Assembly: GCA_030612885.1 (NCBI GenBank)
Contig: JAUWMZ010000002.1
Span: 5,834 to 69,833 of the forward strand
Direction: 5' to 3'
Length of the DNA: 64,000 nucleotides
DNA from: Candidatus Nealsonbacteria bacterium
Lineage (GTDB): Bacteria; Patescibacteriota; Minisyncoccia; Minisyncoccales; JAGMDC01
Shown here: positions 1 to 64,000 of the stretch, one piece after another
How the letters are laid out: each line of letters begins with the position of its first letter
Position numbering within the stretch: the stretch's first letter is position 1
Made by a program: the position numbers and the translations under genes
The notes under the pieces: model-generated
The model's input: only the letters and a program-made list of their open reading frames with translations
What the model was told of the DNA's origin: nothing
The model's database searches: none

Positions 1-17
1 ATAATCATTTGGGGAAT

Positions 18-1778
18 ATGGCAAAAAATATTCAAAAAATAATTTGGTTTAGTGTTGGTTTAGCGTTTTTGTTTAGTGTTGGTTTAGCAAAGCCGGCTTT
101 AGCCGGTAGTGCTTCTTTATATCTATCTCCTTCCAGTGGGACTTATGCTATTGGAGATAGTTTTTTAGTGGAAGTTAAAGTTAACAGCAGTGGCCAGGCA
201 ATTAATGCAGCTGAAGGAAATTTGGTTTTTAATCCAGATGAGGTTGAAGTGATTAAAATTTCTAAAAACAATTCAATTTTTGGTTTTTGGACCAGTGAAC
301 CAAGTTTTTCCAATTCCCTGGGAAATATAGTTTTTGGTGGTGGAACGCCTGATAGCTTTACTGGCAATTCAGGAACTATTATTACTATTACTTTTAAATC
401 AAAAACTATTGCTTCGGCTCAGGTTAATTTTTCTTCTGGTTCTGTTTTAGCAGCAGATGGCAAAGGGACAAATGTTTTAGATAATATAATTGGCGGTGTT
501 TATACATTAAAAGCGAAAATCACTATTCCGCCGAGCGAGGAAGTTCCCCCTGAATCAGAATATATTCCTCCAGCAACGCCAGGAGGAGTTCCATTTGCTC
601 CAGTGGTTTTTTCTTCTACTCATTCTGAGTCAAATAAATGGTATTCCAACAATAATCCAGAGTTTTCTTGGAAAGTTCCTTCTGATGTTACAGCCGTGAA
701 GTTATTGATAAATAAAATACCCTTTTCTCTTCCTGTAATTCTTTACGGTTCAATTACAGAAAAGAAAATTGAGAACCTTGAAGATGGAGCTTGGTATTTT
801 CACATTAGATTTAAAAATGAGCAGGGCTGGGGAGGAATTATTCATAAAAAAGTTTTAATTGATACTGAACCACCACAGCCGTTTGAAATAAAAGTTGATG
901 ATAAAGGAGATTCTACTAATCCCAGTCCTATTTTACATTTTCAAACGACTGATTCTCTTTCTGGAATAGAATATTATGAAGTAAAAATTGGTGAAAATGA
1001 TGCTGTATCAATTACTGCAGCAGCTGTAGAGAGCAATTCCTATAAAATACCTGCTCAAGAACCTGGGATGCATACTATAATCGTAAAGGCATTTGATATG
1101 GCTAGTAATTCAACAACGGCTACTACTGATATTATAATAGAGCCAATAGAGCTACCAATTATTACTGATTTTTCTCAAATAATTCAACTAGGGGATATTT
1201 TAACAATTAAAGGAACTTCTCAATATCCAGAGGCCACGATTAAAGTATTGATTAAAGAAGAAGGAGAGGAAACAATAACAGGAGATGTAAAAACAGACAA
1301 GGAAGGAAATTGGGTTTTCGTTTATGATAAAAGTTTAGATAAAGGGACTTATCAAGTTTGGGCAAAGATTATTGATAATAGAGGCGCTCAAAGTAATTTA
1401 ACAGAGAAAATTACAATAGCTGTTTCTTTACCGACTATAATAAAATTTGGCGAAATAGCTATAGATTATCTCACGGTGATTATCACCCTTGCGGCTTTAA
1501 TTGTAGTTTTAGTATTAATTATTTTTTATGCTCGGTATCAAGTCGCTCTTTGGAAAAAAAGAATTAGAGAAGAAACCAAGGATGTAGAGACGGTCCTTCA
1601 GGCTAATTTCAAAACCTTAAGAAAGAAAACAGAAAAACAAATTGAATACTTTAATAAAAAACCTGGCTTAACTAAAAGAGAAAGAGAAGTCCACGATAAA
1701 TTAAAAGACGCCTTAAAAATGTCTGAAGAATTTATTAAGAAAGAAGTTGAGGATATAAAAAAACAATTAAAGAAATGA
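18..1778 (+). CDS. Secreted/surface protein with N-terminal signal peptide, beta-rich cohesin/Ig-like repeats, C-terminal TM helix and a charged coiled-coil tail
   Basis: ORF track 9..1778. The internal ATG at 18 gives MAKNIQKIIWFSVGLAFLFSVGLAKPALA, a typical signal peptide. A hydrophobic helix (LTVIITLAALIVVLVLIIF) lies near the C-terminus and is followed by a K/E-rich tail. The ORF is open to the window edge, so the true start is uncertain. Confidence 0.6.
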   Translation: MAKNIQKIIWFSVGLAFLFSVGLAKPALAGSASLYLSPSSGTYAIGDSFLVEVKVNSSGQAINAAEGNLVFNPDEVEVIKISKNNSIFGFWTSEPSFSNSLGNIVFGGGTPDSFTGNSGTIITITFKSKTIASAQVNFSSGSVLAADGKGTNVLDNIIGGVYTLKAKITIPPSEEVPPESEYIPPATPGGVPFAPVVFSSTHSESNKWYSNNNPEFSWKVPSDVTAVKLLINKIPFSLPVILYGSITEKKIENLEDGAWYFHIRFKNEQGWGGIIHKKVLIDTEPPQPFEIKVDDKGDSTNPSPILHFQTTDSLSGIEYYEVKIGENDAVSITAAAVESNSYKIPAQEPGMHTIIVKAFDMASNSTTATTDIIIEPIELPIITDFSQIIQLGDILTIKGTSQYPEATIKVLIKEEGEETITGDVKTDKEGNWVFVYDKSLDKGTYQVWAKIIDNRGAQSNLTEKITIAVSLPTIIKFGEIAIDYLTVIITLAALIVVLVLIIFYARYQVALWKKRIREETKDVETVLQANFKTLRKKTEKQIEYFNKKPGLTKREREVHDKLKDALKMSEEFIKKEVEDIKKQLKK

Positions 1779-1781
1779 AAT

Positions 1782-3026
1782 ATGAACAAAGAATCAGTAT
1801 CAATTATTAGTATTTTCGCTAATATTTTTTTAGGCATTAGTAAATTAGTGGTTGGTTTTATGATTAACAGCGCTGCTTTAGTAGCTGACGGTATCCATTC
1901 AGCCACTGATTTTGTATCTTCTTTAGGTGTTTATATCGGTATTAAGATGGGCAAGAAACCAGCTGATATAGAGCATCCCTACGGCCATTATGCTCTTGAG
2001 ACCATCAGCGGATTGGGAGTGGTTATTCTTTTAGTTATTTCAGCTGTCTGGATTATTTATGAAGGCTTGGGAAGTATTATTAGCAAAAATGTTATCCAAT
2101 TAGGTTCCATAGGAATTATTGTAGTGGTTGTTTCCATTTTTCTCAACGAAGCAATGGCTCGCTTGAAATTAAAATATGGCAGAAAAGAAGAATCCTTGGC
2201 TTTAATTGCTGATGCCGGACACTCCCGGGCTGACGCTATTTCTTCAGTCGGTGTTTTGGCTGGCTTGTTAATCGCGTCATTAGGTTCAGGTTATTTTTTA
2301 TATGCTGATGGGTTGCTCGCTATTTTTATTGGTTTATATATTCTAAAAAAAAGTTATAGTTTAGGTCGGGAAGTAATAGATAATTTAATAGGGATAAGAG
2401 ATGAAAAAGCAGAAGAAATAATTAAAAAATATCTTCAGCAAAAAGATATTTCTTTGACTTCTCTAAAAACCCGAAAGATTGGGCAAATTACTTCTGCGGA
2501 AATCACTATTAAGCTGGATGCCCGTTTAAAGGTAGAAGAAGCAGAAAAAGTGTCTAAAAAATTACAAAAAGATTTGTTAGAGCGAATTAAAAACTTGAAA
2601 TATATTGTTGTTCAGATTGAATCCCATAAAACAAGGCAAGGGTATATCAAGCCAAGATGGGGAAAAGGATTTGGTTTTCGCCAGCAGTTTGTCCTGCCTT
2701 TGGGACCAGAGAAAAAAGGTTATAGGATAATTATTCCTTTTAAAGATGGAAAATTTTATTCAGATTTTGGAGCGCCGGAATATTTACTGGTGGACCGCGA
2801 AGCTGACCGTGCCGGCCGCATTTTAGAGAAACAAGTTGTTCAAAATCCCTTTTTTCAAGAAGGTATGGGCGGTGGTATGAGGTTCGCTAAATCACTTAAC
2901 CCAGATGAAGTCATTACCCAAAAAATAGGTCCTGGCGCTCAAGAGCGATTAAAGGAATTGAAAATCAAACTAACCATTATTAAGGGTGAGGAGTTCGAAC
3001 CAGAATCAAGTTTAGAAGCGAAATAA
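1782..3026 (+). CDS. Cation diffusion facilitator (CDF) transporter fused to a C-terminal NifX/NafY-like (Nitro_FeMo-Co family) domain
   Basis: The N-terminal half has CDF membrane motifs (HSATDFVSSLGVYIG, H-x3-D, SRADAISS) followed by the cytoplasmic dimerisation domain. The C-terminal ~130 aa (FGAPEYLLVD ... GMGGGMRFAKSLNPDEVITQKIGPGAQERLKELKIKL) matches the G-x-G...A..L...GVDVVI..IGxxA...L pattern of dinitrogenase FeMo-cofactor-binding-like (MTH1175/NifX) proteins. Confidence 0.7.
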   Translation: MNKESVSIISIFANIFLGISKLVVGFMINSAALVADGIHSATDFVSSLGVYIGIKMGKKPADIEHPYGHYALETISGLGVVILLVISAVWIIYEGLGSIISKNVIQLGSIGIIVVVVSIFLNEAMARLKLKYGRKEESLALIADAGHSRADAISSVGVLAGLLIASLGSGYFLYADGLLAIFIGLYILKKSYSLGREVIDNLIGIRDEKAEEIIKKYLQQKDISLTSLKTRKIGQITSAEITIKLDARLKVEEAEKVSKKLQKDLLERIKNLKYIVVQIESHKTRQGYIKPRWGKGFGFRQQFVLPLGPEKKGYRIIIPFKDGKFYSDFGAPEYLLVDREADRAGRILEKQVVQNPFFQEGMGGGMRFAKSLNPDEVITQKIGPGAQERLKELKIKLTIIKGEEFEPESSLEAK

Positions 3027-3163
3027 AAGAATTTTTACCATAATATTATCGAAATCGGATTTTGATACTCCAAAATTATTGCTTTCTACCACCAATGTTA
3101 ATAAAAGATTGGCATTGGAGATTTTGACGCTGGAACTGTAATTCGTAGGATACTAAAAAAATT

Positions 3164-3196
3164 CTCGCAAAAAGATTTGCGAGATTATTTATTTTG
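3164..3196. terminator. Bidirectional rho-independent terminator between convergent genes
   Basis: CTCGCAAA-aaga-TTTGCGAG forms an 8-bp stem (3164..3184) followed by ATTATTTATTTT, and is preceded by an A-run on the other strand. Confidence 0.6.
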
Positions 3197-3205
3197 GGCT
3201 GATAC

Positions 3206-3967
3206 TTATAGAATAGTCGCTAATGTCATTGCTATAATTCCGGCCGTCAAAGTCGTTATGAGGTTATTTATATTTGTATCATAGTGCCTAAGGAATTTCC
3301 ATTTCCACTGTTCCAAAGTAGAGCCGAAAACGCTGTCTAACACTGCTCCAAGAAATCCACTGATAACGCAGATTCCGAATATGGTTATTGGATATCCCCA
3401 GACCAAGAGAAGCCCGCTAATTATAGTTGAACCCAGCAAGAAAGACATTAGACCTTTCGTACTTACTGCACCGGCAGTTCCGACTTTTACTCGCTTCCAT
3501 GTAATAATTGAACGAGGTTTTCCTTTGGAAGTTTGCCCTATTTCTGTTCCAAGAGTATCAGCAGCAGCCGTTGCCATCGCTGCCATCAGCCCTAAAAAAT
3601 AGAGTTGGCAGTGGATAGGATTATCTCCCGTAAATCTCGCTGTAATATAGAAAACACTAAATAGTGTTGCTGCTCCTCCATTCGCCACTACATTCAGGCA
3701 AGTTCGTGGATCCTGTGCTACCTCTCGGTATTCTTTGAGTTGTTTTTTGTAATGTGAAGCGATGTTGCCGACTACAAAAAACATCACCAAAGGCATTGCC
3801 CATTTCCAGCCGCCGGCTGATAGACACAGCAAACCGACTACTCCAGTACTGATTATCGCTGATTTATCAATCTTTTGTTTTTGGTAGGCAACATATAGAG
3901 CAATTACTGCTATTGCTAAAATACTGAGCGACGCAGGATTAACCACATTTTCTATTATTTTTTCCAT
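3206..3967 (-). CDS. DUF92/TMEM19-like integral membrane protein
   Basis: Polytopic membrane ORF with the DPRTCLNVVANGGAATLFS motif characteristic of the DUF92 (TIGR00297) family. Confidence 0.55.
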   Translation of the reverse strand: MEKIIENVVNPASLSILAIAVIALYVAYQKQKIDKSAIISTGVVGLLCLSAGGWKWAMPLVMFFVVGNIASHYKKQLKEYREVAQDPRTCLNVVANGGAATLFSVFYITARFTGDNPIHCQLYFLGLMAAMATAAADTLGTEIGQTSKGKPRSIITWKRVKVGTAGAVSTKGLMSFLLGSTIISGLLLVWGYPITIFGICVISGFLGAVLDSVFGSTLEQWKWKFLRHYDTNINNLITTLTAGIIAMTLATIL

Positions 3968-4142
3968 CCTTTACACCTCCTTTTGTTTCCATATTTTTTA
4001 ATATAATGTTCTGTTATCTCCTTTTTAGCACACTCAAAAAAATTTGACAGGGTTTGAAAATCTGCTAAACAGAAGATAGCAAGCGGAAAAAAGTTCTTTT
4101 CAAATTAAATATCCCGCTTGACTAAAAAAAAGAGGTGATAAG

Positions 4143-5078
4143 ATGACAAATCTGAATGGGATAAAAGTGAAGAACAGGCTTTTTGTTTCTTCCGGGGCTT
4201 TGGCTTATGGTTCTAAACAAAAACTGTTTATTGATCCCACTATATTTGGGGCAATAACAACCAGAACTTTAACATTGGAACAGCGACAAGGAAATTTTGG
4301 AGTTAGTCCAGTAAAACCTGATGGGATTTCAGAACAGATACTTTGGGGTATTCAGATAATAAAGAAACGGCCAACAGTTTTGCGGAAAATTCCCGGCGGA
4401 TGGATTAACGCTTTTGGTTGGTGGAATATCGGCGTTGAGAACTATATTAACGATGTTTATCCAAAAACAGAGGAAGTTTCCAAAATTGTCTCTATCGGAG
4501 GGTTTTCCATAGAAGAATATCTGGAAATGATTAGGCGGTTGAATGATTTAGCAATAATAGCCATTGAAATAGACGTCTCTTGTCCTAGTGTTAAAATTGA
4601 CTGGGAAAAAGATGTTCTTCTTTTTGGAAAGCTGATGAAGCAATGCAGAGAAACAAGCAGGCATCCTTTAATAGTAAAGCTAAGTATAAAAGGAGATTAC
4701 TTAACAAGAGCGCATATAGCAGAGGATATTGGCATAAATGCTGTTCACGCAATAAACACTATTAGGGGTTTACTCCTAAATCCGAAGACAGGAAGACCAT
4801 TACTGAAAGCAAAATATGGAGGCGTTTCAGGTGAACGGATAAAAGTGATTGCCCTGCGAGTAGTTTCTGAAATGAGACAGGAAATAGATATTCCGATTTT
4901 TGGTGGCGGAGGAATTTATAACTGGAAAGATTGTCAGCAGTTTTTCTGGGCCGGAGCTGATGCAGTAAGTTTTGGCAGTGTTCATTTTTTCCAACCCTGG
5001 AAACCAACCTGGATTGTCAGATTACATCAGAAAGAAGCAGAAAAACTTGTCCAAAAAATAAAGAAGATAAGAAAATAA
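4143..5078 (+). CDS. Dihydroorotate dehydrogenase-family flavoenzyme (PyrD-like; possibly dihydropyrimidine dehydrogenase-like)
   Basis: N-terminal substrate-tunnel region (NRLFVSSGALAYGSKQ), INAFGWWNIG, IVKLSIKGD, GGVSGERIK (GGLSG-like motif) and the FGGGGIYNWKDCQQFFWAGADAVSFGS C-terminal FMN-binding motif. Sits next to pyrF and a pyrE-like gene. Confidence 0.6.
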   Translation: MTNLNGIKVKNRLFVSSGALAYGSKQKLFIDPTIFGAITTRTLTLEQRQGNFGVSPVKPDGISEQILWGIQIIKKRPTVLRKIPGGWINAFGWWNIGVENYINDVYPKTEEVSKIVSIGGFSIEEYLEMIRRLNDLAIIAIEIDVSCPSVKIDWEKDVLLFGKLMKQCRETSRHPLIVKLSIKGDYLTRAHIAEDIGINAVHAINTIRGLLLNPKTGRPLLKAKYGGVSGERIKVIALRVVSEMRQEIDIPIFGGGGIYNWKDCQQFFWAGADAVSFGSVHFFQPWKPTWIVRLHQKEAEKLVQKIKKIRK

Positions 5079-5167
5079 AAACTATGGACGTTTATACGTC
5101 CCTTTTTTTATTGTTTTTATTGCCATATTTTTTATTGCCATACCATTTATGTTTTGCTATATTAATA

Positions 5168-5190
5168 TTAACGAGAACATTTCTCGTTAA
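5168..5190. repeat. REP-like perfect palindrome TTAACGAGAACATTTCTCGTTAA (family A), 5' of the RAYT gene
   Basis: Self-complementary 23-mer. The extended consensus AATTTAACGAGAAnnTTCTCGTTAAATT is shared with copies at 5389, 5932 and 42191. Confidence 0.8.
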
Positions 5191-5200
5191 ATTAAAATAT

Positions 5201-5935
5201 ATGTCAATAAAAAGACCCCTATTAATTAATGGTCAGATATATCATATTGTATTACGAGCAGTAGAGGGCTCAAATCTTTTCATTGATGATTATGATTATT
5301 TAAGAATAATTCATGACTTGTTTGAATTTAATGACGAAAATCCCGCTCCATCAAATTTTCGTGTTGCTCAACACTTTAGAGTATCTAATTTAACGAGAAA
5401 TGTTCTCGTTAAATTGGCAGAAAAGAAAGGAAGGGAAAAGAGAAAAATGTTAGTAGAAATTTTAGCTTTTTGTTTGATGCCAAATCACATTCATTTGCTG
5501 GTTCGCCAGCTAAGAGAAGGCGGGATTAGTAAATTTATGAGAAAGATCGGTGCAGGATATGGGCTTTACTATAATCAGAAATATGAAAGAAAAGGTCATC
5601 TATTTGGTGGAAGATACAAAATAGTCCTTATTGAGAATAATGAGCAGCTGAAGACAGTATTTGTTTATATTCATACAAATCCAGTTGCAATTATATTTCC
5701 TCATTGGAAAGAAAAGGGAATTAAAAATTTAAAAAAGGCAATGGAGTTTTTAGAGGCAAAATACAGATGGTCCAGTTATCCAGATTATTTGGGAAATACA
5801 AATTTTTCCTCATTAACCAATCGAGAATTTTTAACGAAAACAATGGAAGGGACAAAAGGCTGTAAAGAGTTTGTTAATGGTTGGTTAAAATATAAAAGGG
5901 AACTCGCTGGTTTCGAAATAGTAGCAATAAATTAA
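5201..5935 (+). CDS. REP-associated tyrosine transposase (RAYT; Y1 HUH transposase, IS200-like / Transposase_17 family)
   Basis: YHIVLRAV ... FCLMPNHIHLLV (HUH motif) ... GHLFGGRYK (catalytic Tyr) ... YIHTNPV ... WSSYPDYLG matches the widespread TnpA_REP family. The ORF-track start at 5084 reads through an upstream REP palindrome, so the ATG at 5201 (MSIKRPLL) is more plausible. The gene is flanked by REP palindromes at 5168 and 5932 and contains one internally. Confidence 0.75.
   Translation: MSIKRPLLINGQIYHIVLRAVEGSNLFIDDYDYLRIIHDLFEFNDENPAPSNFRVAQHFRVSNLTRNVLVKLAEKKGREKRKMLVEILAFCLMPNHIHLLVRQLREGGISKFMRKIGAGYGLYYNQKYERKGHLFGGRYKIVLIENNEQLKTVFVYIHTNPVAIIFPHWKEKGIKNLKKAMEFLEAKYRWSSYPDYLGNTNFSSLTNREFLTKTMEGTKGCKEFVNGWLKYKRELAGFEIVAIN
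5389..5411. repeat. REP-like palindrome TTAACGAGAAATGTTCTCGTTAA inside the RAYT coding sequence
   Basis: Same palindrome family. Translated in frame as NLTRNVLVKL within a variable loop of the transposase. Confidence 0.8.
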
Positions 5936-5954
5936 CGAGAAATGTTCTCGTTAA
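5932..5954. repeat. REP-like palindrome overlapping the RAYT stop codon
   Basis: TTAACGAGAAATGTTCTCGTTAA, with the TAA stop of the RAYT gene inside the left arm. Confidence 0.8.
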
Positions 5955-6124
5955 TTTTTGGATTGGGCGTTAAGATGTGTCCTTTTTTTAATTCTCAATC
6001 CTTGACACAATCTTAAGGGTTTGATAGGAAGAAAATAGAACCTTTTGAATAACATATGAGTTGAATGAAATATAGAGTAAAGGTTTAATAGGATGAAAAA
6101 ATTTAGGAGGTGAAAAAGAAAAAA

Positions 6125-6865
6125 ATGGGAGAGAAAAGAATTATCGTAGCTTTGGATAATGTAGAGGAACAGAAAGCATCATTGATTATGCAGGAACTAA
6201 GAGGACAAGTATATGGATTTAAGGCGAACGATTTGTTAGACAAGATTGGTCCGAGAGAGTGCATCTATTCTATTAAGCAATATGGGAGAGTGATGGCAGA
6301 TCCAAAACTTTGCGATATTCCTAATACCGTTGGAAATAGAATTGGGGTATATTTTGGTGCAGTCCAGGACCCTAACGGAGAGACAAAAGTAGTGGAAGAA
6401 TATCAAGCAAACATAGTAACAGTAATGGCTTGCGCTGGCATGCCAGCATTACAAAAGGCCGTGGAAGTAAAAGAGAAGCTTAAAGTTCCGACAGAAATAG
6501 CAGTAGTGACAGTATTGACTTCATTGAATGAGGAAGAATGCAATCTCACGCTTGGAGGACCGGTGAAAGCAAAAGTTTTGCAGTATGCTCGGAATGCAGC
6601 GTTTGCTGGATGCGACGCCATTGTTTGCTCGCCACAGGAACTTCTATTCTTAAGACAATTCCCAGAACTTGATGGTTTAAAGCGTATCATTCCGGGGATT
6701 AGGCCGAAAGGAGCAAAAGTGAATGACCAAAAAAGAATAGATACCCCGGAGGAAGCAGTAAGAAACGGAGCAGACAGAATAGTGATGGGCCGAGCGATAA
6801 CGGAAAGCGATGATCCATTGGGCGTTGTTCAGAGCATCAATAAATCTATTGAGAATATAGGTTGA
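6125..6865 (+). CDS. pyrF: Orotidine-5'-phosphate decarboxylase
   Basis: RIIVALD N-terminus and the ODCase signature K-x-x-DIPNT (DPKLCDIPNTV). AGGAGGTG RBS upstream of the ATG at 6125; the ORF-track start at 6110 is a GTG inside the RBS. Confidence 0.75.
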   Translation: MGEKRIIVALDNVEEQKASLIMQELRGQVYGFKANDLLDKIGPRECIYSIKQYGRVMADPKLCDIPNTVGNRIGVYFGAVQDPNGETKVVEEYQANIVTVMACAGMPALQKAVEVKEKLKVPTEIAVVTVLTSLNEEECNLTLGGPVKAKVLQYARNAAFAGCDAIVCSPQELLFLRQFPELDGLKRIIPGIRPKGAKVNDQKRIDTPEEAVRNGADRIVMGRAITESDDPLGVVQSINKSIENIG

Positions 6866-6927
6866 AAAGATTTTGTCGGGTGTTTCTTTTTTTGCCCGAC
6901 TGTAAATTTTTAGGAGGTGAAAAAAAA

Positions 6928-7626
6928 ATGGATATAGAAGAAGCAAGACATATAATGTCTTTAGGAGAAGTAAGTCGAGAAGTGAAGGATATGTTTGAGA
7001 TATGCAATGCTTTGTGGATTTATCAAGGATCACCGAATGAACCCCATGCTCTTTTAACAAAAGGAGGACATAGTGACGCATATTTCAATGTAAACGCAGT
7101 GACTCAATTTCCGAATTTCCGACGGCGGTTAGGATTGGACATAATGCTAAAGTTAGCGGATGCAGGGATTATAATGAAAGACGTAGATGTGGTGGTGTCG
7201 TCAACTTATGCCGCTACTTCTATTGGACAGGAAGTAGCAGATTATTTGGACGCAATGTTTGTTTTTACAGAAAAAGACGGAAAGGACCAAATATGGTCCG
7301 GGAGATTTGAGATTCCTTCTGGAGCCAGAGTATTACAAGTCGAAGAGCTAATTACTACTTTGAGTACTACCGAGAAAGTGAGAGGAGCGGTATTGAAAGA
7401 TAATTCTGATCCAGTTGAGTTTATAGAAAAAGATGGAAAAGTAGTAGTGGCTACGATTGTTCATCGACCGTCAAAGTTACCAATGAACTATTCCAGCTAC
7501 GAAGTCATGGCATTGATGGAAGTGGAGGTTCATAATTGGGATCCTGAAGAATGTCCGCTCTGTAAACAAGGATCGGAAGCATTGAAACCAAAACCAAATT
7601 GGCAGAAGTTTTTACAGGAAACCTAG
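6928..7626 (+). CDS. Type I phosphoribosyltransferase, orotate PRTase-like (PyrE-like) with C-terminal CxxC zinc ribbon
   Basis: PRPP-binding motif VLQVEELITTLSTTEK, which corresponds to VLLVDDVITTGGT with DD replaced by EE. N-terminal GGHSDAYFN region. AGGAGGTG RBS before the ATG at 6928. C-terminal CPLCKQG. Confidence 0.55.
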   Translation: MDIEEARHIMSLGEVSREVKDMFEICNALWIYQGSPNEPHALLTKGGHSDAYFNVNAVTQFPNFRRRLGLDIMLKLADAGIIMKDVDVVVSSTYAATSIGQEVADYLDAMFVFTEKDGKDQIWSGRFEIPSGARVLQVEELITTLSTTEKVRGAVLKDNSDPVEFIEKDGKVVVATIVHRPSKLPMNYSSYEVMALMEVEVHNWDPEECPLCKQGSEALKPKPNWQKFLQET

Positions 7627-7654
7627 AGAGACGAAAAAAATAAAAAAATAATAC

Positions 7655-7686
7655 GGTTCTGATTTTCCAGAACCGATTTTTTTTAC
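7655..7686 (+). terminator. Rho-independent terminator after the pyrE-like gene
   Basis: CGGTTCTG-attttc-CAGAACCG 8-bp stem followed by TTTTTTTT. A second weaker hairpin and T-run follow at 7687..7715. Confidence 0.65.
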
Positions 7687-7740
7687 TTTCCGAGCGAAGC
7701 GAAAGGTTTTTCTTTTTAAGAAGTGTGATATAATATCATA

Positions 7741-8382
7741 ATGAGAAAAACAAAATTTATTGCTTTGGCAATTATTGCATTATCATTTTTGATTGGCATT
7801 TATTTTTACAACATGATGCCAGAGATAATGGCTTCGCATTGGAATGCCCAAGGTGAGGTTGATGGCTATATGACAAAATTTTGGGCTTTGTTTTTGATGC
7901 CCTTAATGTCTTTGGGATTGCTTTTACTTTTTCTGGTGATTCCCAAAATTGATCCCTTAAAACAAAATATTGAAAAATTCAGAAAATACTTTGATATGTT
8001 TATTGTCTTGATGCTTGGTTTTCTGTTTTATGTTTATCTGCTGACTATTTTTTGGAATCTTGGCATTAGATTCAGTATGACGCAACTGATGATTCCAGCT
8101 ATGGCCGCTTTATTCTATTACTGCGGAATTTTAGTGGAAAATGCCAAAAGAAACTGGTTTATTGGAATTAGAACTCCCTGGACATTGAGCAGTGAAAAGG
8201 TCTGGGAGAAAACTCATAAACTGGGCGGTAAGCTATTCAAAGGCGCTGGTCTGATTATTCTTTTGGGATTTGTTTTGGAAAGTTACGCCTTGCTTTTTAT
8301 TTTAGTCCCAGTATTGTTTGTTAGTATTTATCTAATTGTTTATTCATATCTTGAATATCAAAAAGAAGTAAGAAATAATTGA
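7741..8382 (+). CDS. SdpI/YhfL-family (DUF1648) membrane protein
   Basis: N-terminal TM helix, the PEIMASHWNAQGEVDGYMTK motif typical of DUF1648, and 4 TM helices. Confidence 0.5.
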   Translation: MRKTKFIALAIIALSFLIGIYFYNMMPEIMASHWNAQGEVDGYMTKFWALFLMPLMSLGLLLLFLVIPKIDPLKQNIEKFRKYFDMFIVLMLGFLFYVYLLTIFWNLGIRFSMTQLMIPAMAALFYYCGILVENAKRNWFIGIRTPWTLSSEKVWEKTHKLGGKLFKGAGLIILLGFVLESYALLFILVPVLFVSIYLIVYSYLEYQKEVRNN

Positions 8383-8384
8383 AA

Positions 8385-8409
8385 TCAACGAGAACCGTTC
8401 TCGTTGATT
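8385..8409. repeat. REP-like palindrome variant ATCAACGAGAACCGTTCTCGTTGAT
   Basis: Perfect 25-bp palindrome sharing the ACGAGAAC..GTTCTCGT core with family A, located in an intergenic position. Confidence 0.7.
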
Positions 8410-8429
8410 TTTGTTGATTTATAGACATT

Positions 8430-9962
8430 ATGAGTATTAAAATATTAAAAAAAACAATATCTGTTTGTCCGGAATGTTTTAAAGCAGGGGAAATTAAGAA
8501 AATAGACGCTCAAATTATTGAGGAGGAAGGAAAGGTTTGGATGAGAAAAGAGTGCCCCATACATGGTGTTTTTAAATCAATATACTTCAGTTCTCCAGAA
8601 CTTTATCGTAAATGGATGAAGTATCAGGCAGACGGAACAGGTGTAAAAAATGTAGAAATTAAAAGCCTGCCTGACCCGCATTTTCTCTATCCAAAACATT
8701 TTTCCCAAACAGTTCTGACAAATTTAATGGTTACCAATAGGTGCAATTTGCGGTGCAGCTATTGCTTCATGAACGCCGGTGCTGCCGGTTATATTTATGA
8801 ACCATCTTTAGGGATGCTGAAAAAGATGATGCAGGCAGTAAGATTAGAGAAACCAGTTCCTTCAAAAGCACTCCAACTTACCGGGGGAGAGCCAACAATT
8901 AGAAATGATTTAATAGAAATTATCAAAATAGCTAAAAATATGGGGTTTGTTCATATTCAGTTAAACACCAATGGCATACGGCTTTCCGAGGAGCCGGAAT
9001 ACTGCCAAAAAATTCAAAAAGCAGGAGTAAATACTATTTATATGAGCTTTGACGGCGTTTCAAAGCAAACCAATCCCTGGATAGAGGAAAATAAAAGAGC
9101 TATAGAGAATCTAAGAAAAGCAGGCATAGGCGTTGTTTTGGTTCCCACTGTTATCGCTGATTCCAATCTTCAAGAAGCAGGAGAGATTGTTAAATATGCC
9201 ATAGAAAATATTGATGTAGTAAGAGGAGTTAATTTCCAGCCGATTTCTTTTTGCGGAAGAGCAGGATTTGTGCCAGACGAGGTTAGAAAAAGAAAAAGAG
9301 TTGATTATGTAAAACTTTTTGAGGTCTTAGAGAATTCTTTTGATGGACAGCTCACCAGAGATGATTTCTATCCTGTGCCATTTGTCTATCCAATATCAAA
9401 ATTAGTAGAAAGATTAAGGGGTGAGCCACAGGTTGAATTTACTGCCCATCCGGGCTGCGGCGGAGCCACTTATATATTTATTCAAAATGGAAAACTAATA
9501 CCAATAACCAGATTCATCAATGTAGAGAAGTTAAGGCAGTTCATTAAAGAACAATCAGAAAAATCAGGGCCATTTTATAGAGCAAGGGTAACCGCTTCTT
9601 TTTTAAAAAACATTTCTAAATTTATTATTCAGGATAAGATACCAAAAGGTTTAGATATTAAAGAGATTTTAATAAGCGCTATTACCAAAGGTCAATATAA
9701 ATCATTGGGTAAATTTCATCATCAAGCCCTTTTTATCGGTTCAATGTGGTTTCAGGATGTTTGGAATCTTAATCTGGAACGGTTGAAAAGATGCGTTATT
9801 CATTATTCTACTCCGGAAGGCATAGTGCCTTTTTGCGCTTACAATGGTTTGGGATATGGCGATGAAATCCGGAAGAGGCATTCTATGTCTGTTAAAGAAT
9901 GGGAGAAAAAGACAGGCAGAAAAATGAAAGACGACCTTTGGAAAAACGGTCCTATATCGTAA
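8430..9962 (+). CDS. Radical SAM enzyme with N-terminal zinc ribbon and C-terminal Cys-rich domain (family not resolved)
   Basis: CxxxCxxC radical-SAM cluster motif (TNRCNLRCSYCF), the glycine-rich SAM motif LTGGEPT, an N-terminal CPEC...CPIHG ribbon and C-terminal Cys residues (HPGCGG, CVIHY, FCAYNG). Confidence 0.6.
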   Translation: MSIKILKKTISVCPECFKAGEIKKIDAQIIEEEGKVWMRKECPIHGVFKSIYFSSPELYRKWMKYQADGTGVKNVEIKSLPDPHFLYPKHFSQTVLTNLMVTNRCNLRCSYCFMNAGAAGYIYEPSLGMLKKMMQAVRLEKPVPSKALQLTGGEPTIRNDLIEIIKIAKNMGFVHIQLNTNGIRLSEEPEYCQKIQKAGVNTIYMSFDGVSKQTNPWIEENKRAIENLRKAGIGVVLVPTVIADSNLQEAGEIVKYAIENIDVVRGVNFQPISFCGRAGFVPDEVRKRKRVDYVKLFEVLENSFDGQLTRDDFYPVPFVYPISKLVERLRGEPQVEFTAHPGCGGATYIFIQNGKLIPITRFINVEKLRQFIKEQSEKSGPFYRARVTASFLKNISKFIIQDKIPKGLDIKEILISAITKGQYKSLGKFHHQALFIGSMWFQDVWNLNLERLKRCVIHYSTPEGIVPFCAYNGLGYGDEIRKRHSMSVKEWEKKTGRKMKDDLWKNGPIS

Positions 9963-9990
9963 AGTTTCTTGTGGATAACCTCGGATTTTC

Positions 9991-10023
9991 AACGGCGGAG
10001 GCAAAATTTGACGCCGTTTTTTC
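9991..10023 (+). terminator. Probable rho-independent terminator
   Basis: AACGGCG ... CGCCGTT 7-bp stem (14-nt loop) followed by TTTTTTC. Confidence 0.45.
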
Positions 10024-10048
10024 ATCGGAGTAAAATGAAATAATATAT

Positions 10049-13000
10049 ATGAAAAACAAAATTACCAAAATTAAAAAAAGAGACGGCAAAATAGTTAATT
10101 TTGAGCAAGATAAAATTACCAAAGCGGTTTATAAGGCCCTTACTTCCAGCGGCCAGGGCGATGGGAAAAAATCAAAAAGAGTTTCCAATAGAGTTCTTCA
10201 GATTTTGGACAGGAGGTTTAAGAAAGATGAAGTTCCTACTGTAGAACAGATTCAAGATATTGTTGAAGAAGTTTTAATTTTAGAAAATTTAGTAGAAACA
10301 GCTAAGACATATATACTTTATCGGGAGCAGAGAAGAAGAATAAGGGAAGCAATTACGGTAAGCGAGGAAGCAGTAGATAGAGTTGACCAGTATTTGGGAA
10401 AACTGGACTGGGAGGTTCAGGAAAATGCTAATATGGCTTTTTCCTTGCAGGGCTTGAACCATTACGGTGTCACTTATATCATAAAAAAATACTGGCTTAA
10501 TAAAATTTATCCCAAGACGATAAGAGAAGTCAATGAATCAGGCGATTTGCATCTTCATGATTTGGATTCCTTAGCATGCTACACTTTTTTTGGTAGAGAG
10601 GTAGTAATTGTCAAATTAAATGGTCAGATTAAATTAATTTCTTTGAAAGATCTCTATGAAGAACTTTCACAACCCGAGGTTTTGCTGAACAGAAAAGATG
10701 AGGCCTTTGCTAAGTATCCAAAAAACCTTTATATTTTAGATAAAAATGATTGGACAAAAGTTCCTCGAATGGTAAGGAAAAAAAGAAAAAGAAAAATGCG
10801 ATTTATCAAATCCGAACAGGGCAGGAGTGTTATTGTTACTGATAATCACCCCTTTATCATAAAAGGGAAGGAGAAAGAAAAGGAAATTATGGTTGAAGCG
10901 AAAAAAGTTAAAGAAAAAGAAAATTCAGTGTTTTCGGCTTTTATTCCAAATTTATTGAAATCTGAAAATTTATTTTCTAAAAGATATTTATATTTAGCCG
11001 AAGAGTTAGTTAATAAAAAATATCAAGACTTCTTTTTAGAAGGATTTGCGTGGCAGGACTTTATCAAAAATTGGCAAGGATCTCTAAAAATTGAAGGGAC
11101 ATTAAGTACCTCAAATAGCGCTAACAGTTTAAATAATAAATTGGAGCTCACTGAAGATTTAGGTTATTTAGTGGGTTTTTTTATTGCGGAAGGTAATTAT
11201 GATAGTTGGAAATTATGCATTACTAACGATGACAACAAAACAATTAAAAAAATTCAAAGAATTTGTGCTAATTTAGGAATAAGAAGCTACTTAAATAAAA
11301 ATAAAGAAAGAACTAAACAAATTAATATTAGCAGCAGCACCCTAAAACTTGTCTTTGAGAAAGTTTTTCAAATAAAGCCGTTAAGCATAAATAAAAATTT
11401 ACCGGCAGATATTCTAAACTATAATTTAGATTTTGTTAAAGGAGTAATTGCTGGAATTATTGACGGAGATGGTAGTGTATATCCAGATAACAAAGCCCAT
11501 GGCGCTTCCCAGGTTTTAATTAGAGTTTCTTCCAGGACAATGCTTGAACAAATAGCAACTTTACTTCAATTTTTCGGAATTATTGCCAGAAGCGGAGCAA
11601 ATATTGAAGATATCGGTAAAAGTAAGATTTTTCGAGGAAGAGAGATTGTCCAAAATTATCCTATCTACCGATTAAATTTTTCGAAAAAGAAAGGTGTTGA
11701 TTTTCCTTCTTCTAAATATAAACAGGCGAAGATAGCTGAAAGACATTGGAGAGCAGAAGAATACGGCTGGAATAAAGTTTTGAATAATAAATTTACTACA
11801 ATTCCAGATGATACAATTTACGATATTACCACTGACTCTTCTACTTTTTTAGCCAATGGGCTTTTGGTTCATAATTGTATGGGTTGGGATTTATATGATC
11901 TTTTACTGAAAGGATTTGGCGGTGTTTCAGGAAAAGTAGAAACAAAGCCAGCCAAACATTTCAGAGCAATTTTAGGTCAGGCAGTGAATTTCTTATATAC
12001 AGTCCAGGGCGAATGCGCTGGCGCGATCGCTTTTTCAAATTTTGATACTCTTTTAGCGCCTTTTATTCGCTACGACAATTTGAATTATCAGCAAGTGAAA
12101 CAGTCCCTTCAGGAATTTTTATTCAATATGGCCGTACCTACCCGGGTCGGCTTCCAATGTCCTTTTTCGAATGTCACTTTAGACCTTAAACCCTCTTCGG
12201 TTTTTTCTAATCAGCCGGTTATCATTGGCGGCAAACCGCAGAAAGAAACATATGGCGAGTTTGGGGAGGAAATGAAAATTTTTAACAGAGCTTTTTATGA
12301 AATAATGCTGGAAGGAGATAAATCAGGAAGACCGTTTCATTTTCCTATTCCAACTATAAATATCACTAAAGATTTTCCCTGGGATGAGCCGGCTTTTGAT
12401 GGTGTGTTTGAAGCATCAGCAAAGTACGGAACTAATTATTTTAGTAACTATATTAACTCGGAGATGAAACCAGAAGATGTGCGTTCCATGTGTTGTCGTC
12501 TTAGGTTAGACATGACAGAACTTCACAACCGGGGTGGCGGAGGGTTATTTGGTTCAGGAACATTAACCGGTTCAATCGGCGTGGTCACCATTAATTTACC
12601 AAGGATTGGTTATCTTTCAAAAACCAAAAAAGAATTCTTTAAACAACTTGAAAAAATGATGGATTTAGCAAGAGAAAGTTTAGAAATAAAAAGAAAAACT
12701 ATTGAGGATTTCATTTCCAAAGGTTTATACCCGTATTCCAAATTTTATTTATCAGGCATTAAAAAGGCGCGCAATACCTATTTCGCCAATCATTTTTCAA
12801 CCATAGGTTTGATAGGAACGAATGAAGCAATTTTGAATTTCTTAGGTGAAAACATTGGTTCCCGCAGAGGCAAAAAATTCGCCTTGGAAATTTTAGATTT
12901 TATGAGAGAGAAACTAGTGAAATATCAAAAAGAAACTGGCAATATTTATAACTTAGAACAAACTCCAGCAGAAAGCACAAGTTATAGATTGGCTTTAAAA

Positions 13001-13450
13001 GATAGAGAAAAATATCCAGATATAATTACTGCTGGAACCAAAGAAAATCCCTACTACACCAATTCTACCCAGCTTCCGGTTGATTATACAAATGATGCCT
13101 TTGAGGCGTTAAAACTTCAAGACGAAATTCAATGTAAATATACAGGAGGCAGCGTACTCCATCTATTTTTAGGTGAAAAAATTTCTGATATTCAAACCGT
13201 AAAGAGTTTAATTAAGAAAGTTTTTGAGAAGTTTCACCTGCCCTACATTACCATAACTCCCACTTTTTCCATTTGCCCGGTTCATGGTTATTTGAGCGGA
13301 GAGCATTTTGAGTGCCCAAAATGTCTTATTAAACAACCTTGCGAAGTTTATTCCAGAGTAGTAGGATATTACCGCCCCGTGACTCAATACAATGTCGGGA
13401 AGCAACGCGAATTCAAAGAGAGGAAGGAATTTAAGATAAAATCATCTTAA
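10049..13450 (+). CDS. nrdD: Anaerobic (class III) ribonucleoside-triphosphate reductase with ATP-cone, interrupted by an intein
   Basis: N-terminal ATP-cone, the LHLHDLD motif, a C-terminal glycyl-radical motif SRVVGYYRPV and a CPVHG...CPKC zinc ribbon. The extein is about 700 aa once the intein at 10577..11875 is removed. Confidence 0.85.
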   Translation: MKNKITKIKKRDGKIVNFEQDKITKAVYKALTSSGQGDGKKSKRVSNRVLQILDRRFKKDEVPTVEQIQDIVEEVLILENLVETAKTYILYREQRRRIREAITVSEEAVDRVDQYLGKLDWEVQENANMAFSLQGLNHYGVTYIIKKYWLNKIYPKTIREVNESGDLHLHDLDSLACYTFFGREVVIVKLNGQIKLISLKDLYEELSQPEVLLNRKDEAFAKYPKNLYILDKNDWTKVPRMVRKKRKRKMRFIKSEQGRSVIVTDNHPFIIKGKEKEKEIMVEAKKVKEKENSVFSAFIPNLLKSENLFSKRYLYLAEELVNKKYQDFFLEGFAWQDFIKNWQGSLKIEGTLSTSNSANSLNNKLELTEDLGYLVGFFIAEGNYDSWKLCITNDDNKTIKKIQRICANLGIRSYLNKNKERTKQINISSSTLKLVFEKVFQIKPLSINKNLPADILNYNLDFVKGVIAGIIDGDGSVYPDNKAHGASQVLIRVSSRTMLEQIATLLQFFGIIARSGANIEDIGKSKIFRGREIVQNYPIYRLNFSKKKGVDFPSSKYKQAKIAERHWRAEEYGWNKVLNNKFTTIPDDTIYDITTDSSTFLANGLLVHNCMGWDLYDLLLKGFGGVSGKVETKPAKHFRAILGQAVNFLYTVQGECAGAIAFSNFDTLLAPFIRYDNLNYQQVKQSLQEFLFNMAVPTRVGFQCPFSNVTLDLKPSSVFSNQPVIIGGKPQKETYGEFGEEMKIFNRAFYEIMLEGDKSGRPFHFPIPTINITKDFPWDEPAFDGVFEASAKYGTNYFSNYINSEMKPEDVRSMCCRLRLDMTELHNRGGGGLFGSGTLTGSIGVVTINLPRIGYLSKTKKEFFKQLEKMMDLARESLEIKRKTIEDFISKGLYPYSKFYLSGIKKARNTYFANHFSTIGLIGTNEAILNFLGENIGSRRGKKFALEILDFMREKLVKYQKETGNIYNLEQTPAESTSYRLALKDREKYPDIITAGTKENPYYTNSTQLPVDYTNDAFEALKLQDEIQCKYTGGSVLHLFLGEKISDIQTVKSLIKKVFEKFHLPYITITPTFSICPVHGYLSGEHFECPKCLIKQPCEVYSRVVGYYRPVTQYNVGKQREFKERKEFKIKSS
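10577..11875 (+). mobile_element. Intein (433 aa) with LAGLIDADG homing-endonuclease domain inside nrdD
   Basis: Starts at the Cys after HDLDSLA and ends at ...LLVHN, followed by the C-extein CMGWDL. Two LAGLIDADG-type blocks (LGYLVGFFIAEGN and VKGVIAGIIDGDGSV) are present. The flanking extein (HDLD ... C-MGWDL) is contiguous with conserved NrdD sequence. Confidence 0.8.
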
Positions 13451-13508
13451 CATCCAAATATTTCAATATATCGGTAATGTTTAAATGTTTAAATGTTAAA
13501 ATGTTTAC

Positions 13509-14225
13509 ATGCTTATCGGTGGTTTACAAAAAGTTACTTTAATTGATTATCCGGGCAAGGTTGCTTGCACGGTTTTTTTAATGGGCTGTAATTTTCGCTG
13601 TCCTTTTTGTTATAGCGGTGAACTTGTTTTGCCAAAAGAAATAAAAAAACAGCCAAGAATTTCAGAAAAAGTTTTTTTTGATTTTTTAAAAGAAAGGCAA
13701 GGATTATTAGAAGGAGTTGTTCTGTGCGGCGGCGAGCCGACTATTTCTGAAGATTTATTGGAATTCTGCCAGAAAATAAAAAAATTAGGATATTTGGTGA
13801 AATTAGATACTAATGGTTCAAACCCAAAAATGATTGAGAAATTGATAAAAGAAAGATTGATAGATTATGTGGCAATGGATATTAAAGCGCCGCAAAATAA
13901 ATATGGTTTTTGTTCAGGGAATAAAGCAGACATTAAAAATATCAAAAAAAGTGTTGAGTTTTTAAAGCAGGGAAAAATTGACTTTGAATTTAGGACTACG
14001 GTAGCTCCGGGATTAAGTGAATCAGATTTTTTAGAGATAGCTAACTGGATAGGGGTCCCTTCGACAAACTCAGGGCAAGCTCCAAAGTATTTTCTTCAGG
14101 AGTTTAATTCTCAAAAGCCGGTTTTAAATCCAGAAATTCTTAAACTTCCTGTTTTGAAACGAGAAGACATTGAGAAAGCTATTGAAACGATAAAACCAAA
14201 ATTTCAAACCTGCAAATTAAGATAA
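13509..14225 (+). CDS. nrdG: Anaerobic RNR activating protein (radical SAM)
   Basis: GCNFRCPFCY (CxxxCxxC) with the VVLCGGEPT motif, immediately downstream of nrdD. Confidence 0.8.
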   Translation: MLIGGLQKVTLIDYPGKVACTVFLMGCNFRCPFCYSGELVLPKEIKKQPRISEKVFFDFLKERQGLLEGVVLCGGEPTISEDLLEFCQKIKKLGYLVKLDTNGSNPKMIEKLIKERLIDYVAMDIKAPQNKYGFCSGNKADIKNIKKSVEFLKQGKIDFEFRTTVAPGLSESDFLEIANWIGVPSTNSGQAPKYFLQEFNSQKPVLNPEILKLPVLKREDIEKAIETIKPKFQTCKLR

Positions 14226-15718
14226 TGACTGCTTCTAAGATATTGCTTTGTTTTTGTTTATCTTTTATCATAGGAATTTTTTTCCCCGCACCTTTTGAAC
14301 TCAAAAGGTGCGGGGTTGATTTTTCTTTAGTAATATTATTTTTTCTGATTTTGGGAATTTTGTTAATCTCCGTTCCGCCTTTTTCCAAGAGAAGGGGATT
14401 GATAATTCTAGGATTTTGTATTTTATTTTTATCAGCAGGAATTTATCGCCAAGGGATTGCTGAATTAGAAATTACAAACAATGAAATGAAAAAGTATAAT
14501 GATTCAGAACAGAGCATTATTTTAATCGGAGAAGTTGTAAAAGAGCCGGATGTCAGGGATACTAACACAAAATTAACAGTAAGAGTGAAAGAAAGCAAAG
14601 TTTTAATTACTATCAAAAAATATCCTCAATATCAGTATGGAGATAAATTGGAAATTAAAGGAAAATTGGAGAGCCCGGCAGTTTTTGAGGACTTCAATTA
14701 CAAAGATTATTTAGCCAAAGATGGAATTTATTCAGTAATGTATTATCCAGGAATAGAGCTGTTAGAAAGAAAAAATTACACAGGTCTGACCTGTGTAATT
14801 TATAAAGGGATTTTTGGTTTTAAAAATAAATTAAGAGAATCAATTTTTCAAAATCTTTCGCCGCCCCAGTCCTCAATTTTAGGAGCCATAATTCTGGGTG
14901 ATAAAAGGCAGATTTCAGAACAATGGAAAGAGAAATTAAATATTACCGGTACCAGACATATTACCTGCGTATCAGGTATGCATATTATTATTCTGGCTGG
15001 GATTTTAATGTGGCTGGGAATGGCTTTAGGTCTTTGGCGGACTCAGGCGTTTTATTTTGCCATTATTTTTCTTGTTTTATTTATTGTGATGGTCGGCGCT
15101 CCTCCTTCAGCAGTCAGGGCCGGTATTATGGGCGGCCTTTTACTCTTGGCTCAATATTTGGGAAGAATGAATACTTCTTCCAGAGCAATTGTTTTTGTAG
15201 CAGCAGCAATGTTAGCCGCTAATCCCTTACTCCTTAAATCAGATGTCGGTTTCCAATTATCATTTTTAGCTGTTATGGGCATTATTTATTTAATGCCCAT
15301 TTTTCAAAATTGGTTGAAAAAGATTCCTTTAGAATCTCTTAAAAATATTCTTGCTATGACTCTATCGGCCCAGGTTTTTACTTTACCGATTTTAATTTAT
15401 AATTTCGGCTACATGTCTTTGGTTTCATTAATTACTAATATTTTAATTGTGCCATTGGTTCCTTTTATTATGATTTTTGGTTTTGTTTCCGGGTTATTAG
15501 GCATAGTTTGGCAGACCTTGGGCTGGGTTTTTTCCTGGCCTGCTTGGTTTTTGCTGACTTATGTTACGAAAATTATTGATTTCTTTTCTCAATTGCCTTT
15601 TGCCTATTTGACCATAGAAAACATCTCTTGGCTCTGGCTTTTAATCGCTTATTCAATTTTAGCTACCATCACTTGGCACTTAAACGAAAAACAAAAACTA
15701 AAGTTCTTGGAATATTGA
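14225..15718 (+). CDS. comEC: ComEC/Rec2-family DNA internalisation channel protein (DUF4131 plus competence domain; no beta-lactamase domain)
   Basis: Polytopic membrane protein with an OB-fold-like periplasmic segment and the competence-domain motif ITGTRHITCVSGMHIIILAG. Confidence 0.7.
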   Translation: MTASKILLCFCLSFIIGIFFPAPFELKRCGVDFSLVILFFLILGILLISVPPFSKRRGLIILGFCILFLSAGIYRQGIAELEITNNEMKKYNDSEQSIILIGEVVKEPDVRDTNTKLTVRVKESKVLITIKKYPQYQYGDKLEIKGKLESPAVFEDFNYKDYLAKDGIYSVMYYPGIELLERKNYTGLTCVIYKGIFGFKNKLRESIFQNLSPPQSSILGAIILGDKRQISEQWKEKLNITGTRHITCVSGMHIIILAGILMWLGMALGLWRTQAFYFAIIFLVLFIVMVGAPPSAVRAGIMGGLLLLAQYLGRMNTSSRAIVFVAAAMLAANPLLLKSDVGFQLSFLAVMGIIYLMPIFQNWLKKIPLESLKNILAMTLSAQVFTLPILIYNFGYMSLVSLITNILIVPLVPFIMIFGFVSGLLGIVWQTLGWVFSWPAWFLLTYVTKIIDFFSQLPFAYLTIENISWLWLLIAYSILATITWHLNEKQKLKFLEY

Positions 15719-15779
15719 TTTGACATATACCGGGTGTTTGTAAAAATAATAGATAATTGTGCTATAGCAAATCAGAGAT

Positions 15780-15809
15780 TTGATATATCAGACTAAAGTT
15801 TGTTATAAT
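15780..15809 (+). promoter_or_regulatory. Sigma70-like promoter (TTGATA-17 nt-TATAAT) upstream of the GH1 gene
   Basis: TTGATA at 15780..15785, a 17-nt spacer, TATAAT at 15804..15809, then AGGAAA and the ATG at 15816. Confidence 0.5.
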
Positions 15810-15815
15810 TAGGAA

Positions 15816-17003
15816 ATGGCAGAGATTTTAAAATTTCCAAAAGGGTTTTTATGGGGGTCGTCTACTTCTGCTTATCAGGTAGAGGGCGGCATTGAGAATT
15901 GCGATTGGGGAAACAGAGCAGGAATAGCCTGCGATCATTATAATCGGTATGAAGAAGATTTTGATTTGATAAAAAAATTAAATCAAAATGCACATCGTTT
16001 TTCAATTGAATGGTCGCGGATTGAACCAGAGCCAGGAAAGTTTAATCAGAAAGAAATTGAGCATTATAGAAAAGTACTTTTAGCTCTAAAAGAAAAAAAT
16101 ATTAAATCAGTAGTTACTCTTTGGCACTGGACCAACCCTATTTGGTTTATGAAGATGGGCGGCTGGGCAAATAAAAAAGCAGTAAAACATTTTGAAAACT
16201 ATACAAAGATTATTGTCAAAGAATTTAAGTATCTAATTGATTTTTGGGTTACTTTAAACGAACCAATGGTTTATATCACAGGATATTCAACAGGTAGATT
16301 TCCGCCTTTTCAAAAAAGAAATATTTTTAAGGCTAGAAAAGTTTTTAATAATTTAGTTAAAGCCCATCAAAAGAGTTATCAAATTATTCATACTCAATAT
16401 CCAAAAGCAAAAGTTAGTATTACTAAACTAACAAATTATTTTGAGCCAGCTAGAAAATGGTGTCTGATAGAAATATTTCTTGCTTGGATTGGCCATATTT
16501 TTTGGAATCATTGGTTTTTAAAAAGAATAAAAAACCAGCTTGACTATATTGGCTTAGATTATTATTTTCATCATAGGGTTGTTTGGTACCCGCCTTTTAT
16601 AAGAAATTTTAATAGAAAAACAACTGATATTGGCTGGGAAATTTATCCAAAAGGAATTTATTATGTGTTGAAATATCTGTCTAAATTCCAAAAACCGATT
16701 TTTATTTTAGAAAATGGTTTAGCTGATGCTAAAGACAAGAAAAGAAAAGAATTTATAAAAGACCATCTTTTTTGGGTTTATAAGGCAATTGATGAGGGAA
16801 TAGATGTTAGAGGATATTGTCATTGGTCTTTAATGGATAATCTGGAATGGGCTCAAGGATTTGAGCCAAGATTTGGCTTAATTGAAATTGACTATAAAAC
16901 AATGGAACGAAAACCTCGGTCTAGCGCTTATTATTATGCTGAGATTTGTAAAAGCAACTGTTTAAAAATTAAAAATTACAAAATTAAAAATTTTAGCTTA
17001 TGA
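15816..17003 (+). CDS. Glycoside hydrolase family 1 (beta-glucosidase-like)
   Basis: N-terminal GH1 signature FLWGSSTSAYQVEGG, acid/base TLNEP and nucleophile ILENG motifs. Confidence 0.75.
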   Translation: MAEILKFPKGFLWGSSTSAYQVEGGIENCDWGNRAGIACDHYNRYEEDFDLIKKLNQNAHRFSIEWSRIEPEPGKFNQKEIEHYRKVLLALKEKNIKSVVTLWHWTNPIWFMKMGGWANKKAVKHFENYTKIIVKEFKYLIDFWVTLNEPMVYITGYSTGRFPPFQKRNIFKARKVFNNLVKAHQKSYQIIHTQYPKAKVSITKLTNYFEPARKWCLIEIFLAWIGHIFWNHWFLKRIKNQLDYIGLDYYFHHRVVWYPPFIRNFNRKTTDIGWEIYPKGIYYVLKYLSKFQKPIFILENGLADAKDKKRKEFIKDHLFWVYKAIDEGIDVRGYCHWSLMDNLEWAQGFEPRFGLIEIDYKTMERKPRSSAYYYAEICKSNCLKIKNYKIKNFSL

Positions 17004-17935
17004 CTTGGCTTTCTATCATAATTTCTGCTTATTTTCTTTTGGCAATTTGCGCCTTGATTGATAAATATCTTTTGACCGGACCTATTCCTCATCCCAGGGT
17101 CTATGCTTTTTATGTTGGCATCTTGGGAATTTTTGTTCTTCTTTTAGTTCCATTTATTGATTTCTATATTCCAGAAACAAATCAAATTATTTTAAGTTTT
17201 TTAGCTGGTATTGTTTTTGTTCTGGCTCTTTTTTATCTTTATAAGTCCCTTCATCTTTTTGAGGCCTCCCGGGTAGTGCCGGCTATTGGCGGCTTTGGGC
17301 CTCTTTTTACTTTTGCCTTGATTTATGTTTTTTCTTTGGGTAAAGAGCTTCTGTCTTTCTCAGAAGTAATTGCTTTTATTTTATTAGTTTTAGGAAGCGT
17401 ATTAATCACTTTTAGAAAAGAAGCATTTATTACCTTAAAAGTTTTGCGATATTCTCTTTTCACAGCTTTTTTATTTTCTCTTTCATTTGTTTTGGCAAAA
17501 TATGTTTATTTGTCCCAGCCCTTTTGGAATGGCTATATCTGGATAAGAATCGGCGGCGTCTTTGCTGCTTTTGCTTTTCTTTTATTAAGTCCGGAATTAA
17601 AAAGAAAGATATTTAAGCCAAGGGTTTCTATGATTTCTTTTTTCTCAACTCTTGGTTTTAAAATAAAAACAACCGGCATTTTTCTTTTCAGTAAAGGGGT
17701 TGGAGCATTGGCTAATATCTTACAGAACTGGGCGATTGCTTTAGCGCCATTAGGGTGTGTGGCAATTATAAATGCTATTCAAGGAATTCAATATGTTTTC
17801 TTATTAATAATTGCTGTTTTGGTTTGTTTTAAGTTTCCCAAGATTTTAAAAGAAGAAATTTCAAAAAAAATTATTTTTCAGAAAACAATTGCTATTTTAT
17901 TTATTGGAGCAGGACTTGTTATTTTATTTTGGTAG
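17000..17935 (+). CDS. Polytopic membrane protein of unknown function (~10 TM)
   Basis: Hydrophobic helices throughout. Start overlaps the GH1 stop (ATGA coupling). Confidence 0.5.
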   Translation: MTWLSIIISAYFLLAICALIDKYLLTGPIPHPRVYAFYVGILGIFVLLLVPFIDFYIPETNQIILSFLAGIVFVLALFYLYKSLHLFEASRVVPAIGGFGPLFTFALIYVFSLGKELLSFSEVIAFILLVLGSVLITFRKEAFITLKVLRYSLFTAFLFSLSFVLAKYVYLSQPFWNGYIWIRIGGVFAAFAFLLLSPELKRKIFKPRVSMISFFSTLGFKIKTTGIFLFSKGVGALANILQNWAIALAPLGCVAIINAIQGIQYVFLLIIAVLVCFKFPKILKEEISKKIIFQKTIAILFIGAGLVILFW

Positions 17936-17976
17936 CGGGGTATTCCCACCGCCGAAATAAAAGCGTTTTTTAAAAT

Positions 17977-18969
17977 ATGCCTAAAATTTTTAAATATCTT
18001 TTGCTTGGATTATTAGTTTCTCTTTTAGTAATTTTTTGCTATTTTTTTATCGGTCAAGCACCAGAACAAGAAAAAATTACTTGGGGAGTGAGTTTTTCCC
18101 AAAAACATAGCCAAGGTTTAAACCTTGATTGGAAAGAAACGTATTTGGCTTTACTTGATGATTTAAAAATAAAAAATTTACGGCTAATTACTCACTGGGA
18201 TTTAATTGAGCCAGAAAAAGATAAATATGCCTTTGATAATTTGGACTGGCAGCTTAAAGAAGCAGAAAAAAGAGAAGTAGAAGTTATTTTAGTGATTGGT
18301 ATGAAAACTCCTCGCTGGCCAGAATGCCATATTCCTGATTGGGCAGAAAGTTTAAACAGAGAAGAAAGAGAAAAAGAGATTTTAGGTTTATTAAAAGAAA
18401 TAGTTTCAAACTATCGAGGTTCAACCTCAATAGTTGGATGGCAAATAGAAAATGAGCCCTTTTTTGAATTTGGTGAGTGTCCGGAAATCAGAGAGGAATT
18501 TGTAAAAGAAGAGATAGAATTAGTGAAAGCTATTGATTTTAATAACAAAAATATTATCATTACAGAAAGCGGCACTGGTTCTTTTTGGTTTAAGGGAGCA
18601 GAATTAGGCGATATAGTAGGTATTTCTTTATACAGAAAGGTCTGGTTTCATAAGCCCAGGATTTATGTCAATTATCCTTCTCCTCCAATTTTTTACTGGC
18701 GCAAAGCCCAAATTGTCCAAAGATTATTTAATAAAGAAGTAATTTGCGCTGAATTGCAGGCAGAACCCTGGGGTCCGGTTTTACTCTATGATTTATCTCT
18801 TGAAGAACAGGAAAAGACAATGAGTTTAGAACAATTCAAAAAGAACATTGATTTCGCCCAAAAAACCGGCTTAAAAGAATTTTATCTTTGGGGAGGAGAA
18901 TGGTGGTTCTGGCTCAAAACACAACAAAACCAGCCGGAAATTTGGCAGGAAGCAAAAAAACTTTTTTAA
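17977..18969 (+). CDS. Membrane-anchored TIM-barrel glycoside hydrolase, GH5-like
   Basis: N-terminal TM/signal sequence, the WQIENEP motif (NEP catalytic acid of clan GH-A) and W/Y-rich barrel segments. Confidence 0.5.
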   Translation: MPKIFKYLLLGLLVSLLVIFCYFFIGQAPEQEKITWGVSFSQKHSQGLNLDWKETYLALLDDLKIKNLRLITHWDLIEPEKDKYAFDNLDWQLKEAEKREVEVILVIGMKTPRWPECHIPDWAESLNREEREKEILGLLKEIVSNYRGSTSIVGWQIENEPFFEFGECPEIREEFVKEEIELVKAIDFNNKNIIITESGTGSFWFKGAELGDIVGISLYRKVWFHKPRIYVNYPSPPIFYWRKAQIVQRLFNKEVICAELQAEPWGPVLLYDLSLEEQEKTMSLEQFKKNIDFAQKTGLKEFYLWGGEWWFWLKTQQNQPEIWQEAKKLF

Positions 18970-18970
18970 A

Positions 18971-20542
18971 ATGGATATACCTTATTATTTAAAAATTGGC
19001 AAGGCGCCTGACGTTGAAAACCCAAAAGAAAGAATTATCTATAGAGCTTTTGAGGTTTTTCCTGGTGCTTTGGTTTGGCTCACCTTGGTTGGAATGTTTG
19101 TTTTATCCTGGTTCCGTCCGATCTGGGCAGCTATTTTTATTATTAGTTTCTGTGTTTATTGGTTATTAAGAAGTATTTATTTTTCTTCTTGTTTAGCTTT
19201 CTCTTATATAAAGCTTAATAAAAACTTAAATACTGACTGGCAAAGAAGGATAGCTGAATTATCGGTTTACAATCCTAAATTAGCGATTAAAGACTGGAAA
19301 GATATTTATCACTTAGTTATTTTTCCAATGTATAAAGAAAGCATAGAGATAGCCGGAGAAAGTTTTCAGGCATTAGTAGATTGTAATTATCCTAAAGATA
19401 AAATGATTGTCGTTTTAGGCATAGAAGAAAGGGCAGGAGAAGAAGCAGAAAAAGTAGCTCAAGAAATAGAAAAAGAGTTTGGCAATAAATTTTATAAATT
19501 TTTAATTACCAAACATCCAAACAATATTTCAGGAGAAATTGCCGGCAAGGGTTCTAATGAATGCTGGTCTGGCAGGGAAGTAAAGGAAAAAATAATAGAC
19601 CGAGAGAAAATTCCTTATGAAAAAATTATTGTTTCCAGTTTTGATATTGATACCCAAGTTTTCCCTCAATATTTTTCCTGTTTAACCTTTCATTATCTTA
19701 CTGATCCAGACCCGTTTCATTCCAGTTTTCAACCCATTCCTTTATATTTAAATAATCTTGAAGAAGCGCCTTTTTTTTCAAGAATTGTTGCCAGTTGTAA
19801 TGTTTTCTGGCAAATGATACAGCAGCAACGTCCGGAAAAGTTAGTTACTTATTCCTCTCATTCTATGAGTTTTAAGTCCTTAGTAGAAATGGATTTCTGG
19901 CAGAGCAATGTTGTTTCCGAAGATGCCGGCATATTTTGGAAATCATTTTTATTTTTTGACGGTGATTACAAAGTTATTCCTCTTCATTATCCTGTTTCCC
20001 AGGATAACTGTGTTGATAAAACTTTAAGAAAAACTGTTATCAATCAATACAAACAACAGCGGCGTTGGGCATGGGGAAGCGAAGGCATTCCTTATCTTTT
20101 ATTCGGCTTCTTCAAAAATAAGCAGATTTCTTTTAGAAAAAAGTTTCATTACGCGTTTTTAATGATAGAAGGATGTTGGGCTTGGGCAACCAATGCTTTG
20201 ATTATTCTTTTTTTGGGTTGGCTGCCTATTATTTTGGGTGGCAGTGAATTCAAGACAAGCTTGCTCTCTTATAATCTTCCAAGTATTACTGGCAATTTAA
20301 TGAAAATAGCTCTTTTTGCAGTAGTGGTCTTTTTGGTTGTTAATACTTTATTAATAGGTCTCCGTCCTTTTTATTTTGGCCGCTGGAAACATCTTTTTAT
20401 ACTTACGCAATGGCTTTTTTTGCCTTTTAGTTTAATAGTTTTTGGAGCCATTCCGGCTATTGATGCCCAGACCAGGTTGATGTTCGGCAAGTATATGGGT
20501 TTTTGGGTAACAGAAAAAGCCCGCTTTAAGAAAGAAATTTGA
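18971..20542 (+). CDS. Processive family-2 membrane glycosyltransferase (cellulose/chitin-synthase-like)
   Basis: QxxRW motif (QQRRWAWG), a preceding SEDAG (TED-like) motif, D-x-D (FDIDTQ), and N- and C-terminal TM helices. Confidence 0.65.
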   Translation: MDIPYYLKIGKAPDVENPKERIIYRAFEVFPGALVWLTLVGMFVLSWFRPIWAAIFIISFCVYWLLRSIYFSSCLAFSYIKLNKNLNTDWQRRIAELSVYNPKLAIKDWKDIYHLVIFPMYKESIEIAGESFQALVDCNYPKDKMIVVLGIEERAGEEAEKVAQEIEKEFGNKFYKFLITKHPNNISGEIAGKGSNECWSGREVKEKIIDREKIPYEKIIVSSFDIDTQVFPQYFSCLTFHYLTDPDPFHSSFQPIPLYLNNLEEAPFFSRIVASCNVFWQMIQQQRPEKLVTYSSHSMSFKSLVEMDFWQSNVVSEDAGIFWKSFLFFDGDYKVIPLHYPVSQDNCVDKTLRKTVINQYKQQRRWAWGSEGIPYLLFGFFKNKQISFRKKFHYAFLMIEGCWAWATNALIILFLGWLPIILGGSEFKTSLLSYNLPSITGNLMKIALFAVVVFLVVNTLLIGLRPFYFGRWKHLFILTQWLFLPFSLIVFGAIPAIDAQTRLMFGKYMGFWVTEKARFKKEI

Positions 20543-20615
20543 ACAAGGTTTTTAAATAAGATATAATTAAAAATTAAAACATTATTTAAAAATTAAAAAT
20601 TAAAAATTTTAACTA

Positions 20616-21947
20616 ATGATGTACGAATTACCAAAATTAAAGTTTCCAAAACTTATAAAAGCTCCTGAAAGCCAGAGAATAGAGAAAGGTTTTCTTTTGA
20701 GGATTTTAATATTAAGCATCCTTATTTCTTCTCTTTTTGGTTTTTTAGCCGGAGGATTTTTTAGTTATTATTTCTATCAGGAGGTAAAAGATTATTTTTT
20801 AGAATTAAATATTGGAATACCGGAAACTGAAAAAATAATTGAAAAGCATATTACAGAAAAGGAATATATCCCTCAAACCACTCAAGAGGAAAAAATTATT
20901 GAAGTAGTTGAAAAAACATCTCCAGCAGTGGTCAGCATAATAATTACCAAAGATGTACCAGTTATAGAACAGTATTACATAGATCCATTTGGTCAGGATT
21001 GGCCATTTGAGCTTCAAGTACCAGAATACCGTCAGAAAGGTACTGAAAAAAAAGAAGTTGGCGGCGGAACAGGGTTTATTGTTTCTGAAGATGGAATGAT
21101 TTTGACTAATAAACATGTGGTTTTGGACAAAGAAGCTGATTATACTGTTTTCACTAATGACGGTAGAAAATTCTCGGCTAAGGTTTTGGCTCGCGATCCG
21201 GTTCAGGATTTGGCTATCATTAAAATAGAACAGGAGATGACAACAAATTATAATGGCGATGCGGAGATTAAACCTTTTAGAGTAGCAAAGTTAGGCGACT
21301 CTTCTAATCTCCAGATTGGCCAGACAGTTATTGCTATCGGCAATGCTTTGGGAGAGTTTCGGAATACTATTTCCTTGGGAGTAATTTCCGGCTTAGGCAG
21401 GACTATTACTGCTTCTGGCGGCGGATTAGTAGAGACAATTGAAGATGTCATTCAGACCGATGCGGCAATCAACAAGGGAAATTCCGGAGGTCCGCTTTTA
21501 AATTTAAAAGGGGAGGTGATAGGCATTAATACTGCTACTGTTATCGGCGCTCAAAATATTGGTTTTGCTATTCCGGTCAATAAAGCTAAAAAAGACATTG
21601 AGCAGGTAAAGACAATAGGAAAGATTGTTTATCCTTTTTTGGGAGTTTGCTATGTTTTAATCAATGAAAAAATCCAAGAAGAAAATAACTTGTCAGTTAA
21701 TTACGGCGCCTTAATTATTCCTGGAGATACCGGGCAATCAGCTGTTTTTCCTGATTCACCGGCTGAAGAAGCTGGCTTAAAAGAAGAAGATATTATTTTA
21801 GAATTTAATGATGAAAAAATCAGTATTAATAATTCTTTAGCTAAGATTATTTTAAAATACAACCCTAATGATAGAGTGAAATTGAAAATTTTATCTGGCG
21901 ATCAAGAAAAAACAATCTGGATTACCTTAGCTGAACGCGAGGAATAA
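20616..21947 (+). CDS. htrA: HtrA/DegP-family periplasmic serine protease with PDZ domain
   Basis: N-terminal TM, catalytic His (TNKHVV), GNSGGPLLN serine motif and a C-terminal PDZ domain. Confidence 0.8.
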   Translation: MMYELPKLKFPKLIKAPESQRIEKGFLLRILILSILISSLFGFLAGGFFSYYFYQEVKDYFLELNIGIPETEKIIEKHITEKEYIPQTTQEEKIIEVVEKTSPAVVSIIITKDVPVIEQYYIDPFGQDWPFELQVPEYRQKGTEKKEVGGGTGFIVSEDGMILTNKHVVLDKEADYTVFTNDGRKFSAKVLARDPVQDLAIIKIEQEMTTNYNGDAEIKPFRVAKLGDSSNLQIGQTVIAIGNALGEFRNTISLGVISGLGRTITASGGGLVETIEDVIQTDAAINKGNSGGPLLNLKGEVIGINTATVIGAQNIGFAIPVNKAKKDIEQVKTIGKIVYPFLGVCYVLINEKIQEENNLSVNYGALIIPGDTGQSAVFPDSPAEEAGLKEEDIILEFNDEKISINNSLAKIILKYNPNDRVKLKILSGDQEKTIWITLAEREE

Positions 21948-22049
21948 AATGCCGAGAACGGTTCTCAATGATTGGGGTTGACATTTATTTAGGATTATTT
22001 ACTATAGATAATAGATGTGGATAATATAGTTCTTTTATGATATAAAGTT

Positions 22050-22108
22050 GGGAGCAGTATTTTAGTTTATCACTAAATTAAAATGTGGTAGATTAAAATG
22101 CTGCTCCC
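22050..22108 (+). ncRNA. Candidate structured RNA element: 15-bp stem with one G-U pair and a 29-nt loop
   Basis: GGGAGCAGTATTTTA ... TAAAATGCTGCTCCC. The single non-Watson-Crick position is T:G on the + strand, which is a U-G wobble; on the - strand it would be an A:C mismatch. Further helices follow (TGGGT..ACCCA, CAGAGA..TCTCTG). Confidence 0.3.
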
Positions 22109-22295
22109 TCAAAGATAGTTTCTCGGAAAAGGGGTATTAGTGATTGATCTGGGTCTAACAAACCCAAAAGCCCACAATCACATGTAAGATATGGGAAGAT
22201 AATCTCTTCCACAGAGAACTAGGGTTAGCAGTATGGAGCAGCACTCTCTGTTAAAAAAAATAGGAGGTGATAATGCCGAAAGGCAAAAGGAAAAA

Positions 22296-22652
22296 ATGAA
22301 CAAAAGATTGTTTGTGTCATTTGTTATGGCATTTGCGATAGCAGGAGCACTGCTTATACCGGTATCTGTAGCTCTGGGCCTGATGGTTTTAGGTATGACT
22401 TCAGAAACGACTGGAGTGGTTGGTTTAGCAGAACTGGCAGTCATAGGAATATGCGGAACAGTAATAATAGTAGTCATGTACATAGCGAAGAGGACTAAGA
22501 AAAGTCCGACATTTCCAAGAAACTCAGTCATGTATACAGTAATATCTACAGCGATATTTGCAAAGAACTCAAGATATCCCGTCAATATGAGCAGGATGAA
22601 AGCAAGCCCACAGAATCTAACAAAGTGTAACGGCTCACCTAGAGGTCTTTAA
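22296..22652 (+). CDS. Possible small 2-TM membrane protein (low confidence; region may instead be a structured RNA)
   Basis: MNKRLFVSFVMAFAIAGALLIPVSVALGLMVLGMTSETTGVVGLAELAVIGICGTVIIVVMYIAKRTKK. Competes with an antisense ORF at 22178..22585 and has a non-membrane-like C-terminal tail. Confidence 0.3.
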   Translation: MNKRLFVSFVMAFAIAGALLIPVSVALGLMVLGMTSETTGVVGLAELAVIGICGTVIIVVMYIAKRTKKSPTFPRNSVMYTVISTAIFAKNSRYPVNMSRMKASPQNLTKCNGSPRGL

Positions 22653-22809
22653 TTTCGACTTTCATTGCCGAGTAAAAACTACTATAAAACAGAAAAATTA
22701 TAGTTTTGGGCTTTAGTAAAACAGAAGATCAGATACTCCGACTGAGCATAAACACATCCCGCCTTCGCCCTACGGCTACGGCGGGCAAAGAAAAAATCAC
22801 AAAATACAT

Positions 22810-22847
22810 GGAGGTGGTACAATTTTTACCCCTCCCCTTTTTATTTA
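22810..22847 (+). terminator. Rho-independent terminator upstream of clpB
   Basis: GGAGGTGG ... CCCCTCC stem followed by CCTTTTTATTT. Confidence 0.45.
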
Positions 22848-22948
22848 CAAAAACTAACATCCGGTTTTAGATAATTATTTTTTTAGACCATTGGTTTCTT
22901 TTTAGCTATTGATTTTTCGCTTATTTTATAGTAAAAAGAAAGTGTATG

Positions 22949-25642
22949 ATGGGAGCAAATTTTACTCACAAAGCCCAGGAGGCGATACTCTTGGCTCAAG
23001 ATGTAGCCCGGGAAATGGGTCAGCAGCAAATTGATGCTTTGCATCTGCTTTACGCTTTATCTTCGCAAGAAGAAAGCGTGGTTTTGACTTTGCTTCAGAA
23101 ATTAGGCGTAGATATAGATGATTTAAAAAAGAAAACAAAAAAGGCCTTAAGCACAATCTCCAGCATTGCTAATCCTCAGGCATTTGGTCAGTTTTATTTA
23201 ACCCAAGATATGGCGAAAGTTTTAGACAGAGCCAGGCAGGAAGCGGTAAAAATGAATGATGAATTTATTTCCATAGAGCATATGTTTTTAGCTTTAATTG
23301 ATACTCCTACCAAAGCAAAAGAAATTTTAGAAAATGTTAATTTTATGTCGGCAGCCGGAGGCACAGCTGCTTTGGAATTAGGCAAGTTAAATTATCAGGA
23401 AGTTTTAAAAATTTTAAGTCAGATTAGGGGAGGCCAGAGAATTACTGACCCGGAACCAGAAACAAAATATCAGGTTTTAGAAAAATATGCCAGGAATCTC
23501 AATCAATTGGCTCGTCAAGGAAAGCTTGATCCAGTCATTGGCAGAGAAAACGAAGTCAGGCGTTTAATGCAGGTTCTTTCCCGTCGAACCAAAAATAACC
23601 CGGTTTTAATCGGTGAAGCCGGAGTAGGGAAGACCGCTATTGTTGAAGGATTGGCTCAGATAATTATCAGAAAAGATGTTCCGGAAAGTTTGAAAGAAAA
23701 AGAAATTATTGCTTTGGATTTGGGAAGTTTGATTGCCGGCACAAAATATCGGGGAGAATTTGAGGATAGAGTTAAGGCCCTGCTGAAAGAAATAAATCGG
23801 GCCGCCGGCCATTATATTTTGTTTATTGATGAAGTTCATACCTTGGTAGGAGCCGGGGCGGCTGAAGGAGCTATTGATGCTTCCAATTTGCTGAAACCGG
23901 CCTTAGCCAGAGGAGAGCTTCGGGCAATCGGAGCAACGACCCTAAAAGAATATCAAAAATATATTGAGAGGGATGCTGCTTTGGAAAGAAGATTCCAGCC
24001 TGTTTATGTCAGCGAACCGACAGTGGAAGACACCATTGCTATTTTGCGTGGCATTAAAGAGAAATATGAACTTCATCACGGTGTGAAGATTAAAGATTCA
24101 GCTTTAATAGCCGCGGCTGAGCTTTCAGCCCGCTATATTTCAGACAGATTCCTGCCTGATAAAGCCGTGGACTTAATGGATGAGGCAATGAGCGCTCTTC
24201 GTTTGGAAATAGAATCAGAGCCGGTCGAATTTGATGAATTTAGAAAAGAAATTCAGAAATTAGAAATTGAGAAACAGGCCTTAAATAAAGAAAAAGGACC
24301 TGGTTTAAAGAGACGATTGACCGTCATTAACCGCAAATTAGCTGATTTGAAGGAGAAAATAAAAGAGATTGAAATGCGCTGGAAAACCGAGAAAGAATTG
24401 ATTCAGGGAGTTAGAAATCTAAAAAAAGAAATTGATAACTTAAATTTTCAAGCCGAAGTCAGCCAAAGAGAAAACAATCTTCAAAGAGTAGCAGAAATAA
24501 AATACGGAAAGATACCAGAGCTTTTGAAAGAAATCAGCAAAAAAGAAAAAGAGCTGACCAGATTCCAAAAGAAAAAAGGAATGTTAAAAGAGGAAGTTTC
24601 CGAAGAGGATGTGGCGCGGATTGTTGCTTCTTGGACAGGTATTGTGGTCACTCGGTTGATGGAGGAAGAAGCAAAGAAGCTGGAAAGAATGGAGATGATA
24701 ATTTCTAAAAGAGTAGTGGGTCAGGAGCCAGCCATTAAGGCTATTTCCAATGCTATTCGGCGTTCTCGAGCCGGCATTGCCGAAGAAAATCGGCCTCTGG
24801 GCTCCTTTATGTTTTTAGGTCCTACTGGAGTAGGAAAGACAGAAACCGCTCGGGCTTTGGCTGAATTTTTGTTTAATGATGAAAATTCTTTGGTGTGTCT
24901 GGATATGTCGGAATATATGGAAAAGCATACTGTTTCCAAGATTATTGGCGCGCCACCTGGGTATGTTGGCTATGAAGAATCAGGCCAGTTGACAGAGAAA
25001 ATCAGGAGAAGACCCTATAGCGTGGTTTTATTGGATGAAATCGAAAAAGCTCATCCAGAGGTTTTTAATATTTTACTTCAAATTATGGAGGATGGCCGCT
25101 TAACCGACGCCAAAGGCAGAAAAGTTTCTTTTAAAAATACTATTTTGATTATGACTTCAAACATTGGTTCAGATGAGATCGCCGAAATGAGTTCTATAGG
25201 ATTTTTAGAAGAAAAAGGAGAGATTCGCCAATCTCTGAAAGACAAAGTTATGGCTGCTTTAAAAAATGATTTTAGGCCTGAATTTTTGAATAGGATTGAT
25301 GAGATTATTATCTTTAACTATTTAGGCAAAAAAGAGATTAAGAAAATAGTGGAAATTGAATTAGAAAAAGTGGCTCTTCGTTTGAAACACAAAAAGATTA
25401 CCTTAAATATTTCTCCTAAGGCAAAGGAATTTTTAGCGGAAAAAGGTTTTGACCCTAATTTAGGAGCCAGGCCTCTGAAAAGAGTAATCCAAAAACTGAT
25501 TTTGGATCCTTTGGCTTTAAGAATAGTTATTGGTTCTCTTAAGGAAGGGGAGAGAATTTCCGCTGATGTTAAGGACGGAAAGATTGTTTTAAACGGCGCT
25601 GGCTTTGAAAAAGTCCCAAAAAGAGAAAAAGTTTTAGTATAA
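22949..25642 (+). CDS. clpB: ClpB disaggregase chaperone (two AAA+ modules plus middle coiled-coil)
   Basis: Clp N domain, Walker [16 protein letters not shown], a long coiled-coil M-domain, a second Walker [10 protein letters not shown] and the signature GARPLKR. Confidence 0.9.
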
Positions 25643-25646
25643 AATT

Positions 25647-26393
25647 ATGTCTAAACTAGCCTTTCAAATAATACTTATTTTTATCATTGGAACAGTAGGC
25701 GGAATTTTTGCTGACCAAATTCTCTGGCCTTATTTTATAGAAAGGCCTCTTTTTTTAGAATATCGATTAGACCAGCCGCCGGTCTATATTAATGAAATAA
25801 GAGAAATTATCATTCAGGAAAATACTGCTTTAGAGATAGCCATAGAAAAAGTAGAAAAAACAGCTATCAGTATAAAAACAAAAAAGAAATCAGGGAAAAT
25901 TTTATATGGTTCTGGCCTGGTTGTTACTTCTGACGGATTAGCAGTTACCTTAGCTGAACTTGTGCCTTTGGGTTCAACATTTAATTTTTATATCAAAGAA
26001 GGCTCTGATTTTAAAAAAGTTAATGGGCAAGTTATAAAAAGAGATTTAAAAAATAATTTAGGCCTGATAAAAATTGAAAAAACAGATTTAGATACTACTG
26101 GTTTTGCTGATTTGGAAAAAATCAAATTAGGGCAAAGGATATTCCTTATAGGAACAGAGTTTGAAGCAAAACAATCAGCATCTATGTTATTGCCAAAAAG
26201 CTTTGTAAATCAAGGCATAATAAGTTCTTTTAATCAAGAATTAATTGCCACAAATATCTTTGAGAAAAATAACATATTAGGCAGTCCCTTATTTGATATT
26301 GAAGGCAATGCTTTAGGTTTGAATACACTTGACTCGGAAAACAGAATTATAACAATCCCAATCACTAAAATCAAAACCTTCCTCGGCTTCTAA
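25647..26393 (+). CDS. Membrane-anchored hypothetical protein with degenerate trypsin-like fold
   Basis: N-terminal TM. GSGLVVTSDGLAVT resembles the HtrA core but lacks the GNSGGP serine motif. Confidence 0.45.
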   Translation: MSKLAFQIILIFIIGTVGGIFADQILWPYFIERPLFLEYRLDQPPVYINEIREIIIQENTALEIAIEKVEKTAISIKTKKKSGKILYGSGLVVTSDGLAVTLAELVPLGSTFNFYIKEGSDFKKVNGQVIKRDLKNNLGLIKIEKTDLDTTGFADLEKIKLGQRIFLIGTEFEAKQSASMLLPKSFVNQGIISSFNQELIATNIFEKNNILGSPLFDIEGNALGLNTLDSENRIITIPITKIKTFLGF

Positions 26394-26407
26394 CTCACTA
26401 CTGTTTT

Positions 26408-26460
26408 TTTTCGCCAACTGACGAAACATTGCTAGGGAGGTTTTCGCCAACTAGCGAAAC
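26408..26460. repeat. Two imperfect 20-bp direct repeats TTTCGCCAACTGACGAAAC / TTTCGCCAACTAGCGAAAC
   Basis: Separated by 13 bp. Each contains a TTCG..CGAA inverted motif. Immediately upstream of the 380-aa orphan gene. Confidence 0.5.
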
Positions 26461-26483
26461 TTTGATATAAACCCATAAATAAC

Positions 26484-27626
26484 ATGCTGAGTATTCTGTT
26501 ATTAGATTGTTCAAAAGAATTAGCCGAAAAACTTAAACGTCAGGGTTTTGATGTTAGTTCGGGCACAATTGGTTTTTGTGATAAAAAAAGGCAACTCCCT
26601 TCTCAGGTATATGAAAAAGATATTTTTATATATAATCCGCGTTCTTTTAAAAAAGATAAACATGGATTTTATATAGAAAGCGATGATATAGAAGACTTAA
26701 CACCCGAATATAGTTTACACTATTTGTCAGAACACATTGAGAGAGGAGCTACGTTTTTAATTTTTATTAATCATGTATCTGATGATATAGAAAAACAAAA
26801 CGAAGCATATGATTGGATTCCATTTATGCCAGAAGCCTATTTTACAAAAGACCACCAGCCAATTGCTACGAGAGTTAGCAAAGACCTAAATTATAACTAC
26901 CTCGCACCCATTGTTTTACTAAAGAATCTGAGAATTCCTGTTTTACAAAAAATCAGCCCACCAAAACAAAAACAATACACATATACTCCAGATGTTTTTC
27001 ATCTATTTTTTAATAGAAATTACGAAATTTTAGGAGTTTTTATTAAACGAGGTTTGGGGCAATTAATAATTCTGCCCGAATATCAAAATAATGAAGAAAT
27101 CGTAGGTATTTTTCTTAATAGGGTAATGCCAAAAATTTACAGCAGAGAAACAAAAATTAATCTTATTGACCAATTTTTATCCCCCGAAGAATTAACCATA
27201 AGTAATGAGGTCCGGGAAGCAGAATGCGTTATTCAGGAGGCTAACGAGACATTAGAAGTTGCAAAAGAGAAATTAGCAAGTGCAAATCGTAATAAAATTC
27301 AAGTTATAAAAAATGATGAAACGGCTGTTTTAATACTAAATTATTACGATCTTGCTACACAGCAAGAAGATGTTGCACTTTTTTACCTCTATAAGATTAT
27401 TGAAGCTTTAGAAAAGAAATACGGTAGCGAAAAAGAGGCGAAAAGTATACTTATATGTAATAAAGAATGGAATCTAATAGGAAAAGTTGCGAATGTAAGT
27501 TATGCGGATATTCGGCATGCTCCTAAACCTGGCGAAAAAATTAGAGAGTGGACAGAAGAAGAAATCAAAAATTGTTTTACAGATGCTGAAAAAATAATCA
27601 ACATTTATTTATCAACCCTATTTTAA
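26484..27626 (+). CDS. Hypothetical 380-aa protein, no recognisable motif, adjacent to the R-M island
   Basis: Clean ORF with a C-terminal coiled-coil segment and no similarity I can assign to any family. Confidence 0.5.
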   Translation: MLSILLLDCSKELAEKLKRQGFDVSSGTIGFCDKKRQLPSQVYEKDIFIYNPRSFKKDKHGFYIESDDIEDLTPEYSLHYLSEHIERGATFLIFINHVSDDIEKQNEAYDWIPFMPEAYFTKDHQPIATRVSKDLNYNYLAPIVLLKNLRIPVLQKISPPKQKQYTYTPDVFHLFFNRNYEILGVFIKRGLGQLIILPEYQNNEEIVGIFLNRVMPKIYSRETKINLIDQFLSPEELTISNEVREAECVIQEANETLEVAKEKLASANRNKIQVIKNDETAVLILNYYDLATQQEDVALFYLYKIIEALEKKYGSEKEAKSILICNKEWNLIGKVANVSYADIRHAPKPGEKIREWTEEEIKNCFTDAEKIINIYLSTLF

Positions 27627-27644
27627 GACACTCCTAGAATGAAT

Positions 27645-27671
27645 TATGATTGATTTCCGAAGTCAATCAAT
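27645..27671. repeat. REP family B: ATGATTGATTTCCGAAGTCAATCAATA (7-bp stem TGATTGA/TCAATCA)
   Basis: An identical 27-mer recurs at 33547..33573. Confidence 0.65.
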
Positions 27672-27732
27672 AATAAATCACAAAAACGAATTAAATAGTT
27701 TTTTAGAAAAATCTAAGAATTTTTCTTTAGAA

Positions 27733-27778
27733 TAGATCCTACGAATCCTACGGGAATCCTGCGGGATGGCTTCCTGCA
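27733..27778. repeat. Three tandem ATCCTRCG(gga) units ending in hairpin CCTGCGGGATGGCTTCCTGCA
   Basis: gATCCTACGaATCCTACGGGAATCCTGCGGGATGGCTTCCTGCA. The 13-nt core CGGGATGGCTTCC is shared with the hairpin at 31946..31962 on the other side of the R-M island. Confidence 0.5.
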
Positions 27779-27808
27779 TGATTTTGGGTTATTCTTAATA
27801 AAGAGAGT

Positions 27809-28222
27809 ATGGTGGATAATCTTACAAAAAAACAGAGGAGTTTTTGCATGTCAAGAATTAGAAGCAAATGGACTTCTCCCGAAAAGAAAATACATAATTT
27901 TCTAAAAGGGTCTAAGGTAGTCCATAAGATGTATCCCAGAATTGAAGGAAACCCTGATATAGTAATAAAAAATAAAAAAATTGCAATCTTTTTTCATGGA
28001 TGTTTCTGGCATCAGCATCCAAAGTGTAAGTATGCTGTTAGGCCGAAGAGCAATAAAAAATTCTGGTTGCCGAAACTAAAAAAGAATGTTCAACGCGATA
28101 AAAAGAATATTAATTTTTTAAGAAAAAGAGGCTACAGCATTATTATTTTATGGGAGTGTGAGGTTAGGAAAGAAAAAAACTGGGAGAATACAAAAAGAAA
28201 TTTGTTAAAGAAATTATTATGA
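27809..28222 (+). CDS. vsr: Very-short-patch-repair (Vsr) T:G mismatch endonuclease
   Basis: Vsr signature FFHGCFWHQHPKCKYA, ~137 aa, directly upstream of C5-MTase genes. Confidence 0.8.
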   Translation: MVDNLTKKQRSFCMSRIRSKWTSPEKKIHNFLKGSKVVHKMYPRIEGNPDIVIKNKKIAIFFHGCFWHQHPKCKYAVRPKSNKKFWLPKLKKNVQRDKKNINFLRKRGYSIIILWECEVRKEKNWENTKRNLLKKLL

Positions 28223-29313
28223 AAAGGATAAAGAAATTAAACAATAAAGCAAATCCTACAGTGGTTGATTTATTCTGTGGTTGTGGGGGGCTTGCCAAGG
28301 GGTTTTCAGATGCTAGGTACAGAGTAATACTGGGAGTGGACAATGACGAATCCTCTTTAAGGTCTTTTAAAAAAAATATTAAAGGTAGTCAGATATTGAA
28401 TATTGATCTTTCAAGGCCTTCAGTTATGCGTAGTATAGAGGGAATTATTGGAAATAAGGGTATTGATGTAATTATTGCCGGTCCTCCCTGTCAGGGATTT
28501 TCTTTAACGGGTACTAGAAAATTCCATGATAAAAGAAATACTTTGTATAAAACAGTTTGGCGAGCAGTAAAAAAATTCTCCCCAAAGGCATTTCTTATTG
28601 AAAACGTTCCAGGCGTAACAAGTCTTTACGGGGGGGTGGCCAGGAAGGTAATAAAAAAGAGCTTTGAAGATCTGGGATATAATGTTGAAGGCCCTGAAAT
28701 ATTAAATGCAGCCGATTATGGAGTACCCCAAATAAGAAAAAGAGTATTTTTCGTAGGATTAAAACCGGAATTTGGTAGATTTGTTTTTCCTTCCGCGACT
28801 AACTCACCAGATAATTATGTTACATGCGGTGAGGCAATAGGTGATTTACCTGGAAGAGAAAAGGAGTTAGGGGTTGAGATAGATAAATATACTCTGCCTC
28901 CAAAAACCAAGTACCAAAGGTTAATGAGGAAGAACTATAGGGAACTCTATAATCACGTAGCTACGAATCATACTGAAATGGTGAAAAAAGTTATTGCTCT
29001 TGTGCCCCAGGGAAATAATCATAAAAGTCTGCCACCCGGTGTAGGCGAAAGCAGAAAGTTTAATGAAGCATGGACCAGATACGATAGAAGCAAGCCTTCG
29101 AAAACAATAGATACCGGACACCGTAACCATTTTCACTATAAGTATAATCGTGTACCAACAGTAAGAGAAAATGCCCGCCTTCAGTCCTTCCCTGATTTGT
29201 TTATTTTCTGCGGAACCAAAACAAGTCAGTATAAGCAGGTGGGCAATGCGGTTCCTCCTTTATTGGGTTATTCTCTTGCTGAAAAATTACGTTTTTATAT
29301 TATTGGGAGATGA
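28219..29313 (+). CDS. DNA (cytosine-5)-methyltransferase 1
   Basis: Motif I DLFCGCGG, motif IV GPPCQGFS, motif VI ENV and a C-terminal GNAVPP. Confidence 0.85.
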   Translation: MKRIKKLNNKANPTVVDLFCGCGGLAKGFSDARYRVILGVDNDESSLRSFKKNIKGSQILNIDLSRPSVMRSIEGIIGNKGIDVIIAGPPCQGFSLTGTRKFHDKRNTLYKTVWRAVKKFSPKAFLIENVPGVTSLYGGVARKVIKKSFEDLGYNVEGPEILNAADYGVPQIRKRVFFVGLKPEFGRFVFPSATNSPDNYVTCGEAIGDLPGREKELGVEIDKYTLPPKTKYQRLMRKNYRELYNHVATNHTEMVKKVIALVPQGNNHKSLPPGVGESRKFNEAWTRYDRSKPSKTIDTGHRNHFHYKYNRVPTVRENARLQSFPDLFIFCGTKTSQYKQVGNAVPPLLGYSLAEKLRFYIIGR

Positions 29314-30545
29314 AAACAGCAAACAAAAAATTCAATTTAATAGATCTTTTTGCAGGCTGTGGTGGTTTGACAGACGGGTTTGAACAGATGGATAAATACA
29401 ATACAGTAGCATGTATTGAATGGGAGACCGCTCCCTGTAAAACCTTAATTAGGAGACTTCATGACAGGTGGGATTATTCAGACGCTGAGAAAAGGGTTAT
29501 TAGATTTGATATACAGCGGACAGGAGAATTAATGAACGGATGGAAGAACGACGAACTATATGGTACAAATCAAGGTCTTAAAAAACTTGTTTTGGGTAAG
29601 AAGGTTCATTTGATTGTAGGAGGACCACCCTGTCAGGCCTACTCCGTCGCAGGCAGGATCAGAGACAAGAATGGTATGAAGGATGATTACAGAAACTATC
29701 TTTTTGAAAGCTATCTTCGTGTAGTAGAAGAATTCAATCCATTTCTTGTTATTTTTGAAAATGTTCCCGGAATGCTTACCGCTAAGCCTGGAGGTATTCC
29801 TGTAATAGAGAGAATAAAGAAAGCCTTTGACCAATCAGGCTATGAAATAGTGGATGATTTTAGGAAATATACCGTGATTAATTGTGCAGAGTATGGAGTT
29901 CCTCAGCTTCGTAAAAGAGTTATATTAATAGCACTGAATAAGAAATTTTTTAAAAATAATAATCAGAAATTGCTTCTTAAATTCTATAATGAAATAATGC
30001 CGGGATATAAAACAAAAAAGGTTTCCACTGTTCGTGATGCAATAAGTAATTTGCCTAAATTTACAGTTGCTCCTGAAAACTATTATGTTGAGGGAAAAAT
30101 TTATTCTCACAAACTTCATAAAAGCAAGATATTGAATCATGTCCCTAGATATCACAGTAAAAGAGATATTGATATATTTAGAGAACTAGCTGTAGACTTC
30201 GGCAACGGAAGGAAAATATACAAGTCAGCTGAAGATCTTAAGATTTTATATAAGGAGCGGACCGGTAAATTTTCAAATCTGCACAAATATCACGTATTGA
30301 ATTGGAATAAACCTAGCAATACGATACCTGCTCATCTATACAAAGACGGGTTAAGACACATACACCCGGACTTTAAACAAGCGAGAAGCATAACAGTTAG
30401 AGAAGCTGCCAGGCTTCAATCATTTGATGATAACTTTGTTTTTTTAGGTGGCCAGACTAATCAATACAAAATGATTGGTAATGCTGTTCCTCCTTTATTT
30501 GCAAAATTTCTTGCGGAAGGAGCCTATAGGCTTTTAAATTTTTAA
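29310..30545 (+). CDS. DNA (cytosine-5)-methyltransferase 2
   Basis: DLFAGCGG, GGPPCQAYS, ENVPG and a C-terminal GNAVPP. Start overlaps the stop of MTase 1. Confidence 0.85.
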   Translation: MKTANKKFNLIDLFAGCGGLTDGFEQMDKYNTVACIEWETAPCKTLIRRLHDRWDYSDAEKRVIRFDIQRTGELMNGWKNDELYGTNQGLKKLVLGKKVHLIVGGPPCQAYSVAGRIRDKNGMKDDYRNYLFESYLRVVEEFNPFLVIFENVPGMLTAKPGGIPVIERIKKAFDQSGYEIVDDFRKYTVINCAEYGVPQLRKRVILIALNKKFFKNNNQKLLLKFYNEIMPGYKTKKVSTVRDAISNLPKFTVAPENYYVEGKIYSHKLHKSKILNHVPRYHSKRDIDIFRELAVDFGNGRKIYKSAEDLKILYKERTGKFSNLHKYHVLNWNKPSNTIPAHLYKDGLRHIHPDFKQARSITVREAARLQSFDDNFVFLGGQTNQYKMIGNAVPPLFAKFLAEGAYRLLNF

Positions 30546-30549
30546 ACAA

Positions 30550-31533
30550 ATGCAGAAGGTTTATATTAGAAAACTTAATAGTCATGAACTTGGTTATAGA
30601 GGCGGTGAGGCAAAAAAAGCCGGTCGCTATATACTTGTTTCAAAAAAATGTGTCGCTTATTTTCCTCCATTAAGTGAACACATAAAGAACGACCACGTTT
30701 TTATCAGTATTATTCCGCCGAATTCCAATAAAAGCATCTTAACAAATTTTGTTTATCATAATAGTAAAATTATAGAGAAAAAGGTTGGTGGAAGAGATGA
30801 ATTTAGAATTTATCTAAACAAAGAGAATGATCCAGAACGCAATTTTTTTGAACCGAACGATATTGTTATTTTTCATCGATTAGAATCCCGTCGTCCTAAT
30901 GACCAGGAATATATTTATAGGGTTTACTATTTTCCTGTGAGAAATGTAGGAGAACACTATAAAAAGTTGGAAAAAATTCTCGCATCTGGTATTGTTTCAA
31001 ACTCACATGCAATTGTTCCAGTGAGCTCCATTCCTTTTGTAGGACTGAATCTTAGTCCACCATCTATAATCGTTGTTCCTCAGGAAGTTACAGAGGAAGC
31101 TTTTAAGGATCCGATTATTGAAAAGACCCTAGATATGGATATATTCTGTGGCATTGCAAAGAATAATTCATTTAGAGAGATAATAACATTCTTTTACAGC
31201 TACCAATGTGCTATTACCAGGACTTCAATCAGGCACGGTGAATTACTGAACGTTGAGGCGGCTCATATTATACCACGTGCCGATAAAGGTGGTAATAATC
31301 CTACAAACGGAATTGCACTGAATAGAGATCTTCACTGGGCATTTGATAAAGGCTTTTTTGTCATTGATACAGATTACAAGGTTTTAGTTCATCCGAAAGC
31401 TATTCATTTAACACCCTTGAAAAGTATAGCTAAAAAGACTATATTCTTGCCTCAGGATAAGAGAGCCTGGCCAAGTAAGGATTGTTTGGAATGGAGAAAA
31501 AAGAAATTTTACGGATTTTTTCTTAAATATTAA
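30550..31533 (+). CDS. Putative restriction endonuclease with C-terminal HNH nuclease domain
   Basis: HNH motif AAHIIPRADKGGNNPTNGIALNRDLHWAFDKG. Follows two m5C MTases and Vsr. Confidence 0.65.
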   Translation: MQKVYIRKLNSHELGYRGGEAKKAGRYILVSKKCVAYFPPLSEHIKNDHVFISIIPPNSNKSILTNFVYHNSKIIEKKVGGRDEFRIYLNKENDPERNFFEPNDIVIFHRLESRRPNDQEYIYRVYYFPVRNVGEHYKKLEKILASGIVSNSHAIVPVSSIPFVGLNLSPPSIIVVPQEVTEEAFKDPIIEKTLDMDIFCGIAKNNSFREIITFFYSYQCAITRTSIRHGELLNVEAAHIIPRADKGGNNPTNGIALNRDLHWAFDKGFFVIDTDYKVLVHPKAIHLTPLKSIAKKTIFLPQDKRAWPSKDCLEWRKKKFYGFFLKY

Positions 31534-31632
31534 GAACCATGTCATTATCAAAAGAATCGATAGAAAAATTTAAGAAGATTTGGAAGAAAGTCCGACTTTG
31601 ATAACTTTGAGTTATCAATTCTAAATAAAAAG

Positions 31633-31675
31633 AAGGGGAAATTTATTTAATTAAATTATTTCCCCTTTTATCTTG
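31633..31675 (+). terminator. Rho-independent terminator
   Basis: AAGGGGAAAT ... ATTTCCCCTT 10-bp stem followed by TTATCTTG. Confidence 0.5.
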
Positions 31676-31816
31676 ATGACCCGGAGGTTCTTGAGAATCC
31701 GCATAAGCGGGAAGTCTTTCACCTTTTGATTCCGCAGAGACTGGCGTCTCTGTTTCATTATCTCCTTCCTATCCTGTACGACTTAAGGAGCTCTCCAAGC
31801 GTTTTTTCGCAAGAAC

Positions 31817-31841
31817 CAGACAACCCGGGATTCGAACCCAG
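31817..31841 (-). other. tRNA 3'-fragment-like sequence (T-arm plus acceptor 3' strand only)
   Basis: The minus strand reads CTGGG-TTCGAAT-CCCGG-GTTGTCT-G, a canonical T-stem/loop (GTTCGAATC) plus 7-nt acceptor strand and discriminator. No complementary 5' acceptor strand, D arm or anticodon arm can be folded upstream. Confidence 0.35.
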
Positions 31842-31945
31842 TGCTCCGTCATAACAGCGGAAACAGCGCTTCCACAAACCTGCCCTTTTTATCCGAGCCA
31901 TTTACAGTTTATTCAATTTAATAATTTTGTCAAGCGAAAAAATCT

Positions 31946-31962
31946 CCGGGATGGCTTCCCGG
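31946..31962. repeat. Hairpin CCGGGATGGCTTCCCGG related to the 27758..27778 hairpin
   Basis: 6-bp stem, loop TGGCT. The 13-nt identity CGGGATGGCTTCC with the left-boundary copy brackets the Vsr/MTase/MTase/HNH block. Confidence 0.5.
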
Positions 31963-32045
31963 AGGAACTTTGACTATTGACAGGTTTAGATAAATAAGTA
32001 ATATCAAAATTAGCACAAATCAGCACAAATTAGGAGGTGAAATAA

Positions 32046-32654
32046 ATGTCTGTAAAAGAAAAATGGGTTAAAGAAGGGCTTGAAGACGAAGAAGAATTGA
32101 GAGTGTTAACGACAAGAGGTGTGGGACAAATTATTTTTTTGAACTACGCAGGAGTTTTTGAGATTAGAATGGAGAAGCCAAAATTGGCAGAACGAGTTTA
32201 TCGTTTTGAAAACGGAGAAATAACACCGCATACAGATTTTACTTTAGTTAGAATAGTTAATCTGGGTTTTTCCAGAGAACAGTTACTTACAGTGGCTCAA
32301 AACTATCCGTCTTGGGAATACTGTTTAGAAGGATTAGATCAGCCATACTCTCAAGATACGACTTTGATAGCTTTTGATTTCAAAGACAAAGAGGTTGTTA
32401 CTAATCGCGCAATACGAGGTAGATCCAGATATCATCTCATTGAATCTTGTTTTGATCGCCACTATCTAATCAAAGAAAACATTTTTTTTGACTCTCTCCA
32501 GGAGGCGAAAGAAGGGTGGAAGAGAATCGAAAAATTGGCAGGCACAACAGGTCATATTTTATTTTGCGCTCTCTTAGATGTAAGAGAGAACAAAATTTTA
32601 TCCAGAGCTATTTTTACAACATTGCGAGTGATAACCAAAGAAACTTACTGGTAA
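32046..32654 (+). CDS. Hypothetical 202-aa protein
   Basis: Strong RBS AGGAGGTGAAATAAATG and a clean ORF with no recognisable domain. Confidence 0.5.
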   Translation: MSVKEKWVKEGLEDEEELRVLTTRGVGQIIFLNYAGVFEIRMEKPKLAERVYRFENGEITPHTDFTLVRIVNLGFSREQLLTVAQNYPSWEYCLEGLDQPYSQDTTLIAFDFKDKEVVTNRAIRGRSRYHLIESCFDRHYLIKENIFFDSLQEAKEGWKRIEKLAGTTGHILFCALLDVRENKILSRAIFTTLRVITKETYW

Positions 32655-32742
32655 AAAACTCTTGCGAAAAAATAAAACCTCACAAAGGGCAATATAGTAT
32701 TTACTTGAGCCCGTTTTTTTTATTAGAGAAAAAGACCCGGAA

Positions 32743-32780
32743 AGCCACCGAGCACTCAATACTTTGAGTGCTCGGTGGCT
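32743..32780. promoter_or_regulatory. Perfect 17-bp inverted repeat AGCCACCGAGCACTCAA-tact-TTGAGTGCTCGGTGGCT (CIRCE-like core)
   Basis: GC-rich perfect palindrome in AT-rich DNA. The core AGCACTC-N8-GAGTGCT resembles the HrcA operator CIRCE (TTAGCACTC-N9-GAGTGCTAA) but with an 8-nt spacer. No T-tract follows on the + strand. Confidence 0.4.
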
Positions 32781-32906
32781 CAAGTTATCCACAGGTTGAC
32801 TAAAAGCAGAGTTTTTTTTATGATAATAAAAGGGATTTGTTCCTTTTTTTGTTTTCTGATATAGTGATTGTAGAGAAAAGCTTTTAAGGAGGAAAGCTTT
32901 TAGTTT

Positions 32907-33488
32907 ATGGACAGAAAATATATTATCAATATTAGTTTTACTGTTTACAAAGTGACAGAGCTTTTTTCAGAAGAAGAACCATTGAGAGCAGAAATCAGAA
33001 CACGGGTAAATGACATTTTAAATGATTTATTGATTTTTCAAAATAATCAGGAAATAGGTGTTAAAACAAATCTGCTTGGAGAAGAAATAATTGAGAACAT
33101 AAAAGATATTAAAAAATATTTTGAATTAGCGATAATTAAAAATTTAGCAAATCCTGTTAATTTCTTGGTTCTTCAAAGAGAATATGATAAAATAGCTAAA
33201 GCAGTAAAAAAAGAACTGGAAGAAGGTTCTCAATCTTACAAACCCAAACTTCCTAAAATTAAAAGAGAAGAAATTTCTTCCAGACAAAAAGAGATATTAG
33301 ATATTATAAAAGAAAAGGGAAAAGTTCAGGCAGGAGAAATTCAAAATCGTTTTCCAGAAATTAGCAAGAGAACTATTCAAAGAGATTTAGCTTTTTTAGT
33401 AGAACAAGGCCTAATTCAAAGGAAAGGAGAGTTTAGCGAGCAGTTTTACTATGATTCAGGGTATGACAAGGGTATGACAAGGGTATGA
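32907..33488 (+). CDS. Protein with C-terminal DeoR-like winged-helix HTH domain
   Basis: The C-terminal SSRQKEILDIIKEKGKVQAGEIQNRFPEISKRTIQRDLAFLVEQGLIQRKGE matches the HTH_DeoR pattern. The 3' end is encoded by the tandem GGGTATGACAA repeats. Confidence 0.55.
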   Translation: MDRKYIINISFTVYKVTELFSEEEPLRAEIRTRVNDILNDLLIFQNNQEIGVKTNLLGEEIIENIKDIKKYFELAIIKNLANPVNFLVLQREYDKIAKAVKKELEEGSQSYKPKLPKIKREEISSRQKEILDIIKEKGKVQAGEIQNRFPEISKRTIQRDLAFLVEQGLIQRKGEFSEQFYYDSGYDKGMTRV

Positions 33489-33522
33489 CAAAGTTAGGAG
33501 GGGTATGACAAGGGTATGACAA
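33459..33522 (+). repeat. Five tandem copies of the 11-mer GGGTATGACAA, interrupted once by AGTTAGGAG
   Basis: Three copies at 33459..33491 and two at 33501..33522. The 9-nt interruption is Shine-Dalgarno-like. The array overlaps the last codons of the wHTH gene. Confidence 0.8.
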
Positions 33523-33546
33523 GCACTAATTATTATTATAATTCAT

Positions 33547-33573
33547 AATGATTGATTTCCGAAGTCAATCAAT
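33547..33573. repeat. REP family B second copy ATGATTGATTTCCGAAGTCAATCAATA
   Basis: Identical to 27645..27671. Confidence 0.65.
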
Positions 33574-33622
33574 ATATCCACTATTATATTGCTTGGTTTA
33601 GCCGAGCAATACAGCTGAAAAG

Positions 33623-34123
33623 ATGAATAATCAAAAAAAATTCAGTAAAATATACGACCAATATATTGACAAAATATACCGTTTTGTCTTTTTAAAGGTT
33701 AGTTCTCAAGAAACAGCTGAAGATATTTGTTCAGAGGCATTTACACGGGTTTGGCAGAGCATGGATAAAGGTACAAAGATTGAAAATCCACAGGCATTTG
33801 TCTATCAAATTGCCAGAAACTTAATTACTGACCATTATCGTCAAAACAGTAAAATTAAGTTGGTTTCTATAGACAATTGCAAGGAAATACAAGATAATCA
33901 ACCTAATTTAGAAGAAAAAAGCTTGTTGATGTCAGACATCAACGAAGTAAAGCTGGCTTTAAATAACATTAAACCAGAGTATCAGGATATTATTATTTGC
34001 CATTATTTAGACGATTTATCTATTCCAGAAATTGCTGAAATTATGAATAAATCACAAGGAACAACAAGAGTGATGCTACACCGGGCGTTAAAAGCTCTTC
34101 GGGTTGTAGTTAATGAAGCATAA
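33623..34123 (+). CDS. ECF-type RNA polymerase sigma-70 family factor
   Basis: Region 2 (IYRFVFLKV ... FTRVWQS) and region 4 HTH (IICHYLDDLSIPEIAEIMNKSQGTTRVMLHRALKALR). Confidence 0.8.
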   Translation: MNNQKKFSKIYDQYIDKIYRFVFLKVSSQETAEDICSEAFTRVWQSMDKGTKIENPQAFVYQIARNLITDHYRQNSKIKLVSIDNCKEIQDNQPNLEEKSLLMSDINEVKLALNNIKPEYQDIIICHYLDDLSIPEIAEIMNKSQGTTRVMLHRALKALRVVVNEA

Positions 34124-34202
34124 CAAGGTAATACTTTTCCATTATAAACGTCATAATATTAATAGAGGCAAGAAAGCATAATTTTTGTATTTTTAAGGTC
34201 TA

Positions 34203-34970
34203 ATGACCGAGAAAGAACTCATTAAAAAAATTAAAGAACTTCAGCAAATTAAACCCAGTAAGGACTGGGTTATTTTGACGAAAGAAAAGATTTTATCAAA
34301 ACCATTAGTAAACGAAAAACCGGCTTCTATTACCATTGGAGAACGGTTCTCTAACATATTGTCGGTTTTTAATGTAAAGCCGTTTTTGAAACCAGCTTTA
34401 GCCACAGCGGTTTGCTTTTGTTTTTTAATAGGGGTTTTCAGTTTTGCTCAAAATGCTTTGCCTGGGGACCTACTTTATTCAGTGAAAAAAATAGCCGAGC
34501 AAGCAAAAATTAGTTTAGCTTCGGAAACAGAAAAACCTAAAGTTCAGTTGGAATTAACTCAAAAGAAATTAGATGAATTAACAAAGATAGCTGAAGAAAA
34601 TAAAGGTAAAAACCTGGCTTCAGCTGTTCAAGAAGTAGAAAAGGCAATGAAAGATACAGCTAAAAGCTTGAAAAAAGTGGCAATAGCAGGAAATGACGGT
34701 GAGATAGCCAAAGAAATTAAAGAAAAATTTGAGGCAATAGAAAAGCAACAAGAAACAGCAGAGGAAATATTAGGTATAAAAATTGATAGTGAAGAATACG
34801 ATGAATCAAAAAATTCTTATTATAAGATCTTAGTTGAGCGAGAAATTAAAGAATTAAAAGATAGAGCGCTGAATCCTGAACAGGAAGAATTACTCAAGGA
34901 AGCAAAAGAGCTTTTTGATAACGGGAATTACCAGGAAGCCCTTGCCAAAATATTCATTTTAAGTTATTAA
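34203..34970 (+). CDS. Putative anti-sigma factor / single-pass membrane protein with extracytoplasmic coiled-coil domain (DUF5667-like)
   Basis: Cytoplasmic N-terminus, one TM helix (ALATAVCFCFLIGVFSF), then LPGDLLYSVKKIAEQ and a K/E-rich helical domain. Sits directly after the ECF sigma gene. Confidence 0.5.
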   Translation: MTEKELIKKIKELQQIKPSKDWVILTKEKILSKPLVNEKPASITIGERFSNILSVFNVKPFLKPALATAVCFCFLIGVFSFAQNALPGDLLYSVKKIAEQAKISLASETEKPKVQLELTQKKLDELTKIAEENKGKNLASAVQEVEKAMKDTAKSLKKVAIAGNDGEIAKEIKEKFEAIEKQQETAEEILGIKIDSEEYDESKNSYYKILVEREIKELKDRALNPEQEELLKEAKELFDNGNYQEALAKIFILSY

Positions 34971-34999
34971 AAAAGGAAGATAGCTTCTGATTTTTTAAT

Positions 35000-35224
35000 A
35001 TGGCAAACGAAAATATTACAATTAAAGATTTAGATAAAGTTGAAGAGAATTTAGCCGGAATGATAAATAAGAGTTTTGATAAAACATACCAGAGATTAGA
35101 TAAAATGGACGAAAGATTAGAGAGAATAGAAATTAAATTAGAAAATGTTGTTTATCATAATGAATTTGAAATATTAGAATCCAGAGTTAAAGTATTAGAA
35201 GAAGCATTGGCTATTAAAAAATAG
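35000..35224 (+). CDS. Small coiled-coil protein (74 aa)
   Basis: Heptad-rich sequence of the form RLDKMDERLERIEIKLENV. Confidence 0.35.
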   Translation: MANENITIKDLDKVEENLAGMINKSFDKTYQRLDKMDERLERIEIKLENVVYHNEFEILESRVKVLEEALAIKK

Positions 35225-35438
35225 TTTTTATTATTTTAAAAACAACCAGTTTTAAAAAAAAGGTTGTCTACCTCGTTTAACGGGGTAAAGGTCGACAAAA
35301 AACAAAAGAAAAAAGAAATTGTTATACAAAAGAAACTGTTATAAAGACATTTTCTGAATGTGGCCAAACAGCCCAAAAAAGAATTCTTTATATTCAAAAG
35401 ATGTTGAAGGTCGATAACAGTGAAAAAAAAGTTTATAC

Positions 35439-35522
35439 CACGAATAATATCACGAATTACAATCACGAATACTCACGAATATTAGTGAAAATTAGTGATT
35501 TAGATTAGTGATTTATTAGTGG
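35439..35522. promoter_or_regulatory. Phased repeat array: 4x TCACGAAT then 4x ATTAGTGA (near-inverted), spaced 10-13 bp, upstream of the giant surface-protein gene
   Basis: CACGAAT at 35439, 35451, 35464 and 35474. ATTAGTGA/G at 35481, 35491, 35504 and 35515. ATTAGTGA is ATTCGTGA (the reverse complement of TCACGAAT) with one change. Confidence 0.6.
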
Positions 35523-35531
35523 TTAAGATAA

Positions 35532-38500
35532 ATGTCTAAAATGAAAAAAATCGTTGCTAGTATTACTACTTTGGCCTGCGCGTCAATGATGATGGGTATG
35601 GTTGTAATGCCGGCTCAGGCAATAACTGCTGAGGAATTGCAGGTTCAGATTGACGCTTTATTGGCTCAATTGACTCAATTGCAAACCCAGTTAGCCGAGC
35701 TTCAAGGTGTAACCCCAACCGTTGAAGGTTGTACCATCACCAGTTTTGACCGCAATTTGTCAATAGCAATGACTGGCGACGATGTTAAATGTTTACAGAT
35801 TGTTTTAAACACTGATTCTGTAACAAAATTAGCTGATTCTGGCGCTGGTTCTCCAGGAAATGAAACTTCTTACTTTGGTCCTATAACCAAAGCAGCAGTT
35901 ATCAAATTCCAGGAGAAATACGCTGATGAAGTATTAGCTTCTTGGGGTTTAACTTCTGGAACCGGTTATGTTGGTTCAACAACCAGAACAAAGTTAAATT
36001 CTCTTTTGACTGCTGAACCAGTAACTCCTACTGGTTGTGATTGTGATGATTGGGTAAATGTTGCTTGCGGAGGCGGTGATTGTACTGCCACCCAAATGCA
36101 GCAAACTCGAACCTGTACTCCAGAGGAAGGCGCTGCAGCTGATGTTTGTGACGGAGTAGCTGTTAGTCAGTGTGTGGCTGACGCAAGTTGTGTTGTTGCC
36201 GCTGAAGGAGCACTAAATGTGGCTTTAGCCGATGACACTCCAGCTGCTGCTACTGTTCCAGCTGCTACTACTACTAATAGAGCTGCTAATGTGATAATGA
36301 CCAAAGTGAACTTGACTGCTGGTGACGGGAATGTTACTATTACCGGCTTAAAAATTCTTAGGTCTGGTATTAGCAAGGACGCAGCTATTGATACCATCAA
36401 ATTATATGATGGCGCAACTAAGATTGGAACCAGTCAGAGCTTGGGTTCAAATTCTAAAGCAAACTTTAGTAATATTTCCATTGATGTTGAGGCAAACACT
36501 ACCAAGACTATTGATATTAAGGCCACTATGACTGGAGGAAGTACTTATAATGGAAATGTTATTGCATTAGGAATTGCTTCAGCTGATGATATTACTTCTA
36601 ATGCTACTGAAGTTACTGGTACTTTTCCATTAAATGGTAATAGTATGACTTTAACCTCTTCTGTCACTATTGGTACAGCTACTTTATACGATGGTTCAAT
36701 GGGAGACAGAAATGACACTGATTTAACAGTTAATCCAACTGATACTGATATTAGATTTGCCCAGGTTAAGATAATGGCTGGTTCAGCAGAAGGTTTTATT
36801 GTTGAAAATATAACAGCAGTTAAAAATGGAACTGCTGCTTCTGCTGATGTAACTAATATCAGATTAGTTAATGACACTTCTGGCGAGACCTTGGGAACTG
36901 TTGATTCTCTTGATGCTGATGGCAGGGCTGTATTCAGCGGATTAAATGTCAGTGTTGGCAAAGGTGGTTATATTGAATTGAGCGTTGTAGCTGATATGAA
37001 TAATTCTGGGGCTGGTAGAACCATAACCTTTGATTTACACGATGGAACCGATTATACTATTGATGTAACCGGTTCTACTTATGGCTATGGTATAGCTGTA
37101 ACCTTTGATAATTTCTGTATTTCAGGTGGTACTTGTAAACAGCAGACCATTAATCGAGGTTATTTAACAGTCCAGAAATCAGCTAGCACACCAGCTACTG
37201 GATATATTGCTATTGGAGCAACCCAGGTTGAAATAGCTGCTTTTGATTTTACAGCTTATGGTGAACCGATTAATGTTACTCAATGCCAGGTTTTAATTGA
37301 CCCAACTACTGGTGAAGCTGACCAGTTCACTAATATTACTGGTTATGATGGCGATGGTAATGTTCTTTTTGGTCCCAAAGATGGTAGTACTGCAACTGCC
37401 GATACTGATGAAACCTTAACCTTTACTGACGCTTTTACTTTGCCAATTGGGACTACAGTGGTTTACATTAAGACAAATGTTGCCAGTGATGTGACAGCTG
37501 AGGATACAGTTGATTTTGAGATTCCAGCTAATTCTGTAACAGCTAAAGGATCCACTTCTGGAAAGACCACTTATACTATTTCTGCCACTTCAGGTGATGT
37601 GCCTCCAACTGCAGCCCGTACCGGTAACACAATGACTATTCAAGGTCCTGCTTTGAAAGTTGTTACTGCTGGTACTCCAGCTGCTGGAGATGTAGTGAAA
37701 GGCGCTCAAAATGAGGTATTTGCTTATTTTGACCTTGATGCTTCTGCCTCTGGAGAAAATGTAAAGGTAACCCAGATTAAAACCCTTGATGCTAGTGGCG
37801 CTAGTGGTATTACTGCAAACACGAGTTACGATGAAGATATTATCAATTTAGAGTTATGGGGCGATCCTGACACCACTGATGCTGTTTCTGAAAATGTCAT
37901 ATTAGAGACAAGTACTTCAACAGCCACTCAGGATACTACTACTGTTCTTACTACCTTTACCTTTAAAACACCTTTGAAAGTTAAGAAAGGAACAACTAAC
38001 AGATTAACCTTGAAAGCAGATGTGACAGCAGATGCTACAGCAGCAGCCCATCGATTTTTACTTGGTACTAGTGGAAGTACTACCGGTCATGTTACCTCTG
38101 CTGGATGGTCAACCGGCACTGCTATTACTGAATCATATAGTGGTCAAGGACAGCAACAGACAGTTCAGACCACGGGTAAGTTGAAAGTAGTTGCTTCAGC
38201 TGATATACCAGCAAAAGCAATGTTTGTAGCAGGCACAACTGGTAATACTATGATGGAGTATCGAATGTATGCTATGTATGAAGATGTTGATGTGACTTAC
38301 TTCTATATTGCTACTGAAGGAACTGAAGTTGATGTTCGAGCTAGCATAGATAAGGTAAAACTGTATTATGACGGTGCACAAATTGGTGATGTTAATGGTT
38401 ATTCTTTAGATGTTGGCGGAGATGTCTATGTTACTTTGAGTGCTGGAGAGCTAACAGTGCCAAAGGATACTTGGAAGAACCTTGTGATAAAAGTTGACTT

Positions 38501-39368
38501 GACTGATAGAGCTCAATTGGTTGATGATGCTGATGTGGAAATTGGGTTAGGCGATTACACCAATCATGATGATACTGATTGGGGAGACGATAGCGCTACT
38601 GCTTCTGGCAAGTCCTATTACATGATAGCTACTGGTGCAAAATCTGGTACTACAATTACTAATGACCAGTCCACAGGTTATGTCAACAGCACTGCTACAA
38701 GCGCAGGTGTGATTTCAGCCAGCTACCAGCACTTTATGTACGATGGTGTTTTGGTGGTCAGCAAGAATTCTGCATCACCGTCTGGCAGCTTTACTGGCGG
38801 TGCTAATACAGAAGTATTAAGATTAGATTTGGAAGCAGTTGGTGATGATATTACCATTAATGAAATGGAATTCTGTGTTACTGGTTCTGAAACCACTGTT
38901 AATGGAACAGGTGACCTAACCATCAAGAACCTTGCTAAAACCACTACTTATGCCACAGTAACCCAAAGCGGTTATGATGCTTATTGGGATACTTTGTTAG
39001 GCGCTTCTGATTATTACCCATTGACCCCAGGTGTTAGTGGAGGTTCCTGTTTCTCTATTGGTGACAGTCACCAAACTGGTGAGACCGAAACAGGCAAATC
39101 AGGAAAGAATATAACACCGTTCTCTACTACCTTGCAGATTGCTGAAGGAACTACTAAAACCATTGTAGTTCTTGGTGACGCCAGTCGTTCTGGCACCACT
39201 GCCAGCAAGACCTTGCAGCTGAACTTACAAGCAAACTCAAGCGGTAGTTTTGATGCTACTACAGAAGGTATTGAATGGGAGAATAATACTGGAACTGATG
39301 TAGGAGACGAGACAGATGAGAGCGTTACTAATAACCTGCCAATTACTGGTGGTACATTGGTCTACTAA
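35532..39368 (+). CDS. Giant (1278 aa) secreted surface protein: signal peptide, coiled-coil, peptidoglycan-binding-like domain, Cys-rich module, long Thr/Ser/Gly-rich beta-repeat region
   Basis: Signal peptide MKKIVASITTLACASMMMGMVVMPAQA. PG_binding_1-like MTGDDVKCLQIVLN ... YFGPITKAAVIKFQEKY. A CxC-rich segment, followed by >1000 aa of low-complexity beta-strand repeats. Confidence 0.75.
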   Translation: MSKMKKIVASITTLACASMMMGMVVMPAQAITAEELQVQIDALLAQLTQLQTQLAELQGVTPTVEGCTITSFDRNLSIAMTGDDVKCLQIVLNTDSVTKLADSGAGSPGNETSYFGPITKAAVIKFQEKYADEVLASWGLTSGTGYVGSTTRTKLNSLLTAEPVTPTGCDCDDWVNVACGGGDCTATQMQQTRTCTPEEGAAADVCDGVAVSQCVADASCVVAAEGALNVALADDTPAAATVPAATTTNRAANVIMTKVNLTAGDGNVTITGLKILRSGISKDAAIDTIKLYDGATKIGTSQSLGSNSKANFSNISIDVEANTTKTIDIKATMTGGSTYNGNVIALGIASADDITSNATEVTGTFPLNGNSMTLTSSVTIGTATLYDGSMGDRNDTDLTVNPTDTDIRFAQVKIMAGSAEGFIVENITAVKNGTAASADVTNIRLVNDTSGETLGTVDSLDADGRAVFSGLNVSVGKGGYIELSVVADMNNSGAGRTITFDLHDGTDYTIDVTGSTYGYGIAVTFDNFCISGGTCKQQTINRGYLTVQKSASTPATGYIAIGATQVEIAAFDFTAYGEPINVTQCQVLIDPTTGEADQFTNITGYDGDGNVLFGPKDGSTATADTDETLTFTDAFTLPIGTTVVYIKTNVASDVTAEDTVDFEIPANSVTAKGSTSGKTTYTISATSGDVPPTAARTGNTMTIQGPALKVVTAGTPAAGDVVKGAQNEVFAYFDLDASASGENVKVTQIKTLDASGASGITANTSYDEDIINLELWGDPDTTDAVSENVILETSTSTATQDTTTVLTTFTFKTPLKVKKGTTNRLTLKADVTADATAAAHRFLLGTSGSTTGHVTSAGWSTGTAITESYSGQGQQQTVQTTGKLKVVASADIPAKAMFVAGTTGNTMMEYRMYAMYEDVDVTYFYIATEGTEVDVRASIDKVKLYYDGAQIGDVNGYSLDVGGDVYVTLSAGELTVPKDTWKNLVIKVDLTDRAQLVDDADVEIGLGDYTNHDDTDWGDDSATASGKSYYMIATGAKSGTTITNDQSTGYVNSTATSAGVISASYQHFMYDGVLVVSKNSASPSGSFTGGANTEVLRLDLEAVGDDITINEMEFCVTGSETTVNGTGDLTIKNLAKTTTYATVTQSGYDAYWDTLLGASDYYPLTPGVSGGSCFSIGDSHQTGETETGKSGKNITPFSTTLQIAEGTTKTIVVLGDASRSGTTASKTLQLNLQANSSGSFDATTEGIEWENNTGTDVGDETDESVTNNLPITGGTLVY

Positions 39369-39425
39369 GTTTTGTTGATTTCTGTTTGATTTCTCATTTG
39401 GCTTCCTTGTGAGCTAAATGGGTTA

Positions 39426-39466
39426 AAAACCCACCCCAAGTTTGGGGTGGGTTTTGTTTTTATTTT
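39426..39466 (+). terminator. Strong rho-independent terminator after the giant surface-protein gene
   Basis: AAAACCCACCCCA-agtt-TGGGGTGGGTTTT 13-bp stem followed by GTTTTTATTTT. Confidence 0.75.
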
Positions 39467-39511
39467 AAATATGTTATTATAAGACAATATAAAATAATAA
39501 GATTTTTAATT

Positions 39512-40186
39512 ATGAAAAGATATCAAAATATCATTATTTTTATTTTAGTAATAGTTATTATTGGAGCCGGATTTTTTGTTTATAAACAGAAAACTGAATT
39601 AAATCCAGAGTTAGAAGAACTTTTTTCTTTGTCTGAAGAAATAACCCTTACTGAAGAGCAGCAAAATAAATTTGATGAAGCAAGAAACAGTTTAAAAGAA
39701 AACCCTGATGATGCTTTAGCTATTATTGCTATTGCCAGAATAAAACATCAAGCACAGGATTTAAATGGTTCAGAGAGGGCTTATTTAATGGCGTTAGAAA
39801 TCCAGCCGACTAACACAATAATTCTTAATAATTTAGGAGATATTTATAATCAGAAAAAGAAATACGAAAAAGCAGCTGAAATGTATTTACGGCTTATTGA
39901 AAATAATCCTAAATGGGTGAACGCTTACAGGGAATTAGCAGCTATCTATAAATATCACTTGAAGGATAGATACCCGGAAATGGAGGAAATTTTATTACAG
40001 GGTTTAGAAAAGAGTAAAGAATTTACTGGAGAAGCACCAGTAGATTTTTACTCAATGTTAGCTGTTTTTTACAAAGAAACAGGGCAAATAGAAAAAGCAA
40101 TTGAATATTTTGAAAAAGTAATAGAATCAACTCCAGAAAATGAAGGAGCAAAAATAGAATTAGAAGAACTCAAAAAATTATTATGA
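39512..40186 (+). CDS. Membrane-anchored TPR-repeat protein
   Basis: N-terminal TM followed by TPR-like helical repeats (AYLMALEIQP, LNNLGDIYNQKKKYEKAAEMY). Confidence 0.6.
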   Translation: MKRYQNIIIFILVIVIIGAGFFVYKQKTELNPELEELFSLSEEITLTEEQQNKFDEARNSLKENPDDALAIIAIARIKHQAQDLNGSERAYLMALEIQPTNTIILNNLGDIYNQKKKYEKAAEMYLRLIENNPKWVNAYRELAAIYKYHLKDRYPEMEEILLQGLEKSKEFTGEAPVDFYSMLAVFYKETGQIEKAIEYFEKVIESTPENEGAKIELEELKKLL

Positions 40187-41265
40187 AAAAGATTTTAATT
40201 ATTTCTATCATTTTTATTTTATGCGGAAGCGGCTTGGCTCAAGCCTTGGTTTTAGATGATTTTGTGAACAATCAAGCTCCCAGTGCTTATTTTTATCCCC
40301 AAGAGTTTGATAAATTAGTAATGGATTTGACTATTTCTTCAGTGATAGATGGAACAGACAAACTTTCAGCCATCACTATAAAAAATACTGGGACAACTAA
40401 AAACAGAGATGATATTGAAAAGTTTAAACTTTGGAAAGATGCTGATGAGCCAGGTTTTCAGGGAATGGGAAAAGATAAAGAATTAGGCACTTTTACTTAT
40501 TATGCTTCAGATATAAGTTGGTATTTATCAGGTCTTGAAGAATCAGTCCCGGCAGAAGGTTTGAGAATTTTCATCAGCGCTGAGATTGCCAAAAACCCTA
40601 CCAGTAATCGCTCCCTTCAAATACAAATACCTTCTTTGTCTGATAAGAACAATAATGGAATTTTTGATTTGGGAGATTTAGGTATTTTTATGGAATCAAA
40701 AAACAATGGTCTTATTGATGAAGCCATTGTTAATTCCTATTCTCAAACAATCCGCGATTTTGTTATTGATAATCTTGCTCCAAAAACAGTTATTACTGAT
40801 CCAGAAGATAATTCAATAATTACTACTGAAAGCTACTTTATTAAAGGCGTATCCCGAGACCAAGGTGGTTCAACCCCTTCTTGGGTAAAGATTTCTATAA
40901 ACGATGGCGATTGGCAAGAAGTGGAAGCAATTGGCTCCAATTATTCTACTTGGCAGTATCTCTGGCAGAATTATACAGAAGGTGTTTTTACAATAAAAAC
41001 TCAATCAGAGGATTGGATAGGCAATAGAGAAACAATAGGCGATGAAATTACAGTAAGTGTTGATTTTCCAGAGGAACCGGGTGAAGAAGAAGAGCCAGAG
41101 GAAGAAGCTGAAGAAGAAATTATTGAAGAAGAAGTAACAGAGGAGGAAAAGCTAATTTCAGAAATGACAGAACAAGAACTTAAAGCGAAAATTATTGAAG
41201 TTCAGCAAAAAATTATTGAGCTTTTAAAACAGTTAATTCAACTTATTCAGTCAGAATTAATCTGA
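40183..41265 (+). CDS. Secreted protein with Ig-like beta domains and an acidic, coiled-coil C-terminus
   Basis: Signal peptide MKKILIISIIFILCGSGLAQA, a poly-E tract and a terminal coiled coil. Confidence 0.55.
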   Translation: MKKILIISIIFILCGSGLAQALVLDDFVNNQAPSAYFYPQEFDKLVMDLTISSVIDGTDKLSAITIKNTGTTKNRDDIEKFKLWKDADEPGFQGMGKDKELGTFTYYASDISWYLSGLEESVPAEGLRIFISAEIAKNPTSNRSLQIQIPSLSDKNNNGIFDLGDLGIFMESKNNGLIDEAIVNSYSQTIRDFVIDNLAPKTVITDPEDNSIITTESYFIKGVSRDQGGSTPSWVKISINDGDWQEVEAIGSNYSTWQYLWQNYTEGVFTIKTQSEDWIGNRETIGDEITVSVDFPEEPGEEEEPEEEAEEEIIEEEVTEEEKLISEMTEQELKAKIIEVQQKIIELLKQLIQLIQSELI

Positions 41266-43659
41266 TAAAGGTTCAAAACCCATCTCCTTTAAGAACTCAT
41301 TTATAGATGTTCTATATTCTGGATAGAATCGAGATATTTCCATAGCTTCTTTTTTCGCTTTTTCAAAATCACCTAATTCTTTATAGCAAGCAGCTAAATT
41401 AATACGGTATTGGACATTATTCATATTTATTTCTTTTAATTTGTAGTTGATATCACATATTGCCGGATAATCTCCAATACTTAAATAAACCTTGCGAAGC
41501 TCTAAAAGAGAATTTTCAGAATGTACGGGGTAGTTTTTTTGCTCAGCGATATTAATATTTTCCTGGGCTTTTTCAGTTTCATTTGAGTAAATATTGATTA
41601 AAGCTAAAATCCACCAGCATTCGCCTAATTCTGGATTTAAATTAATACATTTTTGAGCTTTTTCCTCGGCTCCTTTATAATCAGCAATCCAAAGATAAGT
41701 TTTTGCCCAGCTAATAAATATTTCTTGACGTTTTGGGCTTAGCTGCTCAGCTTGCTCAAAACATTTATTGGCTTGGTTTTTCCATTCTTCAACAAGTTCC
41801 GGATAAGCATTTTGATAATTTTCAAGCAAGATATTATAATAAGCTCCAAGAATAAGCCAATATCTTGTATAGCTTGGCCTTATTTCTATACTCTCTTTGA
41901 GAATTTCAATTCCTCTAGGCGCTAATCTAATGGTTTTTAAGGGTTCTCTTTGGATATAGGTATTAATGATATTGATATAATTTGCCCTTATATAATCATC
42001 CAAGAAAGTATGAACAGGCAGGATGTTTTCCATTCGCTTTACAGCGTCTTCGCATTGTCCTCTATTGGCGTTGTAGACAGCAACATTGCTCTCTTTGTTA
42101 ATTTGGAAAGGTTTAATATTATAAGCCCAGATAAACCAGATAAGCCCAATAAAGAGCAGGGGAACGATTATATTTCTATATTTATACAATTTAACGAGAA
42201 CATTTCTCGTTAAATTTAAATTGTATTCAATTTTATTCGTGGAATTCGCATTATATATTATGTGTAAAGAATAAGCAATTAATAAGAAAGAGATTAAATA
42301 AGTTGAAAATATATCAAAGCTGAAAAAATTAGCAGTAAGATAAGCTAAAAAAGTGGCTTGGAGTCCGTGGCAAATTAGAATTTGTTCAGGCCGCTTTTTT
42401 TTAATTTTCTGCAGTCCCCAAAATAAAACAGCAAAAAGCAAGAGATAAATTATTAAAGCCAGAATACCGGAGCTAACTCCTATATCAAATAAAAAGCTAT
42501 GTGCTCTGTCATACCAGGTTACAGGGATTGGTTCAGCAAGCATACTCATTCTGGCTAAAGATGGATCGTAATGTTTATCAAAAGCAATGGAGAAATTTTC
42601 TGGTCCGTAGCCAAGAATTGGTCTTTCTATTAACCCTTTTGAAGATATTTTCCAGACAGAAAATCGCGGGTCATCTAAAAATAAGCTAATTGAGAGCCGG
42701 GGTTTTAATTCTTGAAAAAGTTGATTTTCTTGAATAAATTGAGGAAGCTTTCCAGAAGTAGTGTTTATACAATAAATTCCATAAGCGCCGAGGATTAGAA
42801 GAATCCCGAAAAGCGCTTTTAACCAAACTATTTTTTTAGGATGGTGGTTCAACACGTTAAGTAATCTTCCATTTGGCGGAATTACTGCAGAGGTGTATTT
42901 GACAGGATAAAAAAAGAAAAAATAAGAAAAACCAATTATTAAACCGAGATAGGCAGCCCTGGCTCCGGTAATCAAGATTATAAAAAGAAACAATAAGAGA
43001 AAGGAGAAGTAAAAAAACTTTTTTTTAGTTTTTTGTTGTAGACCAAAAGCTAAAGTCAAAAAACTTAGAAGCAAAAGATAAATTGCTAAAAAGCTTGAGC
43101 CGCCGATGGTTGACCAAGGACTACCGGTTGTAACAAAGATATGACTAAGGATTTTAAGGTGCTGAAAAATAGCGATAATTGAGACAAAAATTCCAATAAT
43201 TATACTAAAATTCCAGATTTTTTGCCAGTCAGATTTTCGGAGAATTAAAAAGGCTAAAATAGCAAAGATTATGTAGAAAGCGAAATTAAGAAATCCGCCG
43301 GAACGGTAAGGAGAACCCCAAAAACTGAAAGCAGGGTTTTGGGAAAGCAGGGTAGCCAAAAAGTGAACTCCCAAAAGAGCCACTAAAAGCCAGAAAGCCA
43401 AGAAAACTTTACTTTGCTTATTTAATATATTTTTAATAATCAATGATAAATTATCATTTAATCTTTGGAAGAGAATTTGCCATAGAAAGACAAAAATTAT
43501 TAGAGATAAAATAATCCTAAAGACAATGGTTTTCCCCCAGTCAGGCGGCGAGAACCAAGGAGGCAAATTCCAAAGAGGCAGAGTCAAAATTAAAAAAAAT
43601 CCGATTAAGTAAATCCATTTAAATTTATTTTCAGAAAAAATTGCTTTATTATTTTCCAT
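41257..43659 (-). CDS. O-antigen ligase (Wzy_C)-domain polytopic membrane protein with C-terminal TPR repeats
   Basis: About 12 TM helices with the GARAAYLGLIIG Wzy_C-type motif, and C-terminal TPR repeats (cf. PglL/WaaL-like proteins fused to TPR). Contains an in-frame REP palindrome at 42191..42213. Confidence 0.65.
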   Translation of the reverse strand: MENNKAIFSENKFKWIYLIGFFLILTLPLWNLPPWFSPPDWGKTIVFRIILSLIIFVFLWQILFQRLNDNLSLIIKNILNKQSKVFLAFWLLVALLGVHFLATLLSQNPAFSFWGSPYRSGGFLNFAFYIIFAILAFLILRKSDWQKIWNFSIIIGIFVSIIAIFQHLKILSHIFVTTGSPWSTIGGSSFLAIYLLLLSFLTLAFGLQQKTKKKFFYFSFLLLFLFIILITGARAAYLGLIIGFSYFFFFYPVKYTSAVIPPNGRLLNVLNHHPKKIVWLKALFGILLILGAYGIYCINTTSGKLPQFIQENQLFQELKPRLSISLFLDDPRFSVWKISSKGLIERPILGYGPENFSIAFDKHYDPSLARMSMLAEPIPVTWYDRAHSFLFDIGVSSGILALIIYLLLFAVLFWGLQKIKKKRPEQILICHGLQATFLAYLTANFFSFDIFSTYLISFLLIAYSLHIIYNANSTNKIEYNLNLTRNVLVKLYKYRNIIVPLLFIGLIWFIWAYNIKPFQINKESNVAVYNANRGQCEDAVKRMENILPVHTFLDDYIRANYINIINTYIQREPLKTIRLAPRGIEILKESIEIRPSYTRYWLILGAYYNILLENYQNAYPELVEEWKNQANKCFEQAEQLSPKRQEIFISWAKTYLWIADYKGAEEKAQKCINLNPELGECWWILALINIYSNETEKAQENINIAEQKNYPVHSENSLLELRKVYLSIGDYPAICDINYKLKEINMNNVQYRINLAACYKELGDFEKAKKEAMEISRFYPEYRTSINEFLKEMGFEPLSD
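42191..42213. repeat. REP family A palindrome TTAACGAGAACATTTCTCGTTAA inserted in frame inside the Wzy/TPR gene
   Basis: Identical to the 5168 copy including the AATT..AAATT flanks. Translated as NLTRNVLVKL in the linker between the Wzy and TPR domains. Confidence 0.8.
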
Positions 43660-43713
43660 ATTAATTTATGATATAAAAAATAAGGACTATTAGCAAGCTG
43701 GTAAGCTAATAAG

Positions 43714-44127
43714 TTATTCTCCAAAAGCGTTTGGGAAGTGTTTGATTTCAGCTTTTTTCAAATCTAAATCTATTTTTATTGAAATAACATCAATTTGCCA
43801 TTTTTTATCTAATGGCATTTTGTTTTTGGAAAGCCAGATTTGAGCAGTTTTTATTATTTTTCTTTGTTTCTGGAAGTTTACTTTTTCTTCCGGCGGGATA
43901 AAGCTGTCTTTTAGATTATTATCAATATAGTTAAAGGCAATAGTTTTTACTTCAACAAAAGAAATTATATCATCTTTCTTGGCAACAATATCAATTTCTC
44001 CGGTTTTTGGTCCAAGAGCCAAACGGGTGAAAAAATTTCTGTCCAAGATTCTGTACCCTTTTTTCTTCAAAAAATTCTCGGCAATTTTTTCGCCCAATTC
44101 TCCGATTTGTTTTTTAGAAACAGACAT
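43714..44127 (-). CDS. yraN: YraN-family (UPF0102) endonuclease
   Basis: KKGYRILDRNF ... GEIDIVAKKDDIISFVEVK (restriction-endonuclease-like fold). The start probably lies at an internal Met (ORF track 43714..44187). Confidence 0.6.
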   Translation of the reverse strand: MSVSKKQIGELGEKIAENFLKKKGYRILDRNFFTRLALGPKTGEIDIVAKKDDIISFVEVKTIAFNYIDNNLKDSFIPPEEKVNFQKQRKIIKTAQIWLSKNKMPLDKKWQIDVISIKIDLDLKKAEIKHFPNAFGE

Positions 44128-44242
44128 GTTATTAAAGAAGTATAACATAAATTTATTAGAGTTTAAAAGATAATCAGGGGTTGACACCTATTGACACTTT
44201 TTGATATTATTAAAATAATACAAATTAATTCTAATTTATACT

Positions 44243-44488
44243 ATGCCTAGCATAAAACCAGATCAAGTATATACAACAGAAGAAGCTCGTGATTTTTTGA
44301 AGATAAGCGAGAGCACTATTAAACGTCATTTAAAAAACGGCATTCTTAAAGCTAACAAAGTTGGCGGCAGATATAGGATTTGGGGTAGAGAGATTTTGAG
44401 ATTGGTTTCACCAAAAGTTGAAAATAAGGCAGTTCAGGCATACCAAAAAGTAAAGAAAAGAGCCATAAAAACCATTGAAAAATGGTAA
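44243..44488 (+). CDS. Excisionase/MerR-like helix-turn-helix DNA-binding protein (81 aa)
   Basis: YTTEEARDFLKISESTIKRHLKNGILKANKVGGRYRI is an HTH_17/excisionase-type motif. Confidence 0.55.
   Translation: MPSIKPDQVYTTEEARDFLKISESTIKRHLKNGILKANKVGGRYRIWGREILRLVSPKVENKAVQAYQKVKKRAIKTIEKW
44461..44488. repeat. 28-bp direct repeat copy 1: AGCCATAAAAACCATTGAAAAATGGTAA
   Basis: Identical copy at 44908..44935. Contains the hairpin ACCATT-gaaa-AATGGT. Forms the 3' end and stop of the HTH gene. Confidence 0.8.
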
Positions 44489-44655
44489 CAACACTTAATT
44501 ATAAAAAATTTCTTAAAATAGTTGAAAAAACCAAAGAAAAAATTAAGCTTTAATTCAAAAATAATTATTTAATTTATCAAGGTATGAAATTTCTAAATGG
44601 CTTTGGATGTTAAACTAAGCTAAGTAGCAGTTATAATTTATAATAAAGATATAAT

Positions 44656-44925
44656 ATGGGAGATCGTATATGGTGGTTTGAAAACTGTCCACAATGTAAA
44701 ACAAAAGAATCGGTTGAGGTGTATGACGCGCCATCTTGTTTGCAATGGTTTAAAAAATGCGAGAAGTGCGGTTGGAGCGATGGAAAGGATTATTATGAAA
44801 TAGGTGAAAATGAGATTTGGCTTTTGATAGAAAAAGAATTGAAAGATTTAGTAAAGAAAAATCCAAAAGTTAAAAAATTTAGAGAAAAATTAAGAAAATT
44901 AGAGCAAAGCCATAAAAACCATTGA
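44656..44925 (+). CDS. Small zinc-ribbon protein (89 aa)
   Basis: CPQCKTK ... CEKCGW, i.e. four Cys in two CxxC pairs, plus a K-rich C-terminus. Confidence 0.5.
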   Translation: MGDRIWWFENCPQCKTKESVEVYDAPSCLQWFKKCEKCGWSDGKDYYEIGENEIWLLIEKELKDLVKKNPKVKKFREKLRKLEQSHKNH

Positions 44926-44935
44926 AAAATGGTAA
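44908..44935. repeat. 28-bp direct repeat copy 2
   Basis: Same 28-mer, read in a different frame, forms the stop of the Zn-ribbon gene. Confidence 0.8.
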
Positions 44936-44953
44936 TTTTAATAAAACTAAATT

Positions 44954-45865
44954 ATGAAAATTTTAGTTACTGGTGGGGCTGGTTTTATCGGTTCCCATCT
45001 GGTAGATAGATTAATAGAAGAAGAGTATAAAGTAGTTGTTATTGATAATTTATCTACTGGTAAAAAAGAAAACTTAAATCCAAAAGCGGATTTTTATAAT
45101 CTTGATATCTGCGATTTTGAAAAGATTAAACCTATTTTTCAAGATATTGATTATGTTTTTCATTTAGCTGCTATACCCAGAGTGCCAATTTCAGTTGAAG
45201 ATCCTGTTGGTACTTCAAAAGCAAATATCTTAGGTACGGTTAATGTTTTTAAAGCAGCAAGTGATAATAAAATAAAAAGAGTTGTTTTCGCTTCTTCATC
45301 TTCTGTCTACGGAAATCAGAAAGAACTGCCTTTAAGAGAAACAATGATGCCAGGGCCAATTAGTCCTTATGCTTTGCAGAAACTGGTTGGTGAACAGTTT
45401 GCTAACTTGTTTACTCAACTTTACAATACTCCAATTATTTCTTTAAGATACTTTAATGTTTTTGGGCCAAGAACTGACCTTGATTCTGATTACAGTTTAG
45501 TGATAGGGAAATTTCTCAAACAAAAAAGCCAAAATAAACCTCTTACAATTTTTGGTGATGGAGAACAGACAAGAGGGTTTTGTTATGTTGATGATGTGGT
45601 AGAAGCTGATATTAAAGCAATGAAGAAAGAAAAATTAAAAGGAGGGGAAGTAATTAATATTGGAAGTGAAAAATCTTTTTCTGTAAATTTTTTAGCTAAG
45701 TTGATTGAAGGCCAGATTCAATATTTACCTCCCAGACCAGGTGATGTTTTACACACAAAAGCTGATATTACTTTAGCAAAAAATCTTCTTAATTGGGAAC
45801 CGAAAACAAGTTTTGAAGAAGGAATTAAAAAAACCAAAGAATGGTTTGAAAATTACAAAAATTAA
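44954..45865 (+). CDS. NAD-dependent epimerase/dehydratase (UDP-glucose 4-epimerase-like SDR)
   Basis: GGAGFIGSHL Rossmann motif and the catalytic Y-x3-K (YALQK). Confidence 0.75.
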   Translation: MKILVTGGAGFIGSHLVDRLIEEEYKVVVIDNLSTGKKENLNPKADFYNLDICDFEKIKPIFQDIDYVFHLAAIPRVPISVEDPVGTSKANILGTVNVFKAASDNKIKRVVFASSSSVYGNQKELPLRETMMPGPISPYALQKLVGEQFANLFTQLYNTPIISLRYFNVFGPRTDLDSDYSLVIGKFLKQKSQNKPLTIFGDGEQTRGFCYVDDVVEADIKAMKKEKLKGGEVINIGSEKSFSVNFLAKLIEGQIQYLPPRPGDVLHTKADITLAKNLLNWEPKTSFEEGIKKTKEWFENYKN

Positions 45866-45878
45866 TTTAATCAAAAAT

Positions 45879-46712
45879 ATGCAAGAAAAATCTTTAAAAG
45901 ATTTAAAAATTGGTATCTGCGGTGTGGGCATGGTTGGAGGAGCGCTAAAAAATTACTTTGAAAAAATAGGCAGAAAACCTTTACTTTATGATAATAGTAA
46001 AGAGCTTGGTTCTATTGAAGAACTAAATCAGGCAGATATTATTTTCATTTGTGTTCCCACTCCTTATGGCAAAGAAAAAGGTTTTGATTTGTCATTTATT
46101 GAAAATGCTTGTCAGAATATTTCCGGTCAAAAAATTATAATTATTAAATCAACTGTTTTGCCTGGTACGACAGAGAAACTTCAAGAAAAACATCCCCAGC
46201 ATAAATTTTTATTTAATCCTGAGTTTTTAACCGAAATTACAGCTGACCAAGATATGAGTTATCCAGATAGACAAATTATTGGTTACACAAAAGAAAGCTA
46301 TAATATTGCTGGAGATGTTTTACAGCTTTTACCTTTAGCTCCTTTTGAGAAAATAATGCCTGCTACTGAATCTGAACTAGTCAAATATTTTGGTAATACC
46401 TGGTTTTCAACCAAAGTTGTATTTGCTAATCAAATATATGATTTATGCCAAAGATTAGGAGTTAATTATGAAAGGATAATGGAATCTGCTGCTGCTGACA
46501 AAAGAATTGGCAAAAGCCATCTTGAAGTAATACACAAGGGTTATCGGGGATATGGCGGTAAGTGCTTAAATAAAGACATTAGAGCTTTAATCCAATTTGC
46601 CGATGAGCAAGGGATTGATTTAAAACTACACAAAATAGTTGAAGAAATTAACAATAAGTTAATGAAAGAACAGAATATTGAAGATCCAGAAAAATTCTCT
46701 CAAAGAAATTAA
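45879..46712 (+). CDS. UDP-glucose/GDP-mannose dehydrogenase-family protein (short form)
   Basis: GICGVGMVGGAL NAD-binding N-terminus and the LFNPEFLTE motif. Confidence 0.55.
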   Translation: MQEKSLKDLKIGICGVGMVGGALKNYFEKIGRKPLLYDNSKELGSIEELNQADIIFICVPTPYGKEKGFDLSFIENACQNISGQKIIIIKSTVLPGTTEKLQEKHPQHKFLFNPEFLTEITADQDMSYPDRQIIGYTKESYNIAGDVLQLLPLAPFEKIMPATESELVKYFGNTWFSTKVVFANQIYDLCQRLGVNYERIMESAAADKRIGKSHLEVIHKGYRGYGGKCLNKDIRALIQFADEQGIDLKLHKIVEEINNKLMKEQNIEDPEKFSQRN

Positions 46713-46722
46713 CTGTATTATT

Positions 46723-47817
46723 ATGAAATTAGCTTTATTTTTTACAAGAGGGGTTTCTTTGAAAATTTGGGATGAGGTTGGCAGCCTAAATAGAGAAATT
46801 AAACCTTATCAAAGATTGGCAAAATATTTTGATGAAATATTTTTTTTAACTTACGGCAATAAAGATGACTTTGAATATCAGAATTTTCTTCCAGGAAATG
46901 TAAAAGTTTTGCCGAATGAGTGGAGAATACCATCCTTAATCTATAGTTTTTTATTACCGTTTTTATATAGAAAGGAATTAAAAAAAGCTGATATTTTTAA
47001 AACTAATCAGATGCATGGTTCTTGGGCAGCAGTAATAGCAAAATTCTTTTTCCAGAAAAAATTAGTGGTTCGTCAAGGATATCAATGGTCAACATTTGCA
47101 CAGAAAGAAGGAGTTAAACAATGGAAAATGCCAATAATTCGATTTTTAGAAAAATTGGCTTATAGAAAAGCTAATGTAATTATTGTCACTTCAGAAGGAG
47201 ATAAAAAATATATAGAAGAAAAATACAATATTTCATCAGAAAGAATAAAATACATTCCAAATTATATTGATACAGAGTTGTTTAGGCCGTTAAACATTCT
47301 GATAGAAAACAGAATTTGTTTTGTTGGGAGGTTAGAAGAACAGAAAAATTTATTTAATTTAATTGAGGCGAGTTCAAGTTTAGGCATAAAACTAGTGTTT
47401 TTTGGAAATGGTTCTTTGAAAAAAAAATTAGAAAATTTCGCCAAAGAATTAAAAGCAGATGTTGAATTTAAAGGGAATATTCCTAATAAAAATTTACCCA
47501 AAGAATTAAATAAAAGCAAATTATTTATACTGCCTTCTTTATACGAAGGTTGTCCAAAAGTATTATTGGAAGCTATGTCTTGCGGATTACCTGTAATTGG
47601 AACAAATGTTGATGGTATAAAGGAAATAATTAAACATCAGGAAAATGGTTATTTATGCAATACAGATGCCGATTCAATTAAAAAAGCAATTTTAGAGATT
47701 TTAGAAAATAAAATTTTACAAAAAGAAATCAGTCAAAATGCCAAAAAGACAATTATAGAAAAATTTAGTTTAGAAAAAATTCTGGAGAAAGAATTAAATT
47801 TATATAAAAAATTATGA
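46723..47817 (+). CDS. Glycosyltransferase family 4
   Basis: EGCPKVLLEAMSCGLPVIGT (E-x7-E GT4 motif). Confidence 0.75.
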   Translation: MKLALFFTRGVSLKIWDEVGSLNREIKPYQRLAKYFDEIFFLTYGNKDDFEYQNFLPGNVKVLPNEWRIPSLIYSFLLPFLYRKELKKADIFKTNQMHGSWAAVIAKFFFQKKLVVRQGYQWSTFAQKEGVKQWKMPIIRFLEKLAYRKANVIIVTSEGDKKYIEEKYNISSERIKYIPNYIDTELFRPLNILIENRICFVGRLEEQKNLFNLIEASSSLGIKLVFFGNGSLKKKLENFAKELKADVEFKGNIPNKNLPKELNKSKLFILPSLYEGCPKVLLEAMSCGLPVIGTNVDGIKEIIKHQENGYLCNTDADSIKKAILEILENKILQKEISQNAKKTIIEKFSLEKILEKELNLYKKL

Positions 47818-48750
47818 CATTTCCAAACAAAACTTTCCAAAACAAAATAAAATGGAGATTACAATATCTATTTAAATTATTAAAAACTTTATTAAAAGAG
47901 CCGAAAGGACATTTTTGGACATTACCTTTCTTTTTTAGCGATTTACTTCCTTCAGTATCTCCTTTAAGAAACAAAATCCATCAGAGATATATTAAATCAT
48001 TTATCTATACCTATAAATAAAAAAAACGAGATATATAATTTAGATTCTGATGAAGAAATATTAGATTTAAAACTTTTTAAGATTATAGCTAAAAAATCTC
48101 ACTATAAAGCAATTATTCGGCAATTTTTTGATTTAATATATCCTTATTTAGTAAAAAATCCTTTTATAATACGAGAAGGGCCCTATGAAAAAAATGGAGT
48201 AAAACTAAAGCCAGGGGATGTAGTAATAGATGCCGGCGCTTATTTGGGCATTTTTTCTATATTTGCTTCAAAAAAGATAGGACCAAAAGGGAAAGTTTAT
48301 GCTTTTGAACCAATTTCTGAAAACTATCAATTATTAAAAAAAACCATAAAACTGAATAAAGCTAAAAATATTGAACTAATTCCTTATGCTTTAGCTAAAA
48401 AAGAAGGATTACTCCCAATGGCGATAGAAGATGGGTCTTTTAATGCAAGTAGTGGATTTTTTAAAAAGGGTAATAAAAAGAGAATTGTAAAACAAATATC
48501 TTTAGATGAGTTTGCAACACAAAGAAAAATTTCAAAGATAGATTTTATAAAAGCAGATATAGAGGGGATGGAAAGAGAACTTCTTTCCGGCGCCCAAAAA
48601 ACAATTAAAAAATTTAAACCACGTTTGTCTGTCTGTACATATCACAGGCCAGACGATACAAAGATTATAAAAAAATTTGTTCAAAATTTTGTACCTCAAT
48701 ATAAAATTATTCAAACAGAAATGAAGCTATATGCCTGGAATACAAAATAA
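47814..48750 (+). pseudogene. FkbM-family methyltransferase apparently split by a +1 frameshift (47814..48020 in frame 0, continuing 47968..48750 in frame 1)
   Basis: The downstream frame encodes VVIDAGAYLGIFS ... VYAFEPISENYQLLKKTIKLNKAKN (FkbM motifs) and stays open back to 47968 with no ATG/GTG/TTG start. The upstream 68-codon ORF begins with ATGA coupling to the GT4 stop and ends in an A8 run. This may be a genuine frameshift or a sequencing error. Confidence 0.4.
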
Positions 48751-49543
48751 TATAAAAATCATTGCTATTTGCTTGATTAAAAACGAAGATTTATACATAG
48801 AAAGAGTCCTAAAGAATATTATTAATTTCTGTGATGAAATAATTGTTTTGGATAATATGTCATTAGATAATACCTTTGAAATAGTAAGAAAATTAGCCAA
48901 GAAATATAAAAAAATAAAATTATTTAAAATAAAAAATGCATTTAAATCACATAAATTTATTGAAAAATACGCCAACACAAACACCTGGGTATTTGTAGTT
49001 GATGGTGATGAAATTTATGACCCTGTTGGTTTAAGCCGATTAAGGAGAGAAATTTTTTCGGGAAAGCATCAAACAAAATGGCGAATAGTGGCTAATGGTT
49101 TACACTGTGAAGAGATAGATTTAAAATCCAAAATAGCTAAAGGTTATTTAGCGCCGCCATCGCGAGTAATGAAAAACCTTTTTAATTTTTCTATATTGGA
49201 ATCATGGAACGAGAATTATTCACAACGGCTTCATGGAATAAATTTAATTTTCAAAGAAGGATTTGATAAATCACTAAACTATAGAATTTGCGACAAATAT
49301 AATTGGGATAACTCTTATTTTAGGGCTTTACATTTATGTTTTGTAAATAGAACTAGTTTAGCTAAAAAATACAGAAATATTATAAGATTAAGCCCTGAAG
49401 AGGAATCTCGTGTATTTCCTTTAGCCAGAAATTTTATTTCCAATTTATTAAAAGGAAGAGTAACTTTTGCCAGTGCTTATAAGTTAAGAAAATACAGACA
49501 AGGCGAATTAGTGACCAAAGATATTCAGTCTTTTTTCCTTTAA
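48731..49543 (+). CDS. Glycosyltransferase family 2-like
   Basis: AICLIKNEDLYIERVLKNI ... IIVLDNMSLDNT ... VVDGDE (DxD). Confidence 0.6.
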   Translation: MPGIQNNIKIIAICLIKNEDLYIERVLKNIINFCDEIIVLDNMSLDNTFEIVRKLAKKYKKIKLFKIKNAFKSHKFIEKYANTNTWVFVVDGDEIYDPVGLSRLRREIFSGKHQTKWRIVANGLHCEEIDLKSKIAKGYLAPPSRVMKNLFNFSILESWNENYSQRLHGINLIFKEGFDKSLNYRICDKYNWDNSYFRALHLCFVNRTSLAKKYRNIIRLSPEEESRVFPLARNFISNLLKGRVTFASAYKLRKYRQGELVTKDIQSFFL

Positions 49544-49557
49544 AATTTTAGAAAAAC

Positions 49558-50799
49558 ATGGACCCTCTAAACAAATTTGTAGATAAGTTGCAAAAATATT
49601 TCCAGCTGGATATCAGATATTACATAAAAAATACTATTCATTTAGTTGTGTCTAGGGGAGTTGTCCTGGGTTGTGCCCTTATTCTTTCCATTCTCTTTGC
49701 CAGGTTTTTGTCCGAAGAGATATACGGACAATATAACTTTATCCTTGCTATATTAGGTATTCTATCTATTTTTACCTTGAATGGGATGGCTATTGCTATT
49801 ACGCAGGCAGTTGCCAATAAACATGATGGAGTTTTAATTACAGGTATAAAAGAGAAATTCAAGTGGAGTATTTTGGGCAGTATTGCAGCGTTGGGAGTGG
49901 GAATTTACTATTTTTTAAGCGGTTCTTTTTTATTGGGAAAATGCTTTATGATTTCCTCGCTATTTCTTCCCTTTGCTTATAATTTTCAAATTTATAGCGC
50001 TTTTCTTGCCGGTAAAAAGCAATTTAATAAAGCAGCTAAATATAGAAACATTACTGCGGTTCTTTCTTTACTAATGGTAGGCCTGGTAATTTACTTTTCA
50101 GGGAATTTAATACACATAGTTATTACGTTTTTATTTGCAAGCTTTTTACTTGAAGGATATTTTTTCAGATTGACCTTAAAAGAGATGAAAAGTCAAGACA
50201 AGGACCAGGACGCAATATCTTTTGGAAAACATTTATCGCTAATGAATAGTGTCAGCGTCATTGCGAATCAGGCCGATAAGATAATTGTAGGTATACTGCT
50301 TGGATTTCCTGATTTAGCCATTTATTCAATTGCTTCAGCAATTCCTAAAAATATAAGCACTACAGTAACTCCTATTTCTCGTGTGAGTTTTCCAAAGCTC
50401 TCGGTAATGAGTAAAAAGGATGCCTATTCAGCAGTTAAGAAAAAATACTTTTATTTAGTAATTCTCGCTGTTGTTATTTCAGTAATTATGGTTTTACTTT
50501 GTCCTTATTTTATTCCTTTACTCTACTCACAGAAATACTTGAGTTCTGTTCCTTATGCACAAATTTTATTTATAGGACTGATTTTTGTAATACCCACCCA
50601 GATACTTGGAAAAGCTCTATTTCCCTCGCAGAGAGAAATAGGTAAACTATATAGGTTTAGGATAGTGTATTCTGTTGTAGAACTAATACTTCTTTTTGTT
50701 CTTGCGCTGAAATTTGGACTTTTGGGTGTGGTTTTAGCGAGGTTATTGGGAGACATATTTGCAATGTTTTACTCTTTAAAGTTGACTGCCTGGATATAG
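49558..50799 (+). CDS. Wzx-like polysaccharide flippase (MOP superfamily)
   Basis: About 12 TM helices in a typical PST-family layout. Confidence 0.6.
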   Translation: MDPLNKFVDKLQKYFQLDIRYYIKNTIHLVVSRGVVLGCALILSILFARFLSEEIYGQYNFILAILGILSIFTLNGMAIAITQAVANKHDGVLITGIKEKFKWSILGSIAALGVGIYYFLSGSFLLGKCFMISSLFLPFAYNFQIYSAFLAGKKQFNKAAKYRNITAVLSLLMVGLVIYFSGNLIHIVITFLFASFLLEGYFFRLTLKEMKSQDKDQDAISFGKHLSLMNSVSVIANQADKIIVGILLGFPDLAIYSIASAIPKNISTTVTPISRVSFPKLSVMSKKDAYSAVKKKYFYLVILAVVISVIMVLLCPYFIPLLYSQKYLSSVPYAQILFIGLIFVIPTQILGKALFPSQREIGKLYRFRIVYSVVELILLFVLALKFGLLGVVLARLLGDIFAMFYSLKLTAWI

Positions 50800-50825
50800 A
50801 TTTTTTATATATTAAATGATTAAAA

Positions 50826-51764
50826 ATGAGGATTCTTAAATTTATAAAGAATTATAAATATATTTTCTCTTATAGCCAAACAAGTAAATTAGAAATTTTT
50901 CTTAATATTATTCAATTATTATTTTATAAATTAATTAATAAACGGTTTGTAGTGAAGGAAATTTACAAAAATAAAATGATTTTAAATTTAGATACACCAG
51001 GAATATCCAAAACCCTATTTTTATATGGAAAAAGAGAAATATTAGACACGGATATAATAATAAATGAAATCAAAAATAATATGAATGTTTTGGATATCGG
51101 TGCTAATATTGGTTTTTATGTTCTTTTAGAATCTTCTTTATTAGGTGATGGAAAAGTCTATGCGTTTGAACCTGATCCACGCAATATAAAGATATTGGAA
51201 AGGAACATAAGGCTAAATAATTTTTCTGATAAAGTTAAATTATATCCATATGCTATTGCTGAGAAGAATTGTATTAAGAAATTTAATTTATACAGAGAAA
51301 CAAATTTGAATAGTTTTATAAAAAGAAAAGAGCAAGGTACTTCTATTGATGTAAAATGCATAAAATTAGATGATTTTTCTGAAATAGATAAAATTGCTTT
51401 TATCAGAATGGATATAGAGGGATATGAATGTTTAGCCATTGATGGTATGATTGATTTCTTAACACGGAAAGAAAGTTTAAAATTACAAATAGAAGTTCAT
51501 CCTCGTTATTACGATAATAAAGAGTTTGATTTTAATAGAAGATTAAAATTATTAGAAAACTTTGGTTTTTATGTTAAATATTTGGTTTCAGCCGGTGTAG
51601 CAGAACCAGAACAGATTATAAATCTAGGATACAAGCCGATTAAAACTGCCAGAGAAGGGAAATTGACACATGGATTATATGAAAATGTAAAGATAGATGA
51701 TTTAATGAATTTTTTGAAAAGCGATATAAAAATAGTTAGATCAATACTTTTAGAAAAAAAATAA
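50826..51764 (+). CDS. FkbM-family methyltransferase
   Basis: VLDIGANIGFYVL ... KVYAFEPDPRNIKILERNIRLNN. Confidence 0.7.
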   Translation: MRILKFIKNYKYIFSYSQTSKLEIFLNIIQLLFYKLINKRFVVKEIYKNKMILNLDTPGISKTLFLYGKREILDTDIIINEIKNNMNVLDIGANIGFYVLLESSLLGDGKVYAFEPDPRNIKILERNIRLNNFSDKVKLYPYAIAEKNCIKKFNLYRETNLNSFIKRKEQGTSIDVKCIKLDDFSEIDKIAFIRMDIEGYECLAIDGMIDFLTRKESLKLQIEVHPRYYDNKEFDFNRRLKLLENFGFYVKYLVSAGVAEPEQIINLGYKPIKTAREGKLTHGLYENVKIDDLMNFLKSDIKIVRSILLEKK

Positions 51765-51773
51765 AATAAGGCA

Positions 51774-52739
51774 ATGAAAATTTTATATATAACACATGAA
51801 TATGGTAACAGATGGATTAAATACGCAACTTTTTTAAGACAGTTAGGACACAAAGTTGATTTAATAACATTGAAAGATAAACGAAGCCCTGATCAGGTAA
51901 CAGCAAAGCAATATTCTTCAAAATATGATATAGTATGGGTTTTTGCTGCTGATTATATTTGGTATAAAGTATTATCCGATGACTTTATAGATGCAGTCAA
52001 AAATGGTCAACCTGTCTTTATCGGCTATTGCACCTTATCAACAAAAATCCCTTTTAAAGATTGGGTTAATAGCTATAAAGTTTTTGATACTTGTTTTTTA
52101 CATAGTAAGTTAGTCACAGATATGGCTAAAGCTGCTGGATTAACTAATGTACATTATATGCCGTATGGTTTTGATATAGATGAATATTATAAAATCAATA
52201 TAAAAAAGAAATACAATGTTAGTTTTGTAGGATCAGCTCAAACTAATAAATCACCGGAGGATGATATTAGAGCGCAAATTATAAATGCACTTAAGGGGTT
52301 TGGTATAAGGGTTTTTGGTAAGAGTTTAAAAGGTAGAATAGATAAATCAATAAAAGTATCATCAATTAGCACGCATAGAGAAATGAATAAAGTGTATAAT
52401 CAATCAAAAATAAATCTAAATATACCTTTAATAAATTCCCTTCTTCCGGAATTTATAAATAAATACCACCCCAAAAATAGATTTTATGAAATACCAGGGT
52501 CGGGTAATTTTATGATTAGCGGGTATGCCGATGAATTCAACGAACAGTTCAATAACAATATCCATTGTGGTTATTATAATAATATTGACGATCTCTGTTC
52601 TAAGGTGGAATATTATTTGACCCACGAAAAAGAAAGAAGAGATATGTCCCTTGCCGGATATAATCACGCTCTTAAATATCATCAAACAATATTTAGATTT
52701 AGAGATATGATAAATATTATAAAAGAGAAGTATTTATGA
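51774..52739 (+). CDS. CgeB-like glycosyltransferase (DUF3880/Glyco_trans_1_2)
   Basis: The C-terminal RFYEIPGSGNFMISGY ... YYLTHEKERRDMSLAGYNHALKYHQTIFRFRDM matches the CgeB-family pattern. Confidence 0.5.
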   Translation: MKILYITHEYGNRWIKYATFLRQLGHKVDLITLKDKRSPDQVTAKQYSSKYDIVWVFAADYIWYKVLSDDFIDAVKNGQPVFIGYCTLSTKIPFKDWVNSYKVFDTCFLHSKLVTDMAKAAGLTNVHYMPYGFDIDEYYKINIKKKYNVSFVGSAQTNKSPEDDIRAQIINALKGFGIRVFGKSLKGRIDKSIKVSSISTHREMNKVYNQSKINLNIPLINSLLPEFINKYHPKNRFYEIPGSGNFMISGYADEFNEQFNNNIHCGYYNNIDDLCSKVEYYLTHEKERRDMSLAGYNHALKYHQTIFRFRDMINIIKEKYL

Positions 52740-53806
52740 TAGTTTTATGTTTAGGAACAAGACCCGAAATTATAAAGATGTCTCCCATTATAAGGGCATT
52801 AATGGAGAAGGGTTTAGATTACTTTGTTATCCATACAGGTCAACATTACTCTTACAATTTAGATAAAATTTTCTTTCACGAATTAGAGATTTCGACACCA
52901 AAATATAACCTAAATGTAGGTTCAGGTTCTCACGCAGAGCAAATAGGGAGAATGTTAATTAGTATAGAAAGGGTTTTGAAAGAAGAAAAGCCGGATATAG
53001 TATTGGCAGGATGGGATACAAATACTGGTTTAGCTAGCACTTTGGCGGCTTCCAAGCTACATATGAAAATTGGTCGTATTGAAGCCGGCTTAAGGAGCTA
53101 TGATAGACGAATGCCCGAAGAAATTAACAGGGTTTTAGCCGATCATATCTCAGATTATCTATTTGCACCAACAAAAGGAGCAAAGAATAATTTGCTAAAA
53201 GAGGGAATAGAGAAAAATAAAATCTTTGTTACCGGAAATACTATTGTAGATGCAGTATTCCAGAACTTAGAAATTGCAAGAAGAAAAGTGAATACCTTAA
53301 ACAAGTTAAATTTAAACCCTAATGCATATTTTCTAGCAACTGCTCATAGAGAGGAAAATACTGATAATAAAGAAAGACTAAAAGGTATTTTAGACGGCCT
53401 GAAATTAGTCCATTATGAGTTCAATCTACCGATTATATATCCAATTCATCCGAGGACAAAGAAAAAAATAAATAAATTTGGGTTAGAAATCCCAAAAGGA
53501 ATAAAGTTAATTGAACCTCTTGGATTTTTGGAATTTTTACATTTAGAAGCCAATGCCAAACTTATATTAACAGATTCCGGAGGCCTTCAAGAAGAGACTT
53601 GCATATTAAATGTGCCTTGTGTGACTTTAAGGAATAACACAGAGAGACCCGAAACAATTAAAGTTGGATCGAATATTTTAGCCGGAACCGATCCCCATAA
53701 AATCAGAGCGGCAGCGAAAAAAAGTTTGGCAGCACCAGCTAATTGGACAAATCCTTTTGGTGAAGGTAATGCCGCAGAAAAAATAATAGACATTCTTATA
53801 AAATAA
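52736..53806 (+). CDS. wecB: UDP-N-acetylglucosamine 2-epimerase (non-hydrolysing)
   Basis: LGTRPEIIKMSPII, HTGQHY, IEAGLRSYDRRMPEEINR and DSGGLQEE. Confidence 0.85.
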   Translation: MIVLCLGTRPEIIKMSPIIRALMEKGLDYFVIHTGQHYSYNLDKIFFHELEISTPKYNLNVGSGSHAEQIGRMLISIERVLKEEKPDIVLAGWDTNTGLASTLAASKLHMKIGRIEAGLRSYDRRMPEEINRVLADHISDYLFAPTKGAKNNLLKEGIEKNKIFVTGNTIVDAVFQNLEIARRKVNTLNKLNLNPNAYFLATAHREENTDNKERLKGILDGLKLVHYEFNLPIIYPIHPRTKKKINKFGLEIPKGIKLIEPLGFLEFLHLEANAKLILTDSGGLQEETCILNVPCVTLRNNTERPETIKVGSNILAGTDPHKIRAAAKKSLAAPANWTNPFGEGNAAEKIIDILIK

Positions 53807-53836
53807 TATAGAAAAAAAGAAAGTTATTAATCATTC

Positions 53837-54553
53837 ATGAGACCAAAAGATCGTGAAAATTGGAGATATTCTACCGGAAGCGATAATCCTATAGACATTG
53901 AGGAGAGAGTTATGTTTTCCCTTTTACCTAAATCGAATAAGGGTAAGTTGTTGGATATCGGCTGTGGGGTCGGCACAATTTCATTAGAACTTCAAAAGCA
54001 GGGTTTTGAAGTTTATGGAATTGATTTTTCCTCTGTAGCTATTGAAAAAATAAAGAAAATAGGTATCAATGCAATAGAATGCGATATTGATAAAGATGGG
54101 ATTCCATTTGAAGACAATTATTTTGATGTTGTTTGGGCAGGCGATGTTATTGAACATGTATTTGACCCTATATTTTTACTAAAAGAAATATCACGAGTAA
54201 TAAAACCAACAGGAAAAATATTATTAACTACACCTAACGACTTTAATTTAAAAAAAAGAATATCTATTTTTATCTCAGGCAGGTCGCCACAGTCTGATAT
54301 TTATAGAGAACTAGGTCAGTGCAAACATCACACTATGTTTAGTTTAGACTTGCTTGAATATATGTTGGAACAAGCGGGTTTAACTTTCTATTCCATACAT
54401 TCTATAATCAAGATACCAAAATTGAATAGAAAAAAGTATTGTAAGATTAAAACACTTGGAGCATTGTTCGGTTCAGTATTTATTGTGGAGGTCCATAACA
54501 AAGAATTATCTAATTTTAATTATGCCGCTAAAAATATATCGTCAAAAAGCTGA
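53837..54553 (+). CDS. Class I SAM-dependent methyltransferase
   Basis: LLDIGCGVGTISLEL (motif I) and DVVWAGDVIEHV. Confidence 0.7.
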   Translation: MRPKDRENWRYSTGSDNPIDIEERVMFSLLPKSNKGKLLDIGCGVGTISLELQKQGFEVYGIDFSSVAIEKIKKIGINAIECDIDKDGIPFEDNYFDVVWAGDVIEHVFDPIFLLKEISRVIKPTGKILLTTPNDFNLKKRISIFISGRSPQSDIYRELGQCKHHTMFSLDLLEYMLEQAGLTFYSIHSIIKIPKLNRKKYCKIKTLGALFGSVFIVEVHNKELSNFNYAAKNISSKS

Positions 54554-55325
54554 TTCCCCGAATTTTTGGGAGAAACATTGGGAAAAATTTTTAAAAGGAA
54601 ATTCCTTGAAAAATCATTACCAAAGTTCTGAAAATAGTCCTATCTTACAGGAGATTTTTGAGAGATATTTACCTAAAAGAGGAAAGATTCTTGAAGCCGG
54701 ATGTGGATTAGGAACATTGGTCTATTTATTAAGACAAAAAGGGTATAATGTTGAGGGAGTTGATTTTGCCAAAGAAACCATTAATTTTATAAAGTCGAAA
54801 TTTCCAGAGCTACCAGTAAAAATTGGTAATGTTTTTAATTTAGATTATCCTGATAATTCTTTTAAGGGTTATATTTCTTGGGGAGTGGTAGAGCATTTTG
54901 AAGAGGGACCAGAAAAAATTTTGAGAGAAATGGCAAGAATTTTAGACAAAAATGGAATAGTAATTTTAAGCGTTCCATATTTTAATCCTTTTAGAAAACT
55001 TAAAAAAATTTTCGGTTTTTATAGAAATCAAAAAGGAGATTTTTATGAGTACCTTTTTACCAGAGATGAAATTGTGAGATATATTAAGGAAGCTGGTTTT
55101 AGGATTATAAAAACCTATCCATATAATACTGTAAAAGGACTAAGAGACGAGGTTTTAGGTATGAAGCAATTACATGGATTTGTTATAGAACAAAAAAATA
55201 ATCCAGAAAAAGTTTTTAAAAAATCAAACAATTGTTCACAGTTTTTACTTAAAAAAATCATCAATAGTTTTCTAATGAGATTTTTATTCGCTCATATGGT
55301 TATAATTATTGCCAAGAAAATATGA
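54522..55325 (+). CDS. Class I SAM-dependent methyltransferase
   Basis: ILEAGCGLGTLVYLL and WGVVEHF. Start taken at the internal ATG at 54522 (ORF track 54456). Confidence 0.7.
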   Translation: MPLKIYRQKADSPNFWEKHWEKFLKGNSLKNHYQSSENSPILQEIFERYLPKRGKILEAGCGLGTLVYLLRQKGYNVEGVDFAKETINFIKSKFPELPVKIGNVFNLDYPDNSFKGYISWGVVEHFEEGPEKILREMARILDKNGIVILSVPYFNPFRKLKKIFGFYRNQKGDFYEYLFTRDEIVRYIKEAGFRIIKTYPYNTVKGLRDEVLGMKQLHGFVIEQKNNPEKVFKKSNNCSQFLLKKIINSFLMRFLFAHMVIIIAKKI

Positions 55326-56158
55326 AAGAAATAAAAAAGCCAAAAATATCTGTTATAATGTCGGTTTTCAACGGAGAGGACTATCTCAAAGAATCAATAG
55401 AAAGTATTTTAGAGCAGACCTACAGAGATTTTGAATTTATTATTATTGATGATGGTTCTAATAATGAAACAAAAGAAATCTTAAAAAACTTTCTCAAGAA
55501 AGATTCCCGGATTAAAATAATTACTAATAAAAAAAATATTGGCTTAACTAAATCTCTTAATAAAGCTTTAAAAATAACTAAATGTAAATATATTGCCCGT
55601 CAGGATGGAGATGATGTTTCTTTACCTCAACGGCTGGAAAAACAAATTGAATTTTTAGAGAACAATCCAAAAATTAAAATTTTAGGAAGTTTTGGCTATG
55701 GTATAAATCAAAAAGGAGAGATTTTAAGAAAAGAAATTCCGCCTACTTTTTTTCAAGAAGTAAAAAAAAATCTTATCAAAAAGAACCCCTTTATACATAC
55801 TTCAGTGATAGTAGAGAGAGAAACTTTGAATAGGGTTGGATCATATAATGAGAGATTTGAGACCACCCAAGATTATGAATTATGGTTTAGGGTTTTAAAA
55901 ATTGCCAAAGGAGAAAATTTGCCTTTGTTTTTAGTAAAGAAGAGATATTTATCTAAAATGGTTTCTCTTGAGAAAGAGAAAACTCAGCTGAAATATACCC
56001 TTTTTCTTCAAAAACAAGCGATAAAAAGAGGGGATTATTCAAAACTTTGTTATTTTTATCTTTTAAGGCCTTATCTTTCTTTAAAATGCCCCTTGTTTTT
56101 TAAAAAATTTTTAAGAAATTATTTGCTAAAAAGTAAAAATGTTTTTAAAAAAATATAG
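55322..56158 (+). CDS. Glycosyltransferase family 2
   Basis: ISVIMSVFNGEDYLKESIESILEQTYRDFEFIIIDDGSNNET ... RQDGDDV. Confidence 0.8.
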   Translation: MKEIKKPKISVIMSVFNGEDYLKESIESILEQTYRDFEFIIIDDGSNNETKEILKNFLKKDSRIKIITNKKNIGLTKSLNKALKITKCKYIARQDGDDVSLPQRLEKQIEFLENNPKIKILGSFGYGINQKGEILRKEIPPTFFQEVKKNLIKKNPFIHTSVIVERETLNRVGSYNERFETTQDYELWFRVLKIAKGENLPLFLVKKRYLSKMVSLEKEKTQLKYTLFLQKQAIKRGDYSKLCYFYLLRPYLSLKCPLFFKKFLRNYLLKSKNVFKKI

Positions 56159-57044
56159 TAATTTAATTTTAATTATTTTTTTTGTTTTTCTGATTAATAT
56201 GGCTACTTTAGTTCATATAAAAAATACTGAATTTCCTTTTATTAGTTTTTTTCATAAAGAAACAGTAAATGATTTTAATTTCAATGAATTAAATTTTAAA
56301 GTATCTCTTAGTCAAGAATTTAAGGAAAGAGTGTCTAATGATTTAGGCCCGGTTTTGCAAGATAAAAAAGATGTATTTTTTATTTCGTCTGTTTTAGCAA
56401 AGTATGTCCGCTCCCATTTATTTCATAAGAGCAATACAATTCATAATGTAGATGAAATTCTAGAGAGTCCTGATGAACATCCGGCAATTTGCTCTGGTTA
56501 TTCTAAATTTTTGGTCTCTCTTGCCCAAGCAATGGGATATGAAGCCAGGGTTATATGGTTAAACGGTCATACCGTAAGCGAGATATATTTTCCTGAATAT
56601 GGTTGGGTTTTAGTTGATACTAGTGGTAATTTAATATTTCAAGATAAAGATGGAAAATATGTTAGTTTGCTTTATGTCGTTGAACACTTTGAAGATGTGA
56701 TTCCCAAAAGACTTGTTGTTGAATCTCAACAAAGTAATATCTCTTCTAATGGTTATATTGTCTTTGATGATAATGATGTGATTGTAGTAATTGAGGGACC
56801 TCGACTTTTTGATTTTGATATCAGGACCAAATCTCCTAAAGTTTTAATCAATTATATTTTAGGAAAAGAAGATGTTGCACAAGGTATCCAATATACAGCT
56901 GGAGGAAGAGAAAGATTGGGTAATTATAGAATCTCTGTTATTGCATTAATTATTTTTGATTTTTTTGCTTTCATATTTTTTATTTGTTATTTATTTCTGC
57001 GGCGAGAATACCCCGCCGCTTGCGGCGGGGATGAAAGCCGTTGA
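56139..57044 (+). CDS. Membrane-anchored transglutaminase-like (Cys-His-Asp) superfamily protein
   Basis: N-terminal TM. AICSGYS (Cys), GHTVSEIY (His), VLVDTSGN (Asp). Confidence 0.55.
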   Translation: MFLKKYSNLILIIFFVFLINMATLVHIKNTEFPFISFFHKETVNDFNFNELNFKVSLSQEFKERVSNDLGPVLQDKKDVFFISSVLAKYVRSHLFHKSNTIHNVDEILESPDEHPAICSGYSKFLVSLAQAMGYEARVIWLNGHTVSEIYFPEYGWVLVDTSGNLIFQDKDGKYVSLLYVVEHFEDVIPKRLVVESQQSNISSNGYIVFDDNDVIVVIEGPRLFDFDIRTKSPKVLINYILGKEDVAQGIQYTAGGRERLGNYRISVIALIIFDFFAFIFFICYLFLRREYPAACGGDESR

Positions 57045-57100
57045 AAGAACTTGCCCGAAGGCCTGCCTGCCGGTAGGCAGGGATACCTCTTTTGTCCTTT
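57011..57100 (+). terminator. Two GC-rich hairpins (CCCCGCCGC-tt-GCGGCGGGG; CCTGCC-tgccggta-GGCAGG) followed by a T-rich tract
   Basis: Located in otherwise AT-rich DNA. The first hairpin overlaps the last codons of the transglutaminase-like ORF; the second is followed by CTCTTTTGTCCTTT. Confidence 0.45.
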
Positions 57101-57141
57101 AGGGTAGGGTAGTTCATATTTATTAAGAAATAAAAAAAATT

Positions 57142-59070
57142 ATGTGTGGAATCGTTGGAATTTGGGATTACAGGAATAGAATATCCAGAGAGATTTTAGA
57201 GAAGATGCGAAATAAATTAGCTCATCGAGGGTCAGATGATGCTGGTATTTTTATTGATGAAAAGACCAATATTGGTTTGGGCCATCAGCGGCTTTCCATT
57301 ATTGATTTGTCTCCTTTAGGTCATCAACCAATGGCGAATGATGACAAAAGTTTATGGATTGTTCTTAACGGCGAGATTTATAATTTTAAAGAAATTAGAA
57401 AAGAATTAGAAAACAAAGGATACAGATTCAAAAGCAACTCTGATACAGAGATTATTTTAAAATCATATCAGGAATGGGGGAAAGAAGCAGTCAATAAATT
57501 TAGGGGAATGTTTTCCTTTGCTATTTTAGATAAAAAAAAAGAGAAATTAATTCTTTGCCGGGACAGAGCCGGTGTCAAACCTCTTTATTATTATTTTGAT
57601 GGAAATTTATTTATATTTGCTTCAGAAATTAAAGCAATAATTTCCCATCCAAAAGTTAAAAAAGAAATCAATTTTGATGCCTTGGCTTTATTTTTAGAGT
57701 TCGGTTATATTCCGGAGCCGCATTCAATTTTTAAAAATATTTATAAGTTAGAACCCGGTCATTTTCTTGAAATAGATAAAAATAAGAAGATTAAAAAAGA
57801 AAAATATTGGGATGTAATTGATTTTTATTTAAAAGGATTTGAGGAAAAAAATAATGGTAAGGATTTTAAAGAGACAGAAGTTGAAGAAGAATTGGAAAGA
57901 ATTTTGATTGATTCTTTCAAGTTAAGGTTAGTTTCTGATGTTCCAGTAGGAATTTTTTTAAGCGGTGGAATAGATTCCACATTGGTTACTGCTCTGCTTG
58001 CTAAAAATACTGATTATTTATTAAAAACCTTTACAATAGGTTTTCAAGAAAAAGAGTATAACGAAGCTATATATGCTAAAAAAATTGCTCAATATTTTGG
58101 CACTGAACATTATGAAATGTTCTGCACTCAAAAAGATGCTTTAGATATTATCCCTAAATTATCTGAAATTTATGATGAGCCGTTTGGTGACAGTTCAGCA
58201 ATCCCGACTTATTTACTTTCAAAATTTGTTAGGAATCAAGTAAAAGTTTCTTTGTCTGCTGATGCCGGGGATGAGATTTTTTGCGGATATAATCATTATC
58301 AACAAATTAATAATATTTTTCAGAAGATTAACAGAATACCTTCCTCTGCTTTATTTTTGGGTAAAAAGAGTATTCAATTATTAAGTCCTGGATTATTAGC
58401 AAGTATAATTAAACCAATTACCAAGTATTCCAATCTCCAAAACAAGATTAGAAAGATAGAAAGAGTTTTAGACAAAAAAGACAATTTAAAAGAGGTTTTT
58501 ACAACTATTGATAGCTATTGGTTAAAAGATGAGATTGTAAGTTTACTTTTAAATGATTTCTCTTTTCCTAAAACTTTTTTTGATGAATTTGAAAGAGTAA
58601 AAAATTTAGACCCTATAACTCAAATGCAAGCTATTGATTATAAGACCTATCTTTGTAGTGATATTTTAACAAAAGTTGACAGGGCAACAATGGCAGCAGG
58701 CCTTGAAGGCAGGGAGCCATTTTTAGATCAAAATATTATTGAATACACGGCCAAATTACCCTTGAAATTTAAATATCAGAATGGGTATAATAAATACATT
58801 TTAAGGAAGGTTTTAGACAAATATCTACCCAAAGAATTGTTTGAGAAACCAAAAAGAGGATTTGTTGTTCCGATGAATGTTTGGTTTAGAGATAAATTAA
58901 AGCCATTATTAAAAGAATATTTAAATCCTAAAAAAATAAAACAAGAAGAGATATTCAACAGCAATCTTATAGAAAAAGAATTAAACGATTTCTTTTCTAA
59001 TAAATCAGTTGACATTACTCGTTTATGGTTAGTTTTAACATTTGAGATGTGGAAAGAAAAATGGGTATAA
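57142..59070 (+). CDS. asnB: Asparagine synthetase (glutamine-hydrolysing), AsnB-type amidotransferase
   Basis: N-terminal MCGIVGIW (Ntn Cys) and the PP-loop SGGIDS. Confidence 0.85.
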   Translation: MCGIVGIWDYRNRISREILEKMRNKLAHRGSDDAGIFIDEKTNIGLGHQRLSIIDLSPLGHQPMANDDKSLWIVLNGEIYNFKEIRKELENKGYRFKSNSDTEIILKSYQEWGKEAVNKFRGMFSFAILDKKKEKLILCRDRAGVKPLYYYFDGNLFIFASEIKAIISHPKVKKEINFDALALFLEFGYIPEPHSIFKNIYKLEPGHFLEIDKNKKIKKEKYWDVIDFYLKGFEEKNNGKDFKETEVEEELERILIDSFKLRLVSDVPVGIFLSGGIDSTLVTALLAKNTDYLLKTFTIGFQEKEYNEAIYAKKIAQYFGTEHYEMFCTQKDALDIIPKLSEIYDEPFGDSSAIPTYLLSKFVRNQVKVSLSADAGDEIFCGYNHYQQINNIFQKINRIPSSALFLGKKSIQLLSPGLLASIIKPITKYSNLQNKIRKIERVLDKKDNLKEVFTTIDSYWLKDEIVSLLLNDFSFPKTFFDEFERVKNLDPITQMQAIDYKTYLCSDILTKVDRATMAAGLEGREPFLDQNIIEYTAKLPLKFKYQNGYNKYILRKVLDKYLPKELFEKPKRGFVVPMNVWFRDKLKPLLKEYLNPKKIKQEEIFNSNLIEKELNDFFSNKSVDITRLWLVLTFEMWKEKWV

Positions 59071-59074
59071 AAAA

Positions 59075-60196
59075 ATGGAAAAAATAGCTTTTTTAATCAA
59101 TTCAATGGCAGGAGGTGGAGCAGAAAGAGTTTTGACTATATTATTAAAGAATTTGTCGCGAGAGAACAGAGAGTTTTTTCTAATAGTTTTAGAAGATAAG
59201 TTTAGTTATGAAATTCCAAAAGATATAAAAATAATCAAACTTTTTTCTAATTTGAAAGGTAATTTTAAAAAATTATTTGCCATATTTTTAGCAGCAGTAA
59301 AATTGAGAAAAATTATTAAGGAGAACCAAATTAATATTGTAATGAGTTTTTTAGAAAGAAGTAATTACATAAATATTTTAGCTAAAAATTATAGTTCTTC
59401 CCATAAGGTTTATATTAGCGAAAGAGCTAATCCCTTGAAATATTACTCAGGCAAAAATCCAAAATCAATTTTTAACTTATTTGCAATCAAAAGATTATAT
59501 AAAAAAGCTGACTTAATAATCCCAAATTCTTTAGGTGTTAAAGAAAGCCTAATTAAGGATTTTTCTATTAATCCAAAAAAAATTAAAGTAATCTACAATC
59601 CTATTAATATAAAAGAAATTCAAACTTTTTCCCAAAAGCCGTTAGAACCAGAGTATCAAAAAATATTTAAATGTTCTATAATTATTAATGTGGGTCGACT
59701 TATTAAAGAAAAGGGGCAAGAATACCTAATAGAAGCTTTTAAGGAGGTAAAAAAAGAGATTCCCAAAGCCAAGCTTTTAATTTTAGGAACAGGAGAACTG
59801 GAAAGCTATCTTAAAGATTTGACTAAAAAACTATGTTTAGAAAATGATGTTTTGTTTTTGGGGTGGCAAAAAAATCCTTTTAAATTTTTAACCCGGGCAA
59901 AAGTTTTTGTTCTTTCTTCTTTGACAGAAGGTTTTCCTAATTCCTTAATTGAAGCAATGGCTTGCGGAGTGCCGGTGGTTTCAACAAGCTGTCCTTCAGG
60001 ACCAAATGAAATTATTAAAAATAGAGAAAATGGAATTTTAGTTCCAGTAGCCGATGAACAAGCTTTAGCCAGGGCAATCATTGAACTTTTAAATGATTTT
60101 TCTCTAAGAAAAAGATTTTCTCAAGAAGAAAAAAGGCGGATTCAAGATTTTTCAGTAAAAAATATTATTTATCAATATGAACAACTCTTTTCTTAA
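59075..60196 (+). CDS. Glycosyltransferase family 4
   Basis: EGFPNSLIEAMACGVPVVST. Start at the internal ATG (ORF track 59042). Confidence 0.75.
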   Translation: MEKIAFLINSMAGGGAERVLTILLKNLSRENREFFLIVLEDKFSYEIPKDIKIIKLFSNLKGNFKKLFAIFLAAVKLRKIIKENQINIVMSFLERSNYINILAKNYSSSHKVYISERANPLKYYSGKNPKSIFNLFAIKRLYKKADLIIPNSLGVKESLIKDFSINPKKIKVIYNPINIKEIQTFSQKPLEPEYQKIFKCSIIINVGRLIKEKGQEYLIEAFKEVKKEIPKAKLLILGTGELESYLKDLTKKLCLENDVLFLGWQKNPFKFLTRAKVFVLSSLTEGFPNSLIEAMACGVPVVSTSCPSGPNEIIKNRENGILVPVADEQALARAIIELLNDFSLRKRFSQEEKRRIQDFSVKNIIYQYEQLFS

Positions 60197-61583
60197 AAAA
60201 TATTATATTCCTATTATTATAATTTCCATTATTTCACTGGGAATAATTGCTGTTTTAGATGAAGTTCTGGCAGTAGGGTTTATTCTTTTGGGTTTTCTAA
60301 CAGGGATTACTTTCCTTATTCTTTCTAAGTTCGGGTTCAAAAACAGAACCCTGTATTTACTTTTATTAATTGTCTTGGTAATTCATCTTGGCGCGGCTTT
60401 ATTTATTCATTATGCTGATTTTCAACCCTTTGGTACAGGAGGGGGAGATTTTACAAGTTATCATAAGATGGCAATAGAGATGTCTCAAGGTTTTAAGCAG
60501 GGAAGTTTTTCATTAGAAGGATTAGAAGTTTCCCATTATTATCCAGTTATTATAGGAATTATATATACTTTTACTTTACCAGAAATGCTAATTGGTCAAT
60601 TATTTGGAGTTTGGTTAGTAGTTCTCGGAGTTCTATTTACATATTTAATAATTATTGAAATTGGTGGCTCAAAAAAATGGGCTTTTTTAATTGGACTAAT
60701 TGTCAGTGTTTATCCAAGTTATCTTTTTTACGGTAGTTTATTGCTTAAGGATGCTTTAGTTGTTTCTTTAGCTTTAGCTGGATTATTGTTTTGTCTGAAA
60801 TTAATTAAAAATTTTTCATGGAGAAACTTCTTAGTTTTTTATATAATTTTAGCTGGTTTAATTCATTTTCGCTTTTATATTGGTTATGCCTTGCTTTTTA
60901 CTTTTATTTTATGCTGGTTGTTAACTTCTAATTTAAACTTAAGAAAAAGGGTTGTTTATGCTATTATTATTATTCCCCTTTTAGGATTTTTACCACAAAT
61001 TTCAGCAAACCAAGGATTTTTTGGCATAGATTCTTTTAAGGGATTCCTTAATCATGAAGTTCTTACTTTTTATCAAGAAAAAGCTTATAGTCCTCCACCT
61101 CAAGATTCTTCTTTAGAGAGTCAGGATTTATCAATATCTCCAGATTCTTCATTTTCAGATTCTTTTTACGATTCCAATCTCTTAATCAATGATTATCCAA
61201 AAGGGTATGCTTCTACTTGGGAAAAGAGAAAAATAAGTTTTGAGGAAAACCCTTTTAAATTTTTAGTAAATTACTTAAAATATTTTAGCTATATTTCATT
61301 AGGGCCTTTTCCTTGGCAGATGAAATATACTCGGCATTTGTTTGCTTTGTTTGAGACAATACCATTGTTTTTTTTGCTTTTTTTTATTATTAGAGGAATT
61401 ATACAATCTATTAGATGCCGTAATAAACTTATTATTCCATTAATACTTTTTAGTTTTATAGTTCTGTTAGTTATGACCGTCTTTTTTAACAACTATGGAA
61501 TTATTACCAGGATTCGCATTCCTGCTTTTATATCTCTTTTGTGTTTAATTCCATTTGGCTTTAAAAAATATGGAGAAAACTAA
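60177..61583 (+). CDS. Polytopic membrane protein, possible polysaccharide polymerase/Wzy-like
   Basis: More than 10 TM helices and a periplasmic loop. No firm motif. Confidence 0.45.
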   Translation: MNNSFLKKYYIPIIIISIISLGIIAVLDEVLAVGFILLGFLTGITFLILSKFGFKNRTLYLLLLIVLVIHLGAALFIHYADFQPFGTGGGDFTSYHKMAIEMSQGFKQGSFSLEGLEVSHYYPVIIGIIYTFTLPEMLIGQLFGVWLVVLGVLFTYLIIIEIGGSKKWAFLIGLIVSVYPSYLFYGSLLLKDALVVSLALAGLLFCLKLIKNFSWRNFLVFYIILAGLIHFRFYIGYALLFTFILCWLLTSNLNLRKRVVYAIIIIPLLGFLPQISANQGFFGIDSFKGFLNHEVLTFYQEKAYSPPPQDSSLESQDLSISPDSSFSDSFYDSNLLINDYPKGYASTWEKRKISFEENPFKFLVNYLKYFSYISLGPFPWQMKYTRHLFALFETIPLFFLLFFIIRGIIQSIRCRNKLIIPLILFSFIVLLVMTVFFNNYGIITRIRIPAFISLLCLIPFGFKKYGEN

Positions 61584-62994
61584 AATATTTATCATAGGTG
61601 CTGGTGAGGCGGCTAAAAAATTGCTTAGAGAGATTAAGTCCAATCATTTAAAATATGATGTTGCTGCTTTTATTGATGATGATAAAAAAAAGATAAATAA
61701 AAAAATTCAAGGCATAAAAATACTTGGTCTAATATCAGAACTTCCTGATTTAATTAAGCAATACCAGATAAAAGAGATATTTATAGCTATACCTTCAGCT
61801 GAAAGCCAGTTAATAAGAAAAATACTTCAGATTTCTCAAAAAGAAAATGTAAAATCTAAAATTATTCCCAGAACCATAGATATTATCAGGGGTTTAGTCA
61901 GCTTTGAACAGGTGAGGGAAATTAAACCCCAGGATTTATTGGGCCGTCCAGTAGTAAAGCATGATTTGAAAGTTGCTTCTCAAAAGTTAAGAAATAGAGT
62001 AATTTTAATTACTGGAGCTGCTGGCTCTATAGGTTCTGAACTGAGCAAGCAAATGGCTATATTAAGGCCCAAAAAGCTTATTTGTTTTGATTGGTGGGAA
62101 AATGGAATTTTTTATTTAGAAGATAAACTAAAGGTTTATGGTTATCCCAATATTGAATATGTAATTGGAAATATTCAAGATAAGAAAAAAATAGAGCAGA
62201 TTATTAGAAAGTATAAGCCAGACGTAATATTTCATGCCGCTGCTTATAAGCATGTGCCTTTAATGGAGAATAATATCTCTGAAGCTGTTAAGAATAATAT
62301 AATGGGGACAGAGAACTTGGCTGAAGCGGCAATAAAATATAAGATAAAAGATTTTATTTTGATTTCTACCGACAAAGCTATTAACCCCTCAAGCGTGATG
62401 GGAGCTACTAAGAGAGTGACAGAAAAATTAATGTATATATATGCTGATGCCCGCCAAAAAGCAACAAGGTTTACAGCAGTGAGGTTTGGTAATGTTTTAG
62501 CCAGTAATGGCAGTGTGGTGCCGTTTTTTGAAAAACAAATAAAAGAAGGAGGACCAGTCACTATTACTCATTCTGATATGGTTAGATATTTTATGAGTAT
62601 AGAAGAGGCTGTCCAGCTTATCATTCAATCCTGGGCCCTTGGTAAAAATGGAGAAATTTTTATTTTAGATATGGGTGAGCCGGTTAATGTAAAGAATTTA
62701 GCCCATCATCTTATTAGAGCTTATGGACATATACCAAACAAAGATATCAAAATTAAATTCATTGGTTCCAGGCCAGGAGAAAAATTATTTGAGGAAATTC
62801 TGTTAAATAAAGAAAAAGCTATTAAAACCAGGCATCCAAAGATATTTGTGGTTCAAAAAGAAGAAAAATTTAATTATGATAAATTTTTAGATAATTTAAC
62901 AAGGCTGAAAAATACTATTAATAAAGACAAGATAAATCAAAAAGAGCTTTTAAATTATCTTAAAAAACTGGTTCCTAATTTTAAGCATCAATAA
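61570..62994 (+). CDS. CapD/PglF/WbpM-type NDP-sugar 4,6-dehydratase/epimerase
   Basis: LITGAAGSIGSEL, the catalytic MGATKR ... E, and an N-terminal Rossmann domain. Confidence 0.75.
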   Translation: MEKTKIFIIGAGEAAKKLLREIKSNHLKYDVAAFIDDDKKKINKKIQGIKILGLISELPDLIKQYQIKEIFIAIPSAESQLIRKILQISQKENVKSKIIPRTIDIIRGLVSFEQVREIKPQDLLGRPVVKHDLKVASQKLRNRVILITGAAGSIGSELSKQMAILRPKKLICFDWWENGIFYLEDKLKVYGYPNIEYVIGNIQDKKKIEQIIRKYKPDVIFHAAAYKHVPLMENNISEAVKNNIMGTENLAEAAIKYKIKDFILISTDKAINPSSVMGATKRVTEKLMYIYADARQKATRFTAVRFGNVLASNGSVVPFFEKQIKEGGPVTITHSDMVRYFMSIEEAVQLIIQSWALGKNGEIFILDMGEPVNVKNLAHHLIRAYGHIPNKDIKIKFIGSRPGEKLFEEILLNKEKAIKTRHPKIFVVQKEEKFNYDKFLDNLTRLKNTINKDKINQKELLNYLKKLVPNFKHQ

Positions 62995-62999
62995 TTTCT

Positions 63000-63938
63000 A
63001 TGACTAATTCAAAAAAAACAATTTTAGTTATTGGCGGTGCCGGTTTTATCGGCTCCCATCTTTCAGAAGCTTTTTTAAACTTAGGCCATAGGGTTATTGT
63101 TATAGATAATTTTTCTACCAGCGCCATAAAAAAAATTGGGAAGACGCTTAAAATTTATAAAACAGATATTGAAAATATTAATAAAGTTAGGAAAATTTTC
63201 AAAAAAGAAAAGCCGGATATTGTTTATCATTTGGCCGGTGCTATAAATTTAAGGCGGCAAATTACAGATCCATTATTTATAAATAGTTTGAATTTTTTAG
63301 AAAGAACCAAAATAATTTTAGATTGTTGTAAGGAAAATAAAGTTAAAAAATTTATTTTTCTTTCCAGCGGAGGAGCAATTTATGATAACGCCAAGATTAT
63401 TCCTACTCCAGAAAATTATCCAGCCCATCCAACTTCTTTATATGGTTTGGCAAACTTAATGATTGAAGAATATATAAAACTTTATGACAAAGAGCATAGA
63501 TTAGATTATACTATTTTACGTTTGAGTAATGTTTATGGTCCCAGACAATGGAAAACAGGGATTATTCCTTCCATTATCATTAAACTTTTAAAAAAGGAAA
63601 AACCAATTATTTATGGTGATGGTAATCAATCAATAGATTTTGTTTATATTAATGATGTAATTAGTGCTTGTATTTTAACTATAAGCAAAGGAAAAAAAGA
63701 AATTTATAATGTTGGCAGCGGTAAAGATGTTTCTATTAATAAGATTTTTAGTATGATCAAAGAAATACTTAATCTAAAAATCAAACCAAAATATAAAAAA
63801 TCAACAAAAGAAGAATCAAGGAAAAGTGCTTTAGATATTAGAAAAATTAAAAAAGAACTTGGTTGGCAATCTAAAACAAGTTTTAAAGAAGGTTTATTAA
63901 GGACAATTGAAAGGTTCAAGCAAACCAGCCCTTTTTAA
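63000..63938 (+). CDS. NAD-dependent epimerase/dehydratase family SDR (catalytic Lys apparently replaced)
   Basis: GGAGFIGSHL. The Y-x3-K position reads YGLAN. Confidence 0.65.
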   Translation: MTNSKKTILVIGGAGFIGSHLSEAFLNLGHRVIVIDNFSTSAIKKIGKTLKIYKTDIENINKVRKIFKKEKPDIVYHLAGAINLRRQITDPLFINSLNFLERTKIILDCCKENKVKKFIFLSSGGAIYDNAKIIPTPENYPAHPTSLYGLANLMIEEYIKLYDKEHRLDYTILRLSNVYGPRQWKTGIIPSIIIKLLKKEKPIIYGDGNQSIDFVYINDVISACILTISKGKKEIYNVGSGKDVSINKIFSMIKEILNLKIKPKYKKSTKEESRKSALDIRKIKKELGWQSKTSFKEGLLRTIERFKQTSPF

Positions 63939-64000
63939 CTCTTTGTCTTTTTTTTACTTTAGGTTTAGATAAAAAATTTTAATCATTTTTTAGTTAGCAA

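Follow-up and report, generated by a model that had tools for sequence, protein, structure and literature searches.

To our knowledge, work on REP/RAYT systems has been confined almost entirely to Proteobacteria and Cyanobacteria, and a search of the literature found no paper describing one in the Candidate Phyla Radiation. Classical REPs occur in hundreds of copies. In the systems called REPtrons, such as E. coli TnpA_REP with its REP hairpins (PDB 4ER8; Nunvar 2010, PMC2817692; Bertels 2017, PMC5581495; Quentin 2018, PMC6006769), a Y1/HUH tyrosine transposase gene lies between cognate hairpin repeats, further copies stand alone at other places, frequently right after stop codons, and the hairpin sequence co-diverges with the transposase, whose locus is apparently stable. 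The locus described here, from a 64,000-nucleotide stretch of DNA analyzed as a whole (the window), shares the flanking and solitary hairpins and the co-divergence, and may likewise be stable. It departs from REPtrons in belonging to a Patescibacteria clade of 244-aa proteins that score below the NCBIfam cutoff for RAYTs, in what appears to be a very low copy number, and in lacking an unpaired GTAG foot (the conserved 5' tetranucleotide GT[AG]G): the window REP has TTAAC...GTTAA, and related loci have CTAC...GTAG or TTAC...GTAA, within the stem and on both arms.

REPs that are read in frame have been published before, some of them within RAYT genes themselves. Quentin et al. 2018 (PMC6006769) describe such cases in tnpA_REP genes of subclass 2.4, which is RAYT group 4, and the present case resembles theirs in that a REP lies within the RAYT gene, leaves the frame intact and falls in a peripheral region of the protein. 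Unlike subclass 2.4, the hairpin here encodes residues ahead of the HuH motif (63-72 versus 96-98), the Y motif is YIHTNP and the C-terminal tail is SS; the hairpin is constant in place and size throughout a deep clade, agrees with its flanking copies and uses all three reading frames. The RAYT motifs of the window (NHIH, FQ, YIHTNP and the SS tail) resemble those of subclass 2.1 / group 1, a subclass without listed REPs in Quentin 2018 (PMC6006769).

IS200/IS605 elements (TnpA of IS608 and ISDra2) have the same protein fold; their subterminal hairpins are recognized as single-stranded DNA, and they transpose without target-site duplication. The present system differs from these in showing no identical multicopy elements, in a protein about 90 aa longer, in hairpins that stand alone far from the gene, and in an IS200 HMM score far below cutoff. 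Rickettsia palindromic elements (RPEs) are roughly 100-150 bp long and have, as far as we know, no known transposase. Here, in contrast, the element is 29 nt, a cognate RAYT gene lies beside three of the copies, and the coding slots hold lineage-specific variants and are largely length-neutral. Intragenic GTAG/CGTC REPs were reported by Di Nocera et al. 2013 (PMC3733652). That source describes RPE-1 elements as longer palindromic insertions, and both kinds of element are like ours in being palindromes that are translated in frame as part of functional genes, in some cases at one and the same site across related species.

The RAYT gene and its hairpins

The window contains one RAYT gene (5201..5935, plus strand), encoding a RAYT-like Y1/HUH tyrosine transposase of 244 aa from a true ATG at 5201 to a stop codon at 5933-5935. 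The protein matches Pfam Y1_Tnp (E = 2.6e-12), with NHIHLL as its HUH motif and the catalytic Tyr within YIHTNP. Residues H96, H98 and Y156 are unchanged across 25 homologues, and because these catalytic residues are conserved the protein is presumably active. It scores 45.9 bits to NCBIfam model REP_Tyr_transpos (cutoff 80) versus 17.8 bits to transpos_IS200 (cutoff 55); it is a member of a distant clade and not an equivalog of REP_Tyr_transpos. The top Foldseek match to its structure model, which has a mean pLDDT of only 54, is 4er8_A (E = 3.6e-5), the E. coli RAYT in complex with a REP hairpin (PDB 4ER8); this link comes from the fold search only, a profile of RAYT homologues having found no match among PDB sequences. 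By homology, the protein would be expected to act on the hairpins, binding and cleaving them.

The Y1 fold, the hairpins near both ends of the gene, and the presence of at least five RAYT paralogues in a single MAG could all be read as signs of an active IS200/IS605-type insertion sequence, in which the hairpins would form the left and the right end, with the internal copy as a pseudo-end. This is highly improbable. The paralogues in that MAG are diverged, each with its own hairpin variant, rather than identical copies; the locus still stands beside its DHO_dh neighbor in a relative with 91% identity; the protein scores far better as a RAYT than as an IS200 transposase; and solitary hairpins occur far from any transposase gene.

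The element is a hairpin with a 13-bp stem and a 3-nt loop (13+3+13 = 29 nt), perfect in its full form, for which RNA folding gives -13 to -16 kcal/mol with z-scores of -7 to -9. The pattern TTTAACGAGAA-NNN-TTCTCGTTAAA, searched across the window with up to three mismatches, found four copies against 0.00 expected from 100 shuffles, and a shorter core picked up a fifth at 8387. An earlier note on this DNA had reported the same palindrome inside the RAYT gene and, on the minus strand, inside a Wzy/TPR membrane protein gene, and it was located at both places. The 23 bp given for the RAYT copy (5389..5411) are indeed palindromic, but the full element spans 29 nt, 5387-5415. The description as a minimal REP was apt, this being a REP-type hairpin tied to an adjacent Y1/HUH transposase. 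Two copies flanking the RAYT gene and an intergenic variant at 8382-8410 come in addition to those reported earlier.

The internal RAYT copy, AATTTAACGAGAA-ATG-TTCTCGTTAAATT (5387..5415, plus strand), is in frame and encodes residues 63-72. The 5' flanking copy, ATTAACGAGAA-CAT-TTCTCGTTAAA (5167..5191; no strand is assigned to this copy, the 3' copy or the variant), carries its loop in the opposite sense to the internal and 3' copies, stops 9 nt short of the RAYT ATG and has an RNA free energy of -9.9 kcal/mol. On its upstream side it adjoins a promoter-like site (TTGCCA, 17 nt, TG-TATATT; 5135..5163, plus strand), a candidate defined by 10 of 12 consensus matches in a region whose count of such sites is about that of its shuffles; transcription from this site would start at the hairpin. 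The 3' flanking copy, AAATTAACGAGAA-ATG-TTCTCGTTAATTT (5929..5957), includes the RAYT stop codon, TAA, and TTTTT comes next. The intergenic variant, AAATCAACGAGAAC-C-GTTCTCGTTGATTT (8382..8410; RNA -16.1 kcal/mol), begins at the stop codon of the ORF at 7741-8382 and has a T-run behind it, and so is terminator-like. The remaining copy lies in frame in the Wzy linker (42188..42216, minus strand), where it encodes residues 482-491. No Rfam family matched anywhere in the window at gathering thresholds.

The two intragenic copies match over exactly 30 nt, or 10 codons (AAT TTA ACG AGA AAT GTT CTC GTT AAA TTG), and both ORFs run open through the element, so that NLTRNVLVKL is read without a stop in both genes, as had been claimed; interruption of the reading frames, which was to be checked, is not seen in either. 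The element had also been called its own reverse complement, encoding the same peptide in either orientation. Neither statement is correct: the loop, ATG on one strand, is CAT on its complement, and the reversed element would give NLTRTFLVKL, a difference of two residues. Both intragenic copies have the same orientation, with ATG on the sense strand. In either orientation frames 1 and 2 meet TAA, leaving a single stop-free frame, and for this reason the peptide common to the RAYT and Wzy copies is forced.

The internal hairpin in related loci

We compared 72 related RAYT loci from Patescibacteria. A strong hairpin lies in the same protein loop in 52, while 20 have no clear internal hairpin. 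The segment from FEFN to HUH, 19% of the gene, has a median best-hairpin score of 10 versus 6 elsewhere in the gene, and in 53 of the 72 loci its hairpin is the best of the whole gene. Position, size and the outer AAT...ATT pairs of the internal hairpin are conserved, and it occurs at the same place in RAYT homologues down to 45% identity with gene length constant. The stem sequences vary from locus to locus, and usually agree with the hairpins that flank the same gene: the same core occurs upstream in 35 of the 52 loci with an internal hairpin (median -222 nt), downstream in 32 (+542 nt, 4-20 nt past the stop), and on both sides in 27. Stem partners change together, with 90% of cells paired where shuffles reach 58% and slid controls 36-44%, figures from an alignment that took the best hairpin per locus and therefore carries a selection bias; changes on both sides are seen at 13 of 13 stem pairs.

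The loop that contains these hairpins lies between helix alpha1 and the HUH strand, and residues 49-78 have pLDDT below 50 in the structure model. It had been described as some 30 aa longer than in typical family members, which is true against the canonical Y1_Tnp domain but not against near relatives, all 232-255 aa long and alignable end to end. The further proposal, that the palindrome represents a simple, lineage-specific insertion of about ten codons in each of two genes, does not fit a hairpin that is clade-wide, fixed in place and covarying with its flanking copies. Recent transposition of the REP into both genes, a clean in-frame insertion as with RPEs and with no later maintenance, would have predicted such an indel, and is refuted for RAYT by this clade-wide conservation at constant gene length.

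A second alternative is that the peptide motif N-x-T-R-x-V-L-V-x-L is itself under selection as protein, the palindromic DNA being incidental. R66 is nearly invariant in the 25 closest RAYT homologues, as that idea would have it, and a corresponding peptide in MltG (below) looks like a native segment of Listeria. Yet the internal hairpins fall into reading frames 0, 1 and 2 in 17, 19 and 16 loci, and the core TACGAGAAC..GTTCTCGTA is read as TRTVLV in some loci and as the unrelated YENSSRS in others. Residue pairs of the RAYT homologues covary as complementary codons demand (T/V, P/G, A/A and L/K), the segment is modeled with low confidence, and the same 30 nt of DNA serve two unrelated proteins. 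We consider protein-level selection for the motif almost negligible as an explanation.

Coding slots in envelope genes

The second gene with an in-frame REP in the window (41257..43659, minus strand) encodes a membrane protein of 800 aa with a Wzy_C (O-antigen-ligase-like) domain and C-terminal TPR repeats. The REP peptide lies 2-3 codons before a K/R-Y-K/R motif and the next transmembrane helix. An identical Wzy protein is found in an independent ENA assembly (P0001), which makes an assembly artefact unlikely. More generally, artefact was rejected as the same proteins and REPs recur in assemblies and samples that are independent of one another. The Wzy copy is also accompanied by an offset outer palindrome, ATACAATTTAA/TTAAATTGTAT.

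A syntenic orthologue of the Wzy gene was found in loci L080/L081. The nearest orthologues are 57% identical, with a hypervariable linker, and those at 53-58% identity show either a REP variant of their own at exactly the codon of the window copy or a decayed remnant. The window, L079 and L091 carry three different REP variants at the same codon position; L093 has a REP remnant, and L080 and L092 have unrelated palindromes in the linker. With or without a perfect hairpin, the linker measures 48-52 aa. Orthologues from a more distant subclade lack 10-17 residues at the place of the REP.

The same REP occurs in frame in MltG and MurC of metagenome contigs, which bears out the parallel to RPEs drawn in the earlier note. 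In both proteins, the residues that the REP encodes align with native ones in homologues of solved structure, and the lengths differ by 1-2 residues. A single MltG alignment column holds REPs of the window type, the L012 type and the L052 type, in either loop orientation, and the MltG REP peptide is similar to KLKKADVLKTM, a segment native to Listeria. Many MltG and Wzy orthologues have no hairpin or a decayed copy, and several slot copies carry one mismatch. Since tblastn searches of the RAYT loci with MltG, MurC and Wzy gave no co-occurrence, the window alone offers a slot copy together with the RAYT copy of its own genome. In L088, an ORF with an in-frame REP lacked any Pfam match and is perhaps not a gene, an ORF in L084 likewise had no Pfam match, and two ComEC palindromes sought in all retrieved loci found no match.

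These observations bear again on recent insertion without maintenance. The intragenic copies of the window are identical over a stretch of exactly ten codons, Wzy orthologues of the distant subclade lack residues there, and the unrelated palindromes of L080 and L092 suggest a permissive site that has been hit repeatedly. Against it stand the different REP variants of three Wzy orthologues at one codon and a linker equally long with or without the REP. Comparison with homologues shows no clean indel in MltG or MurC, where the REP aligns to native residues, and the flanks show no target-site duplication, only a one-sided AATTTA|AATTTA tandem at the Wzy copy. Taken over both genes, recent insertion is quite improbable.

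Proposed maintenance of the hairpin copies

The reading that we favor, with a probability of roughly 0.65, is that of a REP/RAYT system at low copy number, its copies evolving in concert and persisting in permissive coding slots, with the peptide as a passenger. The 29-nt REP-type hairpin would belong to the adjacent RAYT-like Y1/HUH transposase in a Patescibacteria (Parcubacteria-type) genome. Its copies persist immediately on either side of the RAYT gene, resembling a 5'-end hairpin in front and a terminator behind, at the ends of other genes, and in frame within a small number of permissive protein segments with little structure, which in the window are the RAYT loop between alpha1 and HUH and the Wzy_C/TPR linker ahead of a transmembrane helix. 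The intragenic slots appear to be old, common to orthologues of other lineages, each lineage having its own REP variant, and copies within one genome would be kept alike by concerted evolution. For distant slots in other genomes, concerted evolution is suggested by the REP types found in different MAGs. The likely cause would be templated replacement, either by the RAYT protein on hairpins that it recognizes or by gene conversion, with complementarity of the arms restored by replication template-switching. What the comparisons show directly is the anatomy of the element, its conservation throughout the clade, the covariation, the indifference to reading frame and the neutral effect on length; action of the RAYT on the hairpins and the mode of homogenization are inferred. 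NLTRNVLVKL would be carried along as the sole stop-free reading of the element, its core being read in other frames in relatives.

Selected cis-regulation is an unlikely alternative that still deserves some weight, and it can coexist with concerted evolution. The RAYT would bind the 5', internal and 3' hairpins of its own gene or mRNA and so regulate itself, or the RNA would tune translation or decay of envelope genes (Wzy, MltG, MurC). Conserved position and size, retention of the outer AAT...ATT pairs, independence of the reading frame and stable RNA hairpins all accord with such a role, as do a 5' copy placed between the promoter-like site and the ATG, a 3' copy followed by a T-run, and a RAYT protein that, with its catalytic residues conserved, is presumably active. 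However, absence or decay of the hairpin in 20 of the 72 RAYT loci and in many MltG and Wzy orthologues indicates that it is dispensable, and templated homogenization would yield the same covariation without selection.

A more specific and doubtful proposal has the RAYT protein swapping hairpin cassettes without change of length: it would cut at the conserved AAT...ATT feet flanking a hairpin, put another REP in its place and so overwrite every recognized slot, pseudo-sites in native coding sequence included. REPs would then be concerted genome-wide, essential envelope genes (MltG, MurC, Wzy) would gain coding palindromes at the same length, and the RAYT-internal copy would be a protected master or auto-regulatory copy.

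In tiny, gene-dense genomes, hairpins appear to survive by residing in reading frames. Sites in conserved genes that hold lineage-specific hairpins amount to a natural experiment on the intragenomic uniformity of short mobile hairpins, and the slot variants could inform both what RAYTs do to REPs and how non-coding repeats are converted into protein sequence. The finding also bears on protein annotation and phylogenetics in the Candidate Phyla Radiation, since segments encoded by palindromes lack homology in its usual meaning.

Concerted evolution as we propose it would be imperfect. The 20 loci without a clear internal hairpin, together with the slot copies that carry one mismatch, mean that maintenance is incomplete. 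Concerted change over a short term is suggested by the 91%-identical, DHO_dh-linked relative, in which a T-to-C change is common to the internal and 3' copies. Dispersed copies number 2 in the 64 kb window and 14 in 767 kb of related loci. Dispersed cognate hairpins in 78 genome loci lie mostly in intergenic sequence or before the true start codon, not in frame, so that the coding slots are the exception.

The hairpin and its two host genes

The REP, a short hairpin repeat of 29 nt, consists of a 13-bp stem closed by a 3-nt loop, AATTTAACGAGAA-ATG-TTCTCGTTAAATT. As the earlier note had reported, it lies in two genes that read through it in frame. One copy (5387-5415, plus strand) is inside the gene for a REP-associated tyrosine transposase, or RAYT (5201 to 5935; 244 aa, Y1_Tnp), and the other (42188-42216, minus strand) is inside the ORF 41257-43659, also on the minus strand, whose 800-aa product combines a Wzy_C domain with TPR repeats at its C terminus. 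Both carry the loop as ATG on the sense strand, and the two share an identical stretch of exactly 30 nt (ten codons). The other two frames run into TAA in both orientations of the repeat, so any copy that survives within a gene must use the single open frame. The description of the element as its own reverse complement, encoding NLTRNVLVKL either way, needs correction, as the loop is asymmetric and the other orientation reads NLTRTFLVK.

Both host genes are intact and real. The Wzy protein has hundreds of full-length homologs, one of them identical and from an independent assembly. The RAYT matches Pfam Y1_Tnp (E = 2.6e-12); it scores 45.9 bits, under the cutoff of 80, on the NCBIfam REP-associated tyrosine transposase model, and only 17.8 for IS200. 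Its HUH histidines and catalytic tyrosine show no variation across homologs. In structure comparison the AlphaFold model, of modest quality (mean pLDDT 54), matches best 4ER8, a complex of the E. coli RAYT with REP; the IS608, ISDra2 and IS200 transposases come next.

Further copies flank genes. The 5' copy (5167-5191, loop CAT) ends 9 nt ahead of the true RAYT ATG, the 3' copy (5929-5957) includes the RAYT TAA stop and is followed directly by TTTTT, and a variant (8382-8410) starts where ORF 7741-8382 ends, at its stop codon, and precedes a T-run. Four copies in the window are found at three or fewer mismatches, with none expected from 100 shuffles, and a fifth was recovered with a shorter core as query. 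Folded as RNA, the copies have free energies between -9.9 and -16.1 kcal/mol (z-scores between -5.7 and -9.1); no Rfam family matched across the whole window. By its anatomy this is a low-copy REP/RAYT system. Around the Wzy copy, weaker complementarity extends over 42164-42240 (37-nt arms at 70%); within it lie a perfect 11-nt pair that is offset, ATACAATTTAA/TTAAATTGTAT, and, on the left edge, AATTTA repeated in tandem (AATTTA-AATTTA). The extension may derive from an older palindrome or a larger one, or have arisen by chance where the DNA is AT-rich.

Conservation of the hairpin across related RAYT loci

The RAYT loop had been thought longer than in typical family members. The closest 120 homologs, from Patescibacteria at 60-91% identity, are 232-255 aa and align end to end, so the loop is not unusually long within the clade. 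It corresponds to residues 49-78, a low-confidence region of the model between helix 32-42 and strand 85-92. In the alignment, a segment N-x-T-R-x-V-L-x-x-L keeps its position, and its residues co-vary like complementary codons (T/V, P/G, A/A, L/K, V/T).

Seventy-eight related RAYT loci from GTDB genomes were inspected as DNA, 72 of them with the FEFN...HUH landmarks. Across these 72, the median score of the best hairpin is 10 in the FEFN-to-HUH segment, 19% of the gene, versus 6 in the other 81%; the hairpin of this loop segment is the gene-wide best in 53, and scores of 10 or more occur in 38 loop segments but only 3 remainders. Stem types vary widely between loci (CGAGAAC, GGGGTC, GAAGTC, GAGGCC and others). 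In an alignment of 52 hairpins centred on their loops, pairing holds in 90% of cells, versus 58% when shuffled and 36-44% with the partner slid; each row is the best hairpin of its locus, which inflates the paired fraction, a selection bias from which the comparison of loop with rest of gene is free. All 13 stem pairs have changed on both sides, and the outer AAT...ATT pairs and total hairpin size are conserved. The hairpin is read in frames 0, 1 and 2 in 17, 19 and 16 loci, respectively, and one core appears as TRTVLV in some RAYT proteins and YENSSRS in others. Because all three frames are used and the same core yields unrelated peptides, maintenance acts on the nucleic acid rather than the peptide.

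In the 52 loci whose RAYT gene contains the hairpin, the same core is found upstream in 35 (median 222 nt ahead of the internal copy), downstream in 32 (median 542 nt past it, 4-20 nt after the stop), and on both sides in 27. Relative to the internal copy, the loop of the 5' copy is inverted in 22 cases and the same in 13, and that of the 3' copy is the same in 21 and inverted in 7. A relative with 91% identity, also beside DHO_dh, carries in its internal and 3' copies one T-to-C change, common to the two and located in the right arm, where the window keeps T in both. Copies appear to be kept alike inside a genome and to diverge between genomes, for which templated replacement, by the RAYT acting on recognized hairpins or by gene conversion, would be the most economical cause. 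Gene conversion was reportedly suggested early for REPs, by Higgins et al. in 1988, as cited in PMC3337134. Template-switching during replication of quasi-palindromes could also restore arm complementarity. The three hairpins carried by the RAYT transcript could plausibly serve in regulation, given the layout of the locus, a promoter-like site (5135-5163) followed by hairpin, ATG, internal hairpin, and 3' hairpin with T-run, but 20 of the 72 loci have no internal hairpin, which is therefore not indispensable.

One Nealsonbacteria MAG, JACPGX01, encodes at least five diverged RAYT paralogs (L016, L019, L020, L024 and L036), three with distinct cognate hairpins, TACGAGAAC, GTCGAGAAC and GACGAGAAC, one stem pair apart. 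These may reflect REP/RAYT specificity diversifying inside one genome. Paralogs that have diverged, each with a hairpin variant of its own, fit REP/RAYT units and not an insertion sequence with recent activity.

Slots in other coding sequences

In the Wzy protein, a hypervariable linker separates the last transmembrane block from the next helix, and orthologs hold hairpin variants at an identical codon position, 2-3 codons ahead of K/R-Y-K/R. The window has AAT TTA ACG AGA AAT GTT CTC GTT AAA TTG, a perfect hairpin; ortholog L079 has AAT TTT CCG AGA ACT GTT CTC GGA AAA TTG, a perfect 14-bp stem; L091 has AAA ATG CCG GGA ACA TTT CTC GGC AAG TTG, with one G-T mismatch and the opposite loop orientation; and L093 keeps a decayed 6-bp remnant. 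The linker is 48-52 aa in seven of eight orthologs, perfect hairpin or not. Judged from these sequences, the Wzy copy too appears to occupy an old slot. Large palindromes unrelated to REP lie in the same linker in L080, a syntenic ortholog, and in L092, both from other Parcubacteria; the one in L092 is a perfect 20-bp stem rich in GC, AGAGACCCGCTCTCTGCCAA tt TTGGCAGAGAGCGGGTCTCT, at nt 1415-1456 of the gene, and the one in L080 is nested, TTAGAAGTGTCCAAA...CACGATCGTG...TTTGGACACTTTTAA. Palindromes seem to have used this linker repeatedly.

An exact-pattern scan of metagenome contigs returned nine loci with the REP, which is in frame in three genes: YceG/MltG (three samples), a MurC-type Mur ligase, and an unassigned ORF. 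MltG orthologs (61-72% identity) place variants in one alignment column, among them NLTRNVLVNI (as in the window), NLTRTFLINI (with the loop the other way round), NVTKSFLVTL and LQRPVLCQF; in the DNA, they are hairpins of the window, L012 and L052 types, some of which contain a single mismatch. LTRNVLVKI of MurC (L083, 459-1850) aligns, with a gap of one residue, to SAENIIPGI of MurC 9IR5, a solved structure, and KLTRSVLVNF of MltG (P0241) to KLKKADVLKTM of Listeria 4IIW, the REP protein being one residue shorter. REP residues in both thus align with native residues of solved homologs, with length differences of at most 1-2, which rules out clean insertion; the REP looks to have replaced native coding sequence rather than been added to it. 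The earlier observation stands, with the corrections given, and its interpretation is supported in part; no clean indel of about ten codons is seen in MurC or MltG. REP hairpins appear to survive at the ends of genes and within a small number of permissive coding slots. In two metagenome contigs of higher GC, L089 (843-905) and L090 (9738-9774), at 40% and 48%, the REP core is the middle of perfect palindromes of far greater length, whose arms reach about 30 nt in L089; both lie outside any ORF.

Known systems and other palindromes in the window

In-frame intragenic REPs are known from many bacteria (Di Nocera 2013, PMC3733652), and Quentin 2018 describe them inside tnpA_REP genes of subclass 2.4. 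The window RAYT resembles subclass 2.1 of Quentin 2018 (PMC6006769), equivalent to group 1 of Bertels; the former's table lists no REP for that subclass, and group 1 has few flanking repeats (Bertels 2017, PMC5581495). Our literature search turned up no description of RAYTs or REPs from Patescibacteria. What seems new is the clade, a hairpin position that is fixed and precedes HuH, the occurrence of all three reading frames, the match of internal to flanking copies, and shared, length-neutral slots in housekeeping genes with lineage-specific variants.

The ComEC/Rec2 gene (14225-15718, plus strand) contains two perfect in-frame palindromes unrelated to REP: 14284-14315, with a 15-bp GC-rich stem, CCCCGCACCTTTTGA/TCAAAAGGTGCGGGG (aa 20-30), and 14773-14801, with a 14-bp stem, AAATTACACAGGTC/GACCTGTGTAATTT (aa 183-192). 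Both fall outside the Pfam matches DUF4131 (35-179) and Competence (222-486), and no fetched locus has a copy; they could belong, as REPs, to further RAYTs of the source genome. A perfect 17-bp GC-rich palindrome, AGCCACCGAGCACTCAA tact TTGAGTGCTCGGTGGCT (32743-32780), single-copy in the window, lies between ORFs 32046-32654 and 32907-33488. Shortly 5' of the ATG at 39512, AAAACCCACCCCAA gt TTGGGGTGGGTTTT (39426-39455) forms a perfect 14-bp hairpin that looks like the intrinsic terminator of the preceding gene.
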